Positions 1 to 64,000 of a DNA stretch of 64,000 bases are shown piece after piece. The stretch lies in IMG/VR virus record IMGVR_UViG_3300035682_000015; one strand, 5' to 3'. A model generated the notes under the pieces. That model saw nothing but the letters and a program-made list of their open reading frames with translations. It was not told the DNA's origin and ran no database searches. The position numbers were made by a program, and so were the translations under genes. Source of the stretch: a virus. Its lineage: Duplodnaviria > Heunggongvirae > Uroviricota > Caudoviricetes. The stretch's first letter is position 1. Each line of letters starts with the position of its first letter.

Positions 1-162
1 GATAGAAGTGGGGAAAAGGGTAAGTTTCTACAATTAAGAAATGATACTCAACCACCATATATTAATAGTAGATTACAGAGAGAAATCCCGGAAGAAGAAC
101 CTATTGTTGAAAGAGATGGGGTAATAAAAAGATTATTAAAAAAATTAAAATTAAAATTATGA
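1..162 (+). CDS. 3' end of upstream gene (partial), hypothetical
   Basis: Frame 1 is open from window edge to TGA 160-162, overlapping next start (ATGA). Confidence 0.4.
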   Translation, partial: DRSGEKGKFLQLRNDTQPPYINSRLQREIPEEEPIVERDGVIKRLLKKLKLKL

Positions 163-368
163 ATATGCAATTATTAAAGTTTAATAGTACGGACAAAACA
201 GCGGTACTTAAAGATGAATTTGGTGGGGATGAAATAATATATTTCAAAAATGTTCCGACCGTAAAAGTGGAAAATGGGTATTACGAGGTAATGCAAAAAA
301 CAGAAACAGGTGTAATACCTGTGTTAAGAGTACCAATAGCGAATACAAATATGTTAATTTTGAAATAA
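159..368 (+). CDS. hypothetical small protein
   Basis: ATG ORF 69 aa, start overlaps upstream stop. Confidence 0.4.
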   Translation: MNMQLLKFNSTDKTAVLKDEFGGDEIIYFKNVPTVKVENGYYEVMQKTETGVIPVLRVPIANTNMLILK

Positions 369-370
369 TA

Positions 371-1003
371 TTAAATATTTTTCCAAGTAATTTTATTGAT
401 TATTTTCCATATACAAGGTTTTTTAACATTATATTTAATTGCCAGTTCATCATAAGTAATTTCACCCTTATTGTAATCATTTCTAATTTCTTTTACGATT
501 GATTCAGTGAGTTTGGAATTACTATTATTTTCACCAGAACTGCTCAACTGAAATTTTTTAATAGTTTCTTTAGAATGGTTAAAACCTTTGTGATTTATTG
601 ACATTTTTTCTCGACTACTTTCACTATGTTTTTTACCAAACATTGGGTTATTCTTACCGGAAACATTATGATGGTTTTGTGATATTTTTAATCTATGTTC
701 GGGTGTTAATTTTTTATTTAAGAAAAAATTATTAGTAGACCCACCATCACCACCTTCACTTATATTATAACCTATATTTTTATTGGTTGAATTATATTGT
801 TTTATCCAATATTTTTCTCGTTCAGATAATTCGGATTTGGTTTTACAATATTCTAGAATTTCTCTTGTAAAATTATATTTACCATTTTTTTTTATAGATT
901 GTTTTAATATTTTACCGGAACCTAAATATGTTTTAGATTCTCTAACTAATTTACCTATGTAAATTTTACCATTAAGATTATTTGTTGTTTTATATATGAA
1001 CAT
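371..1003 (-). CDS. GIY-YIG homing endonuclease
   Basis: Internal Met start MFIYKTTNNLNGKIYIGK...; GIY..YIG motif, R/E/N catalytic core, NUMOD-like repeats (NPMFGKKHSE). The ORF-track N-terminal extension is low-complexity and probably not translated. Confidence 0.8.
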   Translation of the reverse strand: MFIYKTTNNLNGKIYIGKLVRESKTYLGSGKILKQSIKKNGKYNFTREILEYCKTKSELSEREKYWIKQYNSTNKNIGYNISEGGDGGSTNNFFLNKKLTPEHRLKISQNHHNVSGKNNPMFGKKHSESSREKMSINHKGFNHSKETIKKFQLSSSGENNSNSKLTESIVKEIRNDYNKGEITYDELAIKYNVKKPCIWKIINKITWKNI

Positions 1004-1084
1004 AATTTTACACGACTTAATTGAAGATATATTAGATAAATATAAAAAATAGTTGAAAAGTTTTGTTTTTAATAAAAAAAAAAT

Positions 1085-1092
1085 TATCTTTG
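1085..1092 (+). promoter_or_regulatory. Bacteroidetes-type -7 promoter element TATCTTTG
   Basis: TAnnTTTG consensus 25 nt upstream of ATG 1118. Confidence 0.5.
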
Positions 1093-1117
1093 TGTTATAA
1101 TTAAAAAAATTAAAATT

Positions 1118-1687
1118 ATGAATTATGTAGATTGGTGTATAGAACAACACCGCAAAACGAATCATCAATACGACCTCTACCTTCCGTATGAATTTCACCT
1201 ACGAATGGTGAATAACGTATGTGAAGATTTCCAACATTTATTGGATGATACCAAAGATTATTTTACGGGAGAACCATATCGTGGTCCAATGCAAAACCAA
1301 GTAACTTTAAAAGATGCTTGCCGTAAAGCTAGTTTTGGTCACGACCTTATAGAGGACACAAGAGTGTCTTACAACGATGTTAAAACTGAGTTGGGTGAAG
1401 AAGCCGCAGATATTATCTACGCAGTTACCAACGACAAAGGTAAGAATCGTAAAGAGAGAGCGGGAGATAAATACTACGAAGGTATTAGGAATACTCCGGG
1501 AGCTGTGTTTGTAAAACTATGTGATAGAATTGCTAACGTTCAGTATGGTAAGATGACTAAATCCCGTATGTTTGAGCAATATAAAAATGAGAATCCTGAG
1601 TTCATCCGTCAGTTGGGTTACGATATTAATGAGTATAATGTATATGGAGATATGTTCCATTATTTGAATAATTTATTTAGAAATTAA
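1118..1687 (+). CDS. RelA/SpoT-family HD-domain hydrolase (small alarmone hydrolase-like)
   Basis: Motifs HDLIEDT, LGEEAADIIYAVTN and KLCDRIANVQY parallel SpoT hydrolase motifs HDVIEDT / FGxxVAxLVEGVTK / KLADRLHNMRT. Confidence 0.6.
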   Translation: MNYVDWCIEQHRKTNHQYDLYLPYEFHLRMVNNVCEDFQHLLDDTKDYFTGEPYRGPMQNQVTLKDACRKASFGHDLIEDTRVSYNDVKTELGEEAADIIYAVTNDKGKNRKERAGDKYYEGIRNTPGAVFVKLCDRIANVQYGKMTKSRMFEQYKNENPEFIRQLGYDINEYNVYGDMFHYLNNLFRN

Positions 1688-1691
1688 AAAT

Positions 1692-1922
1692 ATGAAAAGT
1701 TTATTAAAATTTATGGGAGTTCTAATCGGACTCTTCACTTGGGTAGAATTGATTAAGTTATCATTCTACCTTATGAAACTATCTAATACCTTTGTGTTTT
1801 ATGGTGGCGTTTTATTGTTGGCGTTGGTAACGGTTGGACCAATAGTCTATTTTGGGGATAATATTGTTATGTTTTTACGTAATATGAAAGGTGTTTTCTT
1901 TGATAAAGAAAAAAAAGATTAA
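1692..1922 (+). CDS. small membrane protein
   Basis: 76 aa, two hydrophobic helices. Confidence 0.45.
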   Translation: MKSLLKFMGVLIGLFTWVELIKLSFYLMKLSNTFVFYGGVLLLALVTVGPIVYFGDNIVMFLRNMKGVFFDKEKKD

Positions 1923-1950
1923 AAAAGTTTGTGTATTAAAAAAAATGGTA

Positions 1951-1958
1951 TATCTTTG
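1951..1958 (+). promoter_or_regulatory. -7 promoter element TATCTTTG
   Basis: upstream of 1996. Confidence 0.45.
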
Positions 1959-1995
1959 TACCCAATTAAAAAAGTAATAATTAAAATAGAAAAAA

Positions 1996-2853
1996 ATGAA
2001 AAGAATTTTAGTAGTTGTTAGTGTAGTGTTATTGTTAATTTTTGGAGTGTCTTCTTGTAAAATTGCTGATTCAGCTGAAGTTGCTTTAGTGGTAGACCAA
2101 ATTGGAACCAACAAGGGTGTTCCCAATATAGAGATGGCCTCGGGATTTATCTTTTATTTCCCCCCAACACAGGATGTGTTTATGTATCCAACATCAGTTC
2201 AACACAAAGTATGGTCGGCAGAATCAAACGAGGATTCCCCAACGGATGAACATATTGATGTAACATCTGCGGATGGTGCGACATTCGGATTAGATGTATC
2301 GATTAACTTACAATTACAGAGAGCGAGAGCGTCCGAGTTATTTATTAAGTATAGAGTTGATATGGAGGACTTAATTAATACAAGAGTAAGAACTATTGTT
2401 AGAAAAGAATTATTAGACAACGCTGTTAATTTTGCGTCAGATAGTTTATTACAACATAGAAATGTATATGAGGCGAATGTGACTAAAACATTAACCGTGT
2501 CGTTAGAGAAAGAAGGGTTCACATTAAATAACATCGCAATCCTTAAAATGGCGTTACCGGCTTCGTATAAGGCAGCTATTGAGAGAAAGATTGCTGTTCT
2601 TCAGGAGACAGCAACCATTATATCTCAAACAAAACAAGCGGAACAAACGGCACTTAAGAAAGTGGCTTTGGCTAAGGGTAACTTTGAAGCGGCACAATAC
2701 GACGCTAAGACAAAGGAAATTTTATCTCAACCTAAATTGTTAGAATTGTATAGAGCGGAGACCGAAAGAATAAGAGCGACAAATGGTACATCAGAATACG
2801 GACAGAATAATGTCTTTGGTTCGGCTCAGGGAATATTGTTAAATAGAAAATAA
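1996..2853 (+). CDS. SPFH/band-7 (prohibitin/stomatin-like) membrane protein
   Basis: N-terminal TM/signal; C-terminal coiled region typical of band-7/HflK family (ALPASYKAAIERKIAVLQE...). Confidence 0.65.
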   Translation: MKRILVVVSVVLLLIFGVSSCKIADSAEVALVVDQIGTNKGVPNIEMASGFIFYFPPTQDVFMYPTSVQHKVWSAESNEDSPTDEHIDVTSADGATFGLDVSINLQLQRARASELFIKYRVDMEDLINTRVRTIVRKELLDNAVNFASDSLLQHRNVYEANVTKTLTVSLEKEGFTLNNIAILKMALPASYKAAIERKIAVLQETATIISQTKQAEQTALKKVALAKGNFEAAQYDAKTKEILSQPKLLELYRAETERIRATNGTSEYGQNNVFGSAQGILLNRK

Positions 2854-2862
2854 TATAAAATT

Positions 2863-3228
2863 ATGACAGTATTATTAGTGGTTTTAGGTTTTGTATTATT
2901 CGTAGGAATTTTATGGGACATAGTTGGTATGTGTATTGTTGGGTTTCCAACATCAGATGAAAAAATCTTAAACTTCCTTGAGGAAATTAAGAATAATAAT
3001 CCACAAGATGAGGGTTATGATAGTGAATTTAGTAAATCTATTTCACATATGTATAAAACAAAGATTCTTGATGAGACAATGATTTATACTTTTGGTAAAA
3101 GTTATATATCAAAGTCACCCCAAGGTGTTAGTTATAAATGGTATGTTGATGGTTTAGGTGTGGTGCCAAGATGGTACAAATCACATTCGGAGATTGAGAA
3201 ATTATATAATGAATTAAAAAATAACTAA
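2863..3228 (+). CDS. membrane protein, paralog pair member
   Basis: N-terminal TM; paralogous to 3231-3584 (FLEEIKNNNP / VPRWYKSHSEIEKLY). Confidence 0.55.
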   Translation: MTVLLVVLGFVLFVGILWDIVGMCIVGFPTSDEKILNFLEEIKNNNPQDEGYDSEFSKSISHMYKTKILDETMIYTFGKSYISKSPQGVSYKWYVDGLGVVPRWYKSHSEIEKLYNELKNN

Positions 3229-3230
3229 TT

Positions 3231-3584
3231 ATGGTAGGATTAATAGTATTTTTGGTTTTAGGTTTTGTGTTTTTTTTAGGTACTGAAATTGCCTTGATAA
3301 GTACAACAGGTTTACCCCCAAAAGACAAGGATGTTTTGGAATTCCTTGAGAAAGTTAGAAAGAGTAATCCGGAACTTACAGATGGGGCAAAACCAGAATC
3401 TATGATTTGGTCAAGTGGTAATCCATATATTTCAACATCTTTAAAGAGTTGTTTAATTGGGTGTTACATTAGTGATGTTGGTGGAATACCGAGATGGTAT
3501 AAATCGTATGGTGAGATTCAAAAACTATATATTGAGTTGGGTGCAAAAGGTGGTAAAACAAAAAGAGAAATGTTAGGGTTATGA
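3231..3584 (+). CDS. membrane protein, paralog pair member
   Basis: Tandem paralog of 2863-3228. Confidence 0.55.
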   Translation: MVGLIVFLVLGFVFFLGTEIALISTTGLPPKDKDVLEFLEKVRKSNPELTDGAKPESMIWSSGNPYISTSLKSCLIGCYISDVGGIPRWYKSYGEIQKLYIELGAKGGKTKREMLGL

Positions 3585-4126
3585 GATTAAATAAAAATTC
3601 AGTTAGTTCAAGATTATATAAATGGTTTTATGGTGTTAGTGAGTGGAAAGGGTTACCAAACAACCTTTGTCCTTACTTTTGGCGAGTAGTTCTAATGTAC
3701 GTTACAATCATTCCTTACACGTTATTCTCAATCCCGGTGGTTGTTTATGATATGTTTGATAAAGGATATGATAATGGGGATAGAAAGACCGGTGAGAGAT
3801 TAGGTATTAGTTTTGGGGTTTATTTTGCCTTATGGTTATTGGTTGCGGTTATAACAACAATTGTTGGACTATTCGTAAAAATTGAACCAAAAAGTTTTTG
3901 GGAATTCACTCAACTTTTAGGTTATTTGATTTGGTTTATAGCAATTATTGTTGGTGCGGTTGAAGGGTTTAAATATTTGAGAGAATATTCAACAACAGAT
4001 AAAGGTTATTGGGACTATACCCAAGACAAATGGGTTGTTAAGAAAGCTAAGGTTAATCTAACCACAGAGTTTATCAAAGCTAAGTATAATAAGTATTGTC
4101 CTAAAATTGATTGGTATAAGGAGTAA
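3581..4126 (+). CDS. multi-pass membrane protein
   Basis: ATGA overlap with upstream; several hydrophobic helices. Confidence 0.55.
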   Translation: MRLNKNSVSSRLYKWFYGVSEWKGLPNNLCPYFWRVVLMYVTIIPYTLFSIPVVVYDMFDKGYDNGDRKTGERLGISFGVYFALWLLVAVITTIVGLFVKIEPKSFWEFTQLLGYLIWFIAIIVGAVEGFKYLREYSTTDKGYWDYTQDKWVVKKAKVNLTTEFIKAKYNKYCPKIDWYKE

Positions 4127-4428
4127 TGGTTGGTGTTAAATCTTTTAGAAAAATATTGAAACGTCAATATCCTGAATATTATGATAGAATAAGTGTTAGT
4201 ATTAATCAGTATTCAAATTACTCACAATTTCTTGGTGTGGATGGTAGAATGAGAGAGGAACTTAATTATAATTTAAAAGTTACTGAAGTTAGGATTTCAT
4301 TTCCCGGAAATTCAGGTAATCTTTATCCCGACATTAGTTCTTTTATAAGGATTATTTGGGGTGGAAAAGTCGATGTGATGGCAACATTTGATTCTTGTGG
4401 AACTAATCATTTCGAATTTAAAATATAA
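4126..4428 (+). CDS. hypothetical protein
   Basis: TAATG coupling; followed by terminator. Confidence 0.5.
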   Translation: MVGVKSFRKILKRQYPEYYDRISVSINQYSNYSQFLGVDGRMREELNYNLKVTEVRISFPGNSGNLYPDISSFIRIIWGGKVDVMATFDSCGTNHFEFKI

Positions 4429-4460
4429 AAAAAACCCCCATTAAGTTGGGGGTTTTTTAT
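4428..4460 (+). terminator. intrinsic terminator
   Basis: CCCCCA-ttaagt-TGGGGG hairpin + T-run. Confidence 0.7.
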
Positions 4461-4481
4461 TTGTAAGATATTTATATAGGT

Positions 4482-6086
4482 ATGAAATTAATTGAAAGTA
4501 TAAAACAAATCATTTCGGAGGCATCCAAGAAACAAATCTTAATGGATAAGATTAGGTTTAACGAGGAGAATGCTGACTTATTGGATACAATTTGTGGTCC
4601 ATTATCTGTTTGGATGGGAAATAAGTTTATTGATTTTTATTCAAAACGTTTAGAATCAGTACTCCCAGAATATGAAAACGAAAAAGATTATAGAAAGGCT
4701 GTGATTAGAAACCTTAATAACAATTTTGCGATTAATTCACATAGACAAGATATTGTATCAATAATGGATTGGATTAGAGTTGGTTTGAATGGTAATTTAG
4801 GTGAAAATAAAGAATTAAATTTAAATGAATTACATCATAAATCAAAAGAATGGCGCGATAGTTTAGAGATTGGTCAAGGTACTATTAACTATAAAGAAGA
4901 AAATCCAACTATATTAGATTTTACTGATGAGGACGGGAATGGATTCTATTGGGCGGATTTGAATACAAAGAACTCATCAGAGGAATGTGATAGGATGGGG
5001 CATTGTGGAAGAAGTTCTTATGGATATCTTTATTCATTAAGACAAAATATCCCTATTAATAACAAATATAAATTAAACAAATCGGTTCTAACTGCGGCAA
5101 TCGGTGAGGATGGTATTTTGTATCAATTAAAGGGTGTTAAAAACTCTAAACCAAAAGATGAATATCATCAATATATTCTTCCATTATTTTATGTGTTAGG
5201 TGGAGATGGTGAACAGGATGATTACTTGATTCAAGGATTTGGTAGTGAATACGCGTCAGACCAAGATTTTAAACTATCTGACCTACCGGAAGAAACAATC
5301 AAAGATTTATATCAAAACAGACCGGAGTTATTCTCATCAAGAACTATGCAGAGATTGTTAGGTAAGATGGGAATTGTGGATGTTCAACCACTCCCAACAA
5401 CATTTGTGTTAGAGGTTAGTCCGGATGATTTTAGTGATTATATTGATGGTGGAACTTACAGAACATATACCAATAGAACTACAGGGGTTAAAACAACAGT
5501 GAGTCTCTTTGTTGAGATAATGTCGGGTGATGCTTGGGACTTATGGAGTCAAGATAATTACGAAGATTTTGGGGGTTATTTCCAATATACAATAGACAAC
5601 CCAACAGAAGAAAAATTATGGTCAATTGTTAGAGGTTTTGCTCAGAGAGATGGTATTGAATTAGATGAGAATTTAGGTTTGGAAGATGCTATTGATGAAG
5701 TAGATAGTAATGGTGAAATTAAACTAGCGATTGGTAGTGCTATAAGTGATGCTGATGCTAACGATTATGTTGACCACTTACAAGATGAAATAAAATCGGC
5801 TTTAGAGTTTTACGGTAATGTTTATGAATTTAATGATACCGGAGCCAAAATACAAGTTGATTTAAGTAATTTTGTTAATATTGATGACGAAGAAATTGAT
5901 GAGATGTTTGAAAACAATATGAATAGAGATGGTAGTTATAATTTAGAGGGTGTTTTAAATGAATTATTATCTGAAGATATGGTTGAAAAACCTGATTTTG
6001 ACCCCGATGACCGCTGGTACCCTTCACCTGATTCTAGTGTTGTAAATGAAAATGTGAGATACAGATTAGATGATATTAGTATATGA
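4482..6086 (+). CDS. large acidic hypothetical protein
   Basis: 534 aa; preceded by terminator + GATATTTATA motif. Confidence 0.6.
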   Translation: MKLIESIKQIISEASKKQILMDKIRFNEENADLLDTICGPLSVWMGNKFIDFYSKRLESVLPEYENEKDYRKAVIRNLNNNFAINSHRQDIVSIMDWIRVGLNGNLGENKELNLNELHHKSKEWRDSLEIGQGTINYKEENPTILDFTDEDGNGFYWADLNTKNSSEECDRMGHCGRSSYGYLYSLRQNIPINNKYKLNKSVLTAAIGEDGILYQLKGVKNSKPKDEYHQYILPLFYVLGGDGEQDDYLIQGFGSEYASDQDFKLSDLPEETIKDLYQNRPELFSSRTMQRLLGKMGIVDVQPLPTTFVLEVSPDDFSDYIDGGTYRTYTNRTTGVKTTVSLFVEIMSGDAWDLWSQDNYEDFGGYFQYTIDNPTEEKLWSIVRGFAQRDGIELDENLGLEDAIDEVDSNGEIKLAIGSAISDADANDYVDHLQDEIKSALEFYGNVYEFNDTGAKIQVDLSNFVNIDDEEIDEMFENNMNRDGSYNLEGVLNELLSEDMVEKPDFDPDDRWYPSPDSSVVNENVRYRLDDISI

Positions 6087-6793
6087 ATTTAAGTAAAGAT
6101 TTAACGATAGTAATACCCTGCAAAAACGAGGGGTTAATCATAAAGAAAACTTTGGGGTTAATAAACCTGCAAAACAATATCAAAGGTGTAAATATTATTG
6201 TTGCCGATTCTTCTAATGACGATGGTTTTACACAAAAATGTATATTAAACTCGTCCAATACTAATATCAATGTAAAGATTGTTAAAGGTGGGTTCCCTGC
6301 TGAGGCCAGAAACAACGGAACCAAAAAGATAAAAACACCTTATGTTTTATTTTTGGATGCTGACATATACCTTAATGATTATGATTTGTTAAAAGATATG
6401 GTTGAGGTTATGAAAGAAAATGATTATCATTTATCGACAACTAAAATGAGAACTGACGATGGTGATTACAATTATGTATATAAATCATTTGATGTTATCC
6501 AATACTTAACCAAATTCTCCACACCATTTGCGGTCGGTGGATTTATGTTATTTAATTTAGAAATATTCAATTCATTGGGTGGGTTTAATCCGGATGACAA
6601 GTTCGCTGAGGATTATCATTTAAGTTCAAAAATAAAACCAAATAAATTTTATGTGTCAGACAAAATTGTTTATACCACATCAAGACGATTTAAGAACAAA
6701 GGTTTATTCTATATGGTTAAGATGATGATTAAATCTTGGTTTAATAGAAATAACGATGAGTTCTTTACAAAGGAACATAATTACTGGACATAA
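6083..6793 (+). CDS. family-2 glycosyltransferase
   Basis: IVIPCKNEG ... DADIYL (DxD) GT-A signature. Confidence 0.7.
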   Translation: MNLSKDLTIVIPCKNEGLIIKKTLGLINLQNNIKGVNIIVADSSNDDGFTQKCILNSSNTNINVKIVKGGFPAEARNNGTKKIKTPYVLFLDADIYLNDYDLLKDMVEVMKENDYHLSTTKMRTDDGDYNYVYKSFDVIQYLTKFSTPFAVGGFMLFNLEIFNSLGGFNPDDKFAEDYHLSSKIKPNKFYVSDKIVYTTSRRFKNKGLFYMVKMMIKSWFNRNNDEFFTKEHNYWT

Positions 6794-7512
6794 TGAAATA
6801 CAAAACAATAATTCTATCAGACATTCACTTGGGTTCCAAATCAAGTAGAGCCAACGATGTTATAGAATTTCTTGAAAACAACACCACAGAGACCTTAATT
6901 TTGAATGGGGATATCGTTGATGGTTGGGCTCTTAAAAGAGGTGGTAAATGGACTGAAAGTCACACCAAAGTATTAAGGAAGATAATGAAGATGAGTGAGA
7001 AGGGAGTGAATGTTATTTGGATTAGAGGAAATCACGATGAGTTCCTAAAAGATTTCATCCCATTCCAATTATCCAATCTAACAATCACGGAGGATTATAC
7101 CTTTACATCACTTGATGGTCGTAAGATGTATGTGTTTCACGGAGATGTGTTAGATGTGTTTATTACCAAAGCAAAATGGTTGGCTCACATCGGTTCGATA
7201 GGTTATGATATAGCGTTATGGATGAATAGAGTGTACAACAAATATCGTGAGACGAGAGGGTTACCTTATTATTCCATCTCTAAAGATATAAAGAATGGTG
7301 TTAAGAAAGCGGTTAACTTTATTAATGATTTTGAAGAGAATGCTGTGTTATTGAGTAAGAAAAAAGGATGTGATGTTGCTGTATGTGGCCACATTCATCA
7401 ACCGGAACTTAAAGAGAATTATATGAATAGTGGTGATTGGTGTGAGAATTGTACAGCTCTTGTTGAGACAAAAAAAGGTGTGTGGGAAGTTATTGAGTTT
7501 CACAAAAAATAA
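6793..7512 (+). CDS. calcineurin-like metallophosphoesterase, LpxH-like topology
   Basis: DIHLG, GDIVDGW, GNHDE, HGD, GHIH, NSGDW motifs in the order seen in UDP-2,3-diacylglucosamine hydrolase. Confidence 0.6.
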   Translation: MKYKTIILSDIHLGSKSSRANDVIEFLENNTTETLILNGDIVDGWALKRGGKWTESHTKVLRKIMKMSEKGVNVIWIRGNHDEFLKDFIPFQLSNLTITEDYTFTSLDGRKMYVFHGDVLDVFITKAKWLAHIGSIGYDIALWMNRVYNKYRETRGLPYYSISKDIKNGVKKAVNFINDFEENAVLLSKKKGCDVAVCGHIHQPELKENYMNSGDWCENCTALVETKKGVWEVIEFHKK

Positions 7513-7513
7513 A

Positions 7514-7636
7514 ATGAAAAAGAAAGATTATATGGAGATGGAAAAAGAATATAAAAAAGGAACAAAAATGTTAATAATTATGTTTATAATGATTGTTATT
7601 GGAGCATTAGTAATAAATTATTGTAATGGAATATAA
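7514..7636 (+). CDS. small membrane peptide
   Basis: 40 aa hydrophobic ORF after stop of 6793-7512. Confidence 0.3.
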   Translation: MKKKDYMEMEKEYKKGTKMLIIMFIMIVIGALVINYCNGI

Positions 7637-7814
7637 AATTAATTCGGAAGAGAAAACTATCACAATATTTAATAGTGAGGGAAAGGTTGATGAGATTAAA
7701 TCATTGATGAAACTATTCCCCAATTATACACTAATCACGGGACAACCAAAGAAAGAATGTGTTTGTAACCCATCTAAAGGTGGTGATGGGATTTGTAAAT
7801 GTGAAAAAAAATGA
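7626..7814 (+). CDS. small Cys-rich protein
   Basis: 62 aa; CVCNPSKGGDGICKCEKK C-terminus. Confidence 0.4.
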   Translation: MEYKINSEEKTITIFNSEGKVDEIKSLMKLFPNYTLITGQPKKECVCNPSKGGDGICKCEKK

Positions 7815-7845
7815 CCCTAAGAGTTGAATTCTTAGGGTTTTTTAT
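7813..7845 (+). terminator. intrinsic terminator
   Basis: CCCTAAG-loop-CTTAGGG + T-run, followed by TATATTTG-N4-ATG. Confidence 0.6.
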
Positions 7846-7858
7846 TTATATTTGTGCT

Positions 7859-8005
7859 ATGGATAATTTAAAAAAGTTTATAATAAAAAGAAAGTATGAC
7901 CTTTTGGCTGTGGTTAGTATTATTTTAATGATTTCAATTAATGTTATATTTGCAGTCCCGGCAATTATTTTTCTTATAATCGGAGAAAGTAAAACAAAAC
8001 ATTAA
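7859..8005 (+). CDS. small membrane peptide
   Basis: ATG 4 nt after TATATTTG (7847-7854). Confidence 0.4.
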   Translation: MDNLKKFIIKRKYDLLAVVSIILMISINVIFAVPAIIFLIIGESKTKH

Positions 8006-8526
8006 TGGGTAAGTTATTACCTACCCCATATCCCGGACAATCGATGGAAGAATACCGGAAACAATTAATTAATTTCCAAAACAACTATTGGAACTTTTTA
8101 AAACCATCAAAAGGTGGAAGTAAGTTTATACCACTACCTCCTGAACATTTAAAACCAAAAGAAATGAGACCAAACATTATTCCTGCCGTTGTGGCATCAA
8201 ACAAAAGAAAAAACGAAACAAAAAGAATGTCAAGAAAATTAAGTGAGCACGTTGAAGATGAATTATTCAACAAAGAAAAAAGAACAATTGTGGAACCAAA
8301 AATTAAAAAAGTAGTACCTAAACCACCACAATCAGAACCAAGAGTAATTAAAGAAGGTGAGCAACCGGTCAAAAAGAAAAAACCATACTACAGAAAGAAA
8401 TACTCAACACCGAAACTTGTTGAGGTTATTGTTCCGGAACCTGTTGAACAACATTTGTTTATTAAAGGGTTGATAATTGGTACTGTACTAACGGCTATTA
8501 TTAGTCATCTAATTTATTCAATATAA
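8005..8526 (+). CDS. lysine-rich tail-anchored membrane protein
   Basis: K/P-rich with single C-terminal TM. Confidence 0.5.
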   Translation: MGKLLPTPYPGQSMEEYRKQLINFQNNYWNFLKPSKGGSKFIPLPPEHLKPKEMRPNIIPAVVASNKRKNETKRMSRKLSEHVEDELFNKEKRTIVEPKIKKVVPKPPQSEPRVIKEGEQPVKKKKPYYRKKYSTPKLVEVIVPEPVEQHLFIKGLIIGTVLTAIISHLIYSI

Positions 8527-8527
8527 A

Positions 8528-8917
8528 ATGAAAAAACTATTATTAGTATTAGCGTTATTTTTAACAACATTAGTGTTCTCTCAGGAGAAACCATTCTTAA
8601 TGAGAGCGGAAACATTCCAAGCAGGGGTGGTTGATAATAAGGGGAATGTTGTGTGGGATAAATCTACAATTAGAAATTGTAATATTTTAATTAAGTTAGA
8701 GGATAGTAAAGTGACCATTTATTCAAAAACATCACAAGTTTATAATGTGATTACAATTGTAACAAAAAGTGATGAAGGAAATCAATGGTGTTGTCTTGAT
8801 GATAAAGGGGTTCGTTGTAATATCTATTTTATGCCGTTAAAAAATAACCCGGATAAATTAACATTGGGTGTTGAATATAGTGATTATGTTTGGTACTATA
8901 TTTGTAAAGAGAATTAA
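8528..8917 (+). CDS. secreted protein (signal peptide)
   Basis: N-terminal signal-like MKKLLLVLALFLTTLVFS. Confidence 0.55.
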   Translation: MKKLLLVLALFLTTLVFSQEKPFLMRAETFQAGVVDNKGNVVWDKSTIRNCNILIKLEDSKVTIYSKTSQVYNVITIVTKSDEGNQWCCLDDKGVRCNIYFMPLKNNPDKLTLGVEYSDYVWYYICKEN

Positions 8918-9547
8918 TATGTGGGAATATATTTTAATTAGTATTTTTGTAATCTTAGGGTTAGGGTCTTGGTTATTTATAATGTCGGAGTTACTTAAAA
9001 ATATTGTTAGACGATTAAAAGAAAGAAAAAAATAGGAAAACTTATCAAAATTGATGATAAATCAAAATAGATAACTATTTATGCGATGAAGATGTTTTAA
9101 TCTTCCCTAATCTATAAGTAATCTCAACAAAAATGAATTTCATTGCACCTGCCGCAATTCTCGTGATTTTAGTATCACTTGTTCTTTATTTAGTAAAGAA
9201 AACCCCTAAACAAATAGTTCAAGAGGAAGTGGTTATTGAACCACCGGTCAAGAAGAAAAGAGTGTATAAAAAGAAAACAAAAAAGGAATAATGGAAACAT
9301 TAGACCCTTCTGTTCCACTACCAATATTATTTGGTGTGATTTGTGTGTTAATGTTAATAGTGATAAAAGATGAGTTTAAAAAAGATAAAAATAAAAGTTA
9401 AATTATTGTTTGTGTTCTTCGGATGGTGTATATTAGATATACGAGAGAACTATAATGATATGAAATCTCGTTATCTTTTGGAAACGGACCCTGAACTATT
9501 AGAAATTCAGGAACATATTAAAGAATTAATGAAAAAGAAATAAAATT

Positions 9548-9578
9548 AACCCCCATTTAAACGATGGGGTTTTTTATT
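9548..9578 (+). terminator. intrinsic terminator
   Basis: CCCCAT-loop-ATGGGG + T-run. Confidence 0.65.
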
Positions 9579-9598
9579 TTTGTGATATATTTATAGAA

Positions 9599-9967
9599 AT
9601 GGAAATTAAAATTAGTCAGGAACGTTTAAAATATTTTGAAGATTTCATTTTTAATAGTTTTTATATTGATAATGAAGATTTATCTAAATGTTTTCACCCT
9701 CAAATGGGTTATATTAAATTTTTAACTCCTGGAACAAGACGAGATTTAATTGCTCAATATGATAAACAGTATAATTATATTACAGTATTTGATGATAAAT
9801 TATATGAATTAGTTAATCGTTGGGTTGGTTCTCGTACCATTTATGATTTAATTAAAGAAGATTTAATTAGGAGAGTTTTTAAGGTATATACCGAAAAATA
9901 TAAAGGAATATATAAAAAAGAACCAAAGGAGGTTAAGTTTGTTGATAAAGATTTTAATAAAGTTTAA
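9599..9967 (+). CDS. hypothetical protein
   Basis: 122 aa ATG ORF after terminator/ATATTTATA motif. Confidence 0.5.
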   Translation: MEIKISQERLKYFEDFIFNSFYIDNEDLSKCFHPQMGYIKFLTPGTRRDLIAQYDKQYNYITVFDDKLYELVNRWVGSRTIYDLIKEDLIRRVFKVYTEKYKGIYKKEPKEVKFVDKDFNKV

Positions 9968-9985
9968 TAATAAATGAAAAAAAAA

Positions 9986-10012
9986 TGAAGAAGTGTTTGG
10001 CACTTCTTTTTT
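9986..10012 (+). terminator. intrinsic terminator
   Basis: GAAGTG-loop-CACTTC + T-run, followed by TATATTTG-N4-ATG. Confidence 0.55.
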
Positions 10013-10030
10013 TATGCCTATATTTGTGCT

Positions 10031-10552
10031 ATGGAAATGGACTTTACAAAATACTCGGTAGAAGAATTAAGAGAACTTCAAAACAAGATTGGTTATTATT
10101 TACAAACTCGTAATGATGATTTTGTTTATATCTGTGAGATTAGGTCGTATGGTAAAAATTGGGTGAATAAATACACCAATGAACTTGCTGTGAATGATTT
10201 GTGTGCTGATTACGATGGTTATGATGGTATCGTGGATGTATATACAACCAATCCGGATGCAGATATTAATAACTACGGTGAGGTTAATTACATCAAATCG
10301 GATGAACAATACCGTAAGTGGAAAGATAGTGAGAAATTAATATCTTCAATAAAAAGTGCTGAGGAGAGGTTGGCAAAATGGAAAGATAGAGATAACATTC
10401 CATTCCATTCAAGACCAACCTTTGCTCCGATGTGGACAGAACAAGATATTCTTGGGTGGAGAAATGAATTAGAAACCATTGGTGAGTATGAAAAACCTAC
10501 ATCAATTAAAAAAAGTGAAGAGTATGAAGAATCTGACTATGAAGGAGATTAA
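10031..10552 (+). CDS. hypothetical acidic protein
   Basis: 173 aa. Confidence 0.5.
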   Translation: MEMDFTKYSVEELRELQNKIGYYLQTRNDDFVYICEIRSYGKNWVNKYTNELAVNDLCADYDGYDGIVDVYTTNPDADINNYGEVNYIKSDEQYRKWKDSEKLISSIKSAEERLAKWKDRDNIPFHSRPTFAPMWTEQDILGWRNELETIGEYEKPTSIKKSEEYEESDYEGD

Positions 10553-10886
10553 CAAGAAATATGTTAATCGTATTATTGAGTCATTAGAGAATGACAAAGA
10601 ACTTTGGACAAGAGAAGTTATGTGCGGGATGGATGGATGTTTTGTCGATTATTATAGTCCAAAATATCCAACAAAAAATGGGGAAACTTTATCATTTTCT
10701 GATAGGGACTACGTTAGTGCTTATATTGATGGTAAATTTGCGTGGGAAATTCCATTTTGGATGTATCACAATCCATTTAGTGATTCGTCAAGACAATTAA
10801 GAAGAGCAATGGATACGATGAGAGTATATCTTAATGATAAAGATGACCAAGAACATAAAAATAAATTAACAGATTCAATTGAATAA
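10539..10886 (+). CDS. hypothetical protein
   Basis: ATG MKEINKK in frame with ORF 10479; 14-nt overlap. Confidence 0.45.
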   Translation: MKEINKKYVNRIIESLENDKELWTREVMCGMDGCFVDYYSPKYPTKNGETLSFSDRDYVSAYIDGKFAWEIPFWMYHNPFSDSSRQLRRAMDTMRVYLNDKDDQEHKNKLTDSIE

Positions 10887-10887
10887 T

Positions 10888-11634
10888 ATGAAAAAAATTA
10901 AACTTATAAAGTTGTACCCGGGGAGTCCTAATAATTTAGGTATTACATTAACACCTAAAGTGGATATAGATAATAATGATGCCAATAACTTCTATTGGGA
11001 AGGGAGTTGGTTTAATCCAAATCATTATCCTGAATTTTGGGAAGAAGTTGTTGAATTGAATTACGAAATAGTTGCTATGAAAACTCTTATGGGTACTGTT
11101 TTAGAATATGAAGATGGTGTTTGTGTTAAGAGGTCAGATACTAATTGTCCAAGTACAACAAATATATTACAGGTCACTCTCCGTGGAAATAAAAGTACTA
11201 TTTACTCAGTTAAACGTCTATCAGATGGTGAGGTATTCACAATAACCAATAAGGTTCAATTTATGGATACAAAAAGTGTTAACGGGTTTATCACTAAGTT
11301 TGAAATTGTTAATGATAGAATACTTGTTAGTTATGGTAATCAAACATCTAATTTAGATTCACTTGTTTTAGTAAAATTAGTAACATTCAAAACTGAAGAT
11401 GGTGTTGATGTGTTTGAGGGGGGTAAAGTGTGGTATGTTAGAAAAGATTTGACATATAACAATTCTTTTATTGTTAGTAATAATTGTTTTGTTGCTGGTG
11501 AGAATTTATATTTCTCAAAAAAAGAATTGATGAAAAATTATATTAGATTAAATACTCGTTGTTTAAGTTTAAATGATGTTTTGCGTAATACTTTAAATGA
11601 GTTAGATAGAATATCGTATAAAAGAGTGAAATAA
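10888..11634 (+). CDS. hypothetical protein
   Basis: ATG MKKIKLIK; ORF-track start 10879 is TTG. Confidence 0.55.
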   Translation: MKKIKLIKLYPGSPNNLGITLTPKVDIDNNDANNFYWEGSWFNPNHYPEFWEEVVELNYEIVAMKTLMGTVLEYEDGVCVKRSDTNCPSTTNILQVTLRGNKSTIYSVKRLSDGEVFTITNKVQFMDTKSVNGFITKFEIVNDRILVSYGNQTSNLDSLVLVKLVTFKTEDGVDVFEGGKVWYVRKDLTYNNSFIVSNNCFVAGENLYFSKKELMKNYIRLNTRCLSLNDVLRNTLNELDRISYKRVK

Positions 11635-11635
11635 T

Positions 11636-11836
11636 ATGTGGGTGGAAACTAAAATAGTGATGGATGGTGGTTACCAAGAGGCAATCATCTCACAAAATGA
11701 GACACAAAACGCGATTGTCTTAAAAATCGTTGAGGTGGAAGAGCCGGGTTCGGCAAGATTGTATATGTCTTACGATGAGGCGTTACGATTAGCAAATGAG
11801 TTAATAGATTTTGTAAGTAAAAATAGAAATAAATAA
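11636..11836 (+). CDS. hypothetical small protein
   Basis: 66 aa. Confidence 0.45.
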   Translation: MWVETKIVMDGGYQEAIISQNETQNAIVLKIVEVEEPGSARLYMSYDEALRLANELIDFVSKNRNK

Positions 11837-12156
11837 TGAAAGAAGAAATTAAAAGAATTGGGAGATTACCCAATAGTGTGAAGTTTTGGAATGGGTTGGT
11901 GTTAGTTGGTTTAATCGTTACCGGAGTATTAAGTTTAGATATTCTTTCGGTTGTGTTGGCAATAATATCGATTGCTGCTTTAGCGATGTTTATTGATGGT
12001 ATGGGTAGAGAAACTGATGATTATTTGGATAATCATATATGGATATATTTTGCACCATTAACTTGGGGTTTATATATCCTCGCTTTGATTGTTATTGGTT
12101 GTTATAAACTTTATGAGGGAACAATAGTTAAGTTTAATAATTGGTTAAATAAATAA
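11836..12156 (+). CDS. membrane protein
   Basis: TAATG coupling; three TM helices. Confidence 0.5.
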   Translation: MKEEIKRIGRLPNSVKFWNGLVLVGLIVTGVLSLDILSVVLAIISIAALAMFIDGMGRETDDYLDNHIWIYFAPLTWGLYILALIVIGCYKLYEGTIVKFNNWLNK

Positions 12157-12159
12157 GGT

Positions 12160-12495
12160 ATGGAAAAGAAATTAGGAAAAATTGAAGAAGTTCGTTTTGG
12201 TCTTGGTGGATATCAAGGTGCGATGTTAGGACTTCACGTTACATTAGGTAACGGAAGTTGGGGTGTTGGTGATTCAAAATGTAATTGGGACGCTGAACAA
12301 ATAATTTGGACCGAAAATACCCAATGGACTGAAGAAGATAGAGACGGATGGTATTCTGGGATTATGAGATATGTTTCAAAGTTACTATCAGAAGCCAAAG
12401 TGGATTCTGTTGATAAATTAAAAGGAAAACCTGTTGAGGTTACTTTTGATGGGAATCAGTTGAAGAGTTGGAGAATACTAACTGAAGTACTATAA
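12160..12495 (+). CDS. hypothetical protein
   Basis: 111 aa, followed by terminator. Confidence 0.5.
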   Translation: MEKKLGKIEEVRFGLGGYQGAMLGLHVTLGNGSWGVGDSKCNWDAEQIIWTENTQWTEEDRDGWYSGIMRYVSKLLSEAKVDSVDKLKGKPVEVTFDGNQLKSWRILTEVL

Positions 12496-12499
12496 AATA

Positions 12500-12528
12500 A
12501 ACCCCCATTCAACGTGGGGGTTTTTAAT
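12500..12528 (+). terminator. intrinsic terminator
   Basis: CCCCCA-loop-TGGGGG + T-run. Confidence 0.7.
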
Positions 12529-12547
12529 TTGTAAGATATTTATAATT

Positions 12548-12745
12548 ATGAAGTTAATAATTACAGAGTCACAATATAAAACCATCAACGAGATGATTAA
12601 TCTTGATATTAAAGTTGGGGACACCATTATGGGTGGAAAGTTTAAGAATAAAAAGGTTGTTGTGAAGACAATCGGTAAGAATGAAAAGGGTGATATTACT
12701 ATAAATGGTAAGCCGTTGTTACGTTTTAGAATTATAGAAAAATGA
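12548..12745 (+). CDS. MKIIITESQ-leader family protein
   Basis: N-terminus MKLIITESQYKTINEM. Confidence 0.5.
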   Translation: MKLIITESQYKTINEMINLDIKVGDTIMGGKFKNKKVVVKTIGKNEKGDITINGKPLLRFRIIEK

Positions 12746-13071
12746 GAATAATAATTAAAGAAAATAAAAGAGATAAAATAGCCAAGAAGATATTAACTGA
12801 TGAGTTCTCCGGTATGTATGAAGATGTTAATTATATAACAGATTCAAGGGGGGAACACAAAGCAATTGAATATCGTAATGGTAATGGTGTTATTATGATT
12901 TATGGTGATAGAAATGAATCTTTATATATTTGTGAAGATATTACAAATCCCCTTAGAGTATTAACATATACGCCACAACAACTTAAAAATGTTATTGGTG
13001 AATGGTTCTCAGAGTTTTTTGAGTTACCCGTTGAAAATGTTCATCACGTAAATAAAGAGAAATTAAACTAA
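12742..13071 (+). CDS. hypothetical protein
   Basis: ATGA overlap; MRIIIKENKRDKIAKKIL. Confidence 0.5.
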   Translation: MRIIIKENKRDKIAKKILTDEFSGMYEDVNYITDSRGEHKAIEYRNGNGVIMIYGDRNESLYICEDITNPLRVLTYTPQQLKNVIGEWFSEFFELPVENVHHVNKEKLN

Positions 13072-13072
13072 T

Positions 13073-13390
13073 ATGAAAATTTTAATAACAGAAAGTAAAT
13101 TAGAGAGAGTTGCCATTAATTGGTTGAACGATAACTATGGTAATTTGGAACCATATGAAACTAAAGAGTTTCCTGGGTTAATTCTTTACTTAGAAGGTAG
13201 AACAGTAATTATTGAATATAATAAAAAAAATAAAGATGTTTATGTGAATTATGAAAAGATTTGGAAGTTTTTTAAATCCTATTTTAGTTTGGAAAATGAA
13301 CAAATTCAACATTTAATAAAGATGTGGATAGAGGAGAATTACAAATTAAAAGTAAAATCTGCGTCTTATAATAATGTGTATTTACCATAA
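13073..13390 (+). CDS. family-C paralog (MKIxITESK...WLxxNYG...YNKKNG)
   Basis: Paralogous to 20176, 20554 and 49405 genes. Confidence 0.55.
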   Translation: MKILITESKLERVAINWLNDNYGNLEPYETKEFPGLILYLEGRTVIIEYNKKNKDVYVNYEKIWKFFKSYFSLENEQIQHLIKMWIEENYKLKVKSASYNNVYLP

Positions 13391-13391
13391 T

Positions 13392-13790
13392 ATGATAGAG
13401 TTAATAAAAAGAGTATTAAGAGAAGAAATAGAGACCAAGACAAAAGTTTTGGTCTATATCTATTTTTGTGACTACAAAGATGAGAACTTTAGGGAGTATG
13501 TTGATAGATTTAGAAATATGGATATTGATTTTTGGGTTAAACCGAGCAAAGGGCATCACAAAGGGTTCTCCATTCAATCTATATTAGATACTGATGATAT
13601 GTATGAGGCCAAACACATTTCAAGGGACATTTCCCGTGAATTTGATGATGATATATTAATTGTGTTATCAAAACAAAGAGTAACCAATATAGAACCTGTG
13701 GGTGAGAATAATGAAGATGTGTTTGTTAAACCCGGAAGAAAGTTTGATGAGTTGGTTTATAAAGGTAAGAAAGGGATTTATGTAATATGA
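13392..13790 (+). CDS. hypothetical protein
   Basis: Start at MIELIKRVLREE after upstream stop. Confidence 0.5.
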   Translation: MIELIKRVLREEIETKTKVLVYIYFCDYKDENFREYVDRFRNMDIDFWVKPSKGHHKGFSIQSILDTDDMYEAKHISRDISREFDDDILIVLSKQRVTNIEPVGENNEDVFVKPGRKFDELVYKGKKGIYVI

Positions 13791-14368
13791 AAGATTTAAT
13801 TAAAAAGATATTGAGAGAGGAAGTTCAGAAGAGATTTACAAAATCTAATCAAACTTTTGAAAAAATTATTATTAGACATATGGAGAATTTAATCTCTAAT
13901 ACAACAAGAGTTGTTGTGCCACCGGAAGATAATTATGGTAATTATGGGGAAGAATGGTGTAAAGATGGTAAAGCTGTTATTGATGTTAGATATAATTTTT
14001 TTGGTGAAGAAAAATTTGGTTCAGGTAGTTTATTTATTGCGGAAGATGAGGTTAATTTCTTATTCAAAATGTTACGGGTTAGAAAGTCTTATATTCTTAA
14101 TGTAATAACGGAATGGTATGATGATAAATATGCAACAAAGTTTGGACAAGAAACCAATCATCCGGAGTTTGAGATTGATAAAACAATTGAAACAGACAGT
14201 CCTCGTAAATGTTATCAGATGGTTAATACTGATAATTTGAGTAGAGATATGATGATTGATTATATTGATACTCAAACTTCATATAGTACTGAGGAAATAG
14301 AAGAAATGAATGATGAGGAATTAATAAAAACATACATAAGAGTTTATAATATCCAATTAAATAAGTAA
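13787..14368 (+). CDS. hypothetical protein
   Basis: ATGA overlap; MKDLIKKILREE leader. Confidence 0.5.
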   Translation: MKDLIKKILREEVQKRFTKSNQTFEKIIIRHMENLISNTTRVVVPPEDNYGNYGEEWCKDGKAVIDVRYNFFGEEKFGSGSLFIAEDEVNFLFKMLRVRKSYILNVITEWYDDKYATKFGQETNHPEFEIDKTIETDSPRKCYQMVNTDNLSRDMMIDYIDTQTSYSTEEIEEMNDEELIKTYIRVYNIQLNK

Positions 14369-14436
14369 TGAAATATATTACCAATCACCACAAGATAAAC
14401 CCCAATATACTAGGTTTATCCTACCACAAAAGGTAA

Positions 14437-14733
14437 TTACGACATATTCTTCAACACAGCTTCCAACATGGAGATAGATATCTTATCTTGTTTGGATTTC
14501 ACAGATTTTTTATTAAGATATTCCAACGACTCAATCATCTCTTGTTTCTTATCCATAGGTTTAAAAGGTGAGTTTGGAACGTTGATAGGTTGTTTAACAA
14601 CTTCCATAGGTTTATCCTTATAGATGATAGTGGTGGATTCACCAATCATTGCCATAATATCCTGAGCAGTTTTCTCCACTATAGATTTAACTAATTTCTT
14701 ATATTCCTTCTTGGTTAATTTTATTTTTTTCAT
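14437..14733 (-). CDS. hypothetical protein
   Basis: Real ATG at 14733 (MKKIKLTKKEYKK); track start 14763 is TTG. Confidence 0.5.
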   Translation of the reverse strand: MKKIKLTKKEYKKLVKSIVEKTAQDIMAMIGESTTIIYKDKPMEVVKQPINVPNSPFKPMDKKQEMIESLEYLNKKSVKSKQDKISISMLEAVLKNMS

Positions 14734-14734
14734 A

Positions 14735-14899
14735 TTATTTAAACATTGGTGTAAAGTATTCAATTAGATATTTTGCGTAATTAGTTAAAAACTCATTACC
14801 ATCAAAGATGAATGTTTCTTTAGAATTATTCACAGCGTTTTGATATTCGTTTTTTAATCTTGAGAATGTTGGTAAATCAACTGACATAGTATTTGACAT
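14735..14899 (-). CDS. hypothetical small protein
   Basis: 54 aa, 1 nt upstream of next gene; rc TATCTTTG at 14923-14930. Confidence 0.35.
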   Translation of the reverse strand: MSNTMSVDLPTFSRLKNEYQNAVNNSKETFIFDGNEFLTNYAKYLIEYFTPMFK

Positions 14900-14997
14900 A
14901 ACGGTTTATTTTAATTAGAGTACAAAGATACACTAATATTTTAACTTACCAAATTATTTGACAAAATAATTCATTATGTCTATTATTGTGAGGTAAA

Positions 14998-15573
14998 ATG
15001 ATTGATATGAAATTAAACGAACAATTAACAAAAATTAAATCAATGATGGGAATCAATGAAAACAAACAATCTTATCCATACTCTTGTGCTATGTTATACT
15101 TTAACCCGGATTCGGTTACAGAACTACATAGTAAAATAAACCCGGAGGACCTATACACAGAAGAAGATGGGTTTGGTTTAGAACCGGAATCACACTGTAC
15201 GTTACTATACGGATTACACGATAATGAGGTTGATATTGAAGATATTATTAACGTAATAAACAAATACTCTTACACAAATTGTAAGGCACATAACCTATCT
15301 TGTTTTAACAATCCAAAGTATGATGTGTTAAAATATGATATAATGGGGGATAATCTAAGTGAAACTAATGAGGAGTTAAAACAATTCCCATTCACAAGTG
15401 ATTACCCGGACTATCACGCCCATATGACCGTGGCATATCTTAAACCGGGTAAAGGTAATCATTATATTAATATGTTGGGTGATGAATACAAAGAAATGGT
15501 AATGACACCTCAACACGCTGTGTATTCAAGAACTGATGGTACCAAACACAAAATACCGGTTAGGTTTACATAA
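14998..15573 (+). CDS. 2H phosphoesterase superfamily protein (LigT/Acb1-like)
   Basis: Two H-x-T-x motifs 76 aa apart: HCTLLYGL (aa 66) and HMTVAYL (aa 142), matching HxTLxFxG / HxT[LV]A of LigT-type 2H enzymes. Confidence 0.55.
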   Translation: MIDMKLNEQLTKIKSMMGINENKQSYPYSCAMLYFNPDSVTELHSKINPEDLYTEEDGFGLEPESHCTLLYGLHDNEVDIEDIINVINKYSYTNCKAHNLSCFNNPKYDVLKYDIMGDNLSETNEELKQFPFTSDYPDYHAHMTVAYLKPGKGNHYINMLGDEYKEMVMTPQHAVYSRTDGTKHKIPVRFT

Positions 15574-15646
15574 CAATCTAACTCAGATTTACAATTCGGG
15601 TAATACCTGAGGAGTAGGAGTGACGGTCAGGAAAGACTGACAACTT

Positions 15647-15799
15647 GGTCAAGTGGCGAAAATGGTAGACGATAAGCACAGTGCGTGTGTGAGAGTTGTG
15701 ATGTAAGCTGGGGTGTACAACCCGGAGATTCCAATTATGGATTCAGTGGCGAACGCAAATAGCCATTAACTCGTACAGGTTCGAATCCTGTCTTGACCA
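15647..15799 (+). tRNA. tRNA gene with ~65-nt insertion (candidate intron); type-II (Leu-like) D-arm; anticodon unassigned
   Basis: Perfect 7-bp acceptor stem GGTCAAG/CTTGACC. T-arm ACAGG-TTCGAAT-CCTGT. D-loop GGCGAAAATGGTAGACG. Discriminator A. 153 nt total. Confidence 0.55.
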
Positions 15800-15839
15800 C
15801 AAATATATAAAAAAAGTTTGGATATATAAAAAATAGTAT

Positions 15840-15847
15840 TATCTTTG
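15840..15847 (+). promoter_or_regulatory. -7 promoter element TATCTTTG (copy 1 of duplicated 47-nt promoter unit)
   Basis: Identical unit at 16246-16292. Confidence 0.5.
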
Positions 15848-15874
15848 TGCTCAATATTAATTAAAAAAAAGACT

Positions 15875-16252
15875 ATGACAAAAACTCAGGAATATTTGAA
15901 AAACAAAAAAATACAAGAAATGGGTTTACCTAAATTGTATGTTGTTAAATCTTCCCCTGATGGGGTTGAAAAACCTATTGAGAGACAGGTTGTTGAAATC
16001 GAAGAAAATGTTGCGTTTAGAGGTAAAGAAAGATTACCGATTGACCGATACAAAGTTGAAAATGGTTATCCTTATGAAATAGATTTTCTTAGAGGTGAAA
16101 ACACTACAAAAGAAGATGGATACGGTTCAGGGATAGGTGATTTATGGGGTTGGTCGTATTTTTCAACCTTTTTAGAAGAAGAGGCTAAGATGTATTACAA
16201 CTTAGAGTTAAGTAGAGTTCAAAAAAAATATAATAAAAGTTTAACTATATAA
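15875..16252 (+). CDS. hypothetical protein
   Basis: ATG MTKTQEY; track start is TTG inside promoter. Confidence 0.5.
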   Translation: MTKTQEYLKNKKIQEMGLPKLYVVKSSPDGVEKPIERQVVEIEENVAFRGKERLPIDRYKVENGYPYEIDFLRGENTTKEDGYGSGIGDLWGWSYFSTFLEEEAKMYYNLELSRVQKKYNKSLTI

Positions 16253-16262
16253 AAAATAGTAT

Positions 16263-16270
16263 TATCTTTG
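16263..16270 (+). promoter_or_regulatory. -7 promoter element TATCTTTG (copy 2)
   Basis: Duplicate of 15823-15870. Confidence 0.5.
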
Positions 16271-16299
16271 TGCTCAATATTAATTAAAAAAAGAAAATT

Positions 16300-16815
16300 A
16301 TGATTTCAGAAGGTCAGTTTTTAGTGGGTTTGTTGATTGTGTTGACATTTGGTTTAACGTTTTTATTTAGAAAACTTGATAGTGATGGGGGTGTTCCTTG
16401 GTTATTATCGTCACTATTATCATTTTTTGCGTCGTGTCTATTGATTATTATAATCTTTTTCACAGTTAGATGGATAGATTCAAATGAAACTGAGTATTAC
16501 TCACGAAGAGCTAACATCACATCAATAAAGAATAATGATGAGGTTGGTGGCCATTTTATGTTGGGTTGTGGTAATATTGAACAAACGGAGTATTACTATT
16601 ACTATTACAAATCAGTAGATGGTTATGTGAGAGGTAAAAAACCGGTTAATAACACCTTCATTGTTGAGGATAGTTCAGTTAGACCACACGTTGAGGTTAA
16701 TATGACACATTTTGAATCAAAATCGGGGTTATTCACATATCACGATGAGGAAAATGAGAAATACAAAATAGTGGTACCAAAAGGTACTGTTGTTAATAAA
16801 TTTGAGGTATATTAA
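16300..16815 (+). CDS. membrane-anchored hypothetical protein
   Basis: N-terminal TM helices; C-terminus VVNKFEVY recurs as remnants downstream. Confidence 0.5.
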   Translation: MISEGQFLVGLLIVLTFGLTFLFRKLDSDGGVPWLLSSLLSFFASCLLIIIIFFTVRWIDSNETEYYSRRANITSIKNNDEVGGHFMLGCGNIEQTEYYYYYYKSVDGYVRGKKPVNNTFIVEDSSVRPHVEVNMTHFESKSGLFTYHDEENEKYKIVVPKGTVVNKFEVY

Positions 16816-16963
16816 TTATGATAGAAGATAAGATTGAAACATTTAAAAACAAATAACATGAAACAAACAAATATTGAACCACAATTAATTCCCTTAAAAG
16901 ATTTGATAAAAGAGTGGAAAAAAATAAAAGAATGGTTTAGTAAATTTAAAAAGAAATAAAGAT

Positions 16964-17410
16964 ATGAAACAAACAAAATTTGATATAGTTAAAGATGAAA
17001 AAGAAATAATAGATATTTTTAAATGGATTTCAAACAATAAATATGATGGTGAATATCCTAATTTTCAATTGCAAGGAACTTCTGAAAATATTAAATTACA
17101 TTTTCAAACATTTTTTGGTGAAAAAGAATTTGTAATAGATGATTGGTTAATTGATGGGGTTAAATACATTATGGAAGTTTATGGATATAAGTATAGTACA
17201 AACATAAAACCAATTAGTATTTCATTCAAAATTGATAATCCTAATTATGATGTGATTAATGACTTGATAAATGACTATGAAGGTGTTACTGTAGGTGGTA
17301 AATTACTTAAGAACTCAAATAAAAAAATAGTAAAATGTAAAACTTTTGATAAAATTGAAAAGGTTTTAAACTTAAAAGTTAGTAAATTATCTATTAAAAT
17401 ATCAAAATAA
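16964..17410 (+). CDS. hypothetical protein
   Basis: 148 aa. Confidence 0.5.
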   Translation: MKQTKFDIVKDEKEIIDIFKWISNNKYDGEYPNFQLQGTSENIKLHFQTFFGEKEFVIDDWLIDGVKYIMEVYGYKYSTNIKPISISFKIDNPNYDVINDLINDYEGVTVGGKLLKNSNKKIVKCKTFDKIEKVLNLKVSKLSIKISK

Positions 17411-17445
17411 ATACGCAAAAAAAAACAATTATAAAAAAATAAATT

Positions 17446-17712
17446 ATGAATATATTAGATATTGAAAAATTAAAACAACTTATATCAAGAACTGATATAA
17501 GTGGTAACGATAAGGTAAAATGGCTTACAGACTTTATAGATGGTAGAGAATTTCATCAACAAGAAAGAAGTTATAGTGAGGAAGAAGTATTTAGATTAAC
17601 ATTAGAAGCTTTAGACTTAGGAATGAGAATCAGGCAAGACCAATTAAATGGTTATTCTGAAAAATCTGGTAAAGAATTACATGAAGAATGGTTTGAACAA
17701 TTTAAAAAATAA
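17446..17712 (+). CDS. stand-alone C-module protein (QQERSYSEEE...WFEQFKK)
   Basis: Same module as C-termini of 28226, 29076, 30037 and 31280 genes. Confidence 0.5.
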   Translation: MNILDIEKLKQLISRTDISGNDKVKWLTDFIDGREFHQQERSYSEEEVFRLTLEALDLGMRIRQDQLNGYSEKSGKELHEEWFEQFKK

Positions 17713-17749
17713 AAATTATGGTGGTAAATACAATTGAGGTATATTAATT

Positions 17750-17965
17750 ATGATAGAAGATAAGATTGGGGGTCTAAATGATTCCGAAATTAACTTTCTA
17801 AAAGATTTTGGTACAGACCCTGTGTTAAGAAAGTTTATGACATCTGAAGAAATTAAGGTTTCAAATAAATTAGTTAAGAAAGGATTGATGGAAAAAGGAA
17901 TGTCTGACGATAAAAAGTCAAATGTTGTTTATTATGTTGATTCATTTATATATACAAGATTATGA
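17750..17965 (+). CDS. hypothetical small protein
   Basis: 71 aa. Confidence 0.4.
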   Translation: MIEDKIGGLNDSEINFLKDFGTDPVLRKFMTSEEIKVSNKLVKKGLMEKGMSDDKKSNVVYYVDSFIYTRL

Positions 17966-18054
17966 TAGTAAATACAATTGAATTCCCAACACCAATAGGG
18001 GTAAAATGTAATATGATGCCGTTCTATGGCAATACGAAGGTAGATAAAATTAAA

Positions 18055-18085
18055 CAAAGGAGATGTAACATTCTCCTTTTTTTTA
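18055..18085 (+). terminator. intrinsic terminator
   Basis: AGGAGA-loop-TCTCCT + T8, then TATATTTATATATATG start. Confidence 0.55.
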
Positions 18086-18096
18086 TATTTATATAT

Positions 18097-18594
18097 ATGA
18101 ATTTACAAGAGAATATAATTAGAATACAGGAAATGATGGGGATTATCTCTGAGGCTAAATCTTCATATACTGTATCTCAGATAAAGAAGGGGTTAAATAA
18201 GTCAGAAAACGACAAAGATATAACAATTAATACGAGTATTGATAATGTTATAGATAATATTGACCAATTTGAGTTTGAGATTGGTTCTGTAGAATCATTT
18301 TTAGATGATGAGAACAGTTTCACATCGGATTCGTTGGTGGATAAACTTATATCTTACGTCAAAGATAAGAATTTAAATATTGATATATCTAAATTGATTG
18401 AGTACAACAATTATAGAAAGGAGTACGATAAGAATGATGATAAAGTGTTTGAACTTTTATATAACACACACCCTGATGATGACTATTCAGAGGAGATAGA
18501 TAGGTTACGTGATAGAAATGATGAGTTATATAAGTATTTTGATTTACTAAAACAGGAAACCTTAAAGATTAAACAAGAGATTATTAATTTATAA
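18097..18594 (+). CDS. MNLQENI-leader family protein
   Basis: MNLQENIIRIQEMMGIISE. Confidence 0.5.
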   Translation: MNLQENIIRIQEMMGIISEAKSSYTVSQIKKGLNKSENDKDITINTSIDNVIDNIDQFEFEIGSVESFLDDENSFTSDSLVDKLISYVKDKNLNIDISKLIEYNNYRKEYDKNDDKVFELLYNTHPDDDYSEEIDRLRDRNDELYKYFDLLKQETLKIKQEIINL

Positions 18595-19364
18595 TGAATT
18601 TACAAGAAGATATACAGAGAATAAGACAGATGATGATTTCGGAAGAAATGGTTCAATCTGATGCGTGGAAATCAATCAAGAAAACATTAGACATTCTTAA
18701 AAAGAAAAAGAAAGTTTTAATCTTAAGTTGTTCCAATAGATATAATTGGGATGAGAAAAACCTTGACATACCAAAATCAAAGATGATTGCAATGTATCTT
18801 AACGATGAGTTAAAAAACTCAGTGTTAATTGATGTTTCCGAACTTAATATTGTTCCTTGTGAGGGGAATGTGTCGAGAAAAGACGGGAACAGTTGTGGTT
18901 TATTAAAAGCGATGCTCAAAGATAAGAAAAAGAATCCATCCGGTGACCATAGATGTTGGGCGAGTTATAACAATCCAAAGGATGAGTTATGGAAGATATC
19001 TAAGGAGTTATTTGAATCTGATGCTGTTGTATTCTTTAGTTCCGTAAGATGGGGACAGACCAATATGTTTTATCAGAATTTAATTGAGAGATTGACTTGG
19101 ATTGAGAACAGACACGCAACCTTGGGTGAATCAAATCTTGTTAAAGATATTGAGACAGGATTCATTTGTGTTGGACAGAATTGGAATGGTGAGAATGTGA
19201 CTGAAACACAGAAAGAAGTTCATAGGTTCTACGGATTCAAACCAAATAATGATTTATATTGGAATTGGCAATACACCAAGAATGTGAACGATGAAACCCA
19301 AAAATCATATAAGGATTCACACAAGAAATTTATCAAAGATACTAAATTATCTGATACCAAATAA
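18594..19364 (+). CDS. MNLQE-leader protein with flavodoxin-like/NADPH-FMN reductase-like fold
   Basis: KVLILSCSNR ... AVVFFSSVRWGQTNMFYQNLIER pattern resembles flavodoxin_2 family; weak. Confidence 0.4.
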   Translation: MNLQEDIQRIRQMMISEEMVQSDAWKSIKKTLDILKKKKKVLILSCSNRYNWDEKNLDIPKSKMIAMYLNDELKNSVLIDVSELNIVPCEGNVSRKDGNSCGLLKAMLKDKKKNPSGDHRCWASYNNPKDELWKISKELFESDAVVFFSSVRWGQTNMFYQNLIERLTWIENRHATLGESNLVKDIETGFICVGQNWNGENVTETQKEVHRFYGFKPNNDLYWNWQYTKNVNDETQKSYKDSHKKFIKDTKLSDTK

Positions 19365-19365
19365 T

Positions 19366-19800
19366 ATGAACTTACAAGAAAACATAGATAGAATACAAAT
19401 AATGATGGGAATTATCACAGAAAACAAGACAATTCAAAAAATGGTTGATGAGTTAGGTTTGGTAACGGCTATCAAATATTATGGGGGTTTTGATAATTTC
19501 ATTAAACATTATAGATTTCCACCTAAGGAGGAGATTCTTAATTTAATTAAGAAAGTATTCAAGGATTCAAAGACAAATGAATTTTATGATACAAATATTA
19601 ATATTTTAAATAGAAGAGATGATGAGGTGGATATTGTCAGTGTATTTCATCCTGATTCAATGTTTTTTGAGACCTACGAAACATTGGATGGTAGATTAAT
19701 AAAATTAAAAACAGAAAAAACAGTTAGATATGAGGATTTACCGGAGAATATTCTTAATAGAGTATTTTATGATATAATAAGATTGTCTGAAAAAAAATAA
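19366..19800 (+). CDS. MNLQENI-leader family protein
   Basis: MNLQENIDRIQIMMGIITE. Confidence 0.5.
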   Translation: MNLQENIDRIQIMMGIITENKTIQKMVDELGLVTAIKYYGGFDNFIKHYRFPPKEEILNLIKKVFKDSKTNEFYDTNINILNRRDDEVDIVSVFHPDSMFFETYETLDGRLIKLKTEKTVRYEDLPENILNRVFYDIIRLSEKK

Positions 19801-19806
19801 AACAAT

Positions 19807-20157
19807 ATGGACTTACGAGAGAACATAAGAACAGTATTAAGGGAGGAAACCAAAGTAGATTTAACTCGAGCAATACAAAGATTATTAAATGTGTTTGTTG
19901 ATAACCACAAAGACATTCTTTGTAGGGTTGAGGTTATCCATCCAAATAAGAGAATCAAACTACCGGAACATATGTATGACCACGAACACTACGCGGTTTA
20001 TTTCTATTTCATCGGGGGATATGGTAGTGTTAATTGGCCTGCCACCCGAGAGGTTTTGGATAAGTTTGATAAATTAATGAATGAAGCGTGGGGTTTGGTA
20101 TATAATTACACAAATCAAACAATAGATGTTTTTGCTAAACACGTAAAAGAATGTTAA
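19807..20157 (+). CDS. hypothetical protein
   Basis: MDLRENIRTVLREE leader variant. Confidence 0.5.
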   Translation: MDLRENIRTVLREETKVDLTRAIQRLLNVFVDNHKDILCRVEVIHPNKRIKLPEHMYDHEHYAVYFYFIGGYGSVNWPATREVLDKFDKLMNEAWGLVYNYTNQTIDVFAKHVKEC

Positions 20158-20175
20158 AACCTTATAAACGGGGGA

Positions 20176-20529
20176 TTAATTAATATGATATTTAGTGAGA
20201 TGATACTTACCACACTCATTACAATGCCAAGTAGTATATGTAACTTCTGTAACGTGTTGATTATAATTTTCTTCAATCCAAGGTATAAAGATTTTATTCA
20301 AGTCGTGACTATCAACACTAAATATAGAAACTAAAAATTGTTGTAGTTCATCATCCTCTATTGTGACAATACCGTAATCGTTACGAAATGTAAAAATGGT
20401 TGTCCCGTCTTTTTTTTTATAGTAAACTATTCCGTGACTATTCTCCATTCCAATTAAATCACCATAGTTATCGTCTAACCATTTAATAACAATATTGTTT
20501 CTTCTATTCTCTGTTAGTATTATTTTCAT
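20176..20529 (-). CDS. family-C paralog
   Basis: MKIILTENRRNNIVIKWLDDNYGDL. Confidence 0.55.
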   Translation of the reverse strand: MKIILTENRRNNIVIKWLDDNYGDLIGMENSHGIVYYKKKDGTTIFTFRNDYGIVTIEDDELQQFLVSIFSVDSHDLNKIFIPWIEENYNQHVTEVTYTTWHCNECGKYHLTKYHIN

Positions 20530-20553
20530 ATTATCTTAATTTTTAATGTTCCT

Positions 20554-20877
20554 TCACCCCCAATTTGATAACTCAGTAGTAGAAAGTATTCTTGTTACTC
20601 TTAAATTGTAACGTTCCTCCACCCATACCTTTGTTAAACTCTCAATTTGTTGGTTAGACATACTAAACATACGTTCAAAAAATGACCAAATTTCTTCATA
20701 AGTCACATAAACATACCCATTTTTTTTATTGTAATCAAAAATTATTTCTTCACCTTTTCGGTAAAAAATGTGGTTAGGAAATTTTTTTGGTTCATATGGT
20801 TTCAAATCACCATAGTTATTGTCTAACCATTTAATGGCGACTTTTTCTATTTTACTCTCAGTTATTATTACTTTCAT
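20554..20877 (-). CDS. family-C paralog
   Basis: MKVIITESKIEKVAIKWLDNNYG...YNKKNGYVYV; rc TATCTTTG at 20895-20902. Confidence 0.55.
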   Translation of the reverse strand: MKVIITESKIEKVAIKWLDNNYGDLKPYEPKKFPNHIFYRKGEEIIFDYNKKNGYVYVTYEEIWSFFERMFSMSNQQIESLTKVWVEERYNLRVTRILSTTELSNWG

Positions 20878-20960
20878 ATCAAATAAATATCTAACAAAGA
20901 TAAAACATTTTATTGATTATATGGGGGAAATTATATATTATTATAATAAAATTAAATACT

Positions 20961-21590
20961 ATGGAATTAATAGAATCGTTACAGTGGAGATATGCCACCA
21001 AGAAAATGAATGGGGATAAAATCCCACAAGATAAATTAGATAGAATCTTAGAGGCAACAAGATTGGCTCCGAGTTCATATGGGCTAACACCTTATCAGGT
21101 AATCGTGGTAGAGGACCAAGACTTAAAGGAACAATTGGTGGGAGCGTGTTATAACCAAACACAACTAAAAGATTCATCGGCTGTATTGGTATTCGCGGTG
21201 TGGGATACAATAGATGAAAATGAGGTGGAGTATTACATTAAGACTATGGCATTAGAAAGAAATATCCCGGTAGAAGTATTAAATGATTTCAAAGGAATGA
21301 TGTTAGGGACATTATCTAATATGACAGAGGAACAAAAAACTATATGGGCACAGAAACAAACGTATATAGGATTAGGATTCTCATTAGTGGCATCAGCAGT
21401 AGAAGGAATAGACTCTACTCCAATGGAGGGATTTGTACCATCACAGGTGGATGAGATATTAGGACTAAAAGAATTAGGGTTAAAGTCCACATTAGTTCTT
21501 ACGTTAGGATATAGAGATACAGAAGGAGATTCACTATCTACTATGAAGAAAATAAGAAGAGATGGTGAGAATTTCTTTATAAGAAAATAA
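20961..21590 (+). CDS. NAD(P)H nitroreductase family protein
   Basis: RYATKKM..DKIP..LDRILEATRLAPSS.GLTPYQVIVV nitroreductase N-terminal signature. Confidence 0.75.
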   Translation: MELIESLQWRYATKKMNGDKIPQDKLDRILEATRLAPSSYGLTPYQVIVVEDQDLKEQLVGACYNQTQLKDSSAVLVFAVWDTIDENEVEYYIKTMALERNIPVEVLNDFKGMMLGTLSNMTEEQKTIWAQKQTYIGLGFSLVASAVEGIDSTPMEGFVPSQVDEILGLKELGLKSTLVLTLGYRDTEGDSLSTMKKIRRDGENFFIRK

Positions 21591-21603
21591 TAGATACTAA
21601 TAA

Positions 21604-21630
21604 CCTCACCAATTAAAGGTGGGGTTTTTT
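21604..21630 (+). terminator. intrinsic terminator
   Basis: CCTCACC-loop-GGTGGGG + T-run. Confidence 0.65.
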
Positions 21631-21866
21631 ATTATAAGATAAAATACTAAACGATAAATCTATTCGTTCATAGTCCTACGTTCCACTCCGGAATTCACTC
21701 ATAGTTTCATCCTTTACTATTTTCTGTATATATTATAATTGTTTTACTCACCGTATATACATTTTACTTTTTACTATACATAGTAAAATAACAATATGTT
21801 CATAATTATTTTTGTTTCAGTGTTCATTTTTACTAATTTACCTATATTTATAATAAAAGATAAGTT

Positions 21867-22373
21867 ATGATTAATTGTACAAAATGTGGGGAAAATAAAG
21901 ATGAGTGTTATTTCAGACCAAGACCAACATTAAAAAGGGGGTTTCAATCTTGGTGTAAAGAGTGTGAATATAAACAAAATCGTCAAAGATATATACCAAA
22001 AGAACGAATTAAAAACGATATAAATCCTGATGAGGTAAAACTATTGGCAAAGAAACGAATGTTAAAACATAGATATTCATTAGAGTATGATGAATATAAT
22101 CAAATGTATAATAATCAAAATGGGGAATGTCTTATATGTGGGGTTAAAAAAAAATTAGGTAGTTCTAAAGGTTTATTAGTAGACCATTGTCATAACTCTA
22201 ATAAAGTTAGAGGATTACTATGTAGTAATTGTAATTCAGGGTTAGGTAAATTTATGGATAACACAAATATACTATTAAAAGCAATTAACTACCTTAATAA
22301 AACAATCCCCCCATTTAATGTGGGGACATTCTGTCCCCCCGTACAGAGTGGGACTTATGAGGGACACGATTAG
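21867..22373 (+). CDS. HNH endonuclease
   Basis: CxxC...LVDHCHNSNKVRGLLCSNCN HNH/EndoVII motif; N-terminal Cys4 zinc ribbon. Confidence 0.75.
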   Translation: MINCTKCGENKDECYFRPRPTLKRGFQSWCKECEYKQNRQRYIPKERIKNDINPDEVKLLAKKRMLKHRYSLEYDEYNQMYNNQNGECLICGVKKKLGSSKGLLVDHCHNSNKVRGLLCSNCNSGLGKFMDNTNILLKAINYLNKTIPPFNVGTFCPPVQSGTYEGHD

Positions 22374-22955
22374 TAATCCGGTATGGTGTTCATTTGTAGT
22401 TATATGTTCATTTGCAATGAACATTCTCATATTTTGAACTTAAACGGGATGTTATGGTAAGTTATGTTTTGTATCAGTGTAGTCAGTTTAAAACTCACAT
22501 GAGTGATACAAATAATAACTTTTAATGGTATTTTGTGTCTCTGTGGTGTCCCATATATAAACAATTTAGTTCGTTGATTAGTGGTCAATTATATACCCCT
22601 GACGGGTCGTTGAAGTAATCCTTCTAACACCTAACGGTTCCAACGCGTCACTAACCATTACTTACATAATTTACTGGGAAACGTATATAGTAAAATAATT
22701 GGTCCTGAGAGTACCTACAGAGGGGAAAAAGTGACTCTACACTATACTTAGACACAATAATGGTGGGAAAAAGTGGTAACAAAGGGTAATGTCCTACACC
22801 TAAAAGGGGGAAAAAGGATTATCCCCAATGAAGAAAGAGACTGACATTTTGTCAAAATCAAGAATTTTAACATAAAAAGTTATTAACAATTCCCCCTGAC
22901 AGTGTTGATAAGTCAATTGTTGATAACTATATTTAGAAAAAGTTATTAACAATAT

Positions 22956-23303
22956 ATGTACTTAGAATCATTTACCTCAAAGTATTCCGGTGAACCTTCA
23001 TACTTATCGGGTTTTACCCCCACTGTCACTATGTCACTTCCTTCGGTTGGTCTATCGACAGATAACACTTATATCGTGGATTACGGTATAGGAGAGTGTG
23101 TTTATTCCTATCAGAGGATGGGAAAAAGAATCAAGCAGGATGTCCTTCAACTAATCAAATGTGATATGTGGAAGGTTATAACTGTAATTAACGAAGAGTC
23201 CCCACTGAATGAGGGGGATTACAAGGACCTGAATATGGAAATCCGGAACCATTCTCTACAGTGTGTTACTGATTTTATAAATCGTAGGGGTCTTTCTGAC
23301 TAA
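22956..23303 (+). CDS. hypothetical protein of island
   Basis: 115 aa ORF starting right after repeat set. Confidence 0.3.
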   Translation: MYLESFTSKYSGEPSYLSGFTPTVTMSLPSVGLSTDNTYIVDYGIGECVYSYQRMGKRIKQDVLQLIKCDMWKVITVINEESPLNEGDYKDLNMEIRNHSLQCVTDFINRRGLSD

Positions 23304-23684
23304 TATGTTTTCTCCACCACTTAGAGAGGATACTATCCGGAGATAGAGTGGGGATAAGAAGTGCCTCAATGATAACAAAACATAACAGGATAAAGGTCAG
23401 ACATAGTAGAACAATAATAATAATCATAGTTTAATTATTTAAGGGTTACCGGTGGTTATCACCGTCAATCCCCAAAGATATGAATAAATTATGACATTAT
23501 CAAACAATCCCCCATTTATTTGAGAATAGTTATTAACCTATAGGATAAAGTACTGAGGGTGAGATGATTATTCGTAATGAAATCCCCATTCTACTGAGAA
23601 TACTAATGATTCCGGGGATAATCCCACCCCCAAGATGGGGGAAATTAAACGATTCTTAATGAAACCCCCAATCTACTGAGAATA

Positions 23685-24380
23685 ATGGGGGAATTAAAAA
23701 TAAAGTACTTACTCCGATTATCATATTCTCAAAGAATGGGGATTTATATTAAATATAAAGCAGGTTGGAGTCTACTCTTCCACCACTCGGTACGCCCCCA
23801 TCCGGACTATCTACCGGTAATGTGGTACAAAGATATAACAAATAATCTACACCACCAAATAAAATGGGGAAAGATTATTAATTATTATTTCAATATATTT
23901 ATATGTATGATAGAGACAAAACCTAAAGATATAACCCCAATCAAAAGAAAGGGGATAGATATGACCGTTAAAGGTCTACAAAAGAAATACCCATTCATAA
24001 TAGGATATAAGGATGATACAACAACTCAATATATATCATTACACTACATTGATTTAATAATAGACCTCAACAAACTATCTGAGTATGCGGATGTCCCGGT
24101 TAACCCATATTGGGAATCATATGTACTTGCGAACCCCCAATACGAAAAAGTATATGCCTTATGGTCCTATTTAGAATTCCCCAATAATGATTTGTTTGGG
24201 GATATTAAAGACCATCCCGGATATATAATACAACAGAAGGTAGTAGAGGACCTCGAATTTATATACTCACACCTACCATCTCAACTAACACTACACTATA
24301 CTCCCAAATCAACTTTCTTCCCCGATGACCCACCAACTTATACCGTGAGATTAAAACCTAACGCATATCTAATGAGGTAA
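23685..24380 (+). CDS. hypothetical protein of island (candidate initiator; start uncertain)
   Basis: 231 aa ORF; stop is immediately followed by 3x23-bp iterons. Confidence 0.35.
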   Translation: MGELKIKYLLRLSYSQRMGIYIKYKAGWSLLFHHSVRPHPDYLPVMWYKDITNNLHHQIKWGKIINYYFNIFICMIETKPKDITPIKRKGIDMTVKGLQKKYPFIIGYKDDTTTQYISLHYIDLIIDLNKLSEYADVPVNPYWESYVLANPQYEKVYALWSYLEFPNNDLFGDIKDHPGYIIQQKVVEDLEFIYSHLPSQLTLHYTPKSTFFPDDPPTYTVRLKPNAYLMR

Positions 24381-24449
24381 CACTCCCGTTGGTTGGTCTC
24401 TGACACTCCCGTTGGTTGGTCTCTGACACTCCCGTTGGTTGGTCTCTGA
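24381..24449 (+). repeat. 3 perfect tandem copies of 23-bp unit CACTCCCGTTGGTTGGTCTCTGA
   Basis: Read directly: copies at 24381, 24404, 24427. Confidence 0.9.
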
Positions 24450-24558
24450 CACCATGTCATGTTAATAACTTTGTTGATAACTTTTTACCTTAACTTATTA
24501 ACAATGTCATACTGTCATGTTGATAAGTTTTTTTGGATATGTCAAATATACCCCCACT

Positions 24559-24589
24559 CCCCCCATCTTTTACCGGGGGGTTTTTTTTT
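24559..24589 (+). terminator. intrinsic terminator
   Basis: CCCCCC-loop-GGGGGG + T9. Confidence 0.5.
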
Positions 24590-24846
24590 AACCCCTCCCC
24601 TAAACACCCCCCATACCCCCTCCCTATCCCCCGTGGGGGTATCCCCCCTCCCCTCCCTCCCCCTTATATAACCCAAATAGGGGGGATAATCCTCTCGATG
24701 ACGTGTATGGGGGAAAAAAACTTTATATGAAAATCGTTTTAAAATTTCTAAAAAAATTTTTGGAAAAAATCCCCCGGTATAAATGGGGTGGTCAAATAGT
24801 GAAAAAAAATTTTTGGAAAAAAATTGATTGTAAAAGGGGAATATCT

Positions 24847-24854
24847 TATCTTTG
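24847..24854 (+). promoter_or_regulatory. -7 promoter element TATCTTTG
   Basis: upstream of 24913. Confidence 0.45.
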
Positions 24855-24912
24855 TTGACTATGGAAAAGATATATTCAATTTGTGGGAATAAAAAACCGA
24901 AAGAAAAGTAAT

Positions 24913-25401
24913 ATGATGATAAGTAAATTAAAGATGTTAAAGATTGGGGAGACCTTGAAGGATTTTAAGTGTTTGGTTTCAAGATTTAATGAGGTAAAGG
25001 GTGATAGAATATTATTGAGGGAGTTCTGTTTAAGAAATAGAAATCCCATATGGGATTTAACGGGTATAAATTATTTCAAGACCGGATTAAAATCTGAGGG
25101 ATTGATTCGGGATGGGGGTAAGAAAAAGGATGACCATTATATTCAAAGGTCTTTATGTATGGAGATTATCTTTAAGGAATTGAATGCTAACCCGGATATG
25201 AATGTTGATGAATTTATTGAATTACTTCGTAAGTATTCATCTACAGTTCAATTGACGGAAGAGGAACATAAGAAAATAACATTATATACGAGGAATACTG
25301 ATATTATGAATTATACGGCTTATGGTGATGTTGGTATAATTGTTAAAGGTCTTAAGGAGATTATTAATTCTACCCCCGCTTATGTAGTTGGGGGTTTGTG
25401 A
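24913..25401 (+). CDS. hypothetical protein
   Basis: ATG MMISKLK; track start is GTG. Confidence 0.5.
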   Translation: MMISKLKMLKIGETLKDFKCLVSRFNEVKGDRILLREFCLRNRNPIWDLTGINYFKTGLKSEGLIRDGGKKKDDHYIQRSLCMEIIFKELNANPDMNVDEFIELLRKYSSTVQLTEEEHKKITLYTRNTDIMNYTAYGDVGIIVKGLKEIINSTPAYVVGGL

Positions 25402-25402
25402 A

Positions 25403-25449
25403 CCCGAACTCCCTCCGGTCGGGATTCAATCCCCCCGCCCCCTTTTTTT
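25403..25449 (+). repeat. conserved C-rich post-gene element, copy 1
   Basis: AACCCnnACTCCCTCCGGTCG..ATTCAA.CCCCCCGCCCCC-T7 shared with 26877 and 33227. Confidence 0.7.
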
Positions 25450-25473
25450 ATGAAAATTAATATATTTATTAGT

Positions 25474-26067
25474 ATGAAAAATTTGTTAAACGAAGAGATT
25501 GGTAAAATTAAAAAAATGATGGGTATATCTCATAAACCAATCAACTTACCTTATCACGAACATCTTATTGAAATTTATTCTGATATTCCCACCGAAATTA
25601 CTGAAAACTCTGAGGTTGATGATAGATATATTGTTATAAATAAAATTAAACATAACGATTTTATTCATAGTCCAAAATTATTTTTGAAGTCTATTAGAAA
25701 ATCATCTCGTGGTGAGATGTTAACCGAATATTCTTTGGAAGAATTGGAGGATATGTTAACATTTAAGTTGGATGGTTATGATATTGGTTATGCTTTGAAG
25801 AAAGGTGATGGTGATGAGTATAATGAAATTGTGTCTGTTTTCAATAATTCGGGAATTAAAGGTATTGGTGATGCGTTAATTAAGTCAGCAATTAAAAATG
25901 GTGGTCGTTATTTGGACCATTATGATGGATTTCTAAGTGGTTTTTACTCCAAACACGGGTTTGAGGAGTATAAACGAGATAAATTTGACCCCCAATATGA
26001 CCCAAACGGTGAATTTAGAGATAAATACGGAGAATCTGATATTATCTATAGAAAATACAACACTTAA
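25474..26067 (+). CDS. GNAT-family acetyltransferase-like protein
   Basis: Motif A-like NSGIKGIGDALIKSAIKNG and GFYSKHGFEEY; weak. Confidence 0.4.
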   Translation: MKNLLNEEIGKIKKMMGISHKPINLPYHEHLIEIYSDIPTEITENSEVDDRYIVINKIKHNDFIHSPKLFLKSIRKSSRGEMLTEYSLEELEDMLTFKLDGYDIGYALKKGDGDEYNEIVSVFNNSGIKGIGDALIKSAIKNGGRYLDHYDGFLSGFYSKHGFEEYKRDKFDPQYDPNGEFRDKYGESDIIYRKYNT

Positions 26068-26105
26068 TAATTGTTTTTGATGTTAATTTATCTTATTATT
26101 TTAAT

Positions 26106-26876
26106 ATGAACGTATTAACAAACACTTTATTGGGGAACGATGTAATCATTGACATAATTGAAGGTCAAATGATTCTACATATTCCACATTCAAAAACAGA
26201 AATACCATTTTATGATGGATTTAATATGAATTATATTGAAAATGAGACCAAATTATTGGTTGATTTTGCTACTGATAAAATTTTTGACATCCCTAATGTC
26301 GAATCTCTAACTTTTGAGTATAATAGAATATTTTGTGACGTTGAAAGATTGGACGATAATGATGAACCATTATTTAATCTTGGTAGAGGTTTTTTTTATA
26401 CCAAAACTGATGACGGAAAAGACCTTAGAGTGTTAGATGATATGGTGAAAAAAAAGATTAAAGAAGAATTTTATGATATTCACCATAATAAATTGAATCA
26501 AATGGTTGAATATAGGTTGAATGAGTATGGTTGTGCAGTAATTATTGATTGTCATTCGTTTAGTGATATCCCATTTATAACTGATTTAGATAAAAGTGAG
26601 GTTAGACCGGACATTTGTTTAGGTGTTGATGATTTTCACACACCAAAATGGTTAATTAATCAAATTAAATCATATTTTGAATATCATAATTTATCTGTTA
26701 AAATAAATTCCCCGTACTCAGGGACAATAATTCCATTAAAATATTATAATAAAAACAAAAATGTTATTGGAATTATGATTGAGGTGAATCGAAAACTTTA
26801 TATGGATGAATTTATTGTTGATGATAATAAGGTTGATGAATTAAATTCTATTATTAAAAAATCTTTATTCATATAA
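26106..26876 (+). CDS. N-formylglutamate amidohydrolase-like zinc amidohydrolase
   Basis: HIPHS...IP and IIDCHS motifs reminiscent of FGase family; weak. Confidence 0.35.
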   Translation: MNVLTNTLLGNDVIIDIIEGQMILHIPHSKTEIPFYDGFNMNYIENETKLLVDFATDKIFDIPNVESLTFEYNRIFCDVERLDDNDEPLFNLGRGFFYTKTDDGKDLRVLDDMVKKKIKEEFYDIHHNKLNQMVEYRLNEYGCAVIIDCHSFSDIPFITDLDKSEVRPDICLGVDDFHTPKWLINQIKSYFEYHNLSVKINSPYSGTIIPLKYYNKNKNVIGIMIEVNRKLYMDEFIVDDNKVDELNSIIKKSLFI

Positions 26877-26923
26877 CCCGGACTCGTTTCACTCGTATTC
26901 AAATCCCCCCGCCCCCTTTTTTT
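26877..26923 (+). repeat. conserved C-rich post-gene element, copy 2
   Basis: see 25403. Confidence 0.7.
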
Positions 26924-26956
26924 TGGATAATATTTGGTGGAATGAAATGTTTGTAT

Positions 26957-26964
26957 TATCTTTG
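26957..26964 (+). promoter_or_regulatory. -7 promoter element TATCTTTG (duplicated unit AATGAAATGTTTGT.TTATCTTTGT also at 27509)
   Basis: direct read. Confidence 0.5.
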
Positions 26965-26982
26965 TTCTTTAAATTTTATAAA

Positions 26983-27495
26983 ATGGTTGATTATCAAACT
27001 TACGAAGAATTACCTAAACGGATTCAATACTATGTGAACTCAATAAAAGAAACGGGTTATGACGATATTAGAAGTTTTCAATTCCCTTGTAAATATTTTG
27101 GGGGTAATTCTTTTGGATGTAGTATTTGGATTGATGCTGAAGAAATGGTAAAAGGTCTCATTCCTTACCGAGGTGTGATTCAAAATATGATAACGAATAG
27201 TTTAACAAAAAATATATTCAATATTGGGTATTTGCATATTTCTGTTCATTATAAAAACAAACAACAGTTGGGTAAGAAATTCCTCCCGGAATTAAAAAAA
27301 CGATTAAAGGAATCTCTTGCCGGTAAATATATTCATTCTGTTCGTTTTGATGAAAACTCTCGTAACAATGACCCCGAAGTTTTTGTTGTGTTAAGACGTG
27401 ATAACGATATTGAAACTTGGGGTATTGTGAAAAATATTCTTGAGGATTTCAAAATTGAAAAAGGTTATCCTAATTTGTATGTTAAAATTTCTTAA
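26983..27495 (+). CDS. hypothetical protein
   Basis: ATG MVDYQTYEEL 18 nt after motif. Confidence 0.5.
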   Translation: MVDYQTYEELPKRIQYYVNSIKETGYDDIRSFQFPCKYFGGNSFGCSIWIDAEEMVKGLIPYRGVIQNMITNSLTKNIFNIGYLHISVHYKNKQQLGKKFLPELKKRLKESLAGKYIHSVRFDENSRNNDPEVFVVLRRDNDIETWGIVKNILEDFKIEKGYPNLYVKIS

Positions 27496-27546
27496 TATTT
27501 GGCCGTATGAAATGTTTGTTATATCTTTGTCGGAAATAAATTGATT

Positions 27547-27690
27547 ATGAGAGATAGAATAAAAAAATGGTGGAATAGGACTTGGTCCAATTGGGAGGTT
27601 GATACTAAGAGTAAGTGGTATTTTTATATTATACTTAAGAGAACATCCAACGATGGTTTAATCCAATTTAAAAAAATAAAAACTGGGGTA
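27547..27690 (+). CDS. small basic protein
   Basis: 47 aa; ATGA overlap with next. Confidence 0.3.
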
Positions 27691-28217
27691 TGAAAAACAT
27701 TTATTTAATTCCGACAGATAAACGGACTCGATTACATTATGACCACACCGGTTTATTTTTATCTCACCATTATCAGGTAAGTAAGGAGATTAATTCAATT
27801 GTTGAAGGCAGATATATCTACATTACATCGGATGAATACATTGGGTTGAATTGGTATATTGATGGTGGCTGGGTAAGAAAGGGTGTTATTGATGATAAGG
27901 ATTATTGGTCTGTTAGAAAGGATTATAAAAAAATCGTTATAACCAATGACCCCAAGTTAATTAAGGATGGCGTTCAGGATATTGGGGACGGTGTGATGGA
28001 TTGGTTCATTGAGAACCCCACCTGTGAATACTTCAATATTGAACAGTACAATTCATATGGGATTGATAATTGGAAGTACTTGGTAACTCTTCCAACGGAT
28101 AAGATTGACTTTGAAAAGGAGTTATCTAAATGGGGTTACAATAAGGGTAATTCAATTGACGTTGAGATTTTGGTTAATGAGATACTTCCAAAATTATTTG
28201 AACAATTTAAAAAATAA
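27690..28217 (+). CDS. modular paralog 1 (N-module MKNIYLIPTDK + diverged central module)
   Basis: Tandem array member. Confidence 0.55.
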   Translation: MKNIYLIPTDKRTRLHYDHTGLFLSHHYQVSKEINSIVEGRYIYITSDEYIGLNWYIDGGWVRKGVIDDKDYWSVRKDYKKIVITNDPKLIKDGVQDIGDGVMDWFIENPTCEYFNIEQYNSYGIDNWKYLVTLPTDKIDFEKELSKWGYNKGNSIDVEILVNEILPKLFEQFKK

Positions 28218-28225
28218 ATAAGATT

Positions 28226-29071
28226 ATGAAAAACATACACGTATTAGGAACAGATAAACCAACTTTTTTACATAAAAGTACAAAAACAGGTATTTTAATG
28301 AAATCATCCGCTTGTATTAATGATATGAAACAAGCACAAGGAATGAACATTTACATCACTTCTGATGAAATAGTTACAAAATATTCAAATGGTTTGTATT
28401 TTATTGATATTTACACAAACACAAGACATATATTTTCACCGATTTATATTAATAAAGATACTATTGCTTTTGGAAAATTTCACACATATATGAATGATGG
28501 TGGTATGTGTAAAAAAATCATCCTAACAACAGACCAAGACTTAATCAAAAATGGTGTACAAGCTATTGATGATGAGTTTTTAGAATGGTTTGTTAAAAAT
28601 CCAAGTTGTGAAAAAATTAGAACTTATTTGACTAAAGTTTTACAAAGTGGTAATCCAACATTTTATAAAGATGATTACAGAATAATCATTCCAAAAGAAG
28701 AACATAAATGTACTTGTGAAAATGGACACCCATATAACAATCTTTGTTGTAAAATACATGGTAAATTCATAAAAGAAGAACCTAAACAAAAATATAAAGA
28801 CTGTAATGGCAATTTAACAGATTGTACTTGTATAGAAGATACTATTGAAATGAAACAAGAAACACTTGAAGAAGTAAGAGATTTATCATATTATAAAGCT
28901 AATGCTGAAGAAGATTATTTAGCAGTTCCAATAAGCGTATTGAGATATATTTCTCAATTAGAGCAACAAGAAAGAAGTTATAGTGAGGAAGATTTAGAAG
29001 TAGCTTATTTTGAAGGTAGAGAAGGATTATATTCATTCAATGATTGGTTTGAACAATTTAAAAAGAAATAA
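28226..29071 (+). CDS. modular paralog 2 (N + central + Cys-rich insert + C-module)
   Basis: MKNIHVLGTDK ... ILTTDQDLIKNGVQAIDDEFLEWFVKNPSCE ... QQERSYSEED..WFEQFKKK. Confidence 0.55.
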   Translation: MKNIHVLGTDKPTFLHKSTKTGILMKSSACINDMKQAQGMNIYITSDEIVTKYSNGLYFIDIYTNTRHIFSPIYINKDTIAFGKFHTYMNDGGMCKKIILTTDQDLIKNGVQAIDDEFLEWFVKNPSCEKIRTYLTKVLQSGNPTFYKDDYRIIIPKEEHKCTCENGHPYNNLCCKIHGKFIKEEPKQKYKDCNGNLTDCTCIEDTIEMKQETLEEVRDLSYYKANAEEDYLAVPISVLRYISQLEQQERSYSEEDLEVAYFEGREGLYSFNDWFEQFKKK

Positions 29072-29075
29072 AATT

Positions 29076-30035
29076 ATGAAAAACATACACATTTTACCAA
29101 CAGATAAACCAAGTAGGTTATGGATGACTAAATTAGGTAATCTAACAAGATGCCACGATATAAAACCTATTAAAGAAGCATTAGGAAATAATGTAAATAA
29201 CTACATCACTTCTGATGAAGAAATTAAAGAAGGAAATTGGTTTGTAAAACCTAAATATTCAAAAGCAATTAAAATTGGATATGAGATTAGTCAAGCTGAT
29301 TCATCTTTTTTTGGAGGGTATGGTTATGATTGGACTGATTGTAAAAAAATCATCTTAACAACAGACCAAGACTTAATCAAAGACGGTGTACAAGCTATTG
29401 ATGATGAGTTTTTAGAATGGTTTGTTAAAAATCCAAGTTGTGAGTTTGTTGAATTGAATAGAAACTATAATCGGGGTAATGGAAAATATTATTACAAAAT
29501 CATCATTCCAAAAGAAGAAGCTAAACAATTATTTACAGACTACCCAATTATTGAATTAGGTGATGACGAATTTAAAGAAGCACCAATAAGAGAATGTGAA
29601 TTACTTTCTTTTGATGATGATGATAATAAGTACTGCTATGTAAAAGTAGGAGGTATTGAAAAAGAAATTAAACGTTGTTATATATACCCACAAAAAGGTA
29701 GATGCGGTGACGTTAATTGTGTTTCAATTAAAGAAATAAAAGAGTTGTTAAAAGAAGAACCTAAACAAGATGCTATTGAATATTCATTAAATGCTTTTAA
29801 AGTTCCAAAAGAATATTTTGGAAAACAAGAAACACTTGGAGAAGCATTATCTGAACATATAAAAGATATAAAATATCCTACTCTAATACAATGTGCTAAA
29901 TTTGGTGCTAAATGGCAACAACAGAGAAGTTATAGTGAGGAAGAAGTTTTAGACTTATTACAAGATTTTGCTAATGACTTATCTGATAATGTAATTAATA
30001 TTAAATTTTGGTTTGAAAAATTTAAAAACAAATAA
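29076..30035 (+). CDS. modular paralog 3
   Basis: MKNIHILPTDKPSRL; central module 97% nt-identical to paralog 2. Confidence 0.55.
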   Translation: MKNIHILPTDKPSRLWMTKLGNLTRCHDIKPIKEALGNNVNNYITSDEEIKEGNWFVKPKYSKAIKIGYEISQADSSFFGGYGYDWTDCKKIILTTDQDLIKDGVQAIDDEFLEWFVKNPSCEFVELNRNYNRGNGKYYYKIIIPKEEAKQLFTDYPIIELGDDEFKEAPIRECELLSFDDDDNKYCYVKVGGIEKEIKRCYIYPQKGRCGDVNCVSIKEIKELLKEEPKQDAIEYSLNAFKVPKEYFGKQETLGEALSEHIKDIKYPTLIQCAKFGAKWQQQRSYSEEEVLDLLQDFANDLSDNVINIKFWFEKFKNK

Positions 30036-30036
30036 G

Positions 30037-30261
30037 ATGAAAGAAACACTTGAAGAAGCTGCTGAAAGAAGATTTCCAAGTAAAACGGAAATGTACGATG
30101 TTTTTATTGAAGGCTCTAAATGGCAACAAGAACAAGACAAGAATAAGTATAGTGAGGAAGATATGCACAATTTAATGGATGAATACCAAAATTGGTTATT
30201 TAATACTAATACCGTAGTATTAACTTTTAGAGAATGGTTTGAACAATTTAAAAACAAATAA
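30037..30261 (+). CDS. stand-alone C-module protein
   Basis: KWQQEQDKNKYSEEDM...WFEQFKNK. Confidence 0.45.
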   Translation: MKETLEEAAERRFPSKTEMYDVFIEGSKWQQEQDKNKYSEEDMHNLMDEYQNWLFNTNTVVLTFREWFEQFKNK

Positions 30262-30265
30262 AATT

Positions 30266-31276
30266 ATGAAAAACGTACACGTACTACCAACAGATAAAAC
30301 GAGTAGGTTAGTTTTAGATGTAAACAATAATTTAGCATTAGCCTTTAATAAATCTATTGAAGAAAATGCGCTGTATAAAAGAACCATCTACATCACTAAT
30401 GATGAAGAAATTAAAGAAAATACCAATGTAAAAGACAAATGGGTAATTTCTGAATATGGTTTTGTTGTAAAAGCAGATAGGATTGAAAACAATTACCTTA
30501 TACACTCAACTGGAGGTTCTAATTTTTTACATCATTATAAATTTATAATTATGACAACAGACCCTCAACTTATTCAAGATGGTGTACAACCTATTGATGA
30601 TGAGTTTTTAGAATTTATAGTTAAGAATCCAAGTTGTGAGTGGGTTGAGGTTGACAAAAATTGGAATTACCCATTAGATAAAAGTTGGGAATATAAATTA
30701 AGAATCATTCCAAAAGAAGAACCTAAACAACTATTTACAAAAGGAGATAAAGTATTGTTTACAGGAAAAATGTTAGATGAAAATGTTGTTGATAAAGTAG
30801 TAACAGTATTTTATACATTAGGTAGAGGAGAGATAGATGATATGTCAGATATAATGGATGAATACACTCACGTTTATAGAGTTTGGAATAAAGATTTAAA
30901 ACACACTTCAAAAGAAGAACCATTAAGTTTTGAAGAATTTAGAAAAATTGCTTCTAAAGAATTACTTGAAAAATTTGATACTGATTGTTTAGAATATTCA
31001 GAAGATGGAGATTTTGATAATTACTTTTACGCTAATTGTAAATATTGGGAAAGTAAACTAAAAGAAGAACCTAAACAAGAATTTGGTTATACTACTAAGA
31101 TGGGTGTTGAGGTTAAGGATGAGATGGTTAGACCACTTATGGTTCCAAAGAAATATTTTGGTGAGGTGGAACATCCGGATTATAGTTCAGTGTTTGATTT
31201 TTTATCCGATAAGGATTACTTAACAGACAAACGAGAAGTTATTGAGAAAGAATTTAAAGAATATTTAAAAAAATAA
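30266..31276 (+). CDS. modular paralog 4
   Basis: MKNVHVLPTDKTSRL; PKEEPKQ linkers x2. Confidence 0.55.
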   Translation: MKNVHVLPTDKTSRLVLDVNNNLALAFNKSIEENALYKRTIYITNDEEIKENTNVKDKWVISEYGFVVKADRIENNYLIHSTGGSNFLHHYKFIIMTTDPQLIQDGVQPIDDEFLEFIVKNPSCEWVEVDKNWNYPLDKSWEYKLRIIPKEEPKQLFTKGDKVLFTGKMLDENVVDKVVTVFYTLGRGEIDDMSDIMDEYTHVYRVWNKDLKHTSKEEPLSFEEFRKIASKELLEKFDTDCLEYSEDGDFDNYFYANCKYWESKLKEEPKQEFGYTTKMGVEVKDEMVRPLMVPKKYFGEVEHPDYSSVFDFLSDKDYLTDKREVIEKEFKEYLKK

Positions 31277-31279
31277 AAT

Positions 31280-31753
31280 ATGAGTAAATGTTATGACAAC
31301 CCCGAGTTTGACGACCAAGAACCTGAAACACAAAATACATGGAAACAATCTATACCAAAAGACAATTTTGACAATGCTTTGGAAAGTTTCAAGGAATCGT
31401 TAATTAAGAAGTGTGACCCCACCCTTAGTGAGAAGTTGGAAAAGGTTGTCTCTAAGGAACCAAGTAAGTTTTGGTCCGAGAGTGATGAGAGGGTTAGAAT
31501 TAAAGAAGAGAAAAAACTTAGAGAGGCGTTTGATGAAATATACGACTCAATTGATTTTAGAGAATTTGACTTTGCGTCGTTTAAGTTGGGAGTTAAATGG
31601 GGACAACAACAAGACGAGAATAAGTATAGTGAGGAAGATATGAGAGATGCTCATCAAATGGGTGCTATTTTTGCTTATGGAAAAAAGGAAGTAACAAGAG
31701 AGGATAGAGTAAAACATTTTGAGGGATGGTTTAATCAAATTAAAAATAAATAA
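31280..31753 (+). CDS. protein with C-module
   Basis: KWGQQQDENKYSEEDM...WFNQIKNK. Confidence 0.5.
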   Translation: MSKCYDNPEFDDQEPETQNTWKQSIPKDNFDNALESFKESLIKKCDPTLSEKLEKVVSKEPSKFWSESDERVRIKEEKKLREAFDEIYDSIDFREFDFASFKLGVKWGQQQDENKYSEEDMRDAHQMGAIFAYGKKEVTREDRVKHFEGWFNQIKNK

Positions 31754-32367
31754 TGGAGTATTGTGAATTACCTAAGGATTCGTTATTAACGAAACTACCC
31801 AATTTTAATTATGTTGGTGAGGATAAGAAGAGATTGAATGTTGTAATTGCCGGTGGTGCTGTCCGGGATAGTTTATTTGGTGACGATTATAGTGATATCG
31901 ACATATTTGGTCTTACCAAAGGTGAATTAGATTCATTTGTGGAGATAAATCTGTCAAAATCACAAGGATATAAGATGGTTTATTTCAACGAGAACCTAAG
32001 AACTTACAGAAAAGGGAAGATTAAGGTTCAAATTATCTACCGAGAGTACGAAAAACTAACAGATATTATTGATTTGTTTGATTTTACCGTATGTCAGTTT
32101 ATGTATGACGGTGAAAAGGTCATTTGTAACCCCTCCGGAATACTAGATGTTCATCATAAGAGGATTATTATCAACCATTTGGAACCTTTATTTGTTTTTG
32201 ATTCGTTAAGACGGGTTCAAAAGTACGTTCAGAAGGGATATACTATCTGTAATGGGGGAATTAAGGACATTTTGGACAAATGTCGGGAATTAACACAGGA
32301 ACAATACGACGAAAACGTAGAATTTTACCCAAATACTGAGGAATATAGGATAATTAGGTTCGATTAA
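31753..32367 (+). CDS. polymerase-beta-type nucleotidyltransferase, CCA/poly(A)-polymerase head-domain-like
   Basis: VVIAGGAVRDSLFGDDYSDIDIF matches the hGGxVRD...DhDh signature of tRNA nucleotidyltransferase/PcnB head domain. Confidence 0.55.
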   Translation: MEYCELPKDSLLTKLPNFNYVGEDKKRLNVVIAGGAVRDSLFGDDYSDIDIFGLTKGELDSFVEINLSKSQGYKMVYFNENLRTYRKGKIKVQIIYREYEKLTDIIDLFDFTVCQFMYDGEKVICNPSGILDVHHKRIIINHLEPLFVFDSLRRVQKYVQKGYTICNGGIKDILDKCRELTQEQYDENVEFYPNTEEYRIIRFD

Positions 32368-32385
32368 AATTAAAAAAAATAAGAT

Positions 32386-32556
32386 ATGAAAACAATTTTG
32401 TGGTTTATAGTTAGTCATTTGGTGTTATATGTGTTGGGAAGTTTTATTGCTTGGGATTTGAACCCTTTGAATTGGTGGTTATTCACCTCATCCTTTGGTA
32501 GGGTGTTGTTTGTTATTATTGAATTGTTTTGGATTGGTAATTCTTTGAGTGATTAA
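32386..32556 (+). CDS. small membrane peptide
   Basis: 56 aa, two hydrophobic segments. Confidence 0.3.
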   Translation: MKTILWFIVSHLVLYVLGSFIAWDLNPLNWWLFTSSFGRVLFVIIELFWIGNSLSD

Positions 32557-32595
32557 CCCTTTTTTATTTCAAAATAATTTATTATACTTGTTACT

Positions 32596-33000
32596 ATGGA
32601 AATAGAAGAATCAAAATTAACGACTGAGGAGATTAGACAATTATATGATAATGCCTTCAAAAGAGAGATTGTGTTACCTGAAACATATAAACTTGTGATA
32701 TCAAAAATGTGTTCTGAGATTGAAGAGGTTTTGGTTCAGGGTTATGATACTACCACGGTATATAATCCAAATAATTTTGAACCGATGAAGAGATTTTTGG
32801 TAAATGTTAATATTCGATTTAAACCGGAATGTGCCATTTCTGGAAATAAGAAAAAATATGAAGAACAATTAAACAATTATTTCACAATGACTTTTGGTAG
32901 TCAGATTGATTTTATTAAGTTCAGTGTTCTATCATTCATTATCCCTCCCGAGAAGAGTAATGAAGATAAATTTTTTGAATTGTTTGGTATAAATAAATAA
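32596..33000 (+). CDS. hypothetical protein
   Basis: 134 aa. Confidence 0.5.
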   Translation: MEIEESKLTTEEIRQLYDNAFKREIVLPETYKLVISKMCSEIEEVLVQGYDTTTVYNPNNFEPMKRFLVNVNIRFKPECAISGNKKKYEEQLNNYFTMTFGSQIDFIKFSVLSFIIPPEKSNEDKFFELFGINK

Positions 33001-33009
33001 ATAAATATT

Positions 33010-33225
33010 ATGAGTGAATTAGTTAATGTCGGTAAGACAATGAAGGGAACCTATCAACAAATTTGTGATGGAGGATTTTTGACCCAATTCCCGGGGTCAG
33101 AGTTTAGAAATGAATCCAAGATAACAGGATTCGGTGATGTGTATGTTAAAAGTGATTTGGTTCAAACTTTTAATGAATTGAAAGAACAAATGACTGAGGC
33201 TAACGGAAGTTTCCCCATTTTGTAA
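33010..33225 (+). CDS. hypothetical small protein
   Basis: 71 aa, followed by C-rich element. Confidence 0.45.
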   Translation: MSELVNVGKTMKGTYQQICDGGFLTQFPGSEFRNESKITGFGDVYVKSDLVQTFNELKEQMTEANGSFPIL

Positions 33226-33226
33226 C

Positions 33227-33277
33227 CCATACTCCCTCCGGTCGATTTCAAACCCCCTCTCCTTTTTTGGTGTTGGG
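33227..33277 (+). repeat. conserved C-rich post-gene element, copy 3
   Basis: see 25403. Confidence 0.65.
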
Positions 33278-33291
33278 GGATATTTATTTAT

Positions 33292-33609
33292 ATGGGTAAG
33301 AAGAAACAAATCGTGTTTAAGTATTTTGATATAATATATTCCAGTTATAAGAAACATGGGAGACGGTCAATAAATATGAAATCACCTCACGTTCTATTTG
33401 AATATATGGATGATAATGGTCGTACCGCTTTTGATTATGACACAGAAAGAGAATCAATACAATTTGATTATGGTGATTTTTACACCGCCCAAAAAATGTT
33501 TGGGGTTTCTATACCTGATTTGGTGGATATCTGTAAAGAATATGTTGCCAATAAATTTGATATACCTAAAGCAGCCAATTCAAGTTTTCTTCCTAAAAGA
33601 TTAAATTAA
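33292..33609 (+). CDS. family-D paralog (xVFKYFD...)
   Basis: Paralogous to 35799 and 37192 genes; preceded by TGGGGGATATTTATTTATATG. Confidence 0.5.
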   Translation: MGKKKQIVFKYFDIIYSSYKKHGRRSINMKSPHVLFEYMDDNGRTAFDYDTERESIQFDYGDFYTAQKMFGVSIPDLVDICKEYVANKFDIPKAANSSFLPKRLN

Positions 33610-33610
33610 T

Positions 33611-33976
33611 ATGAAACTAATAATAACAGAAAATAAATTTAAGAGTTTAATAAATCGGGTGGTAGGATATGATTTGTCCGACCATATTGAGATGATTACC
33701 AATTGGATTGAATTGGGTTCCGAAGGTCAAAAATTATTTACAGATGGTAGAGATGAGCTTAGATGGTTACTTAATAATTTTGGTCCGATGTATTTATTTA
33801 CAATTGATGATAAAAAGTATCTTGTACAAAATCAAAATAAGGAATATGGTTGGTTAATTTTAAGTTATGAGAAAAATAGGAGAATTAATGAAGATGATTT
33901 TCTAAAAATTCTTGGTATTCGTTCATTGGGAATTGATTTTTTAAATAAAATAATCAATGAATTTGTTGAAGAATGA
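33611..33976 (+). CDS. MKIIITE-leader family protein
   Basis: MKLIITENKFKSLINRVVG. Confidence 0.5.
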   Translation: MKLIITENKFKSLINRVVGYDLSDHIEMITNWIELGSEGQKLFTDGRDELRWLLNNFGPMYLFTIDDKKYLVQNQNKEYGWLILSYEKNRRINEDDFLKILGIRSLGIDFLNKIINEFVEE

Positions 33977-34293
33977 AAATACTAATAACTGAGAGACAGA
34001 GTAAATTATTAATGGAGAATTTACCGCCAGGAATCCGTAGAAGGTATAATTATAATACGATTAAAGACCATTTGGATTTTACCGTTATAGAGTCCATTAG
34101 CCCTTGTGATTATTTTGGTTCAAGTTATTTTATTACTGAGATGTGTAATATGATTACGAATGATTTAATTGAGGATTTTGAAGATGAAACCCAACAAATT
34201 TTGACCTCAAAAGTTAAAGATAATATGTATTATTTTATTGTTGATAATTTTGCGGACTATCTTCAAGATATTTACGATAAACAATGCCAATAA
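33973..34293 (+). CDS. MKIIITE-leader family protein
   Basis: MKILITERQSKLLMENL. Confidence 0.5.
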   Translation: MKILITERQSKLLMENLPPGIRRRYNYNTIKDHLDFTVIESISPCDYFGSSYFITEMCNMITNDLIEDFEDETQQILTSKVKDNMYYFIVDNFADYLQDIYDKQCQ

Positions 34294-34319
34294 CCATATA
34301 TTTATATTAAACAATTAAA

Positions 34320-34784
34320 ATGAAAAAAATTATAAAATTAACGGAATCTGATTTAAGAAATATTGTGATGAGAATCATTAACGAACAATTTGATTCTGAA
34401 TACTACGACATTATTTTGGATTTATATAACGAAGTTGGGCTTGAGGGTATGACTGATGAAGAAATTAAATATCTGAAAAGTGGTGGTGAGAGCAATGTCC
34501 CTGAAAGATTTTTGGGTGGTGATTTAAATATTGATTTTGATGACGAATCGGAAGGCGATTATGATGGTCTTGATAGATTCAAAGAAATTATGGATGGTTT
34601 CAATCATAAGATTGTCGATACCGCTCCGGATGGTAAGTTAAGAGTTGTCTTTAAAGAAAGACCTGAGATATTAGAGAAACTTAAAGGTGTGGTTTCCGAA
34701 TCATCAATTGAAGTTAGACAAGGTCATATAATTATTCTTGTTCCTGAGAATTGGACTGATGATATCTTTGGAGAAGAAATATAA
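34320..34784 (+). CDS. acidic protein with LTESDLRNI leader
   Basis: MKKIIKLTESDLRNIVMRIINEQ, same leader as 59994-60230. Confidence 0.5.
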   Translation: MKKIIKLTESDLRNIVMRIINEQFDSEYYDIILDLYNEVGLEGMTDEEIKYLKSGGESNVPERFLGGDLNIDFDDESEGDYDGLDRFKEIMDGFNHKIVDTAPDGKLRVVFKERPEILEKLKGVVSESSIEVRQGHIIILVPENWTDDIFGEEI

Positions 34785-34805
34785 ACATACAAATAAATAA
34801 AAATT

Positions 34806-35201
34806 ATGAATAGAAGTTTTAGTAAAATTAGACACATACAAGAATCCAACATGAGATTGGAACAAAGAATGTTATCGGAACAAGTGACACCAACAACCAC
34901 AAGTGCAGCAACACCTACGATGAACATTACGACAACACCGGCTAAATCTCCAATGTTTGGAACACCTGAACAAAGAGCTGCAGCCAAAGCTAAACGAGAT
35001 ACTCAAGCTCAAAAAAATGAGGCAGCATTTGTAAAGGCGGCTCAAGATGCTGGAATGACAAGAGAAGAATATTCTGATTGGTTAGATAAAGAAAATAAAA
35101 AACCAACTTTAGGTCAAGCTAATCTTAACGATACAGGGAGAAAAGTAAGAAATAATAATCCCCCACCTTGTAAAAGAGGTAAATGTACCGGAGAGAATTA
35201 A
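34806..35201 (+). CDS. hypothetical T/P/A-rich protein
   Basis: 131 aa; locally higher GC. Confidence 0.4.
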   Translation: MNRSFSKIRHIQESNMRLEQRMLSEQVTPTTTSAATPTMNITTTPAKSPMFGTPEQRAAAKAKRDTQAQKNEAAFVKAAQDAGMTREEYSDWLDKENKKPTLGQANLNDTGRKVRNNNPPPCKRGKCTGEN

Positions 35202-35216
35202 GATAGTTAAATTATA

Positions 35217-35243
35217 ACCCCACCTTGACAGTGGGGTTTTTTA
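35217..35243 (+). terminator. intrinsic terminator
   Basis: CCCCAC-loop-GTGGGG + T-run. Confidence 0.65.
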
Positions 35244-35272
35244 TTTGTATCTTTATCTAAAACTTATACATT

Positions 35273-35455
35273 ATGTCAAAACATTATCAGGTAGATTATT
35301 ATTTAATCTATGAAGGAGGGGGTAAAGCGTCTCAATCAACAACACTAATTATGGAATCAGACTCTGATTCGGAAGCAATTAGAAAAATTAAAGGTAAGAA
35401 TAATTTAACATCCAATGTTAAAGAAATTCAAATAATTAAAATAAAAAAATCTTAA
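35273..35455 (+). CDS. hypothetical small protein
   Basis: 60 aa. Confidence 0.35.
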   Translation: MSKHYQVDYYLIYEGGGKASQSTTLIMESDSDSEAIRKIKGKNNLTSNVKEIQIIKIKKS

Positions 35456-35459
35456 CATT

Positions 35460-35744
35460 ATGTCAGAACAAACACCAAAAACAATTGCTGTATTCGCTAC
35501 AGAATATTATGAAACATCAATCACCCGAGAACCGGTAGAATTAAACCTTGATGACTATCCTGAATTGGAAGGTATGACAACACAAGAAGCTATTGATTAT
35601 GTTGAATCAAATGCCTGGGAAATGGCCTCATCAAATCCTGATATGTATGAATCATTGGGAGAAGAGTTAAATGATATGGATATTCGTAGAGATAAAATCA
35701 CGAATGAAACCCAAGAAATCAATGCTGTCGATAAAATGTTTTAA
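35460..35744 (+). CDS. acidic small protein
   Basis: 94 aa. Confidence 0.45.
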   Translation: MSEQTPKTIAVFATEYYETSITREPVELNLDDYPELEGMTTQEAIDYVESNAWEMASSNPDMYESLGEELNDMDIRRDKITNETQEINAVDKMF

Positions 35745-35749
35745 TAAAA

Positions 35750-35786
35750 AAATCCCCAATTATTTTTTAGTTGGGGATTTTTTTAT
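35750..35786 (+). terminator. intrinsic terminator
   Basis: TCCCCAA-loop-TTGGGGA + T7. Confidence 0.65.
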
Positions 35787-35798
35787 TATCTTTGTCGA

Positions 35799-36059
35799 AT
35801 GAAAAAATGGGTGTTCAAATATTTTGATACGTTTTGTTATGGGGAACTAATTGAGGATGAAAAAGACCCTAATTGGACTAAACCAAATTCGTCTTATGAA
35901 GGATTTGGATATTCAATAGATGCAAAATATGTTTTTTACAATCAGTCATTGGAAAATATCGTTTTTTCTATGTTTTGTGTTGGAAGGACTGATTTTAAAA
36001 AATATTTGGGTGAGTGGTTTGAAAGTAGATATGATTTACCGGTATCGTTGGTTTTGTAA
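35799..36059 (+). CDS. family-D paralog
   Basis: MKKWVFKYFD; TATCTTTG 4 nt upstream (leaderless class). Confidence 0.5.
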   Translation: MKKWVFKYFDTFCYGELIEDEKDPNWTKPNSSYEGFGYSIDAKYVFYNQSLENIVFSMFCVGRTDFKKYLGEWFESRYDLPVSLVL

Positions 36060-36076
36060 TTAAAAAAGTTAGAAAT

Positions 36077-36505
36077 ATGAAAAAAGTATTAGTGTTATTA
36101 ATGTTAGGGTTTTTAATAGGTTGTCAAGGAATTCCACCGGACAAAGATTTACATAGTGAAAAAATTTATCTAAGACAATTGGTAAATCGTAATGTAACGG
36201 AAACCCACACATCAGGTATGTTCTTTTTGGTTGCTGGTTCAATGAGTTCTGACACTGAAACTTCTACGGTTGTAAAACTTATGGGTGAGGTTAAAGGGGA
36301 ATATCGGTTTATGCAATTTGATTTTACAAAAGTTAGAATCAGAATTGATAATAAGGTGACCACTCCGTATATTGTTTTGAATTACAATAATCGTGATGTT
36401 GTAGAAACTGATTACCTATTAAAATATCCGTATTATATTGAGAGTATTACCATCGTATGTCCGGAACAATATCTACCTGAGAAATTATTACCAATTCAAA
36501 TATAA
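36077..36505 (+). CDS. lipoprotein
   Basis: Signal + lipobox LIGC. Confidence 0.55.
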   Translation: MKKVLVLLMLGFLIGCQGIPPDKDLHSEKIYLRQLVNRNVTETHTSGMFFLVAGSMSSDTETSTVVKLMGEVKGEYRFMQFDFTKVRIRIDNKVTTPYIVLNYNNRDVVETDYLLKYPYYIESITIVCPEQYLPEKLLPIQI

Positions 36506-36511
36506 AACAAA

Positions 36512-36790
36512 ATGGATGAATTAACAGTCGCGGTAACGTATAGACGAGAAGATAAAAAAAATTATTTTGATATCGCTTTTCCAAAGGGTCAAGAGTTAAT
36601 CTCCGTTAAGGAAGCTACGATGATATTGGCGGCCGGGATGTCTTTATTGATTAAAGCCGGGCATAAAAAAGGTGATGTTAAAGATTATGAAATGTTAGAG
36701 ATGATAGTTGGTTATTTAAATAGTGAGTTTGTTTCTACTGATTCATTTGAGGATGCTACCATTCAACCAAATACATTGAGAGATGAATAA
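36512..36790 (+). CDS. hypothetical protein
   Basis: 92 aa. Confidence 0.45.
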   Translation: MDELTVAVTYRREDKKNYFDIAFPKGQELISVKEATMILAAGMSLLIKAGHKKGDVKDYEMLEMIVGYLNSEFVSTDSFEDATIQPNTLRDE

Positions 36791-37199
36791 TTATCAAGTT
36801 CATAAAGTAGATGCGACCAGATTTAAGGATTTTATAAAACTTAGGGTACATTTCCAACAAAAGGTTATGTTTCTTAAAACTTTGATACAACATAATTCTC
36901 GATATAAAGGTGGTGATACAATTAAAACTCATTCTTGTAATCAAAATTTATTTGACAACAGTAACCAACATTTATTGGATATGTATTATTTCTTTGACGA
37001 TACATTAGAAAAGAACATTGTTATTATTGAATGTTGTGAAATATTAACTAATTTAAAATTTATCCCAAAAACGACGGAACCAAATGAAGAGGGTCAATTT
37101 GGGACAATAGAATTTGTTCTAGTTAATGAATGTTCGGAAGAAGACATTCAAAATTATAAAAATGGACTCGGATGTATAATAGAAATTGTTTATGACTGA
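36783..37199 (+). CDS. hypothetical protein
   Basis: 138 aa. Confidence 0.5.
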   Translation: MNNYQVHKVDATRFKDFIKLRVHFQQKVMFLKTLIQHNSRYKGGDTIKTHSCNQNLFDNSNQHLLDMYYFFDDTLEKNIVIIECCEILTNLKFIPKTTEPNEEGQFGTIEFVLVNECSEEDIQNYKNGLGCIIEIVYD

Positions 37200-37434
37200 T
37201 AAAAAAGAAAAAATCGTTATTAAGTATATGGATTTCGCCTATGGTGATAGAGAAACATATGAAAGTGAAAAGTCTATTGGAATTAACGGTGTTTGTGTTT
37301 ATTACAAAAATCTCAAGCAAGTTGGTTTTATAGGTGAGATTCATTTAAATTTATCTAGCCGCTTTGGTGTGGGAAGATATCAACCGACCATGACTAAATG
37401 GTTCTCAGAAAAATATAATTTAGAAGTTATCTAA
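37192..37434 (+). CDS. family-D paralog
   Basis: ATG MTDKKEKIVIKYMDF; track start 37186 is TTG. Confidence 0.5.
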   Translation: MTDKKEKIVIKYMDFAYGDRETYESEKSIGINGVCVYYKNLKQVGFIGEIHLNLSSRFGVGRYQPTMTKWFSEKYNLEVI

Positions 37435-37473
37435 ACCTCCAGTTTCTTTTTAGATTGGGGGATATTTATTTAT

Positions 37474-37971
37474 ATGAAACTTATTATAACTGAAAAACAA
37501 GAAGAACTATTAAAGGATTATTTGACCGAAGGTGAGAATAAACCAACCAATCCGGCACTTTGGTCACAATGTTTATCTTGGGCAAGGTCTAAATACAAAG
37601 TATGTCCAAGTGCGTATTGTAATGGTGCTGCTGCCAAACGATATAAATCAAAAGGTGGTGGTTGGAAAAAGAAACCTAAAAACGAATCTGTTAATGAAGA
37701 CCTCAAAAGATGGTTTAAAGAGAAATGGGTTGATGTGAGTAAGAAAGTTGATGGGAAACACCCACCTTGTGGAAGAAAGGATGCTGACGGAAAGTCATAT
37801 CCAAAATGTCGTCCATCAAAAAAGGTTTCATCTGAAACACCAAAGGTGGCTTCCTCATATGATAAGGATGAGAAGAAATCTATGACCCAACAAAAGAGAA
37901 GAGCGGAAAAGAAAGACCCAAAAGTGGGAACCGGAAATAAACCAACAATGACACACTACGAAAAAAAATGA
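37474..37971 (+). CDS. MKIIITE-leader family, basic Lys-rich protein
   Basis: MKLIITEKQEELLKDYL. Confidence 0.5.
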   Translation: MKLIITEKQEELLKDYLTEGENKPTNPALWSQCLSWARSKYKVCPSAYCNGAAAKRYKSKGGGWKKKPKNESVNEDLKRWFKEKWVDVSKKVDGKHPPCGRKDADGKSYPKCRPSKKVSSETPKVASSYDKDEKKSMTQQKRRAEKKDPKVGTGNKPTMTHYEKK

Positions 37972-38339
37972 AAATAATAATATCAGAATCACAATATAAC
38001 AAACTATTCAATGAATTAGACGATAGTTTCTATGGTTCAGTTGAGGAGACCGACTTTGTTGTTGGTGACTTAATAAATGAAGCTGAATATCAGGGACGTA
38101 AAGTTCAACTTGGTAAAATTATGCAAGGTGATGTAAAAAAATCGAAAGTGTATGTTAAGAACGACAAAGGAAAAGTTGTTAAGGTAAATTTTGGTTTTGG
38201 TGGAAAATCTGCTCACGGAAAACGAATGGTAATTAAGAAAAATAATCCAGCGAGAAGAAAATCGTTTAGAGCAAGAATGAATTGTGATAATCCGGGGCCA
38301 AGATGGAAAGCGAGATATTGGGCTTGCAGGACGTGGTAG
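37968..38339 (+). CDS. MKIIITE-leader family protein
   Basis: MKIIISESQYNKLFNEL. Confidence 0.5.
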   Translation: MKIIISESQYNKLFNELDDSFYGSVEETDFVVGDLINEAEYQGRKVQLGKIMQGDVKKSKVYVKNDKGKVVKVNFGFGGKSAHGKRMVIKKNNPARRKSFRARMNCDNPGPRWKARYWACRTW

Positions 38340-38361
38340 TAAAAACAATTGTGAAAATATA

Positions 38362-38763
38362 ATGAATATAGAAGACGAAATATCAATAAGAATTATTGAT
38401 AAGTATATGAACACACTTGGTAATAAACTAATAAATAAAATGACTTGTTCTGATGTGAAATATAATTTCAGTGTTAGGATTGTTAATTTATATAAGGGTG
38501 AGGAGCGTTGGGATTTTTCAGATAGTTGGAGAAATAGTTACGATTATGTTGTTGTTATTGATTCCGAAATTCCGGTTTCCCGGGTTGTATGTAATGAATA
38601 TAAGGAAAAATATCTGAAGGATGAAGTTGCGATTAGTTATCCGTTATTGTGGGCGTTTGTTCCGGTGATGAAAGAAGAATTAAAAAAATATTTAAGTGTT
38701 GATTTAGATAGTGTTTCGTTTGGTAAAGCCGGTATACATTTTAATAATTACAAAAAATTATAA
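38362..38763 (+). CDS. hypothetical protein
   Basis: ATG MNIEDEISIR. Confidence 0.45.
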   Translation: MNIEDEISIRIIDKYMNTLGNKLINKMTCSDVKYNFSVRIVNLYKGEERWDFSDSWRNSYDYVVVIDSEIPVSRVVCNEYKEKYLKDEVAISYPLLWAFVPVMKEELKKYLSVDLDSVSFGKAGIHFNNYKKL

Positions 38764-38790
38764 TAATATACTTATATATAAATCATTATT

Positions 38791-38907
38791 ATGTCTAAAT
38801 CAAAAAAAATAGGGAAACCTAAAAAAAACAGAGTGAATGTTGTTAAGAAATTAAAAATAATGAATAAAAACAACGAAATTCTTTCAAGATTAAAATCAGA
38901 AATGTAA
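38791..38907 (+). CDS. small basic protein
   Basis: 38 aa. Confidence 0.3.
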   Translation: MSKSKKIGKPKKNRVNVVKKLKIMNKNNEILSRLKSEM

Positions 38908-38909
38908 AA

Positions 38910-38941
38910 ATTAACCCCATCCTAATCGGTGGGGTTTTTTG
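38910..38941. terminator. bidirectional intrinsic terminator
   Basis: CCCCATC-loop-GGTGGGG with A-run/T-run flanks; overlaps stop of minus gene. Confidence 0.65.
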
Positions 38942-39944
38942 TTCCATATTTAATTATGATTTCAGTTGTTTCTTTTTGTCTTGAACCACTAATATAAGTT
39001 CTGGATATTTTAACACCTTCATCTATAACCTCATCAATTTGAGGACCCCACTTAATATATATGAGATTGGTTTTTGGGTCGGTATATCCGGCTGCCACAG
39101 TTTCTTTAACACCATTCTCAATCACATCATCAATCATTTTGGGAACACTATTGGTTTCATTTTCTTCCAACCAATCAAGAACACCAACAAGGTCACCATC
39201 TTCACCGGGTGTTTTTGTTTCTTTAACACCATTTTTAATCACACCAGCAATTCTTCCTTTGTGGTGATATACATCATCGTGAGTTTCTATTACACCCTTG
39301 TCAATCACTTTATCAACTATATCTCCACCTACATATTGACGTGGGTGAGAAGTTTTTACACCATTTCCGAGAACCTCATCAATGTCTCCTGTATATTCAC
39401 GAGATTGTAAGGGTGAAATTATTTTAACACCATTTTGTAGGACATCTTCAGCTAAAGTAGAACCACCTACAAAGGCAAAAATGGTTTCCTTCACACCATT
39501 TTCAAGAGTATCATCAACTGATAAGATTCTTTTATCACCCCAATAATTGGTGTTCTTTACCCCATTTTCAATAGTATCCTCAACCGACCAATCCGTTTTC
39601 ATATGAGCCATTTTAGTTTTTTTCACACCATTTTCAAGAGTGTCCTCAAATTGTTGTTTTCTATCCCGGGCATCTCTAAAGAGTGTAACATAAGTTAACT
39701 CTTTATTTATAATATTATCTTCCACCCATTTGGTGATGAGGTGTTGGTTCTGAACGCAATCCAACGAAGCGTAAGCAAAAATACTTTTGAAGAAGTTGTA
39801 ATTATACCATAGAGTTTTATTCTCAGTTAGTTCAATCATCCATTGTTTGGACTCAGTAAAGATTAACCAAGTGGAACCATTATGGGTATAAGTGTCCACC
39901 CCTTTAGTAAATTCATTAATTAATTTATTTATAATTCTTTCCAT
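38922..39944 (-). CDS. repeat protein with ~9 copies of D[TV][LI]ENGVK[EK]T unit
   Basis: Internal ~28-aa repeats read in translation. Confidence 0.6.
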   Translation of the reverse strand: MERIINKLINEFTKGVDTYTHNGSTWLIFTESKQWMIELTENKTLWYNYNFFKSIFAYASLDCVQNQHLITKWVEDNIINKELTYVTLFRDARDRKQQFEDTLENGVKKTKMAHMKTDWSVEDTIENGVKNTNYWGDKRILSVDDTLENGVKETIFAFVGGSTLAEDVLQNGVKIISPLQSREYTGDIDEVLGNGVKTSHPRQYVGGDIVDKVIDKGVIETHDDVYHHKGRIAGVIKNGVKETKTPGEDGDLVGVLDWLEENETNSVPKMIDDVIENGVKETVAAGYTDPKTNLIYIKWGPQIDEVIDEGVKISRTYISGSRQKETTEIIIKYGTKNPTD

Positions 39945-40000
39945 AGAACAAAGATAATAAAACTATTTCTTATCATCAAATAATAAATTATATTTTTTAA

Positions 40001-40297
40001 ATGAAGAGATTGGTTATAGTAAGAAAAGTTTTTGAGATATTATATCCTGATTTAACGGTAATTGTTCGATATAATAAAAAACGATATGTTGAAATAATAT
40101 TGAAAAATGTTAAACAAATGTCTGTCGATGGCACAACTTATAAAGTTATATTATTAATTCCCGGTAAAGATAGTTTGGTTTTAGAAGATTTTGTATCTAA
40201 GTTATTTGCATATTGTTCCATAATAAATGAGGATAATTGTATTATAAAATATTTGGATAAAAAAGGTTCTCGACAAATAACAAAAAAATTAGAATAG
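40001..40297 (+). CDS. hypothetical protein
   Basis: 98 aa. Confidence 0.45.
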   Translation: MKRLVIVRKVFEILYPDLTVIVRYNKKRYVEIILKNVKQMSVDGTTYKVILLIPGKDSLVLEDFVSKLFAYCSIINEDNCIIKYLDKKGSRQITKKLE

Positions 40298-40336
40298 GTT
40301 ATTGATTGGTAAATAAGTTTTATTTATGATTATCAC

Positions 40337-40519
40337 ATGGAAGAAATTAAAATCACAAGAACTATTAAGTTCGCGGACAAAAAATGTATTATGAAACCTA
40401 TGGATGGTGAGACCGGTTTGACTGAAACTTGGAACACCCACCCAAATGTTGATAATCCAAGGGATGTGTTTATGAAACACGAAGGAACCACGTATTATTT
40501 AGTTTCGTCTAAAGAATAA
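40337..40519 (+). CDS. hypothetical small protein
   Basis: 60 aa. Confidence 0.4.
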   Translation: MEEIKITRTIKFADKKCIMKPMDGETGLTETWNTHPNVDNPRDVFMKHEGTTYYLVSSKE

Positions 40520-40523
40520 TTTT

Positions 40524-40552
40524 AACCCCCAGTTAATTTTGGGGGTTTTTTA
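40524..40552 (+). terminator. intrinsic terminator
   Basis: ACCCCC-loop-GGGGGT + T-run. Confidence 0.7.
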
Positions 40553-40565
40553 ATTTAATGTAATT

Positions 40566-41060
40566 ATGAAATTTATTATTTGTTTATTGTTTTGTTGTCT
40601 TGGGTATTCCCAATTACCAACAAATATTGTTATTGGGGATTCTCAAACTCCATATGTTGATTTAAATTCAAAAAAAGTTGTGAAAGTTGTTGGTCTATGG
40701 AAAAAAGGTATTCGCGTCCCAGAGCTTACCAAAATGATTAAGAGACATAATGTCTCACCAATAATTCAAAATGTTTTTTTGTGTATTGGAACCAACGACC
40801 TTTATTATAGAAATGGTGTTGAGAAATTATTTAATTCCATTTGTGTTACATTCCCAAATGCGAAGATTTACGTCATCCAAGGTTCTTGGGGTTGGGGAAA
40901 TCTTAGACACACCAGATATGGTAAAGTTAAAAAATATTACAAACGATACGAGGAATTGGGTGGAACCATAATTGAACCTCCAATTGGAAAAGGTGACCCC
41001 CACCATAACTCTCCGGTGTATAAGAAAATTGGGGAAGTCATTGATAATATGTTATTGTAA
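40566..41060 (+). CDS. secreted SGNH/GDSL hydrolase
   Basis: Signal peptide; blocks IGDSQT, GTND, DPHHN. Confidence 0.65.
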   Translation: MKFIICLLFCCLGYSQLPTNIVIGDSQTPYVDLNSKKVVKVVGLWKKGIRVPELTKMIKRHNVSPIIQNVFLCIGTNDLYYRNGVEKLFNSICVTFPNAKIYVIQGSWGWGNLRHTRYGKVKKYYKRYEELGGTIIEPPIGKGDPHHNSPVYKKIGEVIDNMLL

Positions 41061-41073
41061 TATATTTATTGAT

Positions 41074-41460
41074 ATGAAAATAATAATAACGGAGAGTAAA
41101 TTAAATCAGGCGGTCATTGATTACCTGAACAAAACATACGACACCAATAACATTGGTTGGGAATATGGTATTGATGATTGGGGTAATGAAGTGGATTACG
41201 CAATAAAGTTTTATCAAGGTGATTATGATGAAGACGATACCTTATTTAGATGGTATGGTGAAGATTATTGGGGTAGTGAAGAATCTGAAAGTTATTCGGA
41301 TAAACTTTGTCAAGAAAAAAAAGATAAATCACCAATATTATACTTTGAAGATGATGTTATTTTAAGAACTTTGAACGGGTATTTCGGTAATAATTGGAAA
41401 CAACCATTTATTGAATGGTTTTGGGATAAATTCCATGTTCCTGTCAAAACAATAGAGTAG
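41074..41460 (+). CDS. MKIIITE-leader family acidic protein
   Basis: MKIIITESKLNQAVIDYL; track start 40972 is TTG. Confidence 0.5.
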   Translation: MKIIITESKLNQAVIDYLNKTYDTNNIGWEYGIDDWGNEVDYAIKFYQGDYDEDDTLFRWYGEDYWGSEESESYSDKLCQEKKDKSPILYFEDDVILRTLNGYFGNNWKQPFIEWFWDKFHVPVKTIE

Positions 41461-41812
41461 TGGAAAATATTTAACAAAACACCCTTTTTAGTGGAAAAAA
41501 ACGTCTATTTTAAAGATTTTTTTAATTTTTAATGGAAAATACCTTACATTTGTAATATGATATACCTTATTCTTTATTTTAATATTGGTCTTATACTCTC
41601 ATTACTTTTTTTTATACTGATGAGTATTTCAGAACAAGACATAACTTTTAACGACATTCTTGTTGTTATATTTTTATGGCCTTTAGTAATTTATTATATA
41701 ATCACCGAACACTTTTAAAAATTTGAGATATTTATAAAAACTAGTATATTATTTTACTAGTTTTTATATTAAATAATTCATTATTAATAGTTTAAAAATA
41801 TCAAGACCCAAA

Positions 41813-41840
41813 TTCCCTCCTTACCGGAGGGTTTTTTATT
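41813..41840 (+). terminator. intrinsic terminator
   Basis: CCCTCC-loop-GGAGGG + T-run. Confidence 0.65.
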
Positions 41841-41859
41841 TATACAGATATTTATAATT

Positions 41860-42978
41860 ATGAAAATTAGAATTAAAGAATCTCAATATACTAAATTGAA
41901 TGAAGCCGTAGGTGTTCCAACTAACATTGTTTCAGTTGCACAACAATTATTTGACAAAATGATGATGGAGCTTAAACCAACATCTGATTTACAAACTCAA
42001 TTTAAAAAAACAATTATATTAAAAGGTGATTTCCAAATTAACGATTATAAATTTAAGAAGATAAAATTATCCTTCAACATTGAAGATATTAATGATTATA
42101 GTTTTGATGGGGTTAAAAAACCTAAAGTATTGGTAAATGGTATGACCCACCACGGGAAGGTTGAGATAAACGCTAAATTTAATTATGAAAGAACTCAAGA
42201 CATAAATAATGTGGTGTTATCAATCACTTTTGCCGTTGATTATGGTGTAACCACTCAGGACGTTATTGATGAGTTTAATAAAGAAAGAGTTGTTATGGTT
42301 TCAAGTTTGGCTCACGAACTAAAACACGCATATGATGAATCTGTTAACCCAATAGTTAAAACACCTGAAAGAGTTGAATATCATATTGGTTCTCAAAGAA
42401 GGTTCGGAAATATACCCCCATTAAATAAATTGTTAAATTATATGTATTTTGCTCACACCACAGAAAACTTGGTAAGAGCAACTGAGTTATATGCCGCCTT
42501 AGAAGAGAGTGGGATTACAAAGAAAGATTTTTATAAGTTCATAACAAACCACAGAGTCTATGTTGCGTATAAAGAGGGTTCCGAATTAACTTATGAAGGG
42601 TTGAGGGAAGAATTAAAATTAATTATCCCCCAAATAAAACAAACTTTTGATGATAATGATATGGATTATCCGGATAATGTAACCGACGATGAAATGGTTG
42701 ATTTAACATTACAACAATATTTTAAAACACTATTACAGTGGAGAGGAGGATTAATGAAAGATTTTTTAACTAACGACTTTATGGAAAATATGTTTGGATT
42801 CAGAGGTGCAAAACAAAGGTATTTTGATAAATATTTAAATAAAATAACTAGATTTGGTACTGATTATGAAAAATTCTTTAGATATGAAATTAATCAAACA
42901 AGAAACATTTGTCTTAAGATGATGAAAAAACTAAGTAAAATATATTCCTTAATAAAAGATGAAAACCCCCAACAATAA
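41860..42978 (+). CDS. MKIRIKESQ-leader large protein
   Basis: 372 aa. Confidence 0.55.
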   Translation: MKIRIKESQYTKLNEAVGVPTNIVSVAQQLFDKMMMELKPTSDLQTQFKKTIILKGDFQINDYKFKKIKLSFNIEDINDYSFDGVKKPKVLVNGMTHHGKVEINAKFNYERTQDINNVVLSITFAVDYGVTTQDVIDEFNKERVVMVSSLAHELKHAYDESVNPIVKTPERVEYHIGSQRRFGNIPPLNKLLNYMYFAHTTENLVRATELYAALEESGITKKDFYKFITNHRVYVAYKEGSELTYEGLREELKLIIPQIKQTFDDNDMDYPDNVTDDEMVDLTLQQYFKTLLQWRGGLMKDFLTNDFMENMFGFRGAKQRYFDKYLNKITRFGTDYEKFFRYEINQTRNICLKMMKKLSKIYSLIKDENPQQ

Positions 42979-42994
42979 TTGGGGGTTTTTTTTT
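42964..42994. terminator. bidirectional intrinsic terminator
   Basis: CCCCCAA-loop-TTGGGGG + T9. Confidence 0.7.
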
Positions 42995-43334
42995 AGATTG
43001 AGATTGAATCTATGGTTTTAAAATTACCATTTTTGTAATTATCTTGAGGTGTTGGTTCTCCTACTTGTAGTTCACCTTCAAAATAGTTTTGATAAGAACC
43101 CCAATATTCTTCCATTGACCCGTTTTTTAATTCATACAATGCGTCTTGTGTTTCCTCATCAAACGATGGTTCGCCTTCTCCGTCAACCCATTCATCCAAA
43201 TTTTCAGAGATGTATTGTAAAAAGTCTTCTTCTGTTTCTCCCTTGAAGTTAGGGAATTTTTCGCTATCCAACTCTACCGGAGTGTTTGCGTTGTGGGAGG
43301 TGTAATACTCCGTTTTTCTAAAATGTGATTTCAT
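42993..43334 (-). CDS. acidic hypothetical protein
   Basis: 113 aa. Confidence 0.5.
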   Translation of the reverse strand: MKSHFRKTEYYTSHNANTPVELDSEKFPNFKGETEEDFLQYISENLDEWVDGEGEPSFDEETQDALYELKNGSMEEYWGSYQNYFEGELQVGEPTPQDNYKNGNFKTIDSISI

Positions 43335-43353
43335 AATTGTTTTTTATAATGGT

Positions 43354-43878
43354 TTAATTTTCTTCTACACTTCTTTCATCCATCACCTCACGATAACCTT
43401 CATATAAAGAATCTCGAAGTTCGTATAGACCGTCATACATTTCATCCATATAATCATCGTCCTGAAACATTTTATCATATTCAAACTCTTCATAATTTTC
43501 AATATCATCGTAGTTCTCAGCATATACAAATGCTCCAAGTGGGTCGTAACCTTCGTCTTCATAAGTACCATATATTACAACATCTCCACCAATAACCTCA
43601 ACTATCTTTTGAAAATACTCTGTCGGGACTGACCAAGCAGTTTCAAGAATCAAATCTATCGTTTCTCGATATTCTAAATCTTCACACTCAATCTCTAAAA
43701 ATGTTGACCCAACATTTAACAACATCCAATCTTTATCAATCTCTTTAAAGTCGGTTCCGTATAATGTGTTGACGTGATTTAATAGGTCGTCAGATTTTTC
43801 AAATAACTCAACAAATTTTTTGTGTGTTTCTTCGTTAAGGCCGCCAACCTTAACATAACTTGTCATTGTGTTTGCCAT
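43354..43878 (-). CDS. acidic hypothetical protein
   Basis: 174 aa. Confidence 0.5.
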   Translation of the reverse strand: MANTMTSYVKVGGLNEETHKKFVELFEKSDDLLNHVNTLYGTDFKEIDKDWMLLNVGSTFLEIECEDLEYRETIDLILETAWSVPTEYFQKIVEVIGGDVVIYGTYEDEGYDPLGAFVYAENYDDIENYEEFEYDKMFQDDDYMDEMYDGLYELRDSLYEGYREVMDERSVEEN

Positions 43879-43882
43879 CGTA

Positions 43883-44209
43883 TTAAGATTTAAATTTTTC
43901 TCCTTTTATTTTAACCCATTCCAAATCACCATCCAAGATTAATACATCACTATGTGATGGGACATCTTTAGTGTTTTCTTCGGTGTGTTCATTATCATCA
44001 CCAACAGATTCAATAACCTTAACGAAATCAGTTCCTTTCTCATCGATTGTAATTTTCCATTCACCGTCGTAAAAAAATGACCCTTTGGTTCCTGAGGGAG
44101 TTTTGAATTTAATAGGTTCCCTGTCGGCTGAGTAAGCCTCAACCTCATCAATAATTTGTCCGTCAATTTCTATCAAATCATCGGATGCTCCGTAAATTCT
44201 TGTAATCAT
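43883..44209 (-). CDS. hypothetical protein
   Basis: 108 aa. Confidence 0.5.
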   Translation of the reverse strand: MITRIYGASDDLIEIDGQIIDEVEAYSADREPIKFKTPSGTKGSFFYDGEWKITIDEKGTDFVKVIESVGDDNEHTEENTKDVPSHSDVLILDGDLEWVKIKGEKFKS

Positions 44210-44319
44210 ATTATCGTTTTTTATTTAAGTATAAATAAAAAAATAAATAAAAACAATACCACCGGAAGTAAAACTATGATTTTACATAATTTGTTGATAT
44301 TTATAATAAAAGATAAGTT

Positions 44320-45219
44320 ATGAATACATTTATTTATGGGTTAGTCAGTAAAGAATCACCTAATGAAATTAGATATATTGGGAAATCGGATAATCCTTCT
44401 TATAGATTGAAAAGACATATATATTTAACAAAATACTCGGTTAAAAAAAATAAAAATTTAACACATAAAGATTATTGGATAATTAAAAACAATTATGATA
44501 TTGATTTTATTATCCTTGAAGAGTGTGATAATTTATTATGGAGTGAAAAAGAAAAAGAATATATCTTAAAACACACAAATTTGACAAACACTTCGTCGGG
44601 TGGGTTAGGTGGTTGTGGAATAACTTATAAAATGACTTATGATGAAACTAAATCTTGGATTCAAAAAAATTTAAAAATTAAATCAAAATCAGATTGGTAT
44701 CGTCAAATTAAAACACTTAAATTGCCTGATTATATTTGTAAATATCCCGACCAATCCTACGAAAAAAGAGGTTGGATTAGTTGGATTGATTTTTTGGGGT
44801 CAAATAATAAATTTGATAATGATGTTACCTATATTTCATATGATGAGGCAAAATTTAAATTACGTAATTTTAAATTTAAATGTTCCGAAGATTATCGGAA
44901 ACATCATAGAAATGGGTTAATCCCGTTTGATGTTCCGTTAAAACCTTTCAGATATTATGGTAAAAGGGGGTGGGTTAGTTGGTCAAATTATTTGAGTAAT
45001 AATAAGGTTACCAATATTGATAAAAAATTTGTTTCTTTTGATGAATTTATTAAAATAGTTAAAAAACTTGACATTAAAAGTGGTTATCAGTATAAAAAAA
45101 TAGATAAAACGATTAGAGATAAATATTGTCTTCCCTCAGTCCCATCAACACAATACAAAAATGAGGGTTGGAATGGTTGGGGGTTTAAAGTAAAAAAGTC
45201 CGGAAAACCGGACTTTTAA
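44320..45219 (+). CDS. GIY-YIG-type homing endonuclease-like protein
   Basis: IYGLVSKESPNEIRYIGKSDNPSYRLKRH GIY-YIG N-terminus; repeated KRGW[IV]SW DNA-binding-like modules. Confidence 0.6.
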   Translation: MNTFIYGLVSKESPNEIRYIGKSDNPSYRLKRHIYLTKYSVKKNKNLTHKDYWIIKNNYDIDFIILEECDNLLWSEKEKEYILKHTNLTNTSSGGLGGCGITYKMTYDETKSWIQKNLKIKSKSDWYRQIKTLKLPDYICKYPDQSYEKRGWISWIDFLGSNNKFDNDVTYISYDEAKFKLRNFKFKCSEDYRKHHRNGLIPFDVPLKPFRYYGKRGWVSWSNYLSNNKVTNIDKKFVSFDEFIKIVKKLDIKSGYQYKKIDKTIRDKYCLPSVPSTQYKNEGWNGWGFKVKKSGKPDF

Positions 45220-45220
45220 T

Positions 45221-45958
45221 TTATTTATTGTAAATTTCTTTTGAATAGTAATCTTCAAAACCTTCCATCATTTGACTGATTGAGGGACTATTTTCTAAAC
45301 CAATAATGTTATCAATTAATCCAATTTCTTTTGATTCTTCAGAGTTAAACCATTTATCTCGTCTTGAAATTTCATAAATCTCATCAAAAGTTTTATCACA
45401 ATTTTGAGATAATATTTTGAATAACATATAGTTATATTTTTCGGCTTCCATATGACTTATACGAGTATCTTGGATATTCCCCGATGTCCCATAACTTACA
45501 AAATGAGTCATAACTTTAGAAAAAATTAATGAATTTCTTTTACCTTTAGCTCCCGAAGACAATAATATTGAACCCATAGATGCACACATTCCAAGATTAG
45601 TTGTTGAAACATCTGCTTTAACATAATTCATAACATCTCTTATACCAAGTCCCATCATCACTGACCCACCAGGACTATTTAAGTAAAGACTAATATCTTT
45701 TTTATCTGTGGTGTCTAAAAAAATTAATTGTGCTTGGATAATATCACCCATTCTATCATCTACAGGTCCTGATGCCCAAACAATTCTATCAAGAATTAAT
45801 CTTGAAAAAATATCCATCTGAGTTGCTCTCATTTCTCGTTCTTCCAAAATATACGGGGTTAATGAATTTTCCATATGTTTTTGGTAGTAATCTAAATTAA
45901 GTCCTGAAATACCTCTGTCGCTCATTGCGAACTTTTTAAAATCGTTTCCGTAATTCAT
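45221..45958 (-). CDS. clpP: ClpP-family serine protease
   Basis: Ser-His-Asp triad context: GMCASMG, KVMTHFVSYGTSGNIQD, RRDKWFNSEESKEIGLID. Confidence 0.8.
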   Translation of the reverse strand: MNYGNDFKKFAMSDRGISGLNLDYYQKHMENSLTPYILEEREMRATQMDIFSRLILDRIVWASGPVDDRMGDIIQAQLIFLDTTDKKDISLYLNSPGGSVMMGLGIRDVMNYVKADVSTTNLGMCASMGSILLSSGAKGKRNSLIFSKVMTHFVSYGTSGNIQDTRISHMEAEKYNYMLFKILSQNCDKTFDEIYEISRRDKWFNSEESKEIGLIDNIIGLENSPSISQMMEGFEDYYSKEIYNK

Positions 45959-46182
45959 TATGCTTTTTGTTTGGTTGGAACTAACGTTAATGCTTTTGCC
46001 ACGGCAGCATCTTTTGATTTTAATCCTTTCTCAACAAGTTTCCCTGATTTGAAGATACAATAATCATAAGACATCGTGTATCCGTGTTTTTTTGTTGTGT
46101 CCGGTTTAGACATGATTTTAACATAAATGTCATAAAGACCTGCTTTAACAACATATTTCCCTTTCGTGTTTAATTTTCCCAT
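45958..46182 (-). CDS. hypothetical protein translationally coupled to clpP
   Basis: TAATG overlap; rc TATCTTTG 30 nt upstream (46213-46220). Confidence 0.5.
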   Translation of the reverse strand: MGKLNTKGKYVVKAGLYDIYVKIMSKPDTTKKHGYTMSYDYCIFKSGKLVEKGLKSKDAAVAKALTLVPTKQKA

Positions 46183-46281
46183 TTTTAAATGTTTTAGATT
46201 ATTATTATTCGACAAAGATATACAAAAAATCTTATTACAACAACTTTTTATTAAAAATATTTTTCTTATATTTGTATTGTT

Positions 46282-46512
46282 ATGGAACAGAAAAAGTTTG
46301 AAAGAATATTATATGGTTTATTTCCCAATCTTAAAATTATAGATTATAAATTATGGGAAAGATATGAAGTTGATGAAAATGGTGAATTTATAAAACCAAA
46401 TTCTCCTGCAATATTTGTTGAGGTGACTGGTGAAATTGAACCGGGTGTTAATATTGGTGAGCATATAACTCGTATGACGGGGTTAGAAGTTATTATAGAT
46501 AAATTTAATTAA
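46282..46512 (+). CDS. hypothetical small protein
   Basis: TATATTTG 7 nt upstream. Confidence 0.45.
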   Translation: MEQKKFERILYGLFPNLKIIDYKLWERYEVDENGEFIKPNSPAIFVEVTGEIEPGVNIGEHITRMTGLEVIIDKFN

Positions 46513-46539
46513 AAAATTGTGAGATTAAAATAAATATTA

Positions 46540-46547
46540 TATCTTTG
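46540..46547 (+). promoter_or_regulatory. -7 promoter element TATCTTTG
   Basis: 19 nt upstream of 46567. Confidence 0.45.
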
Positions 46548-46566
46548 CTGAATAAAATTAAAAAAT

Positions 46567-46770
46567 ATGGGTAACACAAAAATAACAATTGAGCTTAGTG
46601 ATAAGCAACAAGAAAAATACGATAAATGGATTTTAACCATTAAAAGTTTATATGGTAAATACGGAAATATGACTTGGTCGGTTTCCGACTGTGGTATTGG
46701 ACAAACAATTAAAGTCTATAATGACTTAACTAAATTAACCTTAGATTTAACTGACGTAGATGAGTGGTAA
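46567..46770 (+). CDS. hypothetical small protein
   Basis: 67 aa. Confidence 0.45.
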   Translation: MGNTKITIELSDKQQEKYDKWILTIKSLYGKYGNMTWSVSDCGIGQTIKVYNDLTKLTLDLTDVDEW

Positions 46771-46928
46771 AAAGAATAGTTTTAACGATATGATTATTGG
46801 ACATTCAATGAAACACGACAAGTCCCACAATTGTCATATGATATCACCCGAGAAAAGAGGTGGTCTGTGGGAAACAAAAGAAGAAACTAAATGTATTGGT
46901 AGAAAACAATTTGAAAACAACAATTAAA

Positions 46929-47132
46929 ATGGAACAAACAGAATTAGAATTTGTGTGCTTTATGAGAGGTACATCCGGGTCGTTTAGAACGAATTTATTT
47001 CAAACAATTTTTAGTGCTGATATTGAAAATTTAACTAAATTGTCGTTAGGATTTCCTAACGAGGTTGAAGTGGTTTATAGATATAGAAACGAAGAGGGTT
47101 ATTGGCAAAAATTATTAAAAAAATTAGAATAA
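46929..47132 (+). CDS. hypothetical small protein
   Basis: ATG MEQTELEF. Confidence 0.4.
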   Translation: MEQTELEFVCFMRGTSGSFRTNLFQTIFSADIENLTKLSLGFPNEVEVVYRYRNEEGYWQKLLKKLE

Positions 47133-47135
47133 GAT

Positions 47136-47312
47136 GAAAAAATCAGTAATATTCTTAATTTTTGGGTTCATGGGGTCATTATTAGGTATATATTTGGAAT
47201 GTATCACTATTGTTACGATAGGTGTGGTAATTCAATTATATTCCATAATTGTAAAACTTAGAGAAAATGATATGGGATTAAAAAGAAAAACAATAGAAGA
47301 TAAATTATGAAA
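47136..47312 (+). CDS. small membrane peptide
   Basis: 58 aa hydrophobic. Confidence 0.3.
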
Positions 47313-47741
47313 AAAATACTATTAATGTTCCTAATTGGAACGATGACGATGTTCTCACAAACAATAAAAGTGAGAGGTGTAACATTATCTTACGATAAGG
47401 TTAAAAAAATAATGACTTTAACTACAACGCCCAAAATTATGTATACCAACGATATTGATATGGATGTGAAGATTGAGATACATAAAGAGTTTGCTCTTAA
47501 AATGACGATTGGTGGTGTTAATTATTCTGTAACTGAAGCATTTTTTGAACATTCAGGTCACGTAAGAGAAATGGGTTGGTCATTTATAACATATAAATCA
47601 GGTGGGTGTAAGGAGATTAAGAAAAATTATGTTTTTCAATTTACGAGTGTTGAACCGGGTGAGTATATTTTGACAGTAAGTAACGTATGTAACGATAAAT
47701 ATGTAACTAACGAACAAACAATGTCAATTCAAATTAATTAA
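47307..47741 (+). CDS. secreted protein
   Basis: Signal peptide MKKILLMFLIGTMTMFSQ. Confidence 0.5.
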   Translation: MKKILLMFLIGTMTMFSQTIKVRGVTLSYDKVKKIMTLTTTPKIMYTNDIDMDVKIEIHKEFALKMTIGGVNYSVTEAFFEHSGHVREMGWSFITYKSGGCKEIKKNYVFQFTSVEPGEYILTVSNVCNDKYVTNEQTMSIQIN

Positions 47742-47742
47742 G

Positions 47743-48405
47743 ATGGATAACGCAATTTACGAATATATAAAAAATGGGATAACCATTAATGGTGACCCGG
47801 TTGGTGGATATCAAGTATTCACAATCCCAACCCAACATTTTAAAATTGATTCTTTACATCAATTAACTCCGGAAACTTTTGAAAGGGAAATTCAAAAACA
47901 AAAAGAACACGATGAATTAACTTCCGAGATATTCAAAGAAGTTCAAAAAGAAATTGACCAAGAGATTGTAAACCAATTACGTGGTGGTGAACCTAATCCT
48001 GATATCATTCCGATGAATACAAACGATAGATTGTATAAGAATTATTTGGTTTATGTTATTGAGGGTGTTAAAAACGGATTTGATAGGATAAAAGGTTATT
48101 TAGATGGATGTTTAGTTGAGTTTGATGGGTATTATGAACATTTCACAAACCCATCTTTTCAATACGGATTTAGACCCTTAACACAAGAAGAGTTCATTAA
48201 TAAGTTATTATTTGATGATGACTTCTACCAAAAGTGGGGTGAGAATTGTTGTAAGGAATTGACTTACGAGGAAAGATATAAAATATGGTTCAGTAAAAAC
48301 TATGAAACCGGATTTGAATATGACGACGAAAAAATGATTACTATTATTGACTTTGATAACTCATATTGGACACCAACACCAAAAAGAAAATTAAAATGGA
48401 ATTAA
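47743..48405 (+). CDS. hypothetical protein carrying ThyA-insert-like motif
   Basis: PLTQEEFINKLLFDDDFYQKWGEN. Confidence 0.5.
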   Translation: MDNAIYEYIKNGITINGDPVGGYQVFTIPTQHFKIDSLHQLTPETFEREIQKQKEHDELTSEIFKEVQKEIDQEIVNQLRGGEPNPDIIPMNTNDRLYKNYLVYVIEGVKNGFDRIKGYLDGCLVEFDGYYEHFTNPSFQYGFRPLTQEEFINKLLFDDDFYQKWGENCCKELTYEERYKIWFSKNYETGFEYDDEKMITIIDFDNSYWTPTPKRKLKWN

Positions 48406-48983
48406 GTGTGATGGAAAGGTATGTAGCATTCATCTGTAATGAACTACCAAAAACGAGAAGAGTATTATTAAATCCCCCACCTCCAATGGAGAACGGAGAG
48501 TATGGATATAAGAGAATGAGTAAAATCGGACCTCACGTTTATATGTCTGTGGAAATTGAGATTGTTGAAAAATACACTCGTTCTGCTAAGTTATGTGTCA
48601 AATTTGAGGATTATCAAATGAACGATATATTCTATATGTCCCGTCATAAGGGGCCGGATAAACTATTGGAGGAAATTGACAAGAAGATTGATAAGATTGT
48701 TAATAGAACTTTGATTGATGATGGAAGACAGGAGTGGGTGAGAGAACAATATAAAATCAAGAGTGATGATTTCAAAAGTAAATTTAAGTTATTACTACCG
48801 GAAATTGATTTGTTTAGTAATTTGTATAAGAGATACGAACTTAATTGGATGAAGGAGAATCCCCCATTTTCAGGTCCATATACTGATGTGTGTTTAACTA
48901 AACAAGAATTTATTGATAAGTTAAGAGACGACAAGGAGTTTAACAAAGTGTGGGGTGGTAACAGAGAAAATATTTTAGAATAA
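48396..48983 (+). CDS. hypothetical protein carrying ThyA-insert-like motif
   Basis: CLTKQEFIDKLRDDKEFNKVWGGN. Confidence 0.5.
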   Translation: MELSVMERYVAFICNELPKTRRVLLNPPPPMENGEYGYKRMSKIGPHVYMSVEIEIVEKYTRSAKLCVKFEDYQMNDIFYMSRHKGPDKLLEEIDKKIDKIVNRTLIDDGRQEWVREQYKIKSDDFKSKFKLLLPEIDLFSNLYKRYELNWMKENPPFSGPYTDVCLTKQEFIDKLRDDKEFNKVWGGNRENILE

Positions 48984-49174
48984 TGTATATTATAGTTTGG
49001 AGAAATAGTCACCGGGAACCTTTTTTAGATACGGATTCTCGTAGTTTTTTGGAGTCGTATTATAGTTACGAGGAGGCTAAGGCTGCTGCCGAAGAAATTG
49101 TTAAAAACGAAAATGAGGGGGAACAAAGTCCCTGGTATTTTGATTATAAAATTTATGAAGAATCAAATGGATAA
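48983..49174 (+). CDS. hypothetical small protein
   Basis: TAATG coupling. Confidence 0.4.
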   Translation: MYIIVWRNSHREPFLDTDSRSFLESYYSYEEAKAAAEEIVKNENEGEQSPWYFDYKIYEESNG

Positions 49175-49412
49175 AGAAAAATTTATTGAAAAAGTAATTG
49201 AAAATGTTAAACACCTAACGGGAAAAATTATTGAATTTATACCTATGGAATTTAACGTTGGTATGTTTATAATAATTGATGGTGTTTCTAAGGGTTTAAC
49301 TAATTCAGTTTTACGTGATTATAAAAACACTATCGATTATTATGAAATAGATATTATCACGGATTTTAGTAATATGATTATTAAAGAATTTAATTTGAAA
49401 TCAAATGACTAA
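49167..49412 (+). CDS. hypothetical small protein
   Basis: ATG MDKEKFIEK overlapping upstream stop. Confidence 0.4.
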   Translation: MDKEKFIEKVIENVKHLTGKIIEFIPMEFNVGMFIIIDGVSKGLTNSVLRDYKNTIDYYEIDIITDFSNMIIKEFNLKSND

Positions 49413-50010
49413 ATTAGAGAATCTTTGTATTAAGTGGTTGAATGAAAATTTTAACCCTATGGAACCATTCATTATGGAAGAATACCCTGATTATATTTTT
49501 CATATGAAAGATGGGAAATGTATTTTACAATACAATAAAAAAAATGGGTATGTTTATGTGAGTTATAGAGAAATTTGGAAATTTTTTGAATCCTATTTTA
49601 GTATGTCTAACCAACAAATTAAGGACATTACAAAGATATGGGTGGAGGAATACTACAAAGTGGGGGTAACAACAACTAAATTACATGAGAGAATTGGAAG
49701 AAGAATGGTGGAGGAACACTACAAAATGGGGGTGACAACAACTTTTGGTTTGGATAGATTGAATTACAGTAAGGTGGAGGAACACTACAAAATGGGGGTA
49801 ACAACAACTGGATTAATCCATCAACACCACCTAAGTCAGGTGGAGGAACACTACAAAATGAGGGTAACAACAACACTATCTGATTTTGGTAACGCAACTC
49901 TACCGGTGGAGAAACAATACAAAGAAATTCAAACAACCAACAACCAATTACAATTTTACTCTGAAAAGGATGTTGAAGAATTATATGAACAAAAAACAAA
50001 TGGAAAATAA
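49405..50010 (+). CDS. family-C paralog with C-terminal 22-aa tandem repeats (VEEHYKMGVTTT)
   Basis: N-terminal domain paralogous to 13073 and 20554 genes. Confidence 0.55.
   Translation: MTKLENLCIKWLNENFNPMEPFIMEEYPDYIFHMKDGKCILQYNKKNGYVYVSYREIWKFFESYFSMSNQQIKDITKIWVEEYYKVGVTTTKLHERIGRRMVEEHYKMGVTTTFGLDRLNYSKVEEHYKMGVTTTGLIHQHHLSQVEEHYKMRVTTTLSDFGNATLPVEKQYKEIQTTNNQLQFYSEKDVEELYEQKTNGK
49642..49941 (+). repeat. 66-bp tandem repeat, 4 good copies + 1 degenerate
   Basis: Unit starts at 49642, 49708, 49774, 49840, 49906. Confidence 0.85.
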
Positions 50011-50401
50011 ATACGAAGACAGAACGATTAAACTAAATGAATTATCTGAAGGTGATGAGTTTATTGGTAAATGGTCTCCCACAAAAATTAGATACTTAAA
50101 AAATTTAGGTGGGGATAGACATTTATTAAAGGATGTTGAAACCGGACGAGAATGGGAAGTTCCTCACGGAAGATTTCCTTCGTTTAAGAAAATAACAACA
50201 TTCATAAATGAACCAATTGAAACTATTTTGGAAAAACCTGACCTTAATAGTTGGAAATATTATTCAAAATTACTATCTTTATCGGAAAAGATATATTTGG
50301 AGATGTTTGGTGAGCCAAAATCTCACACAGAATGGGCGGATAGTATCAATAAAATAGGGAGAATAAACAGATTAATAATAAAACACGCAAATGGCAACTA
50401 A
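49985..50401 (+). CDS. hypothetical protein
   Basis: ATG MNKKQMENKYED; alternative ATG at 50000. Confidence 0.45.
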   Translation: MNKKQMENKYEDRTIKLNELSEGDEFIGKWSPTKIRYLKNLGGDRHLLKDVETGREWEVPHGRFPSFKKITTFINEPIETILEKPDLNSWKYYSKLLSLSEKIYLEMFGEPKSHTEWADSINKIGRINRLIIKHANGN

Positions 50402-50708
50402 AAAAGAAAAAAAAGTTAGAGAAAAGATTGATTTGGACCACGATACCCTTATGGATTTATGGGATAATGTTAATTATAAAGGTGATAGTCACGAATTAAA
50501 CGGTGAGAAATATACTCACGTAGATAAAATAAACACATCTGATAAGTCAGATGGTGATTCTTGGGATTATATTGTACAAAGAAAATCTGATGGAAAACAT
50601 TTCAAATTTAATGTTTGGGATGCAGGTTCACATAATGGTTATGTCTTTGAAGATAAGTTCTTAGAAGAAGTATTTCCTAAAACAGTTACAACAACCAAAT
50701 ATAAATAA
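50391..50708 (+). CDS. hypothetical protein
   Basis: 105 aa. Confidence 0.5.
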   Translation: MATKKEKKVREKIDLDHDTLMDLWDNVNYKGDSHELNGEKYTHVDKINTSDKSDGDSWDYIVQRKSDGKHFKFNVWDAGSHNGYVFEDKFLEEVFPKTVTTTKYK

Positions 50709-50709
50709 A

Positions 50710-51213
50710 ATGGCGAAATACGATAATAAAAACAGAAAACCCCATTTAGGGTTACTAAATTTTGAAGGGGATACATTCAGAGCATACAAACTTGGTGTCT
50801 CTGATTACGTAATTGTGGATGACCAACACGAGATAATTGAGATGACCAACACAAAAGGTATCATCTACATTATGAATGGTGGTAAATCTTTAACAACAAG
50901 TTATGGTAGAACATATACCATTCCAAATGAACATAAAGATGCGAGACCAACTGACGAAAAGTTAAGAATTTTCTTGGGATTGGATTCTTTAGAAGATGAG
51001 GAAGATGATTTGGAACTTTGGGAATCAGTTCAGTACAGAATGGATGAAGAAGGATTTGACTATTGTTTTGAAAGTTATAGTCATTGGGATGAAATCAAAG
51101 ATGAAGAGTTCCACCGATTAAGATTGGGATTCTTACAATCTATGGAAGACCTTAGAAATTATATTAATAAAAAAGTTGAAGAAGGTAGAGAAAAAGAATT
51201 GGATGGAGAATAA
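50710..51213 (+). CDS. hypothetical acidic protein
   Basis: 167 aa. Confidence 0.5.
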   Translation: MAKYDNKNRKPHLGLLNFEGDTFRAYKLGVSDYVIVDDQHEIIEMTNTKGIIYIMNGGKSLTTSYGRTYTIPNEHKDARPTDEKLRIFLGLDSLEDEEDDLELWESVQYRMDEEGFDYCFESYSHWDEIKDEEFHRLRLGFLQSMEDLRNYINKKVEEGREKELDGE

Positions 51214-51496
51214 CAATCATAAATACAATACAAGAATCCCCCCAGAAATGAAGGGAAAATATAAACAACTTGATGAGGTTTATAATGATTGGAATGATTT
51301 TTTTGACAAATATGCTGATGGTAAAAGACAAAATAATGGAATAATCTCATATTTTTTGGGGTCATCAAATGAAGTTACGTTATTTTGGTTTGAAGGTGAA
51401 GAATTTCCATTTGCTTACGTTTTTAGTAGTGGGATTTATGAAATTAATGGTGAATATAAACGAGGATATAGATTTTATTTAAAAGATGGAGAGTAA
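51203..51496 (+). CDS. hypothetical protein
   Basis: ATG MENNNHKYN. Confidence 0.45.
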   Translation: MENNNHKYNTRIPPEMKGKYKQLDEVYNDWNDFFDKYADGKRQNNGIISYFLGSSNEVTLFWFEGEEFPFAYVFSSGIYEINGEYKRGYRFYLKDGE

Positions 51497-51788
51497 AGAA
51501 TATAATTTTAGATGTACCTATAAGAAAGGTGAACATCGTTGTAACGGAAGTCACCTTTTTGAATTGAACGATTCTATTTTACCGTTACTATCATATTATA
51601 TGATTTTCAGAGGTAACTTAACTATTGATAAGGAAATGGTGTTATCTGAAATGAAAGAGTTTGAAACTTATCTTGATGAATTATACCTTGATAATGAAAG
51701 TAAAGGTGGTGAAATATTTATACATTTCACCACAATTGATATACAAGCCGAATTAATACATTCCTTTGTGGATAAAAAATATGAATAA
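51486..51788 (+). CDS. hypothetical protein
   Basis: 100 aa. Confidence 0.45.
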   Translation: MESKEYNFRCTYKKGEHRCNGSHLFELNDSILPLLSYYMIFRGNLTIDKEMVLSEMKEFETYLDELYLDNESKGGEIFIHFTTIDIQAELIHSFVDKKYE

Positions 51789-51927
51789 ACCGGAAATAAT
51801 TGACGATGAATTATGGGACCATTACAGTGGGTTACCAAATCCAATGTGGTATCAACGTAATAAAGAATTAGAGGATGAAGAAGAAGATACAAGTGATAGT
51901 GATGATACTGAAGTTACTACTGAATAA
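51781..51927 (+). CDS. small acidic protein
   Basis: 48 aa. Confidence 0.3.
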   Translation: MNKPEIIDDELWDHYSGLPNPMWYQRNKELEDEEEDTSDSDDTEVTTE

Positions 51928-51951
51928 AATAAAACGAAAAAGAAAAAGTAT

Positions 51952-52125
51952 ATGGGACTTATAAATAATCTTTATGCTGTGTATGAAAAATCACCGGCAC
52001 ACGGGAGCAAAGAACATAATGTAATTTTGGCTCCTTTCAAAACTAAAGAAGAGGCAGAACAAAACAGAATTAAATACGGTTATAACACCGATAATTATTA
52101 CGTAGATATTTTGAAATATGAATAA
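51952..52125 (+). CDS. hypothetical small protein
   Basis: 57 aa, stop overlaps thyA start. Confidence 0.3.
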   Translation: MGLINNLYAVYEKSPAHGSKEHNVILAPFKTKEEAEQNRIKYGYNTDNYYVDILKYE

Positions 52126-53266
52126 ACTAGATAAACAATACACAGACCTTCTCCAAGACATTCTTGACAACGGAGTAACAAAACAAGACAGAACAGGTAC
52201 AGGGACAATCTCAGTATTCGGAAGACAAATACGTCACGATATGAAAGATGGTTTTCCTCTTTTGACTACAAAGAAAATGCCATTCAAAACAATCGTAACA
52301 GAACTTCTTTGGTTCTTACGAGGAGATACCAACATTAAGTTTTTGGTTGATAATAATTGTCATATTTGGGATGGTGATTGCTACAAATCTTATAAACAAA
52401 GTATTTTAGAATCCTTTGATAGATTATCAAATGACCCCGTAATAGATGCGATGCCACCTAGAATATTAACACAAGAAGAATTCACCAACAAAATCAAAAC
52501 AGATGATGAGTTTGCTAAGAAGTGGGGTGAGTTAGGTCCTGTGTACGGTAAGCAATGGAGAAAGTGGGGTTATGATAGTGATAAATGGAGAGAAGACTAT
52601 AACAAATTACAATTTGGTTCTAAAGAAGAAATTGAACACCTTAGTAAAAAAGGTATAGACCAAATCACAAACCTAATCAACGACCTTAAAACAAATCCAG
52701 ACTCAAGACGATTGATGGTTAATGCTTGGAATGTTGGAGAATTAGACCAAATGGTTCTTCCACCTTGTCATTATGGATTTCAAGTTTATACAAGAGAGTT
52801 GAGTTTAGATGATAGAAAAGATATTTGGAATAAAAACAATTTCAGTCAAGATATGTCGTGGCATAATATGGAAGAACACGATATTATGGATTTACTAAAC
52901 GATAATGACATCCCAAAACGAGCAATCTCTTTAATGTTTAATATGAGGTCAAATGATGTTCCATTAGGGCTTCCATTTAATATATCATCTTATGGTTTAT
53001 TATTAGAAATTATTGGGAAAATGGTTAATATGATACCTGACGAATTAATTACTAATTTAGGTGATGCTCATATCTATAAAAACCAAGTAGATGGTGTTAA
53101 AGAACAATTAACAAGGAAACCATTTGAATTACCTAAATTAGTTATGTCTAACCAAATTAATTTTAATGAAAGTGTTGCTGAATTTTTGAATAGTTGTCTA
53201 ATAACTGATTTTATTGTTGAAAATTATCAATCACATCCAACCATAAAAATGCCATTATCTAACTAG
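52118..53266 (+). CDS. thyA: thymidylate synthase family (ThyA, long-insert type); possibly pyrimidine hydroxymethylase
   Basis: DRTGTGT, ELLWFLRGDTN, LGPVYGKQWR, LPPCHYGFQ (catalytic Cys), DVPLGLPFNISSYG; L. casei-like small-domain insert plus extra ~35-aa insert. Confidence 0.8.
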   Translation: MNKLDKQYTDLLQDILDNGVTKQDRTGTGTISVFGRQIRHDMKDGFPLLTTKKMPFKTIVTELLWFLRGDTNIKFLVDNNCHIWDGDCYKSYKQSILESFDRLSNDPVIDAMPPRILTQEEFTNKIKTDDEFAKKWGELGPVYGKQWRKWGYDSDKWREDYNKLQFGSKEEIEHLSKKGIDQITNLINDLKTNPDSRRLMVNAWNVGELDQMVLPPCHYGFQVYTRELSLDDRKDIWNKNNFSQDMSWHNMEEHDIMDLLNDNDIPKRAISLMFNMRSNDVPLGLPFNISSYGLLLEIIGKMVNMIPDELITNLGDAHIYKNQVDGVKEQLTRKPFELPKLVMSNQINFNESVAEFLNSCLITDFIVENYQSHPTIKMPLSN

Positions 53267-53322
53267 TTTTTTCATAATTTTATGATATTTATATTAAAGA
53301 GTAATCCTTAAACTAAATCAAT

Positions 53323-54153
53323 ATGAAAAAGTTTTTAATCTATGAAATAAAAAACAATATAAATGGTAAATCTTATATTGGACAATATAGTGGTGAGTCA
53401 TTTGAAAAGTATTTTGGAAGTGGAAAATTAATTAAGTTATCAATAAAAAAATATGGGTTAGAAAATTTTTCTAAAACAATTTTAGAAGAGTGCTTTAATA
53501 AAAATGAATTGAATGAAAAAGAAATTTTTTGGATAGATAAATTAAAAACTATTGAAAATGGTTATAATTTGACTGAAGGTGGAACAGGGGGTGATTTGTC
53601 TGAATTTATAAAGTATGGTGAGAATTGGGTTGAAAAACAAAGAATCTCCACAAAAAAATATTGGGACAATCTAACTGAAGATGAAAGAAAAAAAAGAAGT
53701 GAAATTGTTTCAGGTGAAAAAAATGGGATGTATGGTAAAGATGGATTTTGGAAGGGTAAAAAAATACCAATAGATATTATTAAAAAGTCATTGGAGAATA
53801 GAAGAAGTTACGATAAAGAACAAAACCCAAATTGGAAAGGTGGTGTTACATATGTTTATTGTGAATGTGGTAAAAGAATAGGTTATGGTCACATTCATTG
53901 TAACAAATGTAGACCTAGAACTAAAAACAATAATCCATTTTATGGGAAACAACATTCCGAAGAGACTAAAAAAAAATTAAGTGAAAAAAGGAAAGGGGTA
54001 AAACCAACAAATATGAAACCGGTAATGATTGATAATATTATTTATGAAAGTTTGGCGGAAGCGTCAAATATACTTAAAATTCCAATGGTTACAATTCGTT
54101 GGAGAGTGAAAAGTAATAATGAAAAATTTAATAATTACCAATATAAAGAATAA
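53323..54153 (+). CDS. GIY-YIG homing endonuclease
   Basis: IYEIKNNINGKSYIGQ ... NGYNLTEGGTGG; NUMOD-like repeats; Cys4 zinc finger CECGKRIGYGHIHCNKCR. Confidence 0.75.
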   Translation: MKKFLIYEIKNNINGKSYIGQYSGESFEKYFGSGKLIKLSIKKYGLENFSKTILEECFNKNELNEKEIFWIDKLKTIENGYNLTEGGTGGDLSEFIKYGENWVEKQRISTKKYWDNLTEDERKKRSEIVSGEKNGMYGKDGFWKGKKIPIDIIKKSLENRRSYDKEQNPNWKGGVTYVYCECGKRIGYGHIHCNKCRPRTKNNNPFYGKQHSEETKKKLSEKRKGVKPTNMKPVMIDNIIYESLAEASNILKIPMVTIRWRVKSNNEKFNNYQYKE

Positions 54154-54156
54154 AAA

Positions 54157-54393
54157 ATGTTAATACATATTCAGACACAGGAATTGGAAAAAGAATTCAT
54201 AAATCCGGTTAAAAATGGGTTTGTGTCTCATCCGGCGATTGATTACCAAACAAATGCCATCCACGCACAATACGAAGGAAAAGATGTGATAATCTTTAAC
54301 TTCAAAAAGTATGGGTGGTTAAACGATAATAGATTTAACACCTACAACCTATCATTAGGACCGGCAGGTATAACAATTGAAATAATATTATGA
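54157..54393 (+). CDS. hypothetical small protein
   Basis: 78 aa. Confidence 0.4.
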   Translation: MLIHIQTQELEKEFINPVKNGFVSHPAIDYQTNAIHAQYEGKDVIIFNFKKYGWLNDNRFNTYNLSLGPAGITIEIIL

Positions 54394-54593
54394 CTATAAC
54401 ACAAATAACGACATCGACTTTTGAATATAATGATGAAAAATATAGTGTATGTACCCGAAGATTTATAGATTTTAATGATTTTCAAAATTACTTGGAAAGA
54501 AATCGTAAATTAGGTAAAACAAAATTATTCATTCATTCCATATTTACATTACCTGAACAAACAGAAATTTGGATTAAATACCAACTAATATAA
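54390..54593 (+). CDS. hypothetical small protein
   Basis: ATGA overlap. Confidence 0.4.
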   Translation: MTITQITTSTFEYNDEKYSVCTRRFIDFNDFQNYLERNRKLGKTKLFIHSIFTLPEQTEIWIKYQLI

Positions 54594-54598
54594 ATATT

Positions 54599-54802
54599 AT
54601 GAAAAGTCCATTAACCGGAAAAGAAATGAAATTAATGTCGGAACCATCCACATTAAATTACAGAGGAAAACAATACAATGTGAATCACCACTTCTACCTA
54701 TGTGAATTAACAAACGAACAATTCACAACAACAGAGTTAGATGAACAAAATTTAGACGAATTATATAAACAAGTAGAAAATGAACGAAGCAACAGAATTT
54801 GA
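54599..54802 (+). CDS. hypothetical small protein
   Basis: 67 aa. Confidence 0.4.
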   Translation: MKSPLTGKEMKLMSEPSTLNYRGKQYNVNHHFYLCELTNEQFTTTELDEQNLDELYKQVENERSNRI

Positions 54803-54971
54803 GATGATGAGGTCACTCCATACATTATGGATGAAAGGTTTGATAACTTGGGACCAAGTTGAGGAATTATTAGTGGCAAGTATCCAATTAGAACTAACAT
54901 TCTTAAATAAGGATGAATTTACGGCAGAAACATTAGATGGAAAAACAAAATATAGACTCGGAGAACAATAA
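54780..54971 (+). CDS. hypothetical small protein
   Basis: 63 aa. Confidence 0.35.
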   Translation: MNEATEFEMMRSLHTLWMKGLITWDQVEELLVASIQLELTFLNKDEFTAETLDGKTKYRLGEQ

Positions 54972-55293
54972 TTACTTTAAGAAAAATAAAGTAAAAATTA
55001 ATAAAATTGTTAAGGAATATAAGAGTGCAACACCAAAAGAAATTTGGGTGGGTGTAAGAGATAATTTTACCTTTGGGTTCTTAGGTGCTACCTTAGTTGT
55101 TTTCATCTCTACACGTACCGATATTGCGGTATTCTTAGATTATTTAGTATATTATTTCTTTATGGGTAAGATTGTTAATAGAACAAAATATGTGACTGAT
55201 TTGGGTAAATTAATTGTGTTTCCATTACCATCTGCTTTAGGAGCGTTCACCGGATACAAATTAAGTTATATTTTATTACACTTTATTAAATAA
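54937..55293 (+). CDS. membrane protein (start uncertain)
   Basis: Hydrophobic helices; overlaps upstream ORF by 35 nt. Confidence 0.35.
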   Translation: MEKQNIDSENNNYFKKNKVKINKIVKEYKSATPKEIWVGVRDNFTFGFLGATLVVFISTRTDIAVFLDYLVYYFFMGKIVNRTKYVTDLGKLIVFPLPSALGAFTGYKLSYILLHFIK

Positions 55294-55295
55294 AA

Positions 55296-55322
55296 AAACC
55301 GACATATGTCGGTTTTGTTGTT
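55296..55322. terminator. bidirectional intrinsic terminator
   Basis: AACCGACAT-ATGTCGGTT palindrome, A7/T-run flanks. Confidence 0.7.
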
Positions 55323-55925
55323 TTAAGCGATTTCTGATTTATTGATTGGGTGTGGTTTTGGGGAATGACCGGAAACATATCCTTGAGTTACTTTACGTAA
55401 TAAATCTTTAGTACCCCATTTTGAATTTATAACTGCATCGGATAATTGAGATAAACCTACATCATTTTTTAGTCCATCGATAATATTATAATATCCGTAT
55501 TTATCTCTACCATTTTTAAGAGTTTTACAGGTTGCTTCAATACCTTCTTCCGGAGTTGAATAATTTTTAACACCTACGGAAGTATTACTAATATTTGTTG
55601 CTCCAGGCATTTTCATAGTAGTATTGAATGGGTTGTTTTTTGCTTTACCACCTTCAGCTTGTCTCCAAGCGTACATAAATAACATATTATTTTTAGTTGG
55701 TTCAGCACCTAAACATTTTAAAACTGATTTATAAAAATCGTCATCAGTTGTTGTTATGTTATTTGAAGTGTTATCGTCATCATCATTAAACTTGCCTGTT
55801 TTTAACATATTGGATATTTTATCGGTTAATCCTTTAAAAATATCATCGGCCCCCTGTTCATTAATATTATATAATAATTTAATGTGGTTTTTATCTTCTT
55901 CTGTTATTAAAATTTTCTTAGACAT
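55323..55925 (-). CDS. hypothetical protein with KILITEED leader
   Basis: MSKKILITEEDKNHIKLLYNINEQ. Confidence 0.5.
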   Translation of the reverse strand: MSKKILITEEDKNHIKLLYNINEQGADDIFKGLTDKISNMLKTGKFNDDDDNTSNNITTTDDDFYKSVLKCLGAEPTKNNMLFMYAWRQAEGGKAKNNPFNTTMKMPGATNISNTSVGVKNYSTPEEGIEATCKTLKNGRDKYGYYNIIDGLKNDVGLSQLSDAVINSKWGTKDLLRKVTQGYVSGHSPKPHPINKSEIA

Positions 55926-55976
55926 ATAAAATTTAGTTTATTATAAATACTAACAAATTTTAATATATTTATAAAT

Positions 55977-56366
55977 ATGAAAGTAATAGTTAAACATATT
56001 GATTCTGATGTTCCAAAAGAGAATTATAAATTCTTTAATGACTTCATCAAATACTTACAAAAACTGTATCCATTAAAAAATGATATAACGATTAAGTTTG
56101 TTGGTGAAAGAGTTGGTAATATGACAACAGGTCAAAGAAATGATAAAGATGAGTTATTAATTTTATCTAAGGGTAGAATGAATAGGGACATTTTAAGAAC
56201 ACTTGCCCACGAATGGGTTCACGAATATCAAAGAACAATTTTAAAACGTAATCAAGGTCCTGATATTGGTGGTAAGAATGAAGATGAAGCGAATTCTGAA
56301 TCCGGAGCAATTATTAAAAAATATGAAAAGAAATATCCAAAAGACGAAAAAAAGATGTATAAATAA
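55977..56366 (+). CDS. putative HExxH zinc metallopeptidase-like protein
   Basis: LAHEWVHEY motif; weak. Confidence 0.35.
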   Translation: MKVIVKHIDSDVPKENYKFFNDFIKYLQKLYPLKNDITIKFVGERVGNMTTGQRNDKDELLILSKGRMNRDILRTLAHEWVHEYQRTILKRNQGPDIGGKNEDEANSESGAIIKKYEKKYPKDEKKMYK

Positions 56367-56369
56367 AAA

Positions 56370-56392
56370 AAGGGACAATTAAGTCCCTTTTT
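56370..56392. terminator. bidirectional intrinsic terminator
   Basis: AGGGAC-aattaa-GTCCCT with A/T flanks. Confidence 0.65.
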
Positions 56393-56394
56393 AA

Positions 56395-56823
56395 TTATTC
56401 AGAAATTTCAATAACTTCTAAATCAAATATAAGATTTTTACCGGCTAACGGATGATTTGCGTCTAATGTGACAGTTTCATCATTCACGGCAACGACTTGA
56501 ACATTAACGGGCCCTTGAGGTCCCATACCTTGTAAAGATTCACCAACTTGAATTCCTTCAGGAACATTAGTTTTTGGAACTTCATTGATAAATTCAGGTT
56601 TTGGCTCACCGTAAGCGTCTTCCACAGAAATCTCAACAGTTTTTTTATCACCTTCAGACATATCAATTAATCCTGATTCAAATCCTTTAATAAGTTGTCC
56701 TAAACCTAGTTCAACTTCTAATGGTTCTCTACCTTCAGCGATTGATGTATCAAAAATTGTTCCGTCTTCTAATCTACCTGTGTAATGTACTTTTACTTTA
56801 CTTGTTGTTTCTACTTTTTTCAT
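56395..56823 (-). CDS. FKBP-type peptidyl-prolyl cis-trans isomerase (SlyD/FkpB-like)
   Basis: VKVHYTGRLEDGTIFDTS ... IKGFESGLIDMSEGDKKTVEI ... YGEPKPEF. Confidence 0.8.
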   Translation of the reverse strand: MKKVETTSKVKVHYTGRLEDGTIFDTSIAEGREPLEVELGLGQLIKGFESGLIDMSEGDKKTVEISVEDAYGEPKPEFINEVPKTNVPEGIQVGESLQGMGPQGPVNVQVVAVNDETVTLDANHPLAGKNLIFDLEVIEISE

Positions 56824-56943
56824 AAAATTAAATGTTTTAGATAATTATAAGATTAATAAAAATAAAAATCAAACCATATTGATTAAAAAACAAAATATTA
56901 CTATAATTATTAGTAATTAACCCCCTAAAACTTTTATATTATT

Positions 56944-57138
56944 ATGTCAAACGAAGAACACGTTGAGGAAATGTACTATTTCGCACATATTTCAGGAGTA
57001 TTCAGAGAATTCTCAAATGAAGTAACTAAAATTAGAAATAATGACCCAAAAATTAATTTTTCTACGGTCGTCCAGGAAGTGTTTGAAAGTTTTACGACAG
57101 AAGGTTTAATTCAATCTGATTTACATTTATTTATTTAA
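56944..57138 (+). CDS. hypothetical small protein
   Basis: 64 aa. Confidence 0.4.
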   Translation: MSNEEHVEEMYYFAHISGVFREFSNEVTKIRNNDPKINFSTVVQEVFESFTTEGLIQSDLHLFI

Positions 57139-57400
57139 CATCGATTGAGTGACTTATGTTAATATTTTCTCTAAGTCCCGTATATTTCCAACTCTCCATC
57201 ACTAAAAGAATTAATCCATCAGGGAAAAAATCTTCACATAATTCAGGGTCGGTTGTAAGTAATTTACAATCGATTGTGAAACATTTATTATTGGTTGAGT
57301 ATTTGATAAAATTAATAACAACTTGGCTACCTTCACCAAATAAGGTTTCCATCTCATCTTTTCGTAAATTGTTTATGTAAAATTGAACTGACCTTTTCAT
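57131..57400 (-). CDS. hypothetical protein
   Basis: ATG MKRSVQFY; track start is TTG. Confidence 0.45.
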   Translation of the reverse strand: MKRSVQFYINNLRKDEMETLFGEGSQVVINFIKYSTNNKCFTIDCKLLTTDPELCEDFFPDGLILLVMESWKYTGLRENINISHSIDVK

Positions 57401-57486
57401 ATTGTTAAATATAAGATTAAATAATGGTAATTTCAATTGAAAATTTGATTTAACCAAATTAATGATTTATTCTTAAAGAAAAAACT

Positions 57487-57747
57487 ATGTATTTAAATGT
57501 AATTTTAACAATTTTCGTGATTGTCCAAGTGGTGACAATAGTATTAATTTATAAATGGTGGAAAAAATATGGAAGAAAACTTTTCACATCATTTACTGAA
57601 ATAAAAAAAAGTTTTCCATCTCAAATGATGAATTCTGTTAGTAAAGATGGTATTAAAAACCCTAATTTATTCGCAAATATCCCGGACATGAGTGAAATGA
57701 TGAAACAATTAGAGTCTATGACTAAAAATATGGGTAAATTCAAATAA
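57487..57747 (+). CDS. membrane-anchored small protein
   Basis: N-terminal TM. Confidence 0.45.
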   Translation: MYLNVILTIFVIVQVVTIVLIYKWWKKYGRKLFTSFTEIKKSFPSQMMNSVSKDGIKNPNLFANIPDMSEMMKQLESMTKNMGKFK

Positions 57748-57959
57748 TGGACGTATATCAAATTCACCAGGAGTTCAATTGGGTTAATAAGGTCTTATTT
57801 TCATCCCAAACTGATAAACATATAGAATGTTGTATTAATTTATTCAATAATTTTATGAATAAATGGAGTTTTGAGATGACTCAAGATTTAAAAATAAATT
57901 TTAATCGAGATTTTAATGAAAATTATTTGTCTCATAAAGAAAAATTACTATCTTTGTAA
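57747..57959 (+). CDS. hypothetical small protein
   Basis: TAATG coupling. Confidence 0.4.
   Translation: MDVYQIHQEFNWVNKVLFSSQTDKHIECCINLFNNFMNKWSFEMTQDLKINFNRDFNENYLSHKEKLLSL
57949..57956 (+). promoter_or_regulatory. -7 promoter element TATCTTTG
   Basis: 16 nt upstream of ATG 57973. Confidence 0.45.
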
Positions 57960-57972
57960 AAAAATATTAGAA

Positions 57973-58620
57973 ATGGAACCAGAAAAAGACATATTCGACG
58001 AATGGGCGGAAAAATCTGAAAAAAAATCGTGGATTGTACGAAAAATACAGTTTATTCCGTTGTGGTGGAATCACGATGGTAGATATTACCACAAATACAT
58101 CAAACAAGGTGTGAAGAACCTAATTTATTGGTTCCCAATTATATGGAAAGACCGAAATTGGGATAGTCATTATATCTTTGAGATTATGAAACATAAATTA
58201 TCAGGACAAGCTGAATATATTGGTCGTAGAGACTTACATACTCGAGCTCAAGAAGATGTAAAAAGAATGAAATTGTGCGTAAAATTGATGGGGTTAGTTC
58301 AAGATGAATTTTATTCAGGCGAATACACTGACTATCATAATACAAAACATTGGTTTGAACCCGTACCGGGAAAAGAAGGGTATAGTTCTTGGGAATCACG
58401 ATTATTAGAAGAAAACTTCGATGACTACTTTAAAAAATATCCACGAATTTATAAAAGAGTCTTAAATGGTGAAGGTATTTTTTCATTAGAAGACCACGAT
58501 AACGTCAGTACCGATAAAAAACAAAGAATTGCTATGAATATCGGACATATTAACCACGATAGAGCTCGAAAATTGTTATTCAATATTATGAGTGATAATA
58601 TTGAAAAATGGTGGGATTGA
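57973..58620 (+). CDS. hypothetical protein
   Basis: ATG MEPEKDIFDEW. Confidence 0.5.
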   Translation: MEPEKDIFDEWAEKSEKKSWIVRKIQFIPLWWNHDGRYYHKYIKQGVKNLIYWFPIIWKDRNWDSHYIFEIMKHKLSGQAEYIGRRDLHTRAQEDVKRMKLCVKLMGLVQDEFYSGEYTDYHNTKHWFEPVPGKEGYSSWESRLLEENFDDYFKKYPRIYKRVLNGEGIFSLEDHDNVSTDKKQRIAMNIGHINHDRARKLLFNIMSDNIEKWWD

Positions 58621-58925
58621 GCGAAAACACAAAAGGACATTCAACAAGACACAAGGCTAAAGAATGGCCACTAACAAATAAAGAAAATATGAAAAATTAT
58701 GTGGTAGGGATTTTAAGTTTGTTTGAAAACGACTTACAATTATTTAAAGTTGAAGCTGAAGACAAATATGAAGCTTTGAAAAAAGGAATGGTAGATTATA
58801 CTTCGGAAGAGTATAAACAAGATGAAATTGAATTTCAAAATGGTGACGTATGTCCCCCAAATTTTAAATCATTAACTGATTACTATTCCGTAGGAGAATT
58901 AATGACAAATGTTATAGAAATCTAA
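58608..58925 (+). CDS. hypothetical protein
   Basis: 105 aa. Confidence 0.45.
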   Translation: MVGLSENTKGHSTRHKAKEWPLTNKENMKNYVVGILSLFENDLQLFKVEAEDKYEALKKGMVDYTSEEYKQDEIEFQNGDVCPPNFKSLTDYYSVGELMTNVIEI

Positions 58926-58935
58926 GATTTTTTAT

Positions 58936-58943
58936 TATCTTTG
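58936..58943 (+). promoter_or_regulatory. -7 promoter element TATCTTTG
   Basis: 17 nt upstream of 58961. Confidence 0.45.
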
Positions 58944-58960
58944 TAAAAAAAATAGAAATT

Positions 58961-59653
58961 ATGAAAGTGACTTTTTTATCTGATACGCACAATAAACACA
59001 AACAAGTGACGGCCGATTTACCGGGAGGTGATTTGTTAGTTCATAGTGGAGACATTTCTTCTATGGGTTACGAACACGAAATCAGAGAGTTCTGTAAGTG
59101 GTTTAACAACATAGAAGGTTACACTCACAAGGTATTTATTGCTGGAAATCACGATTGGGGTTTTCAAGACAACGTTGATAAGGTAAAAGAAATATTAGAT
59201 TTCTACTCCGGAATCACATATCTTCAGGATAGTGAATTGGTAATCAAAGTTGGTGATGAGAGAGAAGTAAAAATCTATGGTAGCCCTTGGCAACCTTGGT
59301 TTTACGATTGGGCATTTAATTTACCTAAAAATGGTTTTGGGTTAGCTAGTAAATGGGAAGGAATCCCTGATGATACCGACATCTTACTTACCCACGGACC
59401 AGCATTTGGAATATTAGATACTGTTGATGGTAGAAGACACGACAACTTAGGTTGTGAGTTATTAGTTGAAAGATTAGAGAGATTGAATGTTAAACTTCAT
59501 AATGTTGGTCACATCCATACCGGATATGGTTACGTTAGAAAAGGAGATACCCACCACTTTAATTCTGCGGTGTTAGATGAGAGATACATCTACACTCAAA
59601 AACCAATGACTATTGATTGGAATCCGGAAACAAACGAAGTTGAGTTTGTGTAA
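58961..59653 (+). CDS. calcineurin-like metallophosphoesterase
   Basis: LSDTH, GDLLVHSGDI, GNHDWG, THGP, GHIHTGYG motifs. Confidence 0.65.
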   Translation: MKVTFLSDTHNKHKQVTADLPGGDLLVHSGDISSMGYEHEIREFCKWFNNIEGYTHKVFIAGNHDWGFQDNVDKVKEILDFYSGITYLQDSELVIKVGDEREVKIYGSPWQPWFYDWAFNLPKNGFGLASKWEGIPDDTDILLTHGPAFGILDTVDGRRHDNLGCELLVERLERLNVKLHNVGHIHTGYGYVRKGDTHHFNSAVLDERYIYTQKPMTIDWNPETNEVEFV

Positions 59654-59662
59654 TAATAAAAC

Positions 59663-59690
59663 CCCTACTGAAGAGTGGGGGTTTTATTTT
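59663..59690. terminator. bidirectional intrinsic terminator
   Basis: CCCCTACT-gaag-AGTGGGGG. Confidence 0.65.
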
Positions 59691-59992
59691 GTTTTAATTG
59701 ATATTGTGTTACCAGTGACGTATTCTATTGTATATTCGTCCGGTGTTAAATAATACGTTTTATAATAGTATTCTTGAATTAATTCTTTTAATTTTTCATC
59801 CATTTCATACCCATCATCAAATTTATGTCTTTGGTATTTTTGTATTAAATCATAAAATTCATCACTAACACATCTTGTTCTTTGTTTCCATTGGCCAACA
59901 ATTCGTTTATAAACGTGAAATGTTACTTGAGTTGGACAGGTTTCGTATCTACCAATTTTTTCATATTGGTCTTCAGTAATAATTATTTTCAT
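59684..59992 (-). CDS. MKIIITE-leader family protein
   Basis: MKIIITEDQYEKIGRYE. Confidence 0.5.
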   Translation of the reverse strand: MKIIITEDQYEKIGRYETCPTQVTFHVYKRIVGQWKQRTRCVSDEFYDLIQKYQRHKFDDGYEMDEKLKELIQEYYYKTYYLTPDEYTIEYVTGNTISIKTK

Positions 59993-59993
59993 A

Positions 59994-60230
59994 TTACAAA
60001 TTTTGCCAAACCACTTGTGGTATTTTAGTCCATACTTCGTCAGAACCTTCTTTTTTTAAGTGCGGTAATGTTTTGATATATTTATGAATAAATTTTGGAC
60101 CTCTTTCAATTCTTTTAATCATAGATTCCCGTCTATATAATTGGTCAGGTTTATAATGGTCTTGTTCAGAAATAACTCTTCTAATAATGTTGGTTAAATC
60201 TGATTCGGTTAATCTTACTATTTTTTTCAT
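59994..60230 (-). CDS. LTESDL-leader small protein
   Basis: MKKIVRLTESDLTNIIRRVISEQ. Confidence 0.5.
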   Translation of the reverse strand: MKKIVRLTESDLTNIIRRVISEQDHYKPDQLYRRESMIKRIERGPKFIHKYIKTLPHLKKEGSDEVWTKIPQVVWQNL

Positions 60231-60255
60231 AATGATAAATATTAACTAAAATAAA

Positions 60256-60287
60256 AAACCCCACATTTACGGTGGGGGTTTTTATTA
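60256..60287. terminator. bidirectional intrinsic terminator
   Basis: CCCCAC-atttac-GGTGGGGG. Confidence 0.65.
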
Positions 60288-60473
60288 TCCATTCATAATC
60301 TGTTGTAATTGACCCATAATTCTTTGTTGTTGTTCTAAAAGTTTGTTTATTTTAGATTGTTGTTCTTGGTTTAGGTCAATATTCTCCCCTTTAATTGAGG
60401 CGATTTCATTAGCAATTCTATCGAAACCATACGTTAGATTGTTGTACTGTTGGGCTTTTTGTTCTTCGTTCAT
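60285..60473 (-). CDS. coiled-coil small protein
   Basis: 62 aa Q-rich. Confidence 0.4.
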   Translation of the reverse strand: MNEEQKAQQYNNLTYGFDRIANEIASIKGENIDLNQEQQSKINKLLEQQQRIMGQLQQIMNG

Positions 60474-60598
60474 ATTTTAATTATAAATAGATTAATAAAA
60501 AAGTAAAACATATTGACTTTTTATCTCAATATAGTATATTTATTACCAATGAACCGATATGAATTATACACGCCGAACAATTATATTACTGAAAAGTA

Positions 60599-60632
60599 AG
60601 TCCCTATTTTATTTTAGGGACTTTTTTTTGCC
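60599..60632 (+). terminator. orphan intrinsic terminator after 16-codon mini-ORF
   Basis: AGTCCCTA-loop-TAGGGACT + T8 in divergent intergenic region. Confidence 0.5.
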
Positions 60633-60666
60633 CATATGTTAAAAATTAAAATTAAATATAAAAACC

Positions 60667-61497
60667 ATGAAAAACACAAAAACTTACCACGAGTTGGTAC
60701 AAAAATTAAGAACGTTCTTCGTAAATAAGAACTTTATTGAGGTTCCGACCCAATCAAGATTATCTATTTTAGCTGCTTGTGAAAACCCACACTCAGTAAA
60801 AACCTTTGAATATGGGGGTGAAATTTGGCCATTACCACAAACCGGGCAAATGTGGTTAGAATTGGAATTATTGAAGAATCCTGAATGGGATGGAGTGTTC
60901 TGTATTTCAACATCATATAGAGAAGAGAAAAATCCAATCCCGGGTCGTCACGAATTAATCTTTCCCATGTTTGAATTTGAATCAAAGGGCGGTATGCTTC
61001 ATTTACTCGTATTAGAACGTGAATTATTACAATATTTAGGTTTCTCAGAACCAGTTCCCGTAGATTACGAACAAGTTTGTAAAGAATATGGAGATGTTTC
61101 TATTTTAGAAGATGAACACGAATCGAGAATGTGGAAAGAAAAAAGTGAGGTTATATCATTACAAAACTTTCCAATTAGAACAAACCCATTTTGGAATATG
61201 AAACACGATTCAGATAACATCTTCAATAAGGTTGACGTAATCCTTTTTGGTCAAGAAACTATTGGTTCTGCTGAAAGAAGTTGTGATGTTGAAAAGATGC
61301 GAGAGATGTTCTATACAATTGAAGGTGGTGGTTACTCTCAGAAATTATTTGAATTATTTGGAAAAGATAGAGTTGAGAAAGAATTAAAAGAATTCTTATC
61401 TTTGGACTTTTTCCCAAGATTCGGAGCCGGAATTGGTTTAACAAGATTGGCAAGAGCTTATGAATTAAATCAAAAAGTTTTGGAAGTTATAGAATAA
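60667..61497 (+). CDS. class-II aminoacyl-tRNA synthetase catalytic-core paralog (EpmA/GenX- or AsnA-like), no anticodon-binding domain
   Basis: Motif 1 FFVNKNFIEVPTQ; motif 2 YREEKNPIPGRHELIFPMFEFE; motif 3 RFGAGIGLTRLARAY. Confidence 0.6.
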   Translation: MKNTKTYHELVQKLRTFFVNKNFIEVPTQSRLSILAACENPHSVKTFEYGGEIWPLPQTGQMWLELELLKNPEWDGVFCISTSYREEKNPIPGRHELIFPMFEFESKGGMLHLLVLERELLQYLGFSEPVPVDYEQVCKEYGDVSILEDEHESRMWKEKSEVISLQNFPIRTNPFWNMKHDSDNIFNKVDVILFGQETIGSAERSCDVEKMREMFYTIEGGGYSQKLFELFGKDRVEKELKEFLSLDFFPRFGAGIGLTRLARAYELNQKVLEVIE

Positions 61498-61502
61498 TTT
61501 AT

Positions 61503-61510
61503 TACCTTTG
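61503..61510 (+). promoter_or_regulatory. -7 promoter element TACCTTTG, 4 nt from ATG (leaderless class)
   Basis: direct read. Confidence 0.4.
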
Positions 61511-61514
61511 TCCT

Positions 61515-61697
61515 ATGAGTAAAGTGGTAAAAGAATTAGGAAAAAAGTGGGAACAGATTTATGATGACCCCGATGAAACAGTTATTTGGAGATATGATAC
61601 TTCAAAAAGTAAATTTGGACCTTATGAGGTCGAAATAAAATACAAACGACCAGTGGTTAGAACCAAGAAAGTCACAAGAAAGGTTACTGTAAAGTAA
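61515..61697 (+). CDS. small basic protein
   Basis: 60 aa. Confidence 0.4.
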   Translation: MSKVVKELGKKWEQIYDDPDETVIWRYDTSKSKFGPYEVEIKYKRPVVRTKKVTRKVTVK

Positions 61698-61781
61698 CCT
61701 TTTTCGTTTTTAATACTAACAAATACACAAATAAATTTTACAATATTTATTATAATATAAACAATTGTAAAATTAAAAATT

Positions 61782-62600
61782 ATGTTATTAAAAATAGGGT
61801 CGACAGGTGATGACGTAAAAAAACTACAAACAAAACTAGGGGCAACACCTGATGGAACTTTTGGTCCTGGTACAGATAAATTGGTGAAAGAATGGCAAGC
61901 CAAAAATGGATTAACCGCTGACGGACTTGTTGGTGATGGAACTTGGATAAAAATGTTTGGTTCGGTAATTAAAGAAGATGTTATAATACCTTCTTCAGGG
62001 AATTTAAAATTGGAAAAATTAAAAGGACATATCCCGGATTCCGTTATTACTCAAATTCCTGAAGTTGCTTCTAAATTTGGTATTACTAGTAATTTAAGAC
62101 TGGCTCACTTCTTGTCACAGGCTAGTCACGAATCAGGGGGTTTTAAAGCGGTTCAAGAAAATGTGAATTATTCGTCGGATGGTCTTAAAAAAATATTCCC
62201 AAAATATTTCCCTGGTAACTTATCAGAATCTTACGCTAGAAATCCTGAAAAAATCGCATCTCGTGTTTATGGTGGTAGAATGGGTAATGGTGATGAAGCA
62301 TCAAAAGAAGGTTATAAATTTCGTGGAAGAGGATTTTTACAAACCACAGGTAAAGAAAACTACACAAAATTTACAAAATTTATTGGTGAAGATTGTGTTA
62401 GTAATCCAGACCTTGTGGCGACAAAATATCCATTGGCATCTGCGGCATTTTTCTTTACATCAAACAGTCTTTGGTCTATTTGTGATAAAGGAGCGACAAC
62501 TGATGTTGTGACTCAATTAACTAAGAGAATAAATGGTGGGACAATAGGGTTAGACCAACGAATTAAAGAGTTTAATGAATTTTATAACTTATTGAAGTAA
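61782..62600 (+). CDS. endolysin: PG-binding domain + GH19-like muramidase/chitinase domain
   Basis: N-term LQTKLGATPDGTFGPGTDKLVKEWQAKNGLTADGLVGDGTW; C-term AHFLSQASHESGG ... YGGRMGNGD ... FRGRGFLQTTGKENY. Confidence 0.8.
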   Translation: MLLKIGSTGDDVKKLQTKLGATPDGTFGPGTDKLVKEWQAKNGLTADGLVGDGTWIKMFGSVIKEDVIIPSSGNLKLEKLKGHIPDSVITQIPEVASKFGITSNLRLAHFLSQASHESGGFKAVQENVNYSSDGLKKIFPKYFPGNLSESYARNPEKIASRVYGGRMGNGDEASKEGYKFRGRGFLQTTGKENYTKFTKFIGEDCVSNPDLVATKYPLASAAFFFTSNSLWSICDKGATTDVVTQLTKRINGGTIGLDQRIKEFNEFYNLLK

Positions 62601-62610
62601 CTTACTTATT

Positions 62611-62886
62611 ATGGAAAAAAAAGAAAATACGGGAGGAATAACGGATACTTTTTTTAATAAATTAAAGGAACAATCATTTACCATTATATTATTGGTGGGG
62701 ATTATGTATTATCAAAATATGACCTTTAACAATCAACTTGTTGAGTATAAAAAAATGATTGATGATAAAGAAACATTAATTTTAAAACTCACTGACGACG
62801 AAAGACAGAGATTAATTGAAAGAACTGAATATTTATTAGAACAACGTGATAAGTATGTTGAGGAATTAATAAATAATAATAAATAA
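62611..62886 (+). CDS. membrane protein downstream of endolysin (holin/spanin candidate)
   Basis: Single TM then coiled-coil. Confidence 0.4.
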   Translation: MEKKENTGGITDTFFNKLKEQSFTIILLVGIMYYQNMTFNNQLVEYKKMIDDKETLILKLTDDERQRLIERTEYLLEQRDKYVEELINNNK

Positions 62887-62889
62887 AAA

Positions 62890-63327
62890 ATGAATAAGAA
62901 ATTAATTAATGAAGATATTGCAAATATGAAATATCTTTTTGGGTATAAGGCTGGTAGAGTTATTTCAGAACAAGATTTTGATTATACTACCGACGATTAT
63001 TTGGATACTGAAATAGATGAAAGTGGTTTACCTGAAAGATTAGTGAAACATATGGATAGTGATAAGATTGTTGGAACCCACAAACACGGAATAGGTTTTA
63101 CCCCAAATCGTCACGGAGAAGAATTAGGTTTTGACATCCATTTAACAGATATACCACACGAAACTAAATTTGGTGGTGTTGAAGTTGGTGATTTTGATGA
63201 AGAAATGGAAGAAGGTTATGGATACGACGATGTTGATGAAACTAACCCTGATGATTTTGAAGACGATACTTTTGGGGATTTTGATTTAAGTAAATTAGGT
63301 CTTGATGACGAAGATGAAGAATATTAA
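62890..63327 (+). CDS. acidic hypothetical protein
   Basis: 145 aa D/E-rich C-terminus. Confidence 0.45.
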   Translation: MNKKLINEDIANMKYLFGYKAGRVISEQDFDYTTDDYLDTEIDESGLPERLVKHMDSDKIVGTHKHGIGFTPNRHGEELGFDIHLTDIPHETKFGGVEVGDFDEEMEEGYGYDDVDETNPDDFEDDTFGDFDLSKLGLDDEDEEY

Positions 63328-63331
63328 TATA

Positions 63332-63358
63332 AAAACCCCCAATTAAGGGGGTTTTTAA
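63332..63358. terminator. bidirectional intrinsic terminator
   Basis: CCCCC-aattaa-GGGGG with A5/T5 flanks. Confidence 0.7.
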
Positions 63359-63360
63359 TT

Positions 63361-63957
63361 TTAAGATAAGTCCTTCGACATATTGATTGCTGCTTGTAAA
63401 GCTTCAGGATTATTCTCAATTACTTTATGACCTCGTTTAGTATAAGGCATTACATAAGATATTCCGGATTTTACCATCCATTTTTTATCTAAGTCATCAC
63501 TTTCATCAAATAATTTGTCGTATTTTTGTTTCCAGCCAACCCATTCCCACTCTTCGTAGTCCTCTTCTTTTGGTTTATAAGATGGGTCAAATAATCTATC
63601 ACCAATTTTAAATGTTTGTCCCCCTCTGTGGGTGTATCCGTGATATCCGGCAATAAATTGTTGGTCGGGATACATATCATTGTATTCAATAATTGTTGCA
63701 ACTCCGTGGGGGTATTCATCATTCACCACCATATTGTTTTGATAATACCACCAACCTATCTCAATATCTCCAATATATTCACCCGTCTTTGATAAAAATG
63801 AATTAGGTAATTCATGTTCATTTTCATCCCCAAATGTATGATTTTTAATGATTCCACCAGTATATTTTTGAATTTTATAAACGCATTCGGGATTAACAAC
63901 CCATCCGGCAGATGTTCTAACTGGTGTAATTCTTGAAACAAGTTTTGTAAAACCCAA
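63361..63957 (-). CDS. hypothetical protein (probable TTG start)
   Basis: 198 aa; no in-frame ATG near 5' end. Confidence 0.4.
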   Translation of the reverse strand: MGFTKLVSRITPVRTSAGWVVNPECVYKIQKYTGGIIKNHTFGDENEHELPNSFLSKTGEYIGDIEIGWWYYQNNMVVNDEYPHGVATIIEYNDMYPDQQFIAGYHGYTHRGGQTFKIGDRLFDPSYKPKEEDYEEWEWVGWKQKYDKLFDESDDLDKKWMVKSGISYVMPYTKRGHKVIENNPEALQAAINMSKDLS

Positions 63958-64000
63958 ATTTAAGTGAATTTTGTTTAATTTATCTTTTCCGGTGTATTCT

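Follow-up and report, generated by a model that had tools for sequence, protein, structure and literature searches.

A stand-alone AsnRS-like catalytic core encoded by a large phage belongs to a family linked to genes of pyrimidine synthesis

A stand-alone class IIb catalytic core resembling AsnRS, which we label X, is encoded at 60667-61497 of the 64,000-nucleotide stretch of phage DNA analysed here (the window). The best-supported reading, inferred from genomic context, is that X is an aaRS-like enzyme of the UMP pathway that had not been described before. It very probably belongs to a pyrimidine module together with PyrD (dihydroorotate dehydrogenase), PyrE (orotate phosphoribosyltransferase) and PyrF (OMP decarboxylase). 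The chances that it forms dihydroorotate are about evenly balanced, and its exact substrate is less certain than that. In its specific form the proposal, which we hold with the same even confidence, is that X is an active, AsnRS-derived, adenylate-forming enzyme that cyclises carbamoyl-aspartate in the step before PyrD.

X is an intact class IIb catalytic core

The original prediction of a class II synthetase core lacking the anticodon-binding domain was borne out. Motifs 1, 2 and 3 of class IIb lie at residues 17-28, 84-105 and 253-262, where the three strings that it had cited are found, and both the ORF translation and a Pfam domain search agree with a protein of 276 aa that has no N-terminal OB-fold. 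Pfam PF00152 (tRNA-synt_2, class II D/K/N) matches X with 52.2 bits against a gathering cut-off of 25. It covers residues 3-275 of X and positions 21-302 of the 308 in the profile, which is the whole core; no further Pfam domains were found in X, and the protein begins at the catalytic core. An AlphaFold2 model computed from a 51-sequence family alignment (pLDDT 96.9, pTM 0.93) has the class II antiparallel-sheet fold. The ATP-binding arginines R85 and R260, whose loss would have counted against the prediction, are present and invariant. Judged from its sequence, X is thus an intact catalytic core with a complete ATP/Mg site. A fragment or pseudogene of a full aaRS was ruled out, given the uniform family length of about 276 aa and the conserved active site.

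Table 1 Features of the X gene and its flanks
Feature	Position	Strand	Residues of X	Basis and remarks
Divergent intergenic region upstream of X	60474..60666			Consensus scan
Promoter-like site	60513-60540	+		Consensus scan, weak; consensus may not be the host's
Hairpin and T-run in putative leader	60598-60623			Consensus scan, weak
X, stand-alone AsnRS-like class IIb core	60667..61497	+	1-276	ORF with ATG start
Motif 1, FFVNKNFIEVPT	60715..60750	+	17-28	Translation; F17, F18 and E25 conserved
Amino-acid pocket motif, LPQTGQMWLE	60832..60861	+	56-65	HMM alignment to 2xti/2xgt and 3nel
Motif 2, YREEKNPIPGRHELIFPMFEFE	60916..60981	+	84-105	R85, E87, R94, H95, E103, E105
Metal and substrate segment, DVILFGQETIGSAER	61234..61278	+	190-204	AsnRS/AspRS alignment; invariant; predicted Mg ligands D190 and E197, pocket Arg R204
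R251 and motif 3, RFGAGIGLTRLA	61417..61452	+	251-262	R260 is the motif 3 Arg
Region downstream of X (60-aa ORF and hairpin)	61515..61704	+
Small ORF, 60 aa	61515-61697	+		Also called in locus L001
Terminator-like hairpin	61677-61704			Consensus scan

The small ORF and the terminator-like hairpin downstream of X probably mark the end of its transcription unit. The surrounding genome is that of a large phage of about 30-31% GC, likely more than 300 kb in length as judged by its relatives. Other phage genes in the window encode thymidylate synthase, I-TevI-like and GIY-YIG homing endonucleases, an endolysin with PG_binding and GH19 domains, a Tad6-like protein and Hsp70. When 9 kb of the window was compared with phage records by megablast, no DNA match was found, and the phage is absent from the reference phage collection.

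X defines a large and sharply delimited family

More than 8000 database clusters match X, nearly all of about 276 aa within a family range of about 270-290 aa; the extensions of longer members are of low complexity and uninformative. An exhaustive search of 1.8 billion representatives returned 171 clusters at E<=1e-30 and just 651 at E<=1e-3, so few extra clusters that the family must be sharply set apart from the canonical synthetases. A scan of one genome per prokaryotic species yielded 436 relatives at 55-72% identity. Cellular copies are concentrated in CPR/Patescibacteria, DPANN archaea, Dependentiae/Babeliales, Chlamydiae, Coxiellaceae and Bdellovibrio-like bacteria, with some in Bacteroidota, and across the whole family viruses and host-dependent microbes are over-represented.

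Some 30 active-site residues show 100% conservation in all groups and genomic contexts. They include R85, E87, R94, H95, D190, E197 and R260 of the ATP/Mg site, and C38, E39, Q58, T59, Q61, L64, E65, E103, R204 and R251 of the pocket. Such invariance across all contexts makes a single activity likely throughout the family, in so far as sequence can tell, and allows evidence from operons and fusions to be transferred to the window protein. The intact ATP/Mg residues also favour catalysis over a purely regulatory role. One small gammaproteobacterial branch, the sole branch with such a loss, lacks the Mg-binding residues and probably has no catalytic activity. The family is acidic (median pI 5.3; 5.1 for the window protein), as one would sooner expect of a metabolic enzyme than of an RNA-binding protein.

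The pocket of X is of the AsnRS type

The family profile matches AsnRS best (58 bits), followed by archaeal/eukaryotic-type AspRS (43-54 bits), the archaeal asparagine synthetase AS-AR (33 bits) and, weakest of all, EpmA and LysRS (about 25 bits each). In the HMM alignment the family motif LPQTGQMxLE corresponds to LTQSSQLYLE of AsnRS, where AspRS has QSPQLYKQ; L64 and E65 of X take the AspRS K/Q positions, as they do in AsnRS. R204 and E103 are likewise AsnRS-like, and E103, in our reading of the alignment, pairs with the AsnRS Glu and not the AspRS Asp. These pocket positions are, we presume, the published AsnRS/AspRS specificity residues. By alignment, then, the pocket of X is of the AsnRS type. 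X nevertheless falls well short of every equivalog model of this group, with 19.2 bits against a cut-off of 342.6 for asnS and 24.4 against 353 for AspRS(ND), and the PHROG family containing it carries no assigned function.

The original prediction had favoured an EpmA/GenX/PoxA-like protein that lysylates or beta-lysylates host EF-P. X scores 18.8 bits on the EpmA model TIGR00462 (cut-off 286.9) and 19.6 bits on NF006828 (cut-off 264), and its pocket is not of the LysRS type. Furthermore, a true EpmA and a member of the X family are present together on one gammaproteobacterial contig (L093), where the X gene sits between lpxB and rpmB and, about 4 kb away, efp is followed by a separate 315-aa gene that scores 393 bits on the genX model. 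In about 250 loci no linkage of X to efp or epmB was found apart from this efp. The EpmA reading is effectively refuted, and we consider the chance that it is correct negligible.

The alternative offered with it, an AsnA-like enzyme, fared differently in its two parts. Identity with E. coli-type AsnA was ruled out by Pfam, since its domain PF03590 was not found in X, and by structure comparison; AsnA-like chemistry remains plausible. The related possibility of an archaeal-type (AS-AR-like) asparagine synthetase, converting Asp and ATP to beta-aspartyl-AMP and then, with NH3, to Asn, has in its favour that AS-AR has chemistry and architecture in common with X, and asparagine supply would suit an AT-rich phage with an Asn-rich proteome. 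We nonetheless regard it as unlikely. The archaeal AS-A models give only 17.3 bits (NF005055, cut-off 389) and 15.7 bits (NF005053, cut-off 322), AsnRS is the closest structure to X with AS-AR less close, and an asparagine synthetase leaves unexplained the pyrimidine fusions, operons and exact pyrE co-occurrence described below.

Family members are fused to PyrD or PyrF and cluster with PyrD, PyrE and PyrF

Fusions of PyrD with X form eight clusters at 90% identity. These are mutually just 38-40% identical, which indicates an old and stable architecture and no assembly artefact. Within the fusions, the X domain shares 51% identity with the window protein and 54-55% with cyanophage copies. The longer representatives also include a fusion of X with PyrF. 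One locus carries a PyrE-PyrF fusion divergent from, and adjoining, PyrD-X (L087), and another has X-PyrF, PyrE and PyrD together (L091).

Neighbours were surveyed by clustering all ORFs within 10 kb on either side of X at the best 80 loci of the species-representative genomes. PyrD, PyrE and PyrF were by far the commonest neighbours, occurring at 24 of the 80 loci, with 41 of the 44 genes no more than 2 kb from X and a distance above 4 kb in a single locus only. All three genes were found at ten of these 24 loci, PyrE and PyrF at nine and partial sets at the remainder, PyrE being the most constant partner; a PyrD-PyrE-PyrF triple fusion of Dependentiae is also among the neighbours. Several gene orders recur, including X-PyrD-PyrE-PyrF, colinear with the pathway (L246, L259), X-PyrE-PyrF-PyrD (L204, L236), X-PyrE-PyrF (Coxiellaceae and others) and PyrD-PyrEF-X (L214, L241), with intergenic gaps of 48-255 nt in the X-pyr operons. 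No recurrent PyrB, PyrC or CarAB neighbour was seen in the same 80 cellular loci. Against a pyrimidine role stands the lack of any pyr neighbour at the other 56 loci, as does the setting of the CPR and DPANN copies, which is one of translation-type genes (SerRS, DusB, TyrRS/TrpRS-type). In a neighbour-joining tree of 170 sequences the pyr-linked copies fall into at least eight separate clades, and the jumbo-phage clade of the window is sister to the Cytophagaceae copies L181 and L182.

L182 is a genuine bacterial nucleotide island with the order PurL, ArgH-like lyase, X, PyrD, PyrEF, PurA, PurM. That it might be mis-binned kin of the window phage was rejected, as only X is common to both and its GC content is 45% against 31% for the window. 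An amidohydrolase of L182 was also considered as a PyrC and ruled out, being PRK06886, cytosine-deaminase-like.

A different role within a nucleotide module would accommodate some of these arrangements. X might be an Asp-dependent ligase acting with an ArgH/PurB-like lyase, as its position after the lyase in the Pur/Pyr islands of L181 and L182 would allow, or a HisZ-like partner or regulator of PyrE. The constancy of PyrE, the nine loci with PyrE and PyrF only and the cyanophages that carry PyrE alone all agree with the latter, and HisZ provides a precedent for an aaRS paralogue serving a phosphoribosyltransferase. However, regulators of the HisZ type typically lose catalytic arginines and the ATP/Mg residues of X are all invariant; the lyase adjacency is limited to one small clade; and the PyrD fusion and colinear X-D-E-F order favour a step ahead of PyrD. 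Such a role therefore seems improbable.

Viral copies and a tRNA cassette of cyanophages

Linkage between X and pyr genes is rarer in viruses than in cells, as expected from scattered viral gene order, but it is recurrent (3-5 viral loci). PyrEF adjoins X in L142 and PyrD adjoins it in L145, while the T4-like contig L151 has the order clamp loader, X, tRNA, PyrE, PurM. Among the Prochlorococcus-phage records of the reference phage collection, pyrE and X occur in precisely the same six (three of P-SSM2, one of P-SSM5 and two of P-SSM7), pyrE being the sole pyr gene there. Searches with tblastn and custom HMMs found no pyr genes in the 64-kb window, and none were present in L001 or beside X in 58+ jumbo phages closely related to it, which speaks against the pyrimidine reading. 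Scanning viral contigs with single sequences likewise gave no PyrD, PyrE or PyrF kin in the phage lineage; the PyrE alignment is too divergent for a pattern scan.

T4-like cyanophages carry X in a cassette with an atypical type-II tRNA(GUU), a real association in which the pairing is unexplained. This tRNA is the only one in the windows of the cassette loci. Its acceptor end resembles that of tRNA-Asn (U1-A72, G73), the D stem has 3 bp, the variable arm is long, and the anticodon loop is C-N-G-U-U-U-A/C (NNGUUUA), with bases other than U in some cases at position 33 and U in place of a purine at position 37. In the cloverleaf 96% of cells are paired, and 14 pairs show compensatory changes.

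The cassette raises the possibility that X is a minimal aaRS, or another enzyme dependent on tRNA, whose tRNA-Asn-like substrates are recognised independently of the anticodon, the substrate in T4-like phages being the dedicated tRNA(GUU) directly downstream. A same-strand atypical tRNA follows X at 10-170 nt in P-SSM2, P-SSM5, P-SSM7 and 16 of 80 diverse viral loci, and is kept although the flanking genes vary among loci; the structural proximity of AsnRS and the aaRS and Dus genes near CPR and DPANN copies point the same way. Nevertheless, every tRNA-linked copy of X falls in one clade. Neither near the window gene nor in its close relatives was a tRNA(GUU) detected by ARAGORN, Rfam or a custom covariance model, and no such tRNA accompanies X in the window, its 58+ close relatives, giant-virus loci or 87 cellular loci. 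X has neither an anticodon-binding nor any other RNA-binding domain and is acidic (pI about 5.1-5.3). A tRNA substrate would leave the pyr fusions and operons unexplained, and the L151 cassette itself adjoins PyrE and PurM. We consider a tRNA-dependent activity improbable.

A proposed ATP-driven step ahead of PyrD

An Asp/Asn-type pocket, linkage to PyrD, PyrE and PyrF, clusters without PyrC and an intact adenylation site together point to the reaction supplying PyrD. The amide made by dihydroorotase joins the ureido nitrogen to the beta-carboxylate of the aspartate part. The bond chemistry matches that of AsnA and AS-AR, with a beta-aspartyl-adenylate and a nitrogen nucleophile, and on this basis we propose an ATP-dependent cyclisation. 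In the most economical, AsnA-like scheme X would adenylate the beta-carboxylate of N-carbamoyl-L-aspartate, and the ureido nitrogen would then attack the adenylate intramolecularly and close the ring. X would thereby act one step ahead of PyrD, converting ATP to AMP and PPi and yielding L-dihydroorotate, and the reaction, driven by ATP and irreversible, would replace or bypass dihydroorotase (PyrC), whose own step is reversible.

In the phage X would be a nucleotide-supply auxiliary gene that pushes an Asp-derived precursor of the host into pyrimidines for DNA replication, with the downstream steps carried out by host PyrD, PyrE and PyrF or by phage-encoded copies outside the window. Such a bypass would help viruses and host-dependent cells that tap host metabolite pools. 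Dependentiae have been described as salvage-dependent (PMC6561590).

One feature of the pocket keeps a second substrate in view. The invariant residues E39, T59 and Q61 are those that grip the free alpha-amino group in Asp/AsnRS, and they suit a free amino acid more easily than N-carbamoyl-Asp. X might therefore be a one-enzyme shortcut that makes dihydroorotate directly from L-asparagine and CO2 or bicarbonate, although we rate this as a slim prospect. Free L-asparagine would occupy the AsnRS-type pocket, its alpha-amino group would form a carbamate with CO2/bicarbonate, and X would adenylate that carbamate, after which the side-chain amide nitrogen would close the ring; a variant would join Asp and urea through beta-aspartyl-AMP. 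TsaC/Sua5, which makes threonylcarbamoyl-AMP, is a precedent for carbamate adenylation. With PyrD, PyrE and PyrF the shortcut would constitute a four-enzyme route from asparagine to UMP, skipping carbamoyl-phosphate synthetase, aspartate transcarbamoylase and dihydroorotase. Such a route would account for both the presence of the module in viruses and minimal host-dependent genomes and the invariance of the alpha-amino- and carboxamide-holding residues. No precedent for the proposed activity of X was found in the literature searched.

Implications and comparison with known systems

Members of the family are publicly named 'aspartyl/asparaginyl-tRNA synthetase', 'class II (D/K/N) domain-containing protein' or 'tRNA ligase'. 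A 2010 comparative study of cyanophages mentions the gene only as a sporadic 'tRNA ligase' (PMC3037559). The full-text literature searched contained no function for the family, no link between it and pyrimidines, and no aaRS paralogue assigned to pyrimidine synthesis. Should X make dihydroorotate, the textbook scheme of UMP synthesis would gain an alternative step that is driven by ATP and has gone unrecognised, and the 'incomplete' pyrimidine pathways of CPR, DPANN, Dependentiae, Chlamydiae and Coxiellaceae genomes would need revising. The more than 8000 clusters now labelled as Asp/Asn-tRNA synthetases or tRNA ligases would then be reinterpreted as an auxiliary metabolic gene for nucleotide supply, and X, which is very abundant in marine and freshwater phages and giant viruses, would not be evidence of viral translation capacity.

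The nearest known relative, AsnRS, differs from X in its N-terminal OB anticodon-binding domain and in its context, which is translation where that of X is pyrimidine genes. C38, K188 and N177 are invariant residues specific to the X family, and R251 occupies the place of the His in the 'PH-G-G' segment that precedes motif 3 in Asp/AsnRS. EpmA/GenX/PoxA is derived from LysRS and has a Lys pocket, in contrast to the pocket of X, which aligns with QSSQLYLE of AsnRS.

Recruitment of aaRS paralogues to metabolism has occurred before, in AsnA, AS-AR and HisZ. AS-AR (PDB 3p8t/3reu/3rl6, 1nnh) is, like X, an AsnRS-like core alone with no anticodon-binding domain, but it is non-orthologous to X by profile and model scores and differs in taxonomic spread and gene context. 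E. coli-type AsnA, the aspartate-ammonia ligase, has the class II aaRS-like fold in common with X; it adenylates the beta-carboxylate of Asp and then makes the amide. HisZ, a class IIa HisRS paralogue of ATP phosphoribosyltransferase, is regulatory. It is, as X is, a catalytic-core paralogue without an anticodon-binding domain, and it serves a phosphoribosyltransferase pathway; unlike X, which retains all catalytic residues, it has lost those for aminoacylation. Finally, PyrC, of the amidohydrolase superfamily, would be a functional analogue of X, with the same proposed net ring closure and the same place in the pathway. Its fold and mechanism are unrelated to those of X, and it is a reversible, ATP-independent metalloenzyme, whereas X would consume ATP.

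X and the tRNA(GUU) beside it in T4-like phages

X, the gene for a stand-alone AsnRS-like catalytic core, forms a conserved cassette with an atypical type-II tRNA(GUU), and this arrangement is confined to one clade of T4-like phages (Table). A long variable arm and a 3-bp D stem characterise this tRNA, whose structure is strongly supported by covariation. The anticodon loop reads C-N-G-U-U-U-A/C, with U37 and a variable position 33. U1-A72 and G73 are also present, and CCA is encoded in some of the copies.

Table. Locations of features in the window and in the compared loci
Feature	Location	Strand	Source or detail
GIY-YIG/NUMOD3 endonuclease, second	window 371-1198	-	
SPFH/Band-7 protein	window 1996-2853		
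tRNA-like gene	window 15647-15799	+	Rfam tRNA match, local sensitive search
Thymidylate-synthase-family gene	window 52118-53266		
I-TevI-like homing endonuclease	window 53323-54153		ZnF, NUMOD3, DNA-binding domain
9-bp hairpin, then T-run	window 60598-60623		
Tad6 (PF25188) ORF	window 63361-63957, runs past window end (L001 12695-13393)	-	precomputed Pfam annotation
Hsp70/DnaK-family protein	L001 15788-17656		622 aa
Atypical tRNA(GUU)	L002 5790-5876		P-SSM7
Atypical tRNA(GUU)	L003 4798-4885		P-SSM2
Atypical tRNA(GUU)	L084 3765-3852		P-SSM5
Atypical tRNA(GUU)	L151 5245-5330		
Atypical tRNA(GUU) cassette, further loci	L153, L157, L159, L161-L164, L167-L169, L172, L173, L178-L180		
Gammaproteobacterial X-family branch	L092 10001-10849; L093 10001-10849		P0183, P0271, P0272
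Dense nucleotide-synthesis island	L182 4883-20806		Cytophagaceae MAG

Other features of the phage

The window holds a tRNA-like gene of its own, whose D-arm and T-arm are separated by approximately 80 nt of inserted sequence. Its acceptor stem (GGUCAAG/CUUGACC) is good, the T-loop is canonical and the discriminator is A. The gene scored 29.5 bits against a cut-off of 29 for Rfam tRNA in the local sensitive search only; neither ARAGORN nor the Rfam scan of the whole window detected it. The gene could be a tRNA with an intron, or one interrupted in some other way.

A hairpin separates a promoter-like site from the X start codon; it could act as a leader or attenuator, or could terminate transcripts of the divergent genes upstream. 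The Tad6 ORF is the third gene downstream of X, and an Hsp70/DnaK-family gene follows approximately 5 kb past the 3' end of the window, in locus L001. The thymidylate-synthase-family gene is unusually long (382 aa) and is directly followed by the I-TevI-like homing endonuclease gene; the second endonuclease lies near the window start, and the phage also encodes an SPFH/Band-7 protein.

Divergent and extended members of the X family

One small branch of the family is gammaproteobacterial and is flanked in conserved synteny by lpxB and rpmB/rpmG. It has lost D190 and E197, which bind Mg, and the pocket arginine R204 is missing as well in two of its members. This branch is probably a non-catalytic derivative.

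Some family proteins carry long, acidic or proline-rich low-complexity extensions, located at the N-terminus in P0324, P0325 and P0328 and at the C-terminus in P0249. These extensions suggest that the proteins are X copies from eukaryotes or giant viruses. In the viral structure library, the top match was a pithovirus X copy (A0A481Z9R2, 45% identity).

Neighbours of X in cellular genomes

The nucleotide-synthesis island of the Cytophagaceae MAG lies in a region of 45% GC and runs in the order PurL, amidohydrolase, ArgH-like lyase, X, SF1 helicase, two Fic proteins, class 1A PyrD, PyrE-PyrF fusion, PurA and PurM. The amidohydrolase belongs to the uncharacterised, cytosine-deaminase-like PRK06886 family, and together with the ArgH-like lyase and X it may form a functional unit.

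Adjacency of X and ATP-dependent PEP carboxykinase recurs in two phyla: the carboxykinase gene is directly upstream of X in Bacteroidota (L202, L205, L234, L237, L239), and in Coxiellaceae (L216, L219, L252, L255, L257) it immediately follows X-PyrE-PyrF. Synteny is lineage-specific in DPANN (L186-L191, L213), with the order TyrRS/TrpRS-type, GTPase, methyltransferase, LigT, X and Hef, and likewise in CPR (L209, L215, L217, L221, L232, L235, L243, L249, L251), where DprA, SerRS, an unknown protein of approximately 290 aa and a DusB-like flavoenzyme precede X and DnaX. PyrD and the Dus-like enzyme beside X in CPR are members of one FMN TIM-barrel superfamily.
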